A stretch of 32,000 bases of DNA from Candidatus Saccharimonadota bacterium (GTDB lineage Bacteria > Patescibacteriota > Gracilibacteria > BD1-5 > UBA6164). Position 1 is the first letter of the stretch. Every line of letters begins with the position of its first letter. Under the pieces are notes generated by a model, which ran no database searches, was not told the DNA's origin, and worked only from the letters and a program-made list of their open reading frames with translations. Where the stretch lies: assembly GCA_965227835.1 (NCBI GenBank), contig OZ245768.1:180001-212000 (forward strand), read 5' to 3'. Below, in pieces: positions 1 through 32,000 of the stretch. The translations under genes and the position numbers were made by a program.

Positions 1-178
1 TTTCTTGAACAGCTATAAACGAGTTTCTGATTTGTTCTCTTAGTCTTTCATGTAAATCTTCCGAGCTTTCTCAAGGTCTTTGCATTATTCTTTGAACTCT
101 TGAAAAAATTAGTTCTTTTATATTATCCCCAGGTTTTTCTGAAGCATAATCTATATGACTTGTTCATATTCTTTCCAT
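1..178 (-). CDS. hypothetical protein, N-terminal fragment (gene continues past the left edge)
   Basis: Minus-strand ATG at 178-176. The frame stays free of TAA/TAG to position 1 when TGA is sense: MERIGTSHIDYASEKPGDNIKELIFSRVQRIMQRPGESSEDLHERLREQIRNSFIAVQE. No family recognised. Confidence 0.35.
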
Positions 179-305
179 TTTTATTAACTATTACAATACA
201 AAAACTAATTATATCACAAGCTTTAGGTTTTAGCCAAAAAATTTCTATTTTCCCATTTCATAAATATAATAAATACAAAAAATTATATAAAAATTCTTAT
301 TAAAA

Positions 306-1721
306 ATGACAAAAAAATACGATAAATCTATAATGCTACACACAAGAGACCTAAGAATATTTGACAATAGAACTATTCAAAAAGCATATAATCAAAGCAG
401 ACAAGTATTGCATATATTTATACTAAATAATCACCAACTAAAACCACCCCATGAAACGCTTGAACTAAATACAAATGCAATTGAATTTATGCACAACTCA
501 CTAATTGATTTAAATAGACAACTTGAATCAAAACAATCAAAACTAATAATAATGAACTGAGAAATCAAAAATGAATTAAAAAACCTACATAAACAATTTA
601 GATTTGAAGCAATATACTTATCAAAAGATTATTCTCCCTATGCCATACAAAGAGAAAAAGAAATAAAAGATTTATCTACAGAACTGCAATTTGAAATTGA
701 CTTAACAGATGAACATATACTCCTAGACGATATATCAAAATATCTCAAACCTACAGACAAAACAATGTATTCAGTTTTTACCCCTATGTATAAAAACTGC
801 CTACAATATGATGTACCCAAACCATTAAAATATGAATTTGAAACATTAATAGGAGAAAATGAAATCCCAGAAACACTCAAACAAAAAACAAAAAAATCAC
901 TAGAAAAACTTCAAAAACTGTATATCCCAAATCAAGACTTACTTGTAAAATGATGAAGAAAAGAAGTATTGGAAATATTATCAAAAATCTCAAAATATGA
1001 TTATCTATGACTTAGAAACTACCCCTCACTATCAAAAACCACTCACCTATCAGCCCATCATAAATTTGGAATAATATCTATGAGAGAATCTTATTATCTA
1101 CTATCATGAATATTTAGAGAATTTAAAGATTGAGTATTAAGAGAACTATTTTGGCATGATTTTTTCGTACTAATAGCAAAACATTATCCAAGAGTTTTTG
1201 AATGAGCATTTCAGGAAAAATACAACTCAATCAATTGGTTTGATAACTACAAAGATGAAAAATTTATAAAATGGTGTAGGGGAGAAACAGGATACCCTAT
1301 AGTAGATGCATGAATGAGAGAGCTGAACCAAACATGATATATGCATAATCGTGTAAGAATGATTGTTTCATCATTTCTGACAAAACACTTACAAATTCAC
1401 TGGATGCTTTGAGAAAGATATTTTGCCTCAAAACTAACAGATTATGATAGCTGTGTAAACAATTGATCATGGCAATGGGCTTCTTCTACTTGATGTGATG
1501 CACAACCATACTTTAGAATATTTAACCCATGGTTTCAACAATTAAAATTTGATAAAAACTGTGAATACATAAAAAAATGGATTCCTGAACTTAGTCAGCT
1601 AGAACCCAAAACTATACATAACCTAGAAACTCAATATCCATCTGATTTAAAATACCCCAAACAAATTGTAAACCACAAAGAAGCTAGAGAAAAAGCACTT
1701 AAGTTATTTAAAATAAATTAG
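306..1721 (+). CDS. phrB: deoxyribodipyrimidine photolyase (class I CPD photolyase/cryptochrome family)
   Basis: TGA=Gly fuses track ORFs 306-560 and 765-953 into one 471-codon frame ending at TAG 1719-1721. FAD-domain motifs present: [66 protein letters not shown]. Several invariant Gly are TGA codons. Confidence 0.9.
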
Positions 1722-1799
1722 ATCTAGAAATAAATTTGCAATTATTTATTTTTATTTTATAATAAGCTAAATTATTTTAATTGTTTAATCTCTAATTTT

Positions 1800-2354
1800 A
1801 TGGATTTAGGTATTATTGAACCAGTTCACATTCATAGTTATAAAGACACATGACCTTCGCACCCATCAGTAACCCTAGTAACTTTTAAAGAAAGTGTTAT
1901 AGAATTACTAGAAATGCCTTCAAGTGTAGACAAACTAGTATGAAATATAATAAAACCAGATTCTAAAGAATTAGAATTGATACTTTCTAATATACCTAGT
2001 ACAAAAAGTTTTGTTGAAAATTTGGTAAACAAAAATAAAGATCTTTTTGATCAGTTTATGAAAGACAGATGATATGAATGACTTCCTCCTCAAAAAATGA
2101 TATATTTTCTTAGTATGTGATGATGAAGAAGTATAAGACCACTTTTTTACTCTGAAAATTATAAGTGATATATAAAAAATAACTATAGCCATTTATACGA
2201 AGATGAGGAAAATATTTGAATTACAAAAGGTTTAAATCATAAATTAGAAATAGTTGATTACAATATATTATTAGTTAAAGGATTGACTTTGCAAGATGCA
2301 AAATTTTTATGATATTGAATACACTTTAAAGATAAATATATTAGTCCATATTAA
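1800..2354 (+). CDS. hypothetical protein (184 aa)
   Basis: ATG 1800, TAA 2352-2354, about 11 in-frame TGA. MDLGIIEPVHIHSYKDTGPSHPS...MIYFLSMGGGRSIRPLFYSENYKGY...GYGIHFKDKYISPY. Same strand as the photolyase gene and 78 nt downstream of it. No family recognised. Confidence 0.55.
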
Positions 2355-2375
2355 TGAGCCCCTAAAAATTCATTT

Positions 2376-2555
2376 ATAGTAAATTAACTTGTAAGTTGGT
2401 TTACTATTGATAAACAAATTAGATAGTCTATTTTCAAAAAGATAAATTTCTTACAATTTCAAAGGGCTAAAGCCCTCTGTTGACAAAAAGTAAAAATTAC
2501 CTTTTCAACTAAAATTGCATTTTAAAATAGTCTAACTTATAATTTAGTTTACTAT
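2376..2555 (+). repeat. family-1 intergenic mosaic repeat, copy A (about 180 bp, palindromic unit at each end)
   Basis: Aligns over its full length with 9291-9465. Both ends carry atagt-N-aactt(gt/ac)aagtt-N-actat palindromic units. The conserved core contains ttgataaacaaa(t/c)tagatagtct and the hairpin agggctaaag(c/t)cct. Confidence 0.75.
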
Positions 2556-2583
2556 AAAATAAAAACAATAAAATAAAACATTT

Positions 2584-3270
2584 ATGTTTGAAAATCCATA
2601 TATATCAAAAGTAAAATCTCACCATAAAATTCTTATAGATTTAGAAAAACAAGTCTATATAAATAAATGAAAATGGTGAGATTTTTTTTCTAATAAAAAC
2701 CCCATATCACTTGAAATATGAACCTGACTTTGAAATTATTTCTCAAAAAATATAAACGAAAACCTTTCAAAAAATTTTTTATGAATGGAGATAAAATATA
2801 AGAGATGTTTTGTGTCAGCAGAAAAAACACTTGGTAATATAAAAAACAATGATAATTTAAAAGACAACACAAACCTAGAAAAATATAATCCAAACTTTGC
2901 AATAATAAAAGATTATTGAGAAAATATAGATAAAATATTTTGAGATGATGAAATTTCAGAAACTATAATATTTTTTCCAGATCCATGGGCAAAGAAAAAA
3001 TCACAGCTAAAAAATAGGCTTGTATCTGTTAAATTCTTAGAAAAACTTTATAAAATCACGAAAAAATGATGAAAATTATTTTTTAAAACAGATCATATAT
3101 CTTACTTCCTGTATGTATTATACTTATTAGAAAATTCCCCTTGGAAAATCAAATTAAAAACTTTTGACTACGAAAAAGACTTGAATTATGATACTAACTC
3201 TATAACTGAATTTGAACAAATATTTAGATGAAAAAAACTTAAAATACACTACTTAGAACTTGAAAAATAA
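2584..3270 (+). CDS. trmB: tRNA (guanine-N7)-methyltransferase
   Basis: 228 aa with TGA=Gly. Motifs: LEIGTGLGNYF (SAM-binding loop, three Gly are TGA), FFPDPWAKKKSQLKNRL, KKGGKLFFKTDH, TEFEQIFRGKKLKIHYLEL. TAA at 3268-3270. Confidence 0.85.
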
Positions 3271-3313
3271 GATTAATATTTATATTAGCTTATAAATTTA
3301 TAGGAACATAATT

Positions 3314-3358
3314 GCAAAATTAGCATCTATTAAAAATTAATCTTATTTGCTAATTTTC
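3314..3358. repeat. family-2 intergenic repeat, 5' module (hairpin aaaattagca / tgctaatttt)
   Basis: attagcatctattaaaaattaatcttatttgctaattttcac matches attaacatctatgaaaaaataatattttttgctaattttcat at 29595-29636. Confidence 0.6.
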
Positions 3359-3466
3359 ACTAGAAAAATTTTTTGAAAAAAACCTAAACTTTATATAATA
3401 AAAAAGAATTTTTGTTATAGCAATTTTTACCTAAATTTACATAACTAAATTACTCTAAGAATTTAT

Positions 3467-3551
3467 GGACCTGTGGAAAAATTAACATCTATTAAAAATT
3501 ACCTAAAAAATCTTTACTTTTATCATAACGAAGTAATTTTGCCACAGATCC
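3467..3551. repeat. family-2 intergenic repeat, short copy closed by an 18-bp imperfect inverted repeat
   Basis: ggacctgtggaaaaatta...taattttgccacagatcc (16 of 18 complementary) encloses acatctattaaaaatta-cctaaaaaatct-t-tatcataacgaag. This inner sequence is homologous to both inner ends of the 29581-29740 copy. Confidence 0.7.
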
Positions 3552-3603
3552 CTTTAGATTTTTAAATCCTTTGGAATAAAATTTTCTATCTTCAAAAAAA
3601 TTT

Positions 3604-5013
3604 ATGAAAAAAATACTTTATTTAATAATCTTTCTTTTTTCTCAAATAAGCATATCTTTTGCCTGTATTTGAAGTGAATGATCAAAAACACTTGACAGTG
3701 TAATTAGTACTAAAGAAAAAACACAAAGTAAGTGTTGAGGTTATGAAGAAATTTTATCAAACTCTAACCTTGTTGAGACTATATTTTATATAATTATAGG
3801 TCTTTTTTTGTTTGAGTTTATTTTATCTAAAATTTTAAATCACCTCAATATAAAAAACCTAAAAAGTAAACTACCAAAAGAATTAAAAGATATATACGAC
3901 TCAAAAAAATATCTTAAAATGTATAAATATGAAAAAACTAAATACAAATTTTCTAGTATCATTTCTATTTTTAATTTTCTTTTAGTTCTATGAATATTAT
4001 TATTTTGATGATTTTGATATTTGGATTCTATAGTTAGATCTTGGACAGATTCATACATTCTAGCTTGACTATATTTTTTTTGAATAATTGTTCTTATACA
4101 GACTATTATAGACATACCTATATCTTACTATTGAAATTTTGTAATTGAACAAAAATTTTGATTTAATAAAATGGATAAAAAGACATTTTTTACTGATATT
4201 ATAAAATCTCTCTTACTTACTATAATAATCTGATGATTGCTTATTTGAGCTATAATTTGGATTTATACACTTGACCAAAATAATTTTTGGATTTATGCTT
4301 GGATAATAATAACACTTTTTTCTATGTTTATGATGATGTTTTACTCCAGCTTGATTGTTCCTTTATTCAATAAACAAACACCACTTGAATCTTGAAAACT
4401 AAGAGATGCTATAGAATCATTTGCAAAAAAAATGTGATTCAAACTTGATAATATATTTATCATTGATTGAAGTAAAAGAAGCTCCAAAGCAAATGCTTAT
4501 TTTTCAGGTTTTTGACCTAAAAAAAGAATTGTTTTGTATGATACACTGATTAAAGATTTAGAAATAGAAGAACTTGTAAGTGTACTTGCCCATGAGATAT
4601 GACACTATAAAAAGAAACATACACTTCAAATGCTTGTTTTTAGTATAATACAAACTTGATTTATGTTATTTATACTATGACTAACTTTAAAACTTCCAGA
4701 ATTTAGCCAAGCTCTTTGAGCAAATAGATGAAGTTTCTGGGTATGAGCTATAGCTTTTTCAATACTTTTCACACCCATTTCTATATTTCTTTGACTTATG
4801 TGAAATGTATTTTCCAGAAAAAATGAATACGAAGCTGATAGATTTGCTTGAGTGAACTATAAATCAGAAAAACTTATTTCATCTCTTATAAAACTTAGTA
4901 GGAACAATTTAAGTAACCTAACTCCTCATCCAATGTATGAATTTTTTTACTATTCCCACCCAACAGTTTTAAAGAGAATAGAAGCTTTGAAACAAATAAA
5001 AACTTGAAAATAA
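3604..5013 (+). CDS. M48-family zinc metalloprotease (Ste24/CAAX prenyl protease-like), multi-pass membrane protein
   Basis: 469 aa frame including track ORF 3808-3993. Motifs: [40 protein letters not shown] (HExxH, Gly is TGA), NLSNLTPHPMYEFFYYSHPTVLKRIEAL. The N-terminal 60 aa (MKKILYLIIFLFSQISISFAC...) is an extra hydrophobic leader, so the start could lie further downstream. Confidence 0.85.
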
Positions 5014-5056
5014 GATTTAAATAAGAGTTACAAATAAGAAGGCAAGCAAAGGAGTA

Positions 5057-5122
5057 GACAAGGGGTCTTGACCCCTTGTCTGTGAGAGAGAATTAAAAAG
5101 ACAAAGGGTCTTGACCCCTTGC
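5057..5122. repeat. two tandem GC-rich hairpins (gacaaggggtcttgaccccttgtc and gacaaagggtcttgaccccttgc)
   Basis: First hairpin has a 9-bp stem with a 6-nt loop at 5057-5080. A near-identical copy lies at 5100-5122. They sit between the convergent end of the M48 gene and the K+ channel start, and stand out against the AT-rich background. Confidence 0.6.
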
Positions 5123-5186
5123 AAAAATATATTTAACCATCTTGTATACAATAATCAAAAAAAATAAAAATCTAAAGAATAAATAT

Positions 5187-6044
5187 ATGATAGATAAATT
5201 AAACAAGATATTTCATTACGATCACAAAAAATACGAAAATTTTCTAGATGATGAAAACAACAAACTTTCTATTATCATAAATGAAATTTTTAACTTCCTA
5301 CTTTTACTCTTTGTACTAATATTAGTTATTGAAAGTTTAGATAGCTTTTCTATATATTTCAAAAGAAGCCTTTGGATACTTGATTGTGTTATTTCTTTCA
5401 TTTTTGCTTTTGAATACATATATCGTTTTCTTAGAGCACCAGATAAAGCTAAATTTGTATTTAGCTTTTCTCGTATAATAGATCTCTTGTCCTTTCTACC
5501 ATTTTTCCTTGGATTCTTTTTATTATCAGATTTTGTAAAAGTTATAAGATTACTTAGAGCAATAAGAGTTATTAGCTTTATAAGAAGTATGCCTTTAACA
5601 CATGCATTCCTTCACTCATTTACAGATTATAAAAAAGAATATACAGCAGTTTTCACACTCTTTACAGCAGTTTTATTTATATGAAGCTTCTCAGTATATT
5701 TTTCAGAAAGAAATGTTCCAGATACCCATTTCACATCAATACCAATGACACTTTGGTGGGGTTTAGTAACCATGACCACAGTATGATTTGGAGATATGTA
5801 TCCAATAACTCCTTTAGGTAAATTCCTTTGAAGTATTATAGTATTTCTATGACCAGTTATGTTAGCCTTAAATTCAGCAGTAATGATTATGGTTTTTATG
5901 GACACAGCAAGAAAAGAAAAGTTTTTCTCAAAATATAAGAAGTGAAAAAAATGTGGGAGATGTAGCATACACAATGAAGAAAAAGCAAACTACTGTATTA
6001 TGTGTGGTAAGAAATTCAACCTAATTTCAGAAAATAAAAAATAA
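5187..6044 (+). CDS. voltage-gated-like potassium channel with C-terminal CxxC-x11-CxxC zinc ribbon
   Basis: First ATG at 5187 (the track ORF starts at TTG 5142). S4-like segment [16 protein letters not shown]. Pore: [24 protein letters not shown], where the first filter Gly is TGA 5784-5786. C-terminal tail [27 protein letters not shown] at 6042-6044. Confidence 0.8.
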
Positions 6045-6121
6045 AAATTCTACTTATTCCTCTAGTTTTATAACTATTTAGAGAGAAATTATACCTTCTA
6101 TTAAAATATAAAAACTAAAAA

Positions 6122-7648
<1,527 letters not shown>

Positions 7649-7726
7649 AATAACTAAAAGATCTTATATTAAAATAGAGTTAAATACTCCTGAAGAATTC
7701 TTTAATTTTGATAAAACAATCTTATC

Positions 7727-7750
7727 AACAAATGGCTTTAGCCATTTGTT
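7727..7750. terminator. perfect 10-bp hairpin aacaaatggc-ttta-gccatttgtt downstream of metG
   Basis: Perfect palindrome about 80 nt after the metG stop. There is no U-run after it, so a terminator role is uncertain. Confidence 0.3.
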
Positions 7751-7896
7751 AAAGTCCCTTAAATTTATTTATCGAATATTTCTATCCATGCACATTATGT
7801 ATTATAGACTCTATGACTTATGAAAATAGAATACTTTACATTATTTTAAATATAGTTAATATATTAATGTGTTTTTAAATAATAATTAATAGTATT

Positions 7897-8367
7897 ATGG
7901 ATAACAAAAGTAATGAACCTTCTGAAAATAACAATAATGAAGAATTAGAAAAAATAAAAAATTCTTTTTTAGAATTTTTAGATGATTTAAATGAAAAAGT
8001 TTTAGATAATAAAATGACTGATAAGGCTAGACTAGATAATATTAACTTTTATAATAATATTTTAAAAATATCAGACGATAATAATGCTTTAAAAAATTTT
8101 TTTAATAGATATAAATTAGTTAGAAAAATTAACTCACAATCGGAACTATCGCTTTATTTTAAGAATGAGAATCATAAAAAAGATATTATTTGTTGAAAAC
8201 ATCTATTTTATACTAATTTTCTATGAAAAGATCAAAGTTGACAATTGTATTTTGAAAGAATATTTATATATGAAAAAGAGAATTCTCTTTGAGAATTCAG
8301 AGAAAAGGTAAAGAAACTTATTGACGATTTTATTTACTTACCTTCACCTTCAAACTCCACTAACTAG
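7897..8367 (+). CDS. hypothetical protein (156 aa), acidic Asn-rich N-terminus
   Basis: Track ORF 7897-8196 continues through four TGA codons to TAG 8365-8367: ...KDIICGKHLFYTNFLGKDQSGQLYFERIFIYEKENSLGEFREKVKKLIDDFIYLPSPSNSTN. No family recognised. Confidence 0.5.
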
Positions 8368-8382
8368 CTAGAAAAAATATTT

Positions 8383-9255
8383 ATGAAAAAGATAAAAAAA
8401 TGCATAATTCCTGCTGCTTGATTTGGTACTAGGTTTCTACCAGCAAGTAAAGCTCTACCCAAGGAAATGTTTCCTATAATTGATAAACCTGTTATGCAGT
8501 ATTTGGTAGAAGAAGCTATTAGTGCTTGATGTGAAGATATAATAATAGTTACCTGAAGAAACAAAAGAGCTATAGAAGATCATTTTGATTCTAATTTTGA
8601 ACTAGAAAAAAATCTAGAAGAATCAAATAAATTAGAGCTTTTGGAAAAAGTAACAAAACTAAATAGCTTAGCAAATATTTCATATTTAAGACAACCTTAT
8701 CCCAAATGAGATGGAGATGCTATACTTAAAGCAAAACATTTTATATGAGATGAGGCTTTTTTGGTGCTTTTTTGAGACGATATAATAGATAATCAAATCA
8801 GTGCAGCTGAACAATTGGTTAGTGTATTTGAAGAGAAAAATACAAGTGTAATAGCTTCAATTTCTGTGAATAGTGAAGAAATATCCAGTTACTGAATACT
8901 TGAAACAAAATTTTTTGATGAGAATTATTTTTTAGTGGATAAATTCCTAGAAAAGCCAAAAATAGGAGAAACTAACTCTAGAAATTGAGTTATTTGAAAA
9001 TATGTTTTGACCAGAGACATTTTTGATTTCTTAGAAGAAGTTTCAAAAACAAAATTAATCTGAGAGATAAGACTGGCTGATGGATTAGAGTTAATGAGAA
9101 AGAAAAGAGATATTTATTGAGTTAACATAAATTGAGAAAGATATGATACTTGAAGTAAAATTTGATTTTTAAAAGCAACAGTTGCTTTTTGACTAAAAAG
9201 TGAAGAAACATGAAAAGAGTTTAGAGATTATTTGAAAGGTTTAAATATAAAATAA
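8383..9255 (+). CDS. galU: UTP--glucose-1-phosphate uridylyltransferase
   Basis: 290 aa. Motifs: [88 protein letters not shown]. Confidence 0.9.
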
Positions 9256-9288
9256 AGAGTATTTTTTTAAAATACTCTTTATTTTATG
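9254..9288 (+). terminator. intrinsic terminator after galU
   Basis: aaagagtatt-tttttta-aatactcttt followed by attttat. It overlaps the galU stop codon. Confidence 0.6.
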
Positions 9289-9290
9289 TG

Positions 9291-9465
9291 GAACTAACTT
9301 ACAAGTTAGTTTACTATTGATAAACAAACTAGATAGTCTCTTTTAAAAAATAGAAACTTCTTACAATAGCAAAGGGCTAAAGTCCTCTGCCTGCTAAAAA
9401 TAAAAATTGCCTTTTCAATTAAAATTGTATTTTAAAATAGTCTAACTTACAAGTTAGTTTACTAT
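9291..9465 (+). repeat. family-1 intergenic mosaic repeat, copy B
   Basis: Full-length homolog of 2376-2555. Terminal palindromes are aactaacttacaagttagtt (5' end) and ctaacttacaagttag (3' end), each followed by tactat. Confidence 0.75.
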
Positions 9466-9526
9466 GTAAGGAATTTTGTAAAATTATCTTTGTTTTGACA
9501 AAATTAAAGATTTTATAGAGGTTTCT

Positions 9527-10942
9527 TTACTCAATTTCTTTTTTTATAAAATCATTTAAATCTTCTATTTTAACGAGTTTTTGCTCCATGGAATCTCTAA
9601 ATCTAACTGTTACCAAACCTTTATCATAATTTTCAGAATCTATACTTACACAAAAAGGTGTTCATATCTCATCAAATCTAGCATATCTTTTTCCTACACT
9701 TCATACATCGTCATATTCACAAAAGAAATCTTTTGAAAGTTTATCATAAATTTCTTTTCATAAATCTCAAAGTTTTTTTACTACTGGTAAAACTCATACT
9801 TTTATAGGAGCAATTTTTGGATCAAGTTTTAGATAGGTCCTATTTGTCTCTTCACAAATTTTATAGGAATCACATAAACAAGCTAAAAATAGCCTTGTTA
9901 ATCAAACAGAAGGTTCAATAACATATGGGATATATTTTTTATTATTTATAGGATCAAAATAGGATAAATCTTGCTTTGATTCTTTCATATGTGATTTCAA
10001 ATCAAAATCTGTTCTATCAGCTATACCCCATAGCTCTCACCATCAAAAAGGAAATTTAAATTCTATATCAGTTGTAGCATTAGAATAATGAGAAAGTTCT
10101 TCTTTTTCATGATCTCTAAGTCTTATAGATTCTTTTTTTATTCATAAACATTTTATCAAAAATTTTTCACAATATTTTTTCCATTCACTGTGTGCTTCTA
10201 GATCTTTTCAAGGTTCCACAAAATACTCTATTTCCATTTGTTCAAATTCTCTTGTTCTGAAAATAAAATTACCTGGAGTTATTTCATTTCTAAAAGCTTT
10301 ACCTACCTGAGCTATTCAAAAAGGCAGTCTTTTTCTAGAGCTTCTTAAAACATTAGCAAAGTTTACAAATATACCTTGAGCAGTTTCAGGTCTTAGATAA
10401 ATTTCTGATGAAGAATCATCTATGACTCATTGGCTAGTTTTAAACATAAGATTAAATTGCTTAGCATCAGTCCAATCTCATGGTTTTCAAGTATTTGGAT
10501 TTTTCACATTTTCTCATCTCATAACCTCACTTTGTTTTTCTAAACTCCATGCTTCAGGGATTAAACTGGACACTCAATATTTATCTTTTATTACACTTGC
10601 TTTTTCTCACATTTCCTCAATTAAATCCTCAAGTAATTTATCAGCTCTAAATCTTTCTTTTGTGTTTTTATCATCTATTAAGGGATCTGAAAATCATCAT
10701 ACATGACCAGATGCTATCCAAACTTTTGAGTTCATAAGTATTGATGAATCAAGCATAATCATATCATGTCTTTTTTGTATAAATTCCTTTTGCCATAAAA
10801 TTTTTATATTTTCTTTCATTATTGATCAATATGGTCAATAATCCCATGTATTTGCTAATCATCAGTATATTTCACTTCATCTGTAGACAAATCATCTAGC
10901 TTGAGCTAGGTTTGTTATATTTTTCATATTTATTTTTTCCAT
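9527..10942 (-). CDS. glyQS: glycine--tRNA ligase (class II, single-chain form)
   Basis: 471 aa on the minus strand. Motifs: [129 protein letters not shown]. The start could instead be the second ATG (10927). Confidence 0.95.
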
Positions 10943-11033
10943 GAATATTTATATTAGAAATTAAATTTTTTATCCCAAATTCTATCATTTTTTGATAAAT
11001 TGATGAAAAAGAGTTATTTTTCATTTGAGTTTT

Positions 11034-11321
11034 TTAGTTTTTTCTTAATGAGCCTCGTTTTTCCATATAAATATTTTTTATAAATTTTAAAGAAGAGGTA
11101 GAGATTATATATCAAAAAGTAGGTATCAGAGCGGATATTAAAATATTTTCAAATTTTAGAAAATACATAATAACAACTATGGTTATATATGTTATAACTC
11201 AAATAGATATTTTTCTCTCAAGAGAAATTTCCCAGTTTTTTTCTATTTCCACTTTTTTATTTCTTTCTTTTATTAAATCTATTTCTTTTTCTAAATATTT
11301 TAAGTTTAATTTTTTGTTCAT
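11034..11321 (-). CDS. small membrane protein (95 aa)
   Basis: MNKKLNLKYLEKEIDLIKERNKKVEIEKNWEISLERKISIGVITYITIVVIMYFLKFENILISALIPTFGYIISTSSLKFIKNIY... It has two predicted TM segments and two TGA-Gly codons. Confidence 0.45.
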
Positions 11322-11410
11322 TTGATTTTTTTATGTATAAAAATTAAATTTTTTGAAAAGTTTTTTTTACAATAATTTTTTAAATCATTTGTTTCTTCTT
11401 AAATAAAAAT

Positions 11411-11445
11411 CCCCGAAAAGATTATTTTTAATAATCTTTTCGGGG
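11411..11445 (-). terminator. strong hairpin terminator downstream of the tandem-HTH gene
   Basis: ccccgaaaagattatt-ttt-aataatcttttcgggg. On the minus strand it is followed by atttttattt. Confidence 0.65.
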
Positions 11446-11649
11446 TCATATTATCTAAACAATAAAAGACGGTTCCACCCAAAAATTTATCTTTTATAAA
11501 CAATTTTTATTTTCTAATCTATGTTACCATAATAGATTTAAAACGAATATATAAACTATTTAACTAAAGTTCAGTTTATTTTATAGATATTCTTTGTCAA
11601 ATTTTTTTATTTTATTTATTCACCAATGCACTATATATTTATGAAGTTT

Positions 11650-12582
11650 CTAACTATTTACTATTTCCATTTCACTTTTTCAAGTATTTTTTTCTTTAAT
11701 TTTTGATTCTATACATTTTATCATTTTTTTTATTTCGTTTTCTAAATCGTTTATCAATACTATATAATTTATAGAGTATTCAAAAATTTCTTTTCATTTT
11801 GAAGTTAAATTTACTTTTCAATTAACTTGTTCAAAGATTTCTCATCATATAATATTTTTTGTCTTTCTTATATTATGACTAACTGCACTCTGGGTAATTG
11901 ATTTTTTTGATGCGTATTCTGATATTTTACAATCATATTTTACAACTAATTCATATAAAACAAAAAGTATCATGGTTAGATTTTTAGGAATTTGAGATTT
12001 AGGATTTTTTCAAATTATATTTTTTATTACAGTTTCATCATGAAAATCTTTTATTGTATCTATTACTTCAATATCCATATCTTTTAAATCTAATTTTTCA
12101 TCTTCATTACTGAATATTAATAACCTAATATCGCTTTTTAAACTTTCCCATTTTTCTTGATTTACATCTATTGATTTTTTTATATTTAAAATTTCTCTTA
12201 TTCTATATAAAGCATCATTATTTTCTTTAGAGTTTTTACTTTTGATTAAGACATTTAATTCTTTTAATAGGTTAGAAACCATACTTAATTTATATAATAT
12301 ATTTTTTTTAAAGAAATTTATTTCTTTATCGTTACTATTAAGTATATCTATTATATTTTTTCTAGTATTAATATTTGTTATTTTAATTAAATCTTTTATT
12401 TGATGTGAAAATAAAGACTGAGTTAAACCTAATTTATTAGAATATTCACTTAAGTTTACTTGTTTTAAAAATAAGGATAAAGATGCCATTTGAATAATGC
12501 TAATTTTTTTAGGTTCTTTATATTTTTTACTTTCTAAATTCATTTTTAATTTTTTAAAAAATATCAAACTATATATAAACAT
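11650..12582 (-). CDS. DNA-binding protein with two LysR-type HTH motifs and no effector-binding domain
   Basis: Track ORF 12010-12582 continues through TGA 12010-12012 to TAG 11650-11652. N-terminal HTH: LSEYSNKLGLTQSLFSHQIKDL. C-terminal HTH_1-like module: KISEYASKKSITQSAVSHNIRKTKNIIGGEIFEQVNGKVNLTSKGKEIFEY. The real start is probably MNLESKK at 12543. Confidence 0.6.
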
Positions 12583-12672
12583 TATTTTAAATAAGTCAAT
12601 TTTTTCTTCTTATAATGGTTTAAAAATTACTTTTTCAAAAAATTTAACACTCAAAACTTTAATTAACCAATA

Positions 12673-14295
12673 CTAATTTCTTTCTAATTTAAACTTACTT
12701 TCAAAATATATAATATTAAAGACATTTTCTAGAGCTTTTAATAAAGCCATTTCTGTATCGTTATCTACACCAATACCTTCACTAATTTTTCAAGAATTAT
12801 CTTTTTTTACTCTTATTCTTGTTTCAGCTCTTGATCTCTCTCATAATGTTTCTGACTTAGAGCTATAGTCTAATACACTGTATCAAGGGATTTTTCTTGA
12901 TATGTATTCTTTTAATCAAATAAATACCGTTTCTCATTTCAATTCTAAACTATTTTTACCAAAAATTTCTCATTCAAATATTACAGAAATATTTTTGTCT
13001 CATTCTATATTATTTTTGCTATAATTTGATATTTTTATAGGACTCACATATTCAAAATAAAGTTCTAGTAGTTCTTCATCTGTAATTCATTTATATCTAC
13101 CTGTTTCTCTCATTTTTTTCTTCAAAAACTCATCTAGAGATCTTTTATTTTTATGCGAGCATGAATATCATTTAGAATTTATTATACTTATAGCCAAATT
13201 TCAACCAGAATTGGGTCAATATATAAATGATATTTTTGATCAAACTAGTTCAGGATCAAATGCTTGATACACACAAGGATTTTTTAGCATTGCTCTAGTA
13301 TGTCATCCTGAAGTATGTTTCATAGCATTTCCTCAAACAACAGGATAGTTATCTTGTACTTTAAGCATAGATTTAGAAACCATTTTTGAAACTCTATTAA
13401 TATTAGAAGCATTTATATGATCTATATCAAATATATTTTTAAGAGTAGTTTTCATTCTTACTATAATTTGATTTGAATCTGCATTTCAGGCTCTTTCTCA
13501 TATTCAATTTATAGTTGTTTCCACCTTTGAAATTCAAGTTCATTTTAATAGTGCTTCTATACTATTTTGTTCTGCCGTTCATAAATCATTATGATTATGT
13601 ACGGAAAAGATAAATTTGTTTTCAGGAAATACTTTATTCATTATCTCTATATGTTTTTTTATCTTTTCTAAGAAGTATTCTTCGTTTTTGTTATAAATAT
13701 CTTGTCATCATATGGTATCAGGCATATTAAAATATGTGGTTCCATTTTCTCAAGCAGCTATCATAGCTTCAGTACAAAAACCAAAATTTTTTCATATTTT
13801 TGAGTATCATTCGGGAGAAAACTGTACTATAAATCACATATCGTATGCCATTTTTGAAAATTTTGCAATATCTTTAAGCACTTGATTGTCTGATATTTTA
13901 TTTCAAATACTAGCTTTTCTAAGTTCTGGATCAAAAGGGAAGTATATATGAAAAAAACCTTTTTTTATTCATGATAATGGCTCTAATGCTTTTAATGTAG
14001 ATTCTACTTGAAAATCTATCATTTGTGTGAGTCATCATACTATAGTAGAAATTTCTCAGTTTTTGCACATTTTTGCAACTTCATTTACTCTTCTCCATTC
14101 ATTTTTTGAAGAAGAAGGAAATCAAACTTCGCATATATCAAAACCTATATCATCAAGTCACCTTACAATATCAAAGTAATCTTTATCAGATTCTATTCAT
14201 GCCCCGGGACATTGATGTCAATCTCTAAGAGTTGTGTCTAGAAAAATAATTTTTTTCCTTCAATCATCTCCTATGTTTTCTCATTTTGTATTCAT
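12673..14295 (-). CDS. leuA: 2-isopropylmalate synthase family protein (LeuA/homocitrate/citramalate synthase-like)
   Basis: 540 aa. Motifs: IFLDTTLRDGHQCPGAG, FSVHNHNDLGTAEQNSIEAL, ETTINGIGERAGNAD, VVGGNAMKHTSGGH. C-terminal regulatory-domain-like segment: ETRIRVKKDNSGKISEGIGVDNDTEMALLKALENV. TAG at 12673-12675. Confidence 0.85.
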
Positions 14296-14315
14296 AATTT
14301 AAATATTTTAGGAAA

Positions 14316-14398
14316 TAAAAAAGCTCTTTAGTATCTATTTTACCTAAGAGCTAATGTTTATAATTTTTTAATTCACACTAAAAACTGGCTCTTAGGTT
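14316..14398 (-). promoter_or_regulatory. transcription attenuator (alternative antiterminator/terminator) in the leuA leader
   Basis: RNA segment A, ACCUAAGAGC (14398-14389), pairs perfectly with B, GCUCUUAGGU (14351-14342). B also forms a terminator stem with C, CUAAAGAGCU (14331-14322), which is followed by a U-run about 20 nt before the leuA ATG. Confidence 0.7.
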
Positions 14399-14445
14399 TT
14401 TCCTAAAAGCAGTAGTAAAGAAGCTATTTTAAATTCTGTAGACAT
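14392..14445 (-). CDS. leucine-rich leader peptide, 17 aa (MSTEFKIASLLLLLGKT)
   Basis: ATG TCT ACA GAA TTT AAA ATA GCT TCT TTA CTA CTG CTT TTA GGA AAA ACC TAA. It has five consecutive Leu codons, and the stop codon lies inside antiterminator arm A. Confidence 0.65.
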   Translation of the reverse strand: MSTEFKIASLLLLLGKT

Positions 14446-14619
14446 ATTAGTGTGTTAAATCTAATTACAAAACTAATTTATTTTTTTTGTTTGTTTTGTC
14501 AAGAAAATTAGTTAATTTTTAATTATCTGTACCAGTAGATAGGTACCAATATTTATTGATATGGAATTGTGTAAAAAAGAGGATGAGGATATAATAGATT
14601 TTGTAAAAAATTTTACTTT

Positions 14620-15153
14620 CTAAGAAACCATCAAATCTTCAATCATTTTTACTTCTTCAGACATTGATTCTTTAAAGTTTGCTTTAACATGATTAATCCA
14701 ATCATTCTCCACTACAAACAATTTATCCTCACTACAAAGACTATCTTCAAACCAAATAACCTTTCTATAATTTCATTTAAATTCTTCAATAACCTTTTTT
14801 ACATATCTTGATTTAGGTACTCAAATTCAAGTGCTAATTTTATCATAATCAACTCTATTTTTAAATTTTATAATTTTTTCTCAATCATATAAGAAAAAAT
14901 CTTTTTTATTTCAATTTAAACTCAATTCTCTAGCAACTAATTGCTGACCTCTTATTCAAACAGAGCTAAAAAATACAACCATTAAACTTTCTTTATATTT
15001 TTCTAAAAAATCAGAAAAGACTCTTATATCTTCTCTCAAAGGCATTACTCAATTCAAAATTAACTCTTCTTTATTATTCCAAAATTCACTTCTAGAGTTA
15101 CTATGAGGATTGTCTATTGTGTCATTTATGTCTAATAGTAATATATCTTTCAT
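14620..15153 (-). CDS. hypothetical protein, possibly HAD-superfamily-like hydrolase (177 aa)
   Basis: MKDILLLDINDTIDNPHSNS... has a DxDxT-like N-terminal motif with Asn at the second acidic position. Also ...VVFFSSVGIRGQQLVAREL...VIWFEDS. The family assignment is weak. Confidence 0.45.
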
Positions 15154-15208
15154 ATAAATTTTTAATAACAATATTTCTTGACTTTTTTATTTAACCTGTA
15201 TTGTATTA

Positions 15209-15248
15209 ATAATAATTGAATATCCAAATTAGATATTTCAATTATTAT
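15209..15248. promoter_or_regulatory. 40-bp palindrome in the divergent promoter region (candidate operator)
   Basis: ataataattgaa (15209-15220) and ttcaattattat (15237-15248) are perfect inverted repeats. The inner atatc/gatat extends the arms. It lies 40 nt upstream of the 15289 start. Confidence 0.5.
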
Positions 15249-15288
15249 CAATTCTTGGTTATAATCATTTTCAAAAAGGAGTTAAAAT

Positions 15289-15603
15289 ATGATTTACCCT
15301 AATAGCACATCTCATGCTTTTATGGATATACTCTATAAAAATCATCTTCAAACAAGAGTTAATATTAAATCTAAGATTAGAGATTTATTTCCCAATAATA
15401 ACCCTAATTCTATTAATGAGTTAATTGCTCGTCTTTCATCTAAAAAACTTATATCAAAGGGCTTATTTGAATTATCTACTGTTTGTAAAGGAGAAGATGT
15501 AAATATCATGGTAGAATGTTACTTTTTAACTGATAAAGGTAATAAAGAATATCTTGAATGCGAGAGAAAAATTGGAAATTATTTAAATAGACCTGATTCT
15601 TAG
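15289..15603 (+). CDS. small protein, possible winged-helix DNA-binding protein (104 aa)
   Basis: Intact even in the standard code (no TGA). AAGGAG Shine-Dalgarno 8 nt upstream. INELIARLSSKKLISKG followed by a beta-hairpin-like IMVECYFLTDKGNKEYLE. A terminator hairpin follows. Confidence 0.6.
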   Translation: MIYPNSTSHAFMDILYKNHLQTRVNIKSKIRDLFPNNNPNSINELIARLSSKKLISKGLFELSTVCKGEDVNIMVECYFLTDKGNKEYLECERKIGNYLNRPDS

Positions 15604-15621
15604 TCTATTAACCAAAAATAT

Positions 15622-15648
15622 CCCCCTATCTTTATAATGAGTAGGGGG
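15622..15648. terminator. bidirectional hairpin cccccta-N13-taggggg
   Basis: 7-bp GC-rich stem followed by aaattttt. It sits between the convergent genes 15289-15603 (+) and 15655-15954 (-). Confidence 0.55.
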
Positions 15649-15654
15649 AAATTT

Positions 15655-15954
15655 TTAACAATTTTCTCAAATATTATTTTCCTCTATTTTCAAACTTTCT
15701 TTATGAATTCTATTCCAAATATCAATTATAAAATCTTTGCTTATTCAAAACTCTAAGCCTTTTTCTATATTGTCTCTCAAAAGTTTCTCCCATCTGTTTT
15801 TTTGTAACACAGAAATCTTTTCTTTTTCTTTTATTTCTCATATTTTTTTCACTATAGAAAACCTTTTAAAAAAGAGATAGATAATTTCTTTATCCAAAGA
15901 ATCTATCTCTTTTCTATAGTCTTTTAATAAATTTTCTTTTTTTGTCTCTCACAT
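15655..15954 (-). CDS. chorismate mutase (AroQ/type II)
   Basis: 99 aa: MGETKKENLLKDYRKEIDSLDKEIIYLFFKRFSIVKKIGEIKEKEKISVLQKNRWEKLLRDNIEKGLEFGISKDFIIDIWNRIHKESLKIE. This is the typical LRxEIDxxDxEll..l.kR pattern. Confidence 0.7.
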
Positions 15955-15970
15955 ATTTTTGCTTGTGTTT

Positions 15971-16603
15971 TTATAATTCTGTTTCATCTGAATATGTCTT
16001 TTTTTCTTCTTTTTTATACCAAGTTCCTTCTTCTATTCTTTCTTCTTTAACCTTTATAGAAAAATCTGCTACTTTAAATATCCATCACCTTTTAGCTTCA
16101 GTATCATAATCACTAAATTCTTCAACAACTCAATTTTGTGATGCAAATTCCACAACTTGTTCTTGCCAACTTTTAGATGAGTTCTCATCTATTTCAAAAT
16201 CTGTAAATCATATAGATTTTATTAACATAATTAAAGCTTCTGCTTTGGAAATATTATCTTCTGGTCTGAAAGAATCATTTCTTGATATAAGATTGTTTTC
16301 TACTAAGGCTTCTATATTCTTACATGCCCAATCGTTTGGATTTACACTACTTACATCATCAAATATATTTTTACAATAATTATTTTCTTCTACTCCAGAA
16401 ACTCTCCTAGATATAAGGGCAATTTCTTGTCTCAATACAAAATCATCTAAATTATATAAAGAGGGATCAAAAGATTTATCTTTAATAACTTCTTTTTGTG
16501 CTAGATTATTTGCAGAATCAAGTTCTTCACTTGTATAGGAATTAGCACTATTCAATCAAAATAAAAAAGATAATGCAAGTAATATAAACAATATTTTTTT
16601 CAT
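15971..16603 (-). CDS. secreted protein with an S-layer-homology (SLH) domain
   Basis: Extends track ORF 16208-16555 in both directions. Signal peptide: MKKILFILLALSFLFGLNSANS. SLH-like segment: FDDVSSVNPNDWACKNIEALVENNLISRNDSFRPEDNISKAEALIMLIKSIG. TAA at 15971-15973, 17 nt before the chorismate mutase start. Confidence 0.7.
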
Positions 16604-16656
16604 AAAATAAATTTAATAATATAAAATAGTTTTTTGGAGGATTTTTTTAAATAATT

Positions 16657-17534
16657 TTAAACCCTCAAATCTTCCAAAGCTCTTATTCTATCATCTAAAT
16701 CTGGATGAGAAGAAAAAAGTCTCATAAATCATCATTTTCGTCTACCAGATATCTTCATACTTGCAAATTTATTATCTACAGGAGGAAAATCTTTAATTTT
16801 TTTCAAAGCTTCCAAAGCTTTTATCATTTTGTCTTTTCATAAATAAACTGCACTTCAAGCATCAGCTTTATATTCTCTATACCTACTAAACCACATAGCT
16901 ATAATAGAAGCTAGAATTCAAAAAACTATCTCAAGTAATATAACCACTCCATAGTACCCAAGCATTCAAAACTTACCATCTGTTACATTGTTGAAAACAT
17001 TTGCTAATATTCTTGCAAAAAATATTACAAATGTATTTAATATTCATTGCAATAAAGTCATAGTTACCATATCTCAATTGAGAATATGTGCCATTTCATG
17101 ACCAACTACTCACTCTATTTCATCTTGTGTCATTTTGTCTAAAAGTCCTGTAGAAACTGCTACCAAACTACTATTCTTTGATGCTCATGTAGCAAAAGCA
17201 TTTATATCATCACTTTTATAAATTCAAACTTCAGGCATTGTTATATGATATCTTTCAGCCAAAGATTCTACTACTGACCAAACTAGTTTTTCTTTTTTTC
17301 AAAGAGAGCTTATATCATCTTTTCCTATTATATCTATTTTGTAGGCTTTCTTTGCCATCCATTTGGATATAAAAAGACTTATAAAAGCTCAAGCGAATCA
17401 AAAAATAGAGGCAAATATCAAAATTCATAAATATCATCCTCCATAAGCACTAATATTTATTCAAAAAATCTTCTCAATAACGGCAATTGATATAGTTAAT
17501 ACAACTATTATTGCTATATTTGTTATTAAAAACA
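16657..17534 (-). CDS. htpX: HtpX-family M48 zinc protease, reading frame interrupted by a 1-nt shift in an A5 run at 17400-17404
   Basis: C-terminal frame (16657-17403): [96 protein letters not shown]. The N-terminal TM1 (TTG 17534; LFLITNIAIIVVLTISIAVIEKIFGINISAYGGGYLGILIFASIF) is in a different frame. Total length is 878 nt, not a multiple of 3. Confidence 0.75.
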
Positions 17535-17595
17535 AAGTATTCTTTTAAACATATTTATAATTTTTAAAATATAATTTTTTGTTACAATGCTTATA

Positions 17596-18945
17596 TTATA
17601 AAGCTAAATTCATCTGTCAAACATTTTGTCTTGGTGTTTCTAATTCACTACAATTGTTGTTTCTCGACAAAAACATTTCTATTATTTCAAGATCATATTT
17701 TATATTATGACCCACCACTAATATATCTAAATCAAATAAATCTTTTAAGAATTTTTTTAAATTTTCTTCAGATACTTTTGTTCAACTATGCATTAAGTTT
17801 ATATAATATATATTTTCATCATCTAAATATATACTTACTCATACTAATCTAGCTTTATATATATTCAGAGATGTAGTTTCTGTATCTAAAATTATCTCCT
17901 TGTAATTTTTTAACTCTCTAAAAAGTTCTTCTAATCATAAATCATCTCATATTATTTTTACTTTCAGTTTCAAATCTTCCCATTTTTTTAATTTCCTAGA
18001 TTCTTGTCATAAAAAACTATTAAACTCCAAATCTTTCAGAATGTTTTTTACCTCATCATTCAAATAATTTTTTGGATTAAATTCATAATCCTTTAAATCA
18101 AAACTAGCTGAACTATTTCAAGATAAAAATGATAAATCTATATCTCAAACTAGGCTTGCTAGTTTTTTTGATAAAAATGCATTTTGCCTGTTTCCTTCAA
18201 GTTTCTCTAGAGACTTTCATCTAAATATTTTTTTTGTTTCATCTTCAAGTTTTTCAAAATCTCTAGAATCCAATACATCATATATTTTTTCAATACCTCA
18301 AATACTATTTATCAAAGTTACTGCTTTTTTTGGTCAAAAAGACTCAATTCAAACTATATTATCTGATTTATCTCAAACAATAGCCAAATAATCTGTGATC
18401 ATCTTTGGTTCTACTCAAAATTTCTCTAGAGTTTCTTTAGGTCAGTATCTTTTTCTTTTCATAGTATCATATATTTTCACATTTTCAGATACTAAGCTAT
18501 GTAAATCTTTGTCTCAAGAAAGTATATCAATTTCTACATTTTCTATTTTGTATTTTTCTAAAAGGTGGTTTGATTCTTTTTTTGTTAAATGCTTTACCAA
18601 ACTTGCTATTATATCATCAGCTTCATATCAATCTACTTGTATTATTGGTATTCACATCTTTGATATTATATTTTCTATTATTGGTATTTGGCTTCTTAAA
18701 TTATCAGGCATTTTTGATCTAGTTGCTTTGTAATTTTCATCTATTTCATGTCTGAACGTTTTTCATTTGGAATCTTTTATAAATACCACAAAATCTGGAT
18801 TTTCACGAGGTAGTTGTTCCAAAAATAATCTAACCATCCCATATACAGAATTTACATATTCTCATGATTTTGTAACTAGTTCAGGTAATCAATAAAACAT
18901 TCTGTATATAAAACTGCTTGCATCTATTAGATATATTTTTTTCAT
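17596..18945 (-). CDS. polA: DNA polymerase I N-terminal portion only (5'-3' exonuclease plus truncated 3'-5' exonuclease domain; no polymerase domain)
   Basis: 449 aa. Motifs: YLIDASSFIYRMFYG, YKATRSKMPDNL, GYEADDIIASL, ILSGDKDLHSLV, ITDYLAIVGDKSDNIVGIESFGPKKAVTLI, then ILDTETTSLN (ExoI) and VVGHNIKYDLEII (ExoII). The frame ends 27 codons later at TAA 17596-17598. Confidence 0.8.
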
Positions 18946-19092
18946 ATATGTTTGAATATTATAAAATAGTTTTTTCTTACCTATTATAATCCCTTACACT
19001 CAAAATTATTTGAAGAATTTATTTGATAATTAATCTTTTACCCAATTTTTACTCAAATGCCTTTGTTTTATTTAAATTTTATTTTTAATACT

Positions 19093-19527
19093 CTATTTTT
19101 TCAATTTTTTTACCATAACTTTTGTATAAAAAAATATAGCTCAAAGCAGTAAACCAAAAATCACATGTCATATAAATATATTTAGGTTTTGCATTATATC
19201 TATAAATGCTTGTAGGAAGCCTCATCAAAATTTTAATGGTTTGACTATCACACTAGCAAGAACCCAAGAGAAAAGAGAGAAAGCAGAAGCATATATTAGC
19301 GAACTTTTTAAATCAATAACTCTTTTTTGAAAAATTGCTCAAAATAAAATTCATAAAATAGTACTTGCAAAAAGGTGTATTAAAAAAGCTATTGTTACAC
19401 TCGGAGCATTAAAGTTTTCTACAATTTTTGGTAGTGCATTTGTTACAAGCAATAATATTCATATTAACAATCATGATAACAAGCCAGAAAAGCCTCATAC
19501 TAAGGTTTCAAAGATAAATTTTTTCAT
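19093..19527 (-). CDS. hypothetical membrane protein (144 aa, about 4 TM)
   Basis: MKKFIFETLVGGFSGLLSGLLIGILLLVTNALPKIV...FGGGFLQAFIDIMQNLNIFIGHVIFGLLLGAIFFY. Many TGA-Gly codons. TAG at 19093-19095. Confidence 0.5.
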
Positions 19528-19650
19528 TTTTTAACTTTTGTTTAAATATTAAAATAGTTTATTTTTTATATTAAATCTCAAATAATTTTTATTCAACAAG
19601 TCTAATCAAAACTTGTAATTTAGTCAATTTGGATTTTTAAAATAATTTTT

Positions 19651-19678
19651 TTGACAAAAATGTATTTATTGATATAAT
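19651..19678 (+). promoter_or_regulatory. near-consensus sigma70-type promoter
   Basis: TTGACA (19651-19656), 16-nt spacer, TGaTATAAT (extended -10, TATAAT at 19673-19678). It lies about 130 nt upstream of the 19809 start. Confidence 0.55.
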
Positions 19679-19808
19679 AGTTATAAGATTTTAAGATATA
19701 TTAAAATCTAGTTTGTTAGTTTTTGAAAATATTTACTAGAAGTTTTACTTTTATAAATTAATTTTCATCAATTAATAGATCTTTAAAATCCCAAAGAGGA
19801 GACTAATT

Positions 19809-20033
19809 ATGGATTTTTATACTGATGAACAGGTAGAATTAATTGCACCAAAAGGTAAGTTTCGTGTGACCTTACTTGATACCTTTGATAGAGAAAGTGA
19901 GCATCTTTTGTTAGGTGATTTCGATACAGAAGAAGAAGCCCAAAAACTTGCTAAAAAAAGAGGTGGACCTATGACTATAACTGATGTTTATAACGATCAA
20001 GGTCTTAATATTGGTCAATATGGAACTTATTAA
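19809..20033 (+). CDS. small acidic protein (74 aa), function unknown
   Basis: Intact in the standard code. GAGGAG Shine-Dalgarno. All 7 Gly are GGN and none is TGA. Visibly more GC-rich than neighbouring genes. MDFYTDEQVELIAPKGKFRVTLLDTFDRESEHLLLGDFDTEEEAQKLAKKRGGPMTITDVYNDQGLNIGQYGTY. Confidence 0.65.
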   Translation: MDFYTDEQVELIAPKGKFRVTLLDTFDRESEHLLLGDFDTEEEAQKLAKKRGGPMTITDVYNDQGLNIGQYGTY

Positions 20034-20055
20034 TCATCATTTAAGCTTTCTACTA

Positions 20056-20089
20056 AAATACCGTTGGGTAAACCCAACGGTATTTTTTT
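20056..20089 (+). terminator. strong intrinsic terminator
   Basis: ataccgttggg-taaa-cccaacggtat followed by a T-run. Confidence 0.75.
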
Positions 20090-20243
20090 AAATTTTTTAA
20101 AATAAAATTAGATTTTTTTATCAAAAGCCAGCTATATTTGAATTTAAAAATAAGTAGAAACTAAAAAGAATAGCACAAATCCTTGACTTTTATTTTAAAA
20201 TTTTTATAGTAAGGTTATTTTAAAAATTTAATGTTTATATTCT

Positions 20244-20822
20244 ATGGAATGATTAAGTTTATCAGACGAAAAATCTAATTATTATGTCTTTCGTTCAAGA
20301 TTAATTCGAATTAATACAGTTGTTAATATGCCATTAGAATATTTTTCTGGATTAGGAGTTAGAAAAAGTGATTTTACAGATTCTGAATTAAATGAAATAT
20401 ATGATTTAATAGAAGAATTTTTTTGAAAAGAAAGTTCTGCAAATTATGCTAAAATGATACATAGTATAGATTGTTTTTCAGCTGAAAATTTTATTTTGCA
20501 GTTTGATACATTTTTAGCAAACAATTTTCAATTTAATTGATTAGTAAAGTTATTGAGAATTAAAAAAAGACATTTTTTATATTGAAATCTTAAATCTATT
20601 TGAATATCAGAGCAGTCAATTAACAAAGATTTGCAAATAGATGAAAGTAATTTAATTAAAAATACCTTTACAAGATTAGATATGAAAAAAATTAGAAAAA
20701 CAATAAATAGACAAGGGGAAGAATTATGATGAAAAACTAAAAAATTAATGAAAGAGCAGAATAAAAAATTATGTATTCCATATAAAAAAGAGGTAGATTT
20801 AATCCTAGAAAAAAACTACTAA
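20244..20822 (+). CDS. hypothetical protein, paralog 1 of the helicase-flanking family (192 aa)
   Basis: MEGLSLSDEKSNYYVFRSRLIRINTVVN...DFTDSELNEIYDLIEEFFGKESSANYAKMIHSIDCFSAENFILQFDTFLANNFQFNGLV... The core is shared with 22978-23481. Lys-rich C-terminal tail. Confidence 0.6.
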
Positions 20823-20831
20823 TTTAAAATT

Positions 20832-22907
20832 ATGAACAATTCAAACATACAAATATTTGAAAATATTGTTTCATCTCTAGATGATATAAAACATCCAGTA
20901 TCTTGAAGAGATTTTAGATGACCCCAGAGAAATTTTTTTATAAATTTAAGTGATAGAATAAGCTCTAAAATTAAACACAATTGAGATATTTCCTCTATAA
21001 ATTATGCTTTAGAACATGCCTGTGGTACAGGTAAAACAGATATTATGGTTACTATGTGTAATATTCGAAAGAATCTTATCAAAAATATCAATCTTATTTG
21101 AGACCAAAAAAAATATATAGACCTTTTAATAATACCAGAGAGAGCCCCTAAACTTAAAATTATGTCTAGTTTTTTTGAAGCTTGATTAAATATAGTTGAT
21201 ATAAAAAACTTAGATAAAAATAGAGATTTAGATAATGGTAAAGATATTGATATTATAATTACAACAATACAAGCACTTAATTTTAATTGTGATAAACTTG
21301 TAGAGAAATATCTTTTTTTTAATGTTTTTTGAGATGAAGCTGACTGTTATCTTACAGAAAAAAGAAAAAAAATAATAAATAAATTTGAACCTGTCATAAA
21401 ACTAGGATTAACTGCAACACCGGAATGGCAAGATGGTAGGCATATAAGAGAAACTTGGGGAGAAACCATACATGAATATAATATTTCACAGGCAATTATA
21501 GATTGATTAAACACACCTATATATTATTTTTTGTTTCAATCGACAGCAAACAATTCCGAAAAAATCCCTATAACTGGAGGAGATTATTCTAAATCTGCCT
21601 TAAATAAAGCCTTAAAAAGATTAGAGATAGAACAAACAATTACTGAAATATATAATCAAATATCTGAAAAATGGTGAAAAAATAAAAAATCCAAGTGCTT
21701 GGTTTATGTTCCAAGTTTAGATCTTGTAAATACTGTCTTAGATAATTTTAACAAATTATTCAAATGAAGTGAAAAAAAGGCAGTTAGTTTGTATTGATCC
21801 ATGTCTACTAAAGATATGAATGAAATTATAAAAAATTACAGTGAATGAAAAATTGATGTTATGGTACTTTGTGAAATGTGATGAAGATGACTTGATGTTC
21901 CTTCTTGTAATTTTGTTTTAGATGCATATCCCACCAAATCAAAAACCAAGCTTATGCAGAGATATGGTAGAGCTCTTCGTGTGGAAGAATGAAAAGATAG
22001 AACTATTATAGTACAGATAAAACCTACTCATAATAATTTTAGACCTTGTAACCTTATGGAACTACTAGATTTTGAAAGACTATGACAAGGTATAATATAT
22101 GGTAATAATTGATGAGTTAGTATAGCATCAGAAAAATTTTTAGAGGCAGTAAGAATAACTCAAGCCGATATAGAAAGTATTATAAGAGATATAAAACCAG
22201 TTTTAAAAAAATCTATTTACGAATGTGTTGATGTTAAAAATATATGAAAATGATGACTGGAAAATATTCCAGTTTCAAATGATAATTGAATTTTATATTT
22301 TAAAAATCAAGAATATAGAACTATTTCATGATGGGCATTGTATTACAATTTGAAATGGGACACAGTTAAAAAATATTTAGATTTTAACTCTCTTTCTTCA
22401 AGATACATTATGTGACTTTTGAAAGATTCTAGGTTAAATAAATTTTACTCCAAAAATGATATGGAAAAAGCTATATGAATTTTTCTAAAATTTGAAAAAA
22501 TTGATGATGATACAAGAAAAACTATAAATTCTTGGGTAAAAATCCTAAGAGAAGAAGGTAAGGTTATATGTGGAAATACTTTAAAAAGATTACTATCAAG
22601 AAATTGAATCAAACCTAAAAAATTAAGGACTAATTTATGAATACTCAACACGTATACTCGTAAGCAAATATATGATTTAATTGATAAAAGATTAGATAAT
22701 GCAGATAGTTGAGAGATTTTATATGAAGATTCTACTTATTTTTCTACTAAGAAGTTATATCAATTTTATTTACAAAAATGATGAAATTTATCTTACATTA
22801 CATTTACAAGAAAACTGAGTAAATACTGAGATCAAAAAAGATATTTCAATATAAAATGAAAAAAATCTAGCTTTTTTCCTAAAAATATAATATATGATAT
22901 TTTATAG
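20832..22907 (+). CDS. superfamily-2 DEAD/DEAH-box helicase (ResIII/Helicase_C type) with two C-terminal excisionase/MerR-like HTH repeats
   Basis: 691 aa. Motifs: FRGPQRNFF, HACGTGKTDIM (motif I), VFGDEADCY (II), LGLTATPE (III), CEMGGRGLDVPS (V), LMQRYGRALR (VI). C-terminal repeats: GILYFKNQEYRTISGWALYYNLKWDTVKKYL...FYSKNDMEKAI and GEILYEDSTYFSTKKLYQFYLQKGGNLSYITFTRKL...FFPKNIIYDIL. TAG at 22905-22907. Confidence 0.8.
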
Positions 22908-22918
22908 TAATTTTATTT

Positions 22919-22946
22919 TTGACATCTATAAAAAAATGTATATAAT
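22919..22946 (+). promoter_or_regulatory. near-consensus promoter for paralog 2
   Basis: TTGACA (22919-22924), 16-nt spacer, TATAAT (22941-22946). It lies 32 nt upstream of ATG 22978. Confidence 0.5.
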
Positions 22947-22977
22947 GTTAAAACTTTAAATTTAATAAATATAAATT

Positions 22978-23481
22978 ATGGAATCATTAGATACAACAAT
23001 TGAAAGACTTGATTTAGATAAATTCTATTCAAGTTTGAGGAAAATTAATACGGTCATAAATACTTGAGCATGATATTTTGCCTGAGTAAGACCAAGAAAA
23101 GTTGATTTTACAAGTTCTGAATTAAATGAAGTATATGATTTAATAAAGGAACTTTTTTGAGAAGAAAAAGCTGAAAATTATGCTCAAATGGTATATAGCA
23201 TAAATTATTTTTCAGCAGAAAATTTCATTTGTCAGTTTAGAGTATTAGTAAAAAATAACTTTGAGTTTAACTGATTAGTTGAAATTAATACAGGTGATTC
23301 TGCAAGTTCAGAGGGTGAATATATTTGATCATTATTATCTTGAATTAATAGAGATTCATATTCAGATGAGAGTTTTTTAATCAAGAGTACTTTTACAAGA
23401 TGAGATTTTGAAAAGTATGATTATATGGGAGCAAGAAGTTATAAAGATTACTATAAAAGAAGGCTAAAAGCAATTTCATAA
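22978..23481 (+). CDS. hypothetical protein, paralog 2 of the helicase-flanking family (167 aa)
   Basis: MESLDTTIERLDLDKFYSSLRKINTVIN...DFTSSELNEVYDLIKELFGEEKAENYAQMVYSINYFSAENFICQFRVLVKNNFEFNGLV... The C-terminus diverges from paralog 1. Confidence 0.6.
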
Positions 23482-23500
23482 AGTACTATTATTTTGAAAA

Positions 23501-23532
23501 AAATTTCGTTGTGAAACCAACGAAATTTTTTT
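23501..23532 (+). terminator. intrinsic terminator after paralog 2
   Basis: aaatttcgttg-tgaaac-caacgaaattt followed by a T-run. Confidence 0.7.
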
Positions 23533-23698
23533 ATAAGTTAAAATATTAAGAGTAGATATTACTTTTACACTTGAAATACTTTTTATATAAATTAATCCTT
23601 ATCTTATTTGGTAATAAAAATATAGTTTCTACTATATGTAAGATTTTAAAAGGTATTTAAAAATTCCCAATCTGATTAATTCAAAATTTATATACTAA

Positions 23699-25360
23699 CT
23701 ACAAACTCCAAACATTCTTGTTTCAAGGATTGTGGGTTATCCATGAAAACCACATTTCATAATATCAATTTACAATTTTTTCATTTTTTGAAACACTTAC
23801 AATTCAATTATAATATGAAGCTCTATACTCTAAATCTCATATATTTATAACTGCTTTTTTTCTTTTAACTAAATCATCTAACTTGAAAGCTAAAGAGTTT
23901 CAAGAATCATTTACTATATAAAATATATCTTTTTTTCTAAATCTCTCATCTTCATTTTGAACACTAAAAATTAACTCATCATTTTCATCATAATCTCAAT
24001 AGGGAACTACTCAATAACTTCTACTATATCAAGTATCATCACTTAAAACCAATCAATTTTTAAAATTCTCTTGAAATTTTTCCAAAGACATAACATTAGT
24101 TTTTACAATTTCTAATTCTTGTCATATCATATCTCAAATTAGAGCTTTTCATAAACTTTGAGACCACAAACTTTCACTTATATTATCATACATAAGTAAA
24201 TTTGATTCATAAAGCTGTCAACTTACTCAAAATAAAACTTCTTCTCAATTTATGACTCTGTCAAAAACTATAGAACTTCAACAAAGAGGGCAAAAGGTCA
24301 CACTATATTTATTTTTTCATATCTCATCATTTACTATTTCATGCCATACTAAAATAGAAAAAGGATAAAATTTAGCTATATTGTCAAAATAAACTACAAT
24401 TCATCTCTCATCTTTTTTCAAATACTCCATAGAACTTTTAGCTTTTTTAATATCCAAAAACTTAGGTTTATTTATAGCAGGGATTCAATCTTTTCAAGGT
24501 CATCAATTTAAAACAAGGGATAAATCTATTGATGATTTAGCTGTATTTGTTTTAAGTCAATATACTTCAAATTCTTTTTTCTCTTTTTCATCTTTTATTT
24601 TATTTTCTTCAGGTTTGTTTTTATACTTCTCATAATCTATATTTTCAAGAATTTTTTGCTCTATAAATATAGGTCAAAGATACCCTTCATTTATGAGTTT
24701 AGTTTCTACTTCTTTGTAAAATCAGCTAAATATACTTATTCATATTATTATAAAAATTATACCAAGTACTTTTTTAAATTTTCACTTTGGATCGGAGAAA
24801 AACCTAAGCTTAGAAGCAAATTTTTGTCAAAATAAAGCTATCAAGAAAAGTATAAAAGATAGTCCCAGCACATATGAAACTAAGTTTATTATTCAAAACA
24901 TAAAACTAGATGGAAGTATAACTGCAAGAATTATTGCATATGTAGGACTACAACTTGAAAATATAGGTCAAAGAGATAAACCCATAAATATATTTTTCTT
25001 ATTTCATGATAGGGTAGTTGAATAAGAAAATGCATCATTTGATTTTTTAGAAAACCCCAATATATCTCATAGTTTTTTCCATATGTCTGGAAATAAAGTT
25101 ATTATTCAAAGGAAAAATATTAAAACTCAAGAAAATATAGACCAAAAATTACTTGGTAGAGATATAAAAATGGTTGTTGTTTTTAAAATAATTGAAAATA
25201 AAAATACAGATATTCAGAGTGATATTATAATCACATAAGGTGCTAGTTTATCTTTAGTATTTTCTAGAGATCATCAAAGTATTATGGGCAAAAGTGGTAG
25301 CACACAAGGAGCAAGAACGGTCAAAACTCATGCCAAAAAAGAAACTATTATTAAAAGCAT
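23699..25360 (-). CDS. fusion protein: CcdA/DsbD-type thiol-disulfide transporter membrane domain plus DUF3179-like extracytoplasmic domain
   Basis: 553 aa. N-terminal half is multi-TM with LAPCVLPLLP and SSCSPTYAI cysteine motifs. C-terminal half: LNGGPGKDGIPAINKPKF, YSVTFCPLCGSSIVFDR, NLLMYDNISESLWSQ, GYYEMWFSWITHNP. Confidence 0.75.
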
Positions 25361-25406
25361 AATTGTATATTTAAATTATAAGAAAAAAGAGTTTTTAAAC
25401 TCTTTT

Positions 25407-26168
25407 TTATATTTCTGAAACTATATCTTCCAAATTATTTCACCCTACCCATTTTTTTATCATATTTCAGTTTTCATCTACTTGCACAAAACTGTGTTGT
25501 ATAACAATTCAATATTTTTTTCTTAAATCAGATGAGCTATCATAATCAATTTTCAATATATTAATATTTTTAGGGATTTCACTTTTTGTTAAATTATCAT
25601 CTAATACTTTACAAGAAGGACACCAATTAGCATGAAAGAATAAAATGTTTGTATTTGAAGAAGAAAGTTTATCTTCACTATACTGGTTGTATCAATACAT
25701 ATTATCACCTTCTTCTTTCATATTCATTTTATCTTCTTCACTCATCTCCTCATTCATAGAATTTTCCTCACTATAAGATTCTTTACTATTTTCCTCTTGG
25801 TTCATCATAGTCTCTTGTGATTCCATATTTTCTTCAATTTTTTCAACAGATACTTCTTCTTGTTTGTTAGACATTTCATCTTGAGAATTTTGTTTTTTCA
25901 TCTCATCATTCATTTCTTCCTCTAAATTACCTTCCATCATATTATCTTCCATTTTCTCCATAGGGTAATCTTTTACCATTTCTGCATTTTCTAAAACTTG
26001 TTGTTCTTCCATCATTTCTTCATTTCAAGCATTAGAATCAACTTCTTCTTGAGATACTTCAACTGCCATATTTTCCTCATAATTTTCATTTTTTTCAGTA
26101 TTTTTTCAGCAAGAAGATAAAATTAAAACAGATGATAGTACAATCATAGCTACATATATTTTTTTCAT
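25407..26168 (-). CDS. thioredoxin-fold lipoprotein with a long Met/Glu-rich linker
   Basis: 253 aa containing track ORF 25692-26015. Signal plus lipobox: MKKIYVAMIVLSSVLILSSC. About 125 residues are rich in Met and Glu (MMEE, MEKMEDNMMEG, EEMNDEM, ETMMNQ, KMNMKEE). Then ILFFHANWCPSCK (CxxC) and a thioredoxin-like C-terminus. Confidence 0.8.
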
Positions 26169-26310
26169 ATATTTTTTATTAAAAAGTAAATTTTTTTATC
26201 TAGTTTTTTAAAAAACTTTCTGGATGTTACTTGTAAAAATTATATTTCAAAGTTTTTTTATTCTTTTAATTGTTTTTTATATATCTTTAATTTTGATTTT
26301 TTAGGTTTAT

Positions 26311-26980
26311 TTCAACACATCGGGATAAAAACCCCTATCTTTAGATAGTTAAGACACCGAAGGTGTAAGTGATAGAAATTGAATAAATGAGATGTGTTGT
26401 GACATAGGGTTTTAAACCCCGTTGCCTTCAGGCCGATTCTAAAGAAAAAAGTGTAAAAAATCAATAGAATAAATAAAATAGTGTTAAAAACTAACACTAG
26501 AGAGAATGAAATACCAAAAAAGTAGTCATGCGACATATGATGTCAGATACCATATAGTATGGATAACAAAATACAGAAATCCATTCATGACAAAAGAGAT
26601 ACAAGATAGATTGGAAAAGATCATAAGATGAATAAGTAAAAAGCTATGAGTAATAATAATAAAGATATGAATGGAAGAAGATCATGTACATATATATTGT
26701 AGGATACCGTTAACTAAACCAATATCTACAATAGTATGACATATAAAGTGAGAAAGTTCTAAGGCAATAAAGAGGTATTTTTACAAAGAAATTAAGAGAT
26801 GGTATTGGAAGACATGAAATATATGGTGAGTATGATATTTTGTATCTAGTGTATGAGAGATAAATTGAGAAATAATATCTAATTATGTGGAACAACAGTG
26901 AGAAGAAGAGAATAAGATTGAAGAGATAGAGCTTTAAATTTCAGTACAAATAAAAGCCCCGTGCCTTCAGGCCGGGGTAG
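26311..26980 (+). mobile_element. IS200-type (IS200/IS605 family, tnpA-only) insertion sequence
   Basis: Y1 transposase gene flanked by GC-rich subterminal hairpins sharing cccgt(t)gccttcaggccg (left 26417-26435, right 26957-26977). Left-end long-range stem caacacatc/gatgtgttg (26313-26321 / 26391-26399). Hairpin tagtgtt-N7-aacacta sits just upstream of the start codon. Outer boundaries are approximate. Confidence 0.75.
26506..26937 (+). CDS. tnpA: IS200/IS605-family Y1 (HUH) transposase TnpA
   Basis: 143 aa with about 12 TGA-Gly codons. MKYQKSSHATYDVRYHIVWITKYRNPFMTKEIQDRL..., EEDHVHIYCRIP (HUH), WGVGYFVSSVGEINGEIISNYVEQQ (catalytic Tyr). Confidence 0.9.
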
Positions 26981-27121
26981 AAGAAAAGCTAAAACTTTTT
27001 TACTATAACTTTAAAACTAATTAATAAATAAAATTTATTAATCAAAAAGATTTTTTTATTTGTTTCTCAATTTAAAATATTATAATCTAGGAGCTGTATT
27101 TTAATTTATTAACTTTATACT

Positions 27122-28261
27122 ATGAAAAATACAAAATTTACACTTGCTATTTTAGTTTGAATTTTAGTCAGTTTAACCTTTACTGCAAGTGTTAGTGCTT
27201 TTGGTTTTTGAAATAAAACACCTAGTTTTAGTTTTTGAAATCAAGGTTCTAATGTTATGAATTTATCTGGTTGATCTTTAAGCTCTTATTTTGAAGCTTT
27301 AGATGAAGACATCCAAGAAGAATTGGAAGAATATATGGAAGAAATGAAAGAAGAATGAGAATCTAAAAGAGAAGAAATGAAGGAAAATATGAGAGAAAAA
27401 ATGCAAGAAATGATGTCAATGTCTCAAGAAGAAAGGGAAGCTTATATTGCAGAGATGCAAGAAGAAATGTCAGAAACAAGAGAATCTTACTTAGCTGAAA
27501 TTGAAGATATAGTTTGAGATAGTGATGAAGCGGAAGCTTATTTGGAAAAATTAAGAGAAAGATATGATAATGCAAAAAACTATGCTAAGGAAAGAAAGGA
27601 TTTAAAATCATCTTATAATAAAGATAAAAAAGATTTAAAAGGTGATTATAGAGGTAAAAAATCAGATAATAGAGATGAATTACAACCTTATTTTGATGCT
27701 TTACCTGAAGATGTTCAAGAGGAATTAGAGGAATATATGGAAGAGAGAAAAGAAGAAATGAAGGAAGAAAGAGAGGAATTAAAGGAAATGTCTGAAGAGG
27801 AGAGGGAAGAATATATGGAAGAGAAGAGAGAAGAGATGGAGGAAGAGAGAGAAGAGTATTTAGCTGAAGTTGAAGAAATAGTTTGAGATAGTGATGAATG
27901 AAAAGCTTATTTAGAAAAACTAAAATCTATTCAAGAAGAAAATAGTTCTTTAAGACAAGATTATAGATCAGATTCTAGGGAAATGAATAAAGATTATAAA
28001 GGTAAAAGATCAGATTTAAGATCTAAATATAAAAAAGCTTTTGCAAAAAAACTTTGAAATAGACTTGATAAAGTTTCAGACGACAAACTTGAAAAGGTAC
28101 TTGATGTTATAGATAATAAAATTGAAGAAGTTGAAGATAGTTCTAGAAGTGATGATAAAAAGGAGAAATTAATTTCTCAATATGAAGCTTTGAAAGATTT
28201 AATTAATGAAAGATTAGAGAAGTCAGATGATGAGATTGATTTAGAAAGTATGTTTCAATAA
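27122..28261 (+). CDS. secreted Glu/Lys/Met-rich repeat protein (379 aa) with internal tandem duplication
   Basis: Contains track ORF 27542-27886. Signal peptide: MKNTKFTLAILVGILVSLTFTASVSA. Two roughly 135-aa repeats: YFEALDEDIQEELEEYMEEMKEE...YLAEIEDIVGDSDEAEAYLEKL and YFDALPEDVQEELEEYMEERKEE...YLAEVEEIVGDSDEGKAYLEKL. Confidence 0.7.
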
Positions 28262-28280
28262 TATTATAAAATATTCAAAC

Positions 28281-28306
28281 AAAAAACCCCAGTTTTGGGG
28301 TTTTTT
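28281..28306 (+). terminator. intrinsic terminator
   Basis: aaaaaacccc-agtttt-ggggtttttt. Confidence 0.75.
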
Positions 28307-28528
28307 GTTTGCTATGTTTTTAGTTTTATATAGGGCTAATTATTTAGATAAAATTACTTAATTTTCTCATATTTTTTATTATCATTATACATTCATATAA
28401 ACTTATAACTTATTTATAATTTTTAATGATTATTAAATTTTTTAAAAATTTGTAATTTGTATTTTTTTATATAATTTTAAAGCATAACTTTTATTTTTAC
28501 GAAAATATCTTAACCATAAAAACACCAT

Positions 28529-29572
28529 ATGGATTCACATTTAATACAGATATTCTCTTTTTGAATAGCAACCTTTTTAATTTGATTTATACTTGCCCCT
28601 ATATACATAAATATATTAAAAAAAGCAAAAATAGGTAAACAAATAAGAGAAAATGCAACTGTCTGAAAAGCCACAATTTTTTTTAAACTTCATAAAGATA
28701 AAATAGGTACCCCTACTATGGGAGGAGCACTAATAATAGTAAATGTATTTTTTATGGTGCTTGTAAGTATCGTAATACAATTTTTTTGAATAATAGAACA
28801 TTCTCTATTTGATAGAAAAGAAACATATTTGATACTTTTTACAATTCTTAGTGTCTGAACACTTGGGGCAATAGATGATTTTATGAATATAAAGGGAATA
28901 TGAAAAACAAAATGATTATCGGCAAAATTTAAAATAGTAGGGCTTTTACTATTTTCTATCTTGTGAGCTTTGTGGTTTTACTTCAAACTAAATTGGGCTG
29001 ATAAAAATCTTATAATACCTTTTCTAGAAAATTCTTACTATATTTGAATATGGTTTATTCCTCTTTTTATATTTGTCATTGTAGCTTCTGCTAATAGTGT
29101 AAATATAACAGATTGACTAGATTGACTAGCCTGATGATTATTATTATTTGCCTATAGTGTTTATACATATATTACTTTTGATCAGTGAATGTTTTTATTG
29201 TCTGCTCTTTGTATATCCATAGTTTGAGCATTGATAGCATTTTTATGGTTTAATATAAAACCCGCAAAATTTTATATGTGAGATATATGAAGTTTGAGTC
29301 TTTGAGCTTCTTTATGAATAATAGCTATGATTACAAATACACTTTTTGTTTTACTTATAGTATGAGCAATTTTTATATTTGAAACATTATCTGTTATAAT
29401 ACAGATAACAAGCAAAAAACTTAGAAAATGAAAAAAAGTCTTTAAAATTGCACCACTACATCATCATTTTGAAGCTATCTGACGGTCTGAGGAAACAATA
29501 GTATTTAGATTTTGGTTGATATGAATAATATTTTCTGTTTTTAGTGTTATGTTTTACATATTTCAAAAATAG
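28529..29572 (+). CDS. mraY: phospho-N-acetylmuramoyl-pentapeptide-transferase
   Basis: 347 aa. Motifs: KIGTPTMGGALI, NSVNITDGLDGLAGG (four Gly are TGA, from 29114), KPAKFYMGDIGSLSLGASLG, KIAPLHHHFE. TAG at 29570-29572. Confidence 0.95.
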
Positions 29573-29580
29573 TACATTGA

Positions 29581-29740
29581 GGAGAAACTAAAAAATTAAC
29601 ATCTATGAAAAAATAATATTTTTTGCTAATTTTCATTCAAAAATTTTTAGCTTAGAATAACTAAACAAAAAATTTTGTTCATAAAAATTATCTAAAAAAT
29701 CTATATTTTTATCCTAACGAAGTAATTTTTTAGTTTCTCC
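29581..29740. repeat. family-2 intergenic repeat, long copy closed by a perfect 18-bp inverted repeat
   Basis: ggagaaactaaaaaatta (29581-29598) and taattttttagtttctcc (23 to 40 of 297xx, i.e. 29723-29740). The interior combines homologs of 3314-3358 and of the inner part of 3467-3551. Confidence 0.7.
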
Positions 29741-29787
29741 TTAAAAAAATATTTTAAAAATCTAAGTATTTATAAATGTGATTTAAA

Positions 29788-30081
29788 ATGATAAATGATG
29801 AATTTAATTGTGAAATTTGTGGTAAAAATGTCTCAAAACATCCTGACTGAAGTGCTAGGAATCACTGCAATTATTGTTTATGATCAAAACATTTAGACTT
29901 GGATTATCCATGAGATAGGGCTTCAAAATGTGGATGAATTATGAAAGCCTTTTGAATCGATTATAAAAAAAATAAGGGTTATATGATAAAACATAAATGT
30001 GAAAAATGTGGAAAAGAAAACTTAAACAAACTAGCACCTGATGATTTTTTCTTAGATTTTATAAAAACTAAATCAATTTAA
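29788..30081 (+). CDS. RNHCP-domain zinc-ribbon protein (97 aa)
   Basis: MINDEFNCEICGKNVSKHPDGSARNHCNYCLGSKHLDLDYPGDRASKCGGIMKAF...KHKCEKCGKEN. RNHCxxC signature plus additional CxxC pairs. Confidence 0.7.
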
Positions 30082-30086
30082 TATAA

Positions 30087-30110
30087 AAAATACTCCTTTA
30101 GGAGTATTTT
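30087..30110. terminator. bidirectional terminator hairpin
   Basis: aaaatactcc-ttta-ggagtatttt between convergent genes. Confidence 0.7.
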
Positions 30111-30149
30111 TTAATTTTAAATTAGTTTTTTAGAGGTATCTTTTAATTT

Positions 30150-30884
30150 TTATGCTTTTTTATAAGCACGAACCACATTAACCATCATAGTTTCAGTTGA
30201 AGAATAAACACTATTTGAGTTTACCTTTCACTTTTCACTAAATTCTCAGCTACTATCTTGAAAAACTACATTAAGCATAATTTCTCAACTTCCATATTCA
30301 CAATAACTTACTATTTTAAATTTTCTACTAAGTCATGAAGAATAGCTATCATAATAAATAGTCTTTGTATCTAAATCCTTAGGTTTTACTCTACATCTTC
30401 TTGATTCTATTGTAACTGGACTTTTTTCCCAAGGAGCTCTATCTTCTATACTTCAAGCACAAGGAATATTAAAATTTATTCTTGGAATACTAAAAGGTTT
30501 ATTACTATTACTTATACTGTAAGTATTTTTACCCATTTTATAATTCATTATATCTGAAGGTGTTCAAGCCCGAATTGTTCCATTACTGTCTTTATATAAT
30601 CAATCACCCATTTCTTCTAAATTTCAAACTGTATTACTATACATGTAATTTATTGGAATATGATTAGATAAAGGATAACCTTTAGTTCAATGCTTAAAAT
30701 ATTTAGTAGTACCTCTTTCTTGTTCTGAAGGTACTTTTGATCTTAATATTTCATTTACATCTGAGCTAACTACATCTGTGTGACCACTTGAAGTATCTCA
30801 TTTTCCTAAAAGAGGTCATTTTAGTTTACCCTTATCAGGACTTCCTCCTCCTAAAACTGAAGTATCAAACTCTGTCGTATTCAT
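30150..30884 (-). CDS. hypothetical protein (244 aa)
   Basis: MNTTEFDTSVLGGGSPDKGKLKGPLLGKGDTSSGHTDVV...RINFNIPCAGSIEDRAPWEKSPVTIESRRCRV...MMVNVVRAYKKA. About 17 TGA-Gly codons, no signal peptide, no family recognised. Confidence 0.5.
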
Positions 30885-31030
30885 TTTTAATATAATTAAT
30901 AAAATAAAATTTTGATTATAACAATATATAGATTTTTTAAATAAAGTCAAGTTTTTTATTTTTGACATTATTTTCAAGTATAGTTATATTTTAAATATAA
31001 ACTTATTTTACTTTTTAACAAATTAAAAAT

Positions 31031-31315
31031 ATGGCTAAGCAAAGAGATTGACTTTTTTGATTTATGGGAGAAACAGTAGATTTTATTTGAGAACAAACTG
31101 GGGATTTGGTTTGAGGTACAGTTTGAATTGTTGCAGGAGATGATGCTTGAGAATATGTAAGAGAATCAATAAATAATACAGCTGAAGATATTTGAGATGT
31201 ATTATCTTGAGATTTAACTGATGATGATGATTCAAAATGACCTATTCCTAAAGTTGCTAGGGTAGTGTTGCCTTTATGAACTCCAATTAGCAAAGCCTTG
31301 AAGAGTGATGACTAA
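31031..31315 (+). CDS. small Gly/Asp-rich protein (94 aa), table-25 reading
   Basis: MAKQRDGLFGFMGETVDFIGEQTGDLVGGTVGIVAGDDAGEYVRESINNTAEDIGDVLSGDLTDDDDSKGPIPKVARVVLPLGTPISKALKSDD. Twelve TGA-Gly codons. Its stop overlaps the tilS start (gtgATGACTAA). The opposite strand also carries a standard-code ORF (31015-31293), so the strand call is uncertain. Confidence 0.45.
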
Positions 31316-32000
31316 AGAAATAAAAAATTTTTTAGATAAATATGATATTTGAAATCAATACATAGTTCTTGCCTGTTCTTCAGGACCAGATTCTATGTAT
31401 CTTTTTTATGAGTTTTTGAAAACAAAATATAGAAAAAACTTGATAGTTTGTTATTTTAACCACAAAACTAGGGTGGAAACAGACGAAGAAGAAGACTTTT
31501 TGAAAGACTTTTGTTTGAAAGAAGATATAAAGTTTGAAACTAAAACTTGTGATTTTGAAAAGTTAAAAAAAACATCTAACACCAATAACTTTGAAGAATT
31601 AGCAAGAAATGAGAGATATAAATTTTTTCAAGAAGTTTGCAATAAATACTCTACAAAAATAATTTTCACTGCTCATCACCTAGACGATAAAATAGAGACT
31701 TTTTTTTTCAATTTACTTCGTGGTTCTAAATTAACTTGACTTATAAATATGAAAGAAGAATCTGTTATTTCAAAAGAAAAAATAAAGGTTTTTAGACCTT
31801 TACTTGATGTAGAAAAAAAAGATATACTTGATTTTCTTACACAAAATAATCTTAAGTTCTTTGTTGATGATACAAATTTTGATAAAAAAATAACTAGGAA
31901 TAAACTAAGGCTTGATGTTATGCCTATTTTTCCTTCTATAAATTCAAAATACAAGCAAAATATATCAAATTTTCAAAACTATCTGTTTTATTTAAAGGAT
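31308..32000 (+). CDS. tilS: tRNA(Ile)-lysidine synthase, 5' part (runs off the right edge)
   Basis: MTKEIKNFLDKYDIGNQYIVLACSSGPDSMYLFYEF (PP-loop SGGxDS variant), [42 protein letters not shown]. In frame with track ORF 31395-31739. Confidence 0.85.

Follow-up and report, generated by a model that had tools for sequence, protein, structure and literature searches.

[quoted passage not shown] In the order of transcription, these features are as follows.

14475..14502, minus strand: sigma-70-type promoter, with the -35 element TTGACA at 14502-14497, a 16-nt spacer and the -10 element TAAATT at 14480-14475
14392..14445, minus strand: leader ORF of 17 codons plus TAA, from the ATG at 14445-14443 to the TAA at 14394-14392, encoding the peptide MSTEFKIASLLLLLGKT
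14404..14418, minus strand: putative regulatory codons, read from the sequence as TTA CTA CTG CTT TTA, five consecutive Leu codons
14402..14410, extendable to 14413, minus strand: segment 1, GCUUUUAGG, lying inside the last Leu codons and pairing with segment 2 in the MFE fold
14388..14397, minus strand: segment 2 (ACCTAAGAGC; ACCUAAGAGC), with the stop codon of the leader ORF inside it and segments 1 and 3 as alternative partners
14342..14351, minus strand: segment 3 (GCTCTTAGGT; GCUCUUAGGU), shared by two helices, as the 5' arm in the terminator and as the 3' arm in the antiterminator
14331-14322, minus strand: segment 4 (CTAAAGAGCT; CUAAAGAGCU), the 3' arm of the intrinsic terminator
14313..14331, minus strand: segment 4 together with the U-tract, UUUUUAUUU (TTTTT-A-TTT), ending about 20 nt before the leuA ATG
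12673..14295, minus strand: leuA-like gene, an ORF of 540 aa in code 25, with its ATG at 14295

The reassignment of UGA to glycine is real in this window, as its genes contain 372 in-frame TGA codons compared to 122 GGN codons, and TGA sits at conserved Gly positions, such as that of the RDGHQ motif. Analysis of the leuA-like product revealed the Pfam domains HMGL-like, HCS_D2 and LeuA_dimer. Its best NCBIfam matches were LeuA models, at 223 bits and thus well below the equivalog cut-offs of 532-599, and the closest solved structures were isopropylmalate synthases (3rmj). The product is a divergent member of the LeuA family that is 2-isopropylmalate synthase-like, this enzyme being the best match by both family and structure.

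The promoter upstream of the leader agrees with the consensus at 10 of 12 positions, and the leader ORF is preceded by an in-frame TAA. No TGA codon occurs in the leader, so that hosts such as E. coli or B. subtilis would read it correctly. At the base composition of the window, runs of at least five Leu codons are expected by chance about once per 32 kb over six frames, so the run of five is not significant by itself. One of the five codons, CTG, accounts for 2.1% of the 794 Leu codons in the genes of the window, and the rare Leu codons CTG and CTA were over-represented in several of the leaders from the window and related loci; the E. coli leu leader also contains rare CUA codons. An SD-like motif was found at none of the 21 window genes and likewise not at the leader ORF; since no gene of the window has such a motif, its absence from the leader says nothing against translation of the leader, which we infer to occur.

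Folding of the leader revealed three helices. Segments 1 and 2 form a hairpin (GCUUUUAGG/CCUAAGAGC) of -11 to -13 kcal/mol, followed by a U-run at 14383-14379, and this hairpin was also detected as a terminator-like match at 14410-14388 in a scan. Segment 2 can instead pair with segment 3 in a 10-bp duplex of -17.2 kcal/mol, an energy reached by 0 of 500 shuffles, and segment 3 pairs with segment 4 in a hairpin of -10.5 kcal/mol with 7 + 4 bp around a single bulge. The whole leader folded more stably than its shuffles (z = -3.05). These pairings support the full four-segment layout of a classical attenuator (1:2, 2:3 and 3:4), with a Leu-run ORF, a terminator, an antiterminator, a fitting ribosome geometry and a 1:2 hairpin all found in the sequence or its folds.

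The ribosome geometry was assessed in silico only, by masking parts of the full-length window leader. With no ribosome present, the 1:2 and 3:4 hairpins formed together (-26.4 kcal/mol). When a ribosome was masked at Leu codons 1-4, the 2:3 antiterminator became the MFE structure (-17.7 / -16.1 kcal/mol), and when it was masked at Leu codon 5 or at the stop codon, the terminator folded.

A preliminary description of this DNA had proposed a classical leu-operon design, in which a ribosome stalled at the Leu codons permits read-through and one that reaches the stop codon permits termination; the masked folds reproduced this logic, and the comparison of conformer energies that it had called for came out as just described. 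Its anatomy also held up, with the TTGACA box, the 17-codon ORF and its five consecutive Leu codons, the rarity of CUG, the leuA ATG, and segments 3 and 4 (its B and C) with their U-run and terminator all confirmed. For segment 2 (its A), the sequence, the stop codon and the 10-bp pairing with segment 3 were correct, but the coordinates were 14397-14388 rather than 14398-14389. To its promoter we added the -10 element 16 nt after the -35 box, and to its design segment 1, which it had overlooked and which pairs with A.

In our assessment, these results and the comparative data below make it highly probable that the leuA-like gene is controlled by classical ribosome-mediated attenuation of transcription through a leader peptide, such that its expression follows the supply of charged tRNA-Leu. 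Transcription would begin from the TTGACA/TAAATT promoter, and the 1:2 hairpin with its U-run would fold first and, by analogy with the trp leader, would probably pause RNA polymerase until a ribosome starts on the 17-codon leader. When charged tRNA-Leu is scarce, a ribosome stalled on Leu codons 1-4 would melt segment 1 and leave segment 2 free to pair with the emerging segment 3, blocking the terminator and allowing read-through into leuA. When it is plentiful, the ribosome would reach the UAA within segment 2 and mask that segment, such that the 3:4 terminator would form and transcription would stop about 20 nt before leuA. A leader that is not translated would fold into 1:2 plus 3:4 and would also lead to termination. 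This mechanism presumes polymerase pausing, coupling of transcription to translation and a resulting response to leucine; we know of no demonstration of such coupling in CPR bacteria.

For comparison with related loci, we used ten independent relatives with DNA upstream of leuA, comprising nine UGA-recoded, Gracilibacteria-type loci (LeuA 53-65% identical) and one standard-code locus, L012 (44%). One further protein, P0001, was left out, as it is apparently the window's own protein with TGA called as Trp; in the A1 alignment, the two proteins seemed on inspection to differ by G/W swaps only. A scan of genome contigs with a single-protein query found nothing. When the clade alignment served as query, most matches were ordinary LeuA proteins from Acetobacteraceae, of 27-30% identity, and just two were loci of the clade, L013, which lies on the contig of L004, and L014, which comes without upstream DNA.

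All ten relatives showed the same arrangement as the window. Each has a promoter with a -35 element of the form TTGA(C/T)(A/T) (TTGATT in L009), a 16-nt spacer and a -10 element of the form TAnnn(T/A), placed about 50-60 nt 5' of the leader ATG with the same spacing as in the window. An ATG-started Leu-run ORF follows, with the run beginning 141-159 nt 5' of the leuA ATG; the segment right after the run is complementary to the 5' arm of the terminator; and a hairpin with a T-run (-10.9 to -18.5 kcal/mol) lies 16-29 nt before the leuA ATG. The preliminary description had stated in advance that it would be refuted if relatives lacked the Leu-run ORF or the complementarity among A, B and C, and both were found in 10 of 10, even though identity among the leaders is only about 56% per alignment column.

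The alternative pairings were likewise retained across the 11 loci (the window and its ten relatives). The 2:3 duplex ranged from -11 to -18 kcal/mol in 11 of 11, with p <= 0.01 compared to shuffles. Equilibrium folding was taken as limiting, and we therefore also folded transcripts ending before segment 4; in these, 2:3 formed with a ribosome stalled at Leu codons 1-3 at all 11 loci and was lost or reduced with the ribosome at the stop codon. In full-length equilibrium folds with a stalled ribosome, the antiterminator was not favoured in most relatives and the terminator persisted in several, such that read-through in the latter would have to rely on the order of folding during transcription, on which classical attenuators likewise depend.

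Segments 2 and 3 have changed jointly by lineage, as in the pairs CCUAAGAG/CUCUUAGG, CCUGAGG/CUUCAGG and GGUAAACAG/CUGUUUACC. Column-wise counting of 2:3 covariation was unsuitable, as indels separate the lineages and the register of pairing is not constant, and we instead compared cognate to non-cognate pairs in a matrix of duplex energies, which gave means of -16.0 and -10.7 kcal/mol, respectively. RNAalifold on the relatives alone recovered 1:2 and 3:4, with compensatory changes in 7 of 17 pairs, and a covariance model built from the relatives only matched the window at 14307-14445 on the minus strand with 67.4 bits (E = 4e-10), the next-best match within the window scoring 21 bits.

These comparisons bear on a rival reading of the locus, in which there is no regulatory unit, but only a chance ORF beside a terminator or insulator of the ordinary kind, within an AT-rich intergenic region where Leu runs occur at the frequency given above and many promoter-like sites arise. 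We regard this reading as exceedingly improbable and as effectively refuted by the shuffle test, the match of the relatives-only covariance model and the cognate-duplex energies: the element is kept in all ten relatives and in more distant standard-code homologues, its 2:3 duplex outperforms shuffles at every locus while co-varying by lineage, and its terminator sits between a conserved promoter and leuA.

The leader peptides of the relatives (MKIIFSSFLLLLLGKS, MRTVFNTSLLLLLG, MTYKSTTNLLLLLGHILRG, MTTQINISTLLLLLLEKSKSLFVVV, MTQNKKSLSLLLLLLVTKLRAIFRY, MKRIFTQTLLLTLGTFLEVVFLV, MTYVSTTILLLILGTSLRTDFVM, MRMVFTSTLLLILGTSLRTVFIA, MYSKNLLLTLTLVLDTFLRVFK and MKQQNLLLLELKKVHW) address whether the ORF could instead encode a functional small hydrophobic peptide, for example one acting at the membrane, with the hairpins serving as its terminator and as unrelated structure. 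The peptide of the window is indeed hydrophobic, and right behind the ORF the 1:2 hairpin and the U-run together resemble a terminator. However, conservation among the peptides, which are 14 to 25 aa long, is limited to the Leu run and often the Gly after it, and towards the C-terminus the residues follow the sequence of the RNA helix. Moreover, the ORF always lies directly 5' of leuA despite differing flanking genes, and a peptide function would not account for why segment 2 has stayed complementary to the terminator, so that we give this possibility very little weight.

A somewhat stronger, though still improbable, competitor to ribosome-mediated attenuation is a real RNA switch set by a protein or small ligand rather than by translation, the Leu-run ORF then being incidental to the sequence of segment 1. 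Segments 1 and 3 are alike (CUUUUAGG / CUCUUAGG), indicating that the Leu run is partly constrained by RNA pairing, and a gene whose product has HTH domains of the LysR type follows shortly downstream in the window, but this gene is not kept beside leuA in relatives and no match to a known riboswitch or T-box was found. Although the 1:2 helix does not include the first two or three codons of the run, these encode Leu at all 11 loci. The codons 5' of segment 1 vary synonymously among TTA, CTA, CTG and CTT with Leu always retained, which therefore points to selection on translation of the leader and not on RNA sequence alone. The ATG starts, the reading frames and the positions of the stops within or after segment 2 are conserved as well.

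A switch of this kind has been proposed for the actinobacterial LEU element (Seliverstov et al. 2005). [quoted passage not shown] According to the same paper, which cites its ref. 22, leader-codon mutations in the similar-looking leuA and ilvB leaders of S. coelicolor deviated from the behaviour of a classical attenuator (PMC1262725). The LEU element shares with the window a Leu-run upstream ORF and alternative RNA structures before leuA. In contrast to the LEU element, the window leader has a terminator with a U-tract, its Leu run pairs with segment 2 and not with the leuA start region, and its leuA lacks an SD box; we accordingly rejected membership in that family.

Comparison of the leaders with Rfam gave no match to any leader family for the window leader at E <= 10, and only tRNA at the gathering score for 20 related loci. 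The former result includes T-boxes, the tRNA-sensing leaders that are common regulators of leu and ilv genes among Firmicutes, and a T-box-like leader apparently precedes glyS elsewhere in the window. The sole GGTGGNACCG motif of the window, however, lies in that other leader, at 11470-11479. The leuA leader has neither a stem I nor a specifier arrangement, and the ORF and the four segments account for all of its roughly 130 nt. We thus rejected a Leu-specific T-box at the sequence level, and consider it the most remote of the readings weighed here.

Among characterized systems, the leader-peptide attenuator of the leu operon of E. coli and Salmonella (leuL; Leu_leader in Rfam) provides a close parallel in design to the attenuator proposed here. 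Both have a short ORF in which several Leu codons, including rare ones, follow one another directly, as well as mutually exclusive 1:2, 2:3 and 3:4 helices with a terminator just before leuA, and neither needs a trans-acting protein. There is, however, no detectable similarity in sequence or by covariance model. The window peptide has 17 aa rather than the 28 aa of leuL, its stop codon lies inside segment 2, unlike that of leuL, and a lone leuA is controlled rather than leuABCD. The host differs as well, in being SD-less and reading UGA as Gly.

Outside the Proteobacteria, the ilv-leu operon of S. aureus is described as having a Leu-rich attenuator peptide that acts together with CodY (PMC5794164). 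It thus resembles the window in having a Leu-rich leader that controls genes for branched-chain amino acids, but in a different phylum and a different operon. Our search of the literature on Gracilibacteria, CPR and Patescibacteria found no report of a leader-peptide attenuator, in agreement with the preliminary description, which likewise knew of no account of the design in UGA-recoded CPR bacteria. The design itself looks ordinary and textbook-like, and what appears to be new is its occurrence in a tiny Gracilibacteria genome in which UGA encodes glycine.

Recoded CPR bacteria are nevertheless not special in this respect. Among 21 distant standard-code loci, 16 had Leu-rich leader ORFs, most with a recognisable terminator; in these leaders, the stop codon often falls within segment 2 (TAGACAGAGCC), and ilvD lies directly 3' of leuA. 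The standard-code leaders (L012 and L093-L113) share with the window a LeuA of the clade with the FHIYFP motif, the Leu-run ORF, a stop codon within or close to segment 2 and the choice between terminator and antiterminator. In contrast, their helix sequences are wholly different (GACAGAGCC/GGCUCUGUC compared to CCUAAGAG/CUCUUAGG), they have a higher GC content, they frequently exceed it in length and contain two or three clusters of Leu codons, and leuA is followed by ilvD. Comparable proteobacterial leuA attenuators were reportedly predicted by Vitreschak et al. in 2004. The arrangement thus accompanies this LeuA subfamily in standard-code bacteria too, and, because the leader-gene arrangement is the same in these relatives, the comparison suggests that the leuA-like gene and its cis-regulator travel together.

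The occurrence of such an element in Gracilibacteria is of interest because leader-peptide attenuation needs no regulatory protein, only transcription-translation coupling and an intrinsic terminator, and Gracilibacteria have few recognisable regulators. If the proposed mechanism holds, the conserved attenuator would provide indirect evidence for coupling and for amino-acid-responsive control in ultra-small symbionts with a reassigned stop codon. For the annotation of Gracilibacteria genomes, the analysis provides a well-defined cis-regulatory feature along with a covariance model.

The genomic context of the gene poses a puzzle: a member of the LeuA family is under putative leucine control, although leuBCD or ilv genes adjoin it neither in the window nor at the locus of any recoded relative. 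One speculative explanation, to which we assign a rather low probability, is that Gracilibacteria keep, or acquired horizontally, the attenuator and LeuA as an orphan cassette, in a genome free of other leucine-pathway genes, that is induced by starvation for Leu-tRNA and serves a purpose other than a complete pathway. Such a purpose may be a pathway shared with the host cell, or another 2-oxoacid condensation, and this explanation, if true, would mean that ribosome and polymerase are coupled in CPR bacteria that use code 25. The same reading takes in another leader, alike in design and with many Leu, Val and Ile codons, which precedes an unknown 170-aa gene at one of the related loci (L004); it is a hint that these symbionts may have a small starvation regulon under attenuation control.

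Analysis of the region preceding the leuA-like gene (minus strand, 12673..14295, 540-aa product) revealed the arrangement of what is very probably a leucine-sensing leader-peptide attenuator. The −35 box, the leader ORF, segments 3 and 4 and the leuA start all lie in the sequence where a preliminary description had listed them; segment 2 is also present, although its coordinates had been given one base off. The features, all on the minus strand, are as follows.

14502-14497, minus strand: −35 box TTGACA, read from the sequence
16 nt downstream of the −35 box, minus strand: −10 box TAAATT
14445-14443 (ATG) to 14394-14392 (TAA), minus strand: leader ORF, product MSTEFKIASLLLLLGKT, read from the sequence
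14418-14404, minus strand: five Leu codons, TTA CTA CTG CTT TTA
14410-14402, minus strand: segment 1, GCUUUUAGG, the last Leu codons plus GG, from fold and terminator scan
14397-14388, minus strand: segment 2, ACCTAAGAGC, which holds the stop codon
14351-14342, minus strand: segment 3
14331-14322, minus strand: segment 4, followed by TTTTT-A-TTT
14295, minus strand: start codon of the large leuA-like ORF

The leader's most stable predicted fold has −35 kcal/mol (z = −3.05 versus dinucleotide shuffles). Fold and terminator scan agree on an additional hairpin, overlooked previously, in which GCUUUUAGG pairs with CCUAAGAGC of segment 2 and which is followed by a U-run; this 1:2 hairpin completes the four-segment layout of a classical attenuator, with an antiterminator (2:3) and a terminator (3:4). 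Segment 1 resembles segment 3, and likewise segment 2 resembles segment 4. Only 2.1% of Leu codons are CTG, which bears out the earlier remark that this codon is rare. The five-Leu run by itself is not significant, since about one is expected per 32 kb in six frames at this composition.

The window has a G+C content of 24.8% and almost no long ORFs under the standard bacterial code, and reading TGA as a sense codon gives a dense gene map. In-frame TGA outnumbers GGN in the window genes (372 versus 122), making it the dominant glycine codon, and TGA occupies conserved glycines, such as that of RDGHQ in the leuA-like gene, indicating that the organism translates UGA as Gly (code 25), like Gracilibacteria and Absconditabacteria. 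In database relatives of LeuA these TGA-coded positions hold Trp, which shows that code 4 and not code 25 was used in calling those proteins. One database protein (P0001, 93% identity) is apparently the window's own LeuA translated with TGA as Trp and was therefore not counted as an independent relative.

A protein search with the 540-aa product recovered a tight clade (53-67% identity), from which nine distinct recoded relatives were compared (L001/L002, L003, L004, L005, L006, L007, L008, L009/L010 and L011), together with a tenth using the standard code (L012, 44% identity). Two clade members occur in GTDB species genomes, in MAGs labelled Candidatus Gracilibacteria (67% identity) and Candidatus Peribacteria. 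Combined with the use of code 25, these labels put the window into the Gracilibacteria lineage of the CPR/Patescibacteria. All ten relatives have an ATG-started ORF with a Leu run and a hairpin plus T-run; measured back from the leuA ATG, the Leu run begins at 141-159 nt and the hairpin with its T-run ends at 16-29 nt. Some 50-60 nt ahead of the leader ATG, each also has a promoter in which 16 nt separate a TTGACA or TTGACT −35 box (TTGATT in L009) from a −10 box of the form TAnnn(T/A). Thus both the Leu-run ORF and the pairing among segments 2, 3 and 4, whose absence from relatives had been named as evidence against the attenuator, are kept in 10 of 10. The leader peptides are MKIIFSSFLLLLLGKS, MRTVFNTSLLLLLG, MTYKSTTNLLLLLGHILRG, MTTQINISTLLLLLLEKSKSLFVVV, MTQNKKSLSLLLLLLVTKLRAIFRY, MKRIFTQTLLLTLGTFLEVVFLV, MTYVSTTILLLILGTSLRTDFVM, MRMVFTSTLLLILGTSLRTVFIA, MYSKNLLLTLTLVLDTFLRVFK and MKQQNLLLLELKKVHW, and identity among the leaders is only about 56% per alignment column. 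Outside helix 1:2 the Leu codons change synonymously between loci and always encode Leu, a pattern characteristic of a regulatory run that is translated. Among relatives of higher G+C content, the rare codons CTG and CTA make up most of it.

The alternative helices are conserved as well. Each of the 11 loci has a segment, beginning some 20 nt downstream of the first Leu codon, that is complementary to the terminator's 5′ arm, and the resulting 2:3 duplexes (−11 to −18 kcal/mol, p <= 0.01 versus shuffles at each locus) are comparable in energy to the terminators (−10.5 to −18.5 kcal/mol). The helix sequences are lineage-specific (CCUAAGAG/CUCUUAGG, CCUGAGG/CUUCAGG and GGUAAACAG/CUGUUUACC), and a cross-locus energy matrix showed clear blocks, with a mean of −16.0 kcal/mol for cognate 2:3 pairs versus −10.7 kcal/mol for non-cognate pairs. 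From the relatives alone, RNAalifold recovered 1:2 and 3:4, 7 of whose 17 pairs show compensatory changes, and a covariance model built from their leaders with the window left out (R1) matched window 14307-14445 (minus strand) over the full model length (67.4 bits, E = 4e-10), the next best match within the window reaching 21 bits. This comparative evidence is decisive against chance.

Folds of the window leader in which a ribosome was mimicked by a 28-nt unpairable stretch gave three outcomes.

No ribosome: 1:2 plus the 3:4 terminator, −26.4 kcal/mol
Leu codon 1-4 in the A site: 2:3 antiterminator, even with the full-length leader, −17.7 / −16.1 kcal/mol
Ribosome at Leu5 or the stop codon: segment 2 masked and terminator formed, −14.1 / −12.9 kcal/mol

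The logic proposed earlier, in which stalling at the Leu codons allows read-through and arrival at the stop codon terminates, is matched by the masked folds (antiterminator at Leu1-4, terminator at the stop codon), which add a further state, the untranslated leader also folding into the terminator. In transcripts cut before segment 4, 2:3 forms at 11 of 11 loci with the ribosome stalled at Leu1-3 and is lost or reduced with the ribosome at the stop codon. In several relatives the complete leader, folded at equilibrium, continues to favour the terminator despite a stalled ribosome, so read-through there would need 2:3 to form first during transcription, on which classical attenuators likewise rely. 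The leader ORF has no SD motif, and neither does any of the 21 window gene starts inspected, so its absence speaks neither for nor against translation. We infer leader translation, pausing at 1:2, polymerase coupling and a response to leucine.

The LeuA models are the best match of the product, at 223 bits, far short of the equivalog cut-offs of 532-599. It contains HMGL-like, HCS_D2 and LeuA_dimer domains, and among solved structures isopropylmalate synthases (3rmj, 6e1j) come nearest, with homocitrate and citramalate synthases behind them. The motifs FHIYFP(V)DP and QFSPEGYS mark it as a member of a distinct subfamily, and a metagenome scan with the subfamily motif region found 21 more distant loci using the standard code (41-58% G+C). 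Of these 21, 16 have a leader ORF that starts with ATG and contains at least three Leu in a row (e.g. MLGLLLLSTC and MTNTSTLDRNSNLLLGLLLGGLLLLSDST); at a seventeenth, L093, the contig end breaks off the Leu run. An automated search placed a terminator (GGCUCUGUC...GACAGAGCC plus U) just before the gene at nine loci, where the stop codon often lies within segment 2 (TAGACAGAGCC); it found no terminator or a different hairpin at the others, which by eye have similar hairpins and weaker T-runs. The downstream neighbour is ilvD-like at eight of ten standard-code loci examined (one verified, 694 bits). Together, these Leu leaders and ilvD neighbours indicate that the subfamily truly serves branched-chain amino acid synthesis, and that the Leu attenuator regularly accompanies it in different phyla rather than being peculiar to CPR bacteria. 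The leuA-ilvD gap of about 270-430 nt in L096, L100, L102, L104, L107, L108, L110 and L113 leaves room for a second leader. In the local neighbourhoods of the window and its recoded relatives, leuBCD or ilv genes never adjoin leuA; the neighbours include chorismate mutase, GlyRS, M48 peptidase and SLH proteins.

In mechanism, the element resembles the textbook leu, trp and his attenuators, sharing every defining feature tested at the sequence level, and the design itself is unsurprising. No Rfam model matches the leader in the window or at related loci. A T-box reading was ruled out; there is no Rfam T-box match. The actinobacterial LEU element differs in that its Leu run pairs with the leuA SD box in a pseudoknot, with no terminator (PMC1262725), and the same paper cites work in which Streptomyces leaders of similar look behaved non-classically when mutated. 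A full-text literature search found nothing relevant on leader peptides or attenuation in Gracilibacteria, the Candidate Phyla Radiation (CPR) or Patescibacteria; the preliminary description likewise named no precedent in UGA-recoded CPR bacteria, and the attenuator is undescribed for CPR bacteria within the literature searched. What is of note is an attenuator in a code-25, SD-less, reduced genome, with predicted control of an apparently isolated leuA.

Other leaders and genes lie nearby. A candidate leader at window 11400-11605 (minus strand), in the 328-nt intergenic region before a 95-aa ORF and glyS, has TTGACA, a small hairpin with loop AUGGUAAC, a T-box-like motif GGGUGGAACCG at 11480-11470 and, with its U-run, a strong terminator of the form CCCCGAAAAGAUU...AAUCUUUUCGGGG. 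The same layout, with loop AUGG(G/A)AAC, occurs just downstream of leuA in L001, L007 and L008. The element has the look of a very short T-box leader specific for glycine, but Rfam gives no T-box there even at E <= 1. Directly downstream of leuA in L004 (5608-5800, plus strand) is a second leader of the same design as the leuA attenuator, with TTGACA, an ORF rich in Leu, Val and Ile (MQLQTSLIVLVLVVLVSKLRDFGSA) and a terminator (AAAACUCUCUUAG...CUAAGAGAGUUUUUUU); its score with R1 is 55.9 bits (E = 2e-7). The gene behind it encodes 170 aa and gave no match in a family search.

Directly downstream of leuA, window 11650-12582 (minus strand) holds the gene for a 310-aa protein. A domain search placed a LysR-type HTH_1 at residues 224-264, towards the C-terminus, and another, weak HTH-like match around residue 40, and found no LysR effector domain; the gene is not kept beside leuA in relatives. 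Near leuA, the window (15655-15987, minus strand) and L001, L005 and L007 also carry a type II chorismate mutase (CM_2) gene that stands alone, a further case of an isolated amino-acid-pathway enzyme in such reduced genomes. By eye, an N-terminal (R/K)INT.(I/V)N motif occurs at window 20244-20822 and 22978-23481 (both plus strand) and at L004 5808-6320, the gene behind the second leader, and the ORF at window 26506-26937 (plus strand), beginning MKYQKSSHATYDVRYHIVWITKYR, resembles an IS200/IS605-type TnpA transposase.
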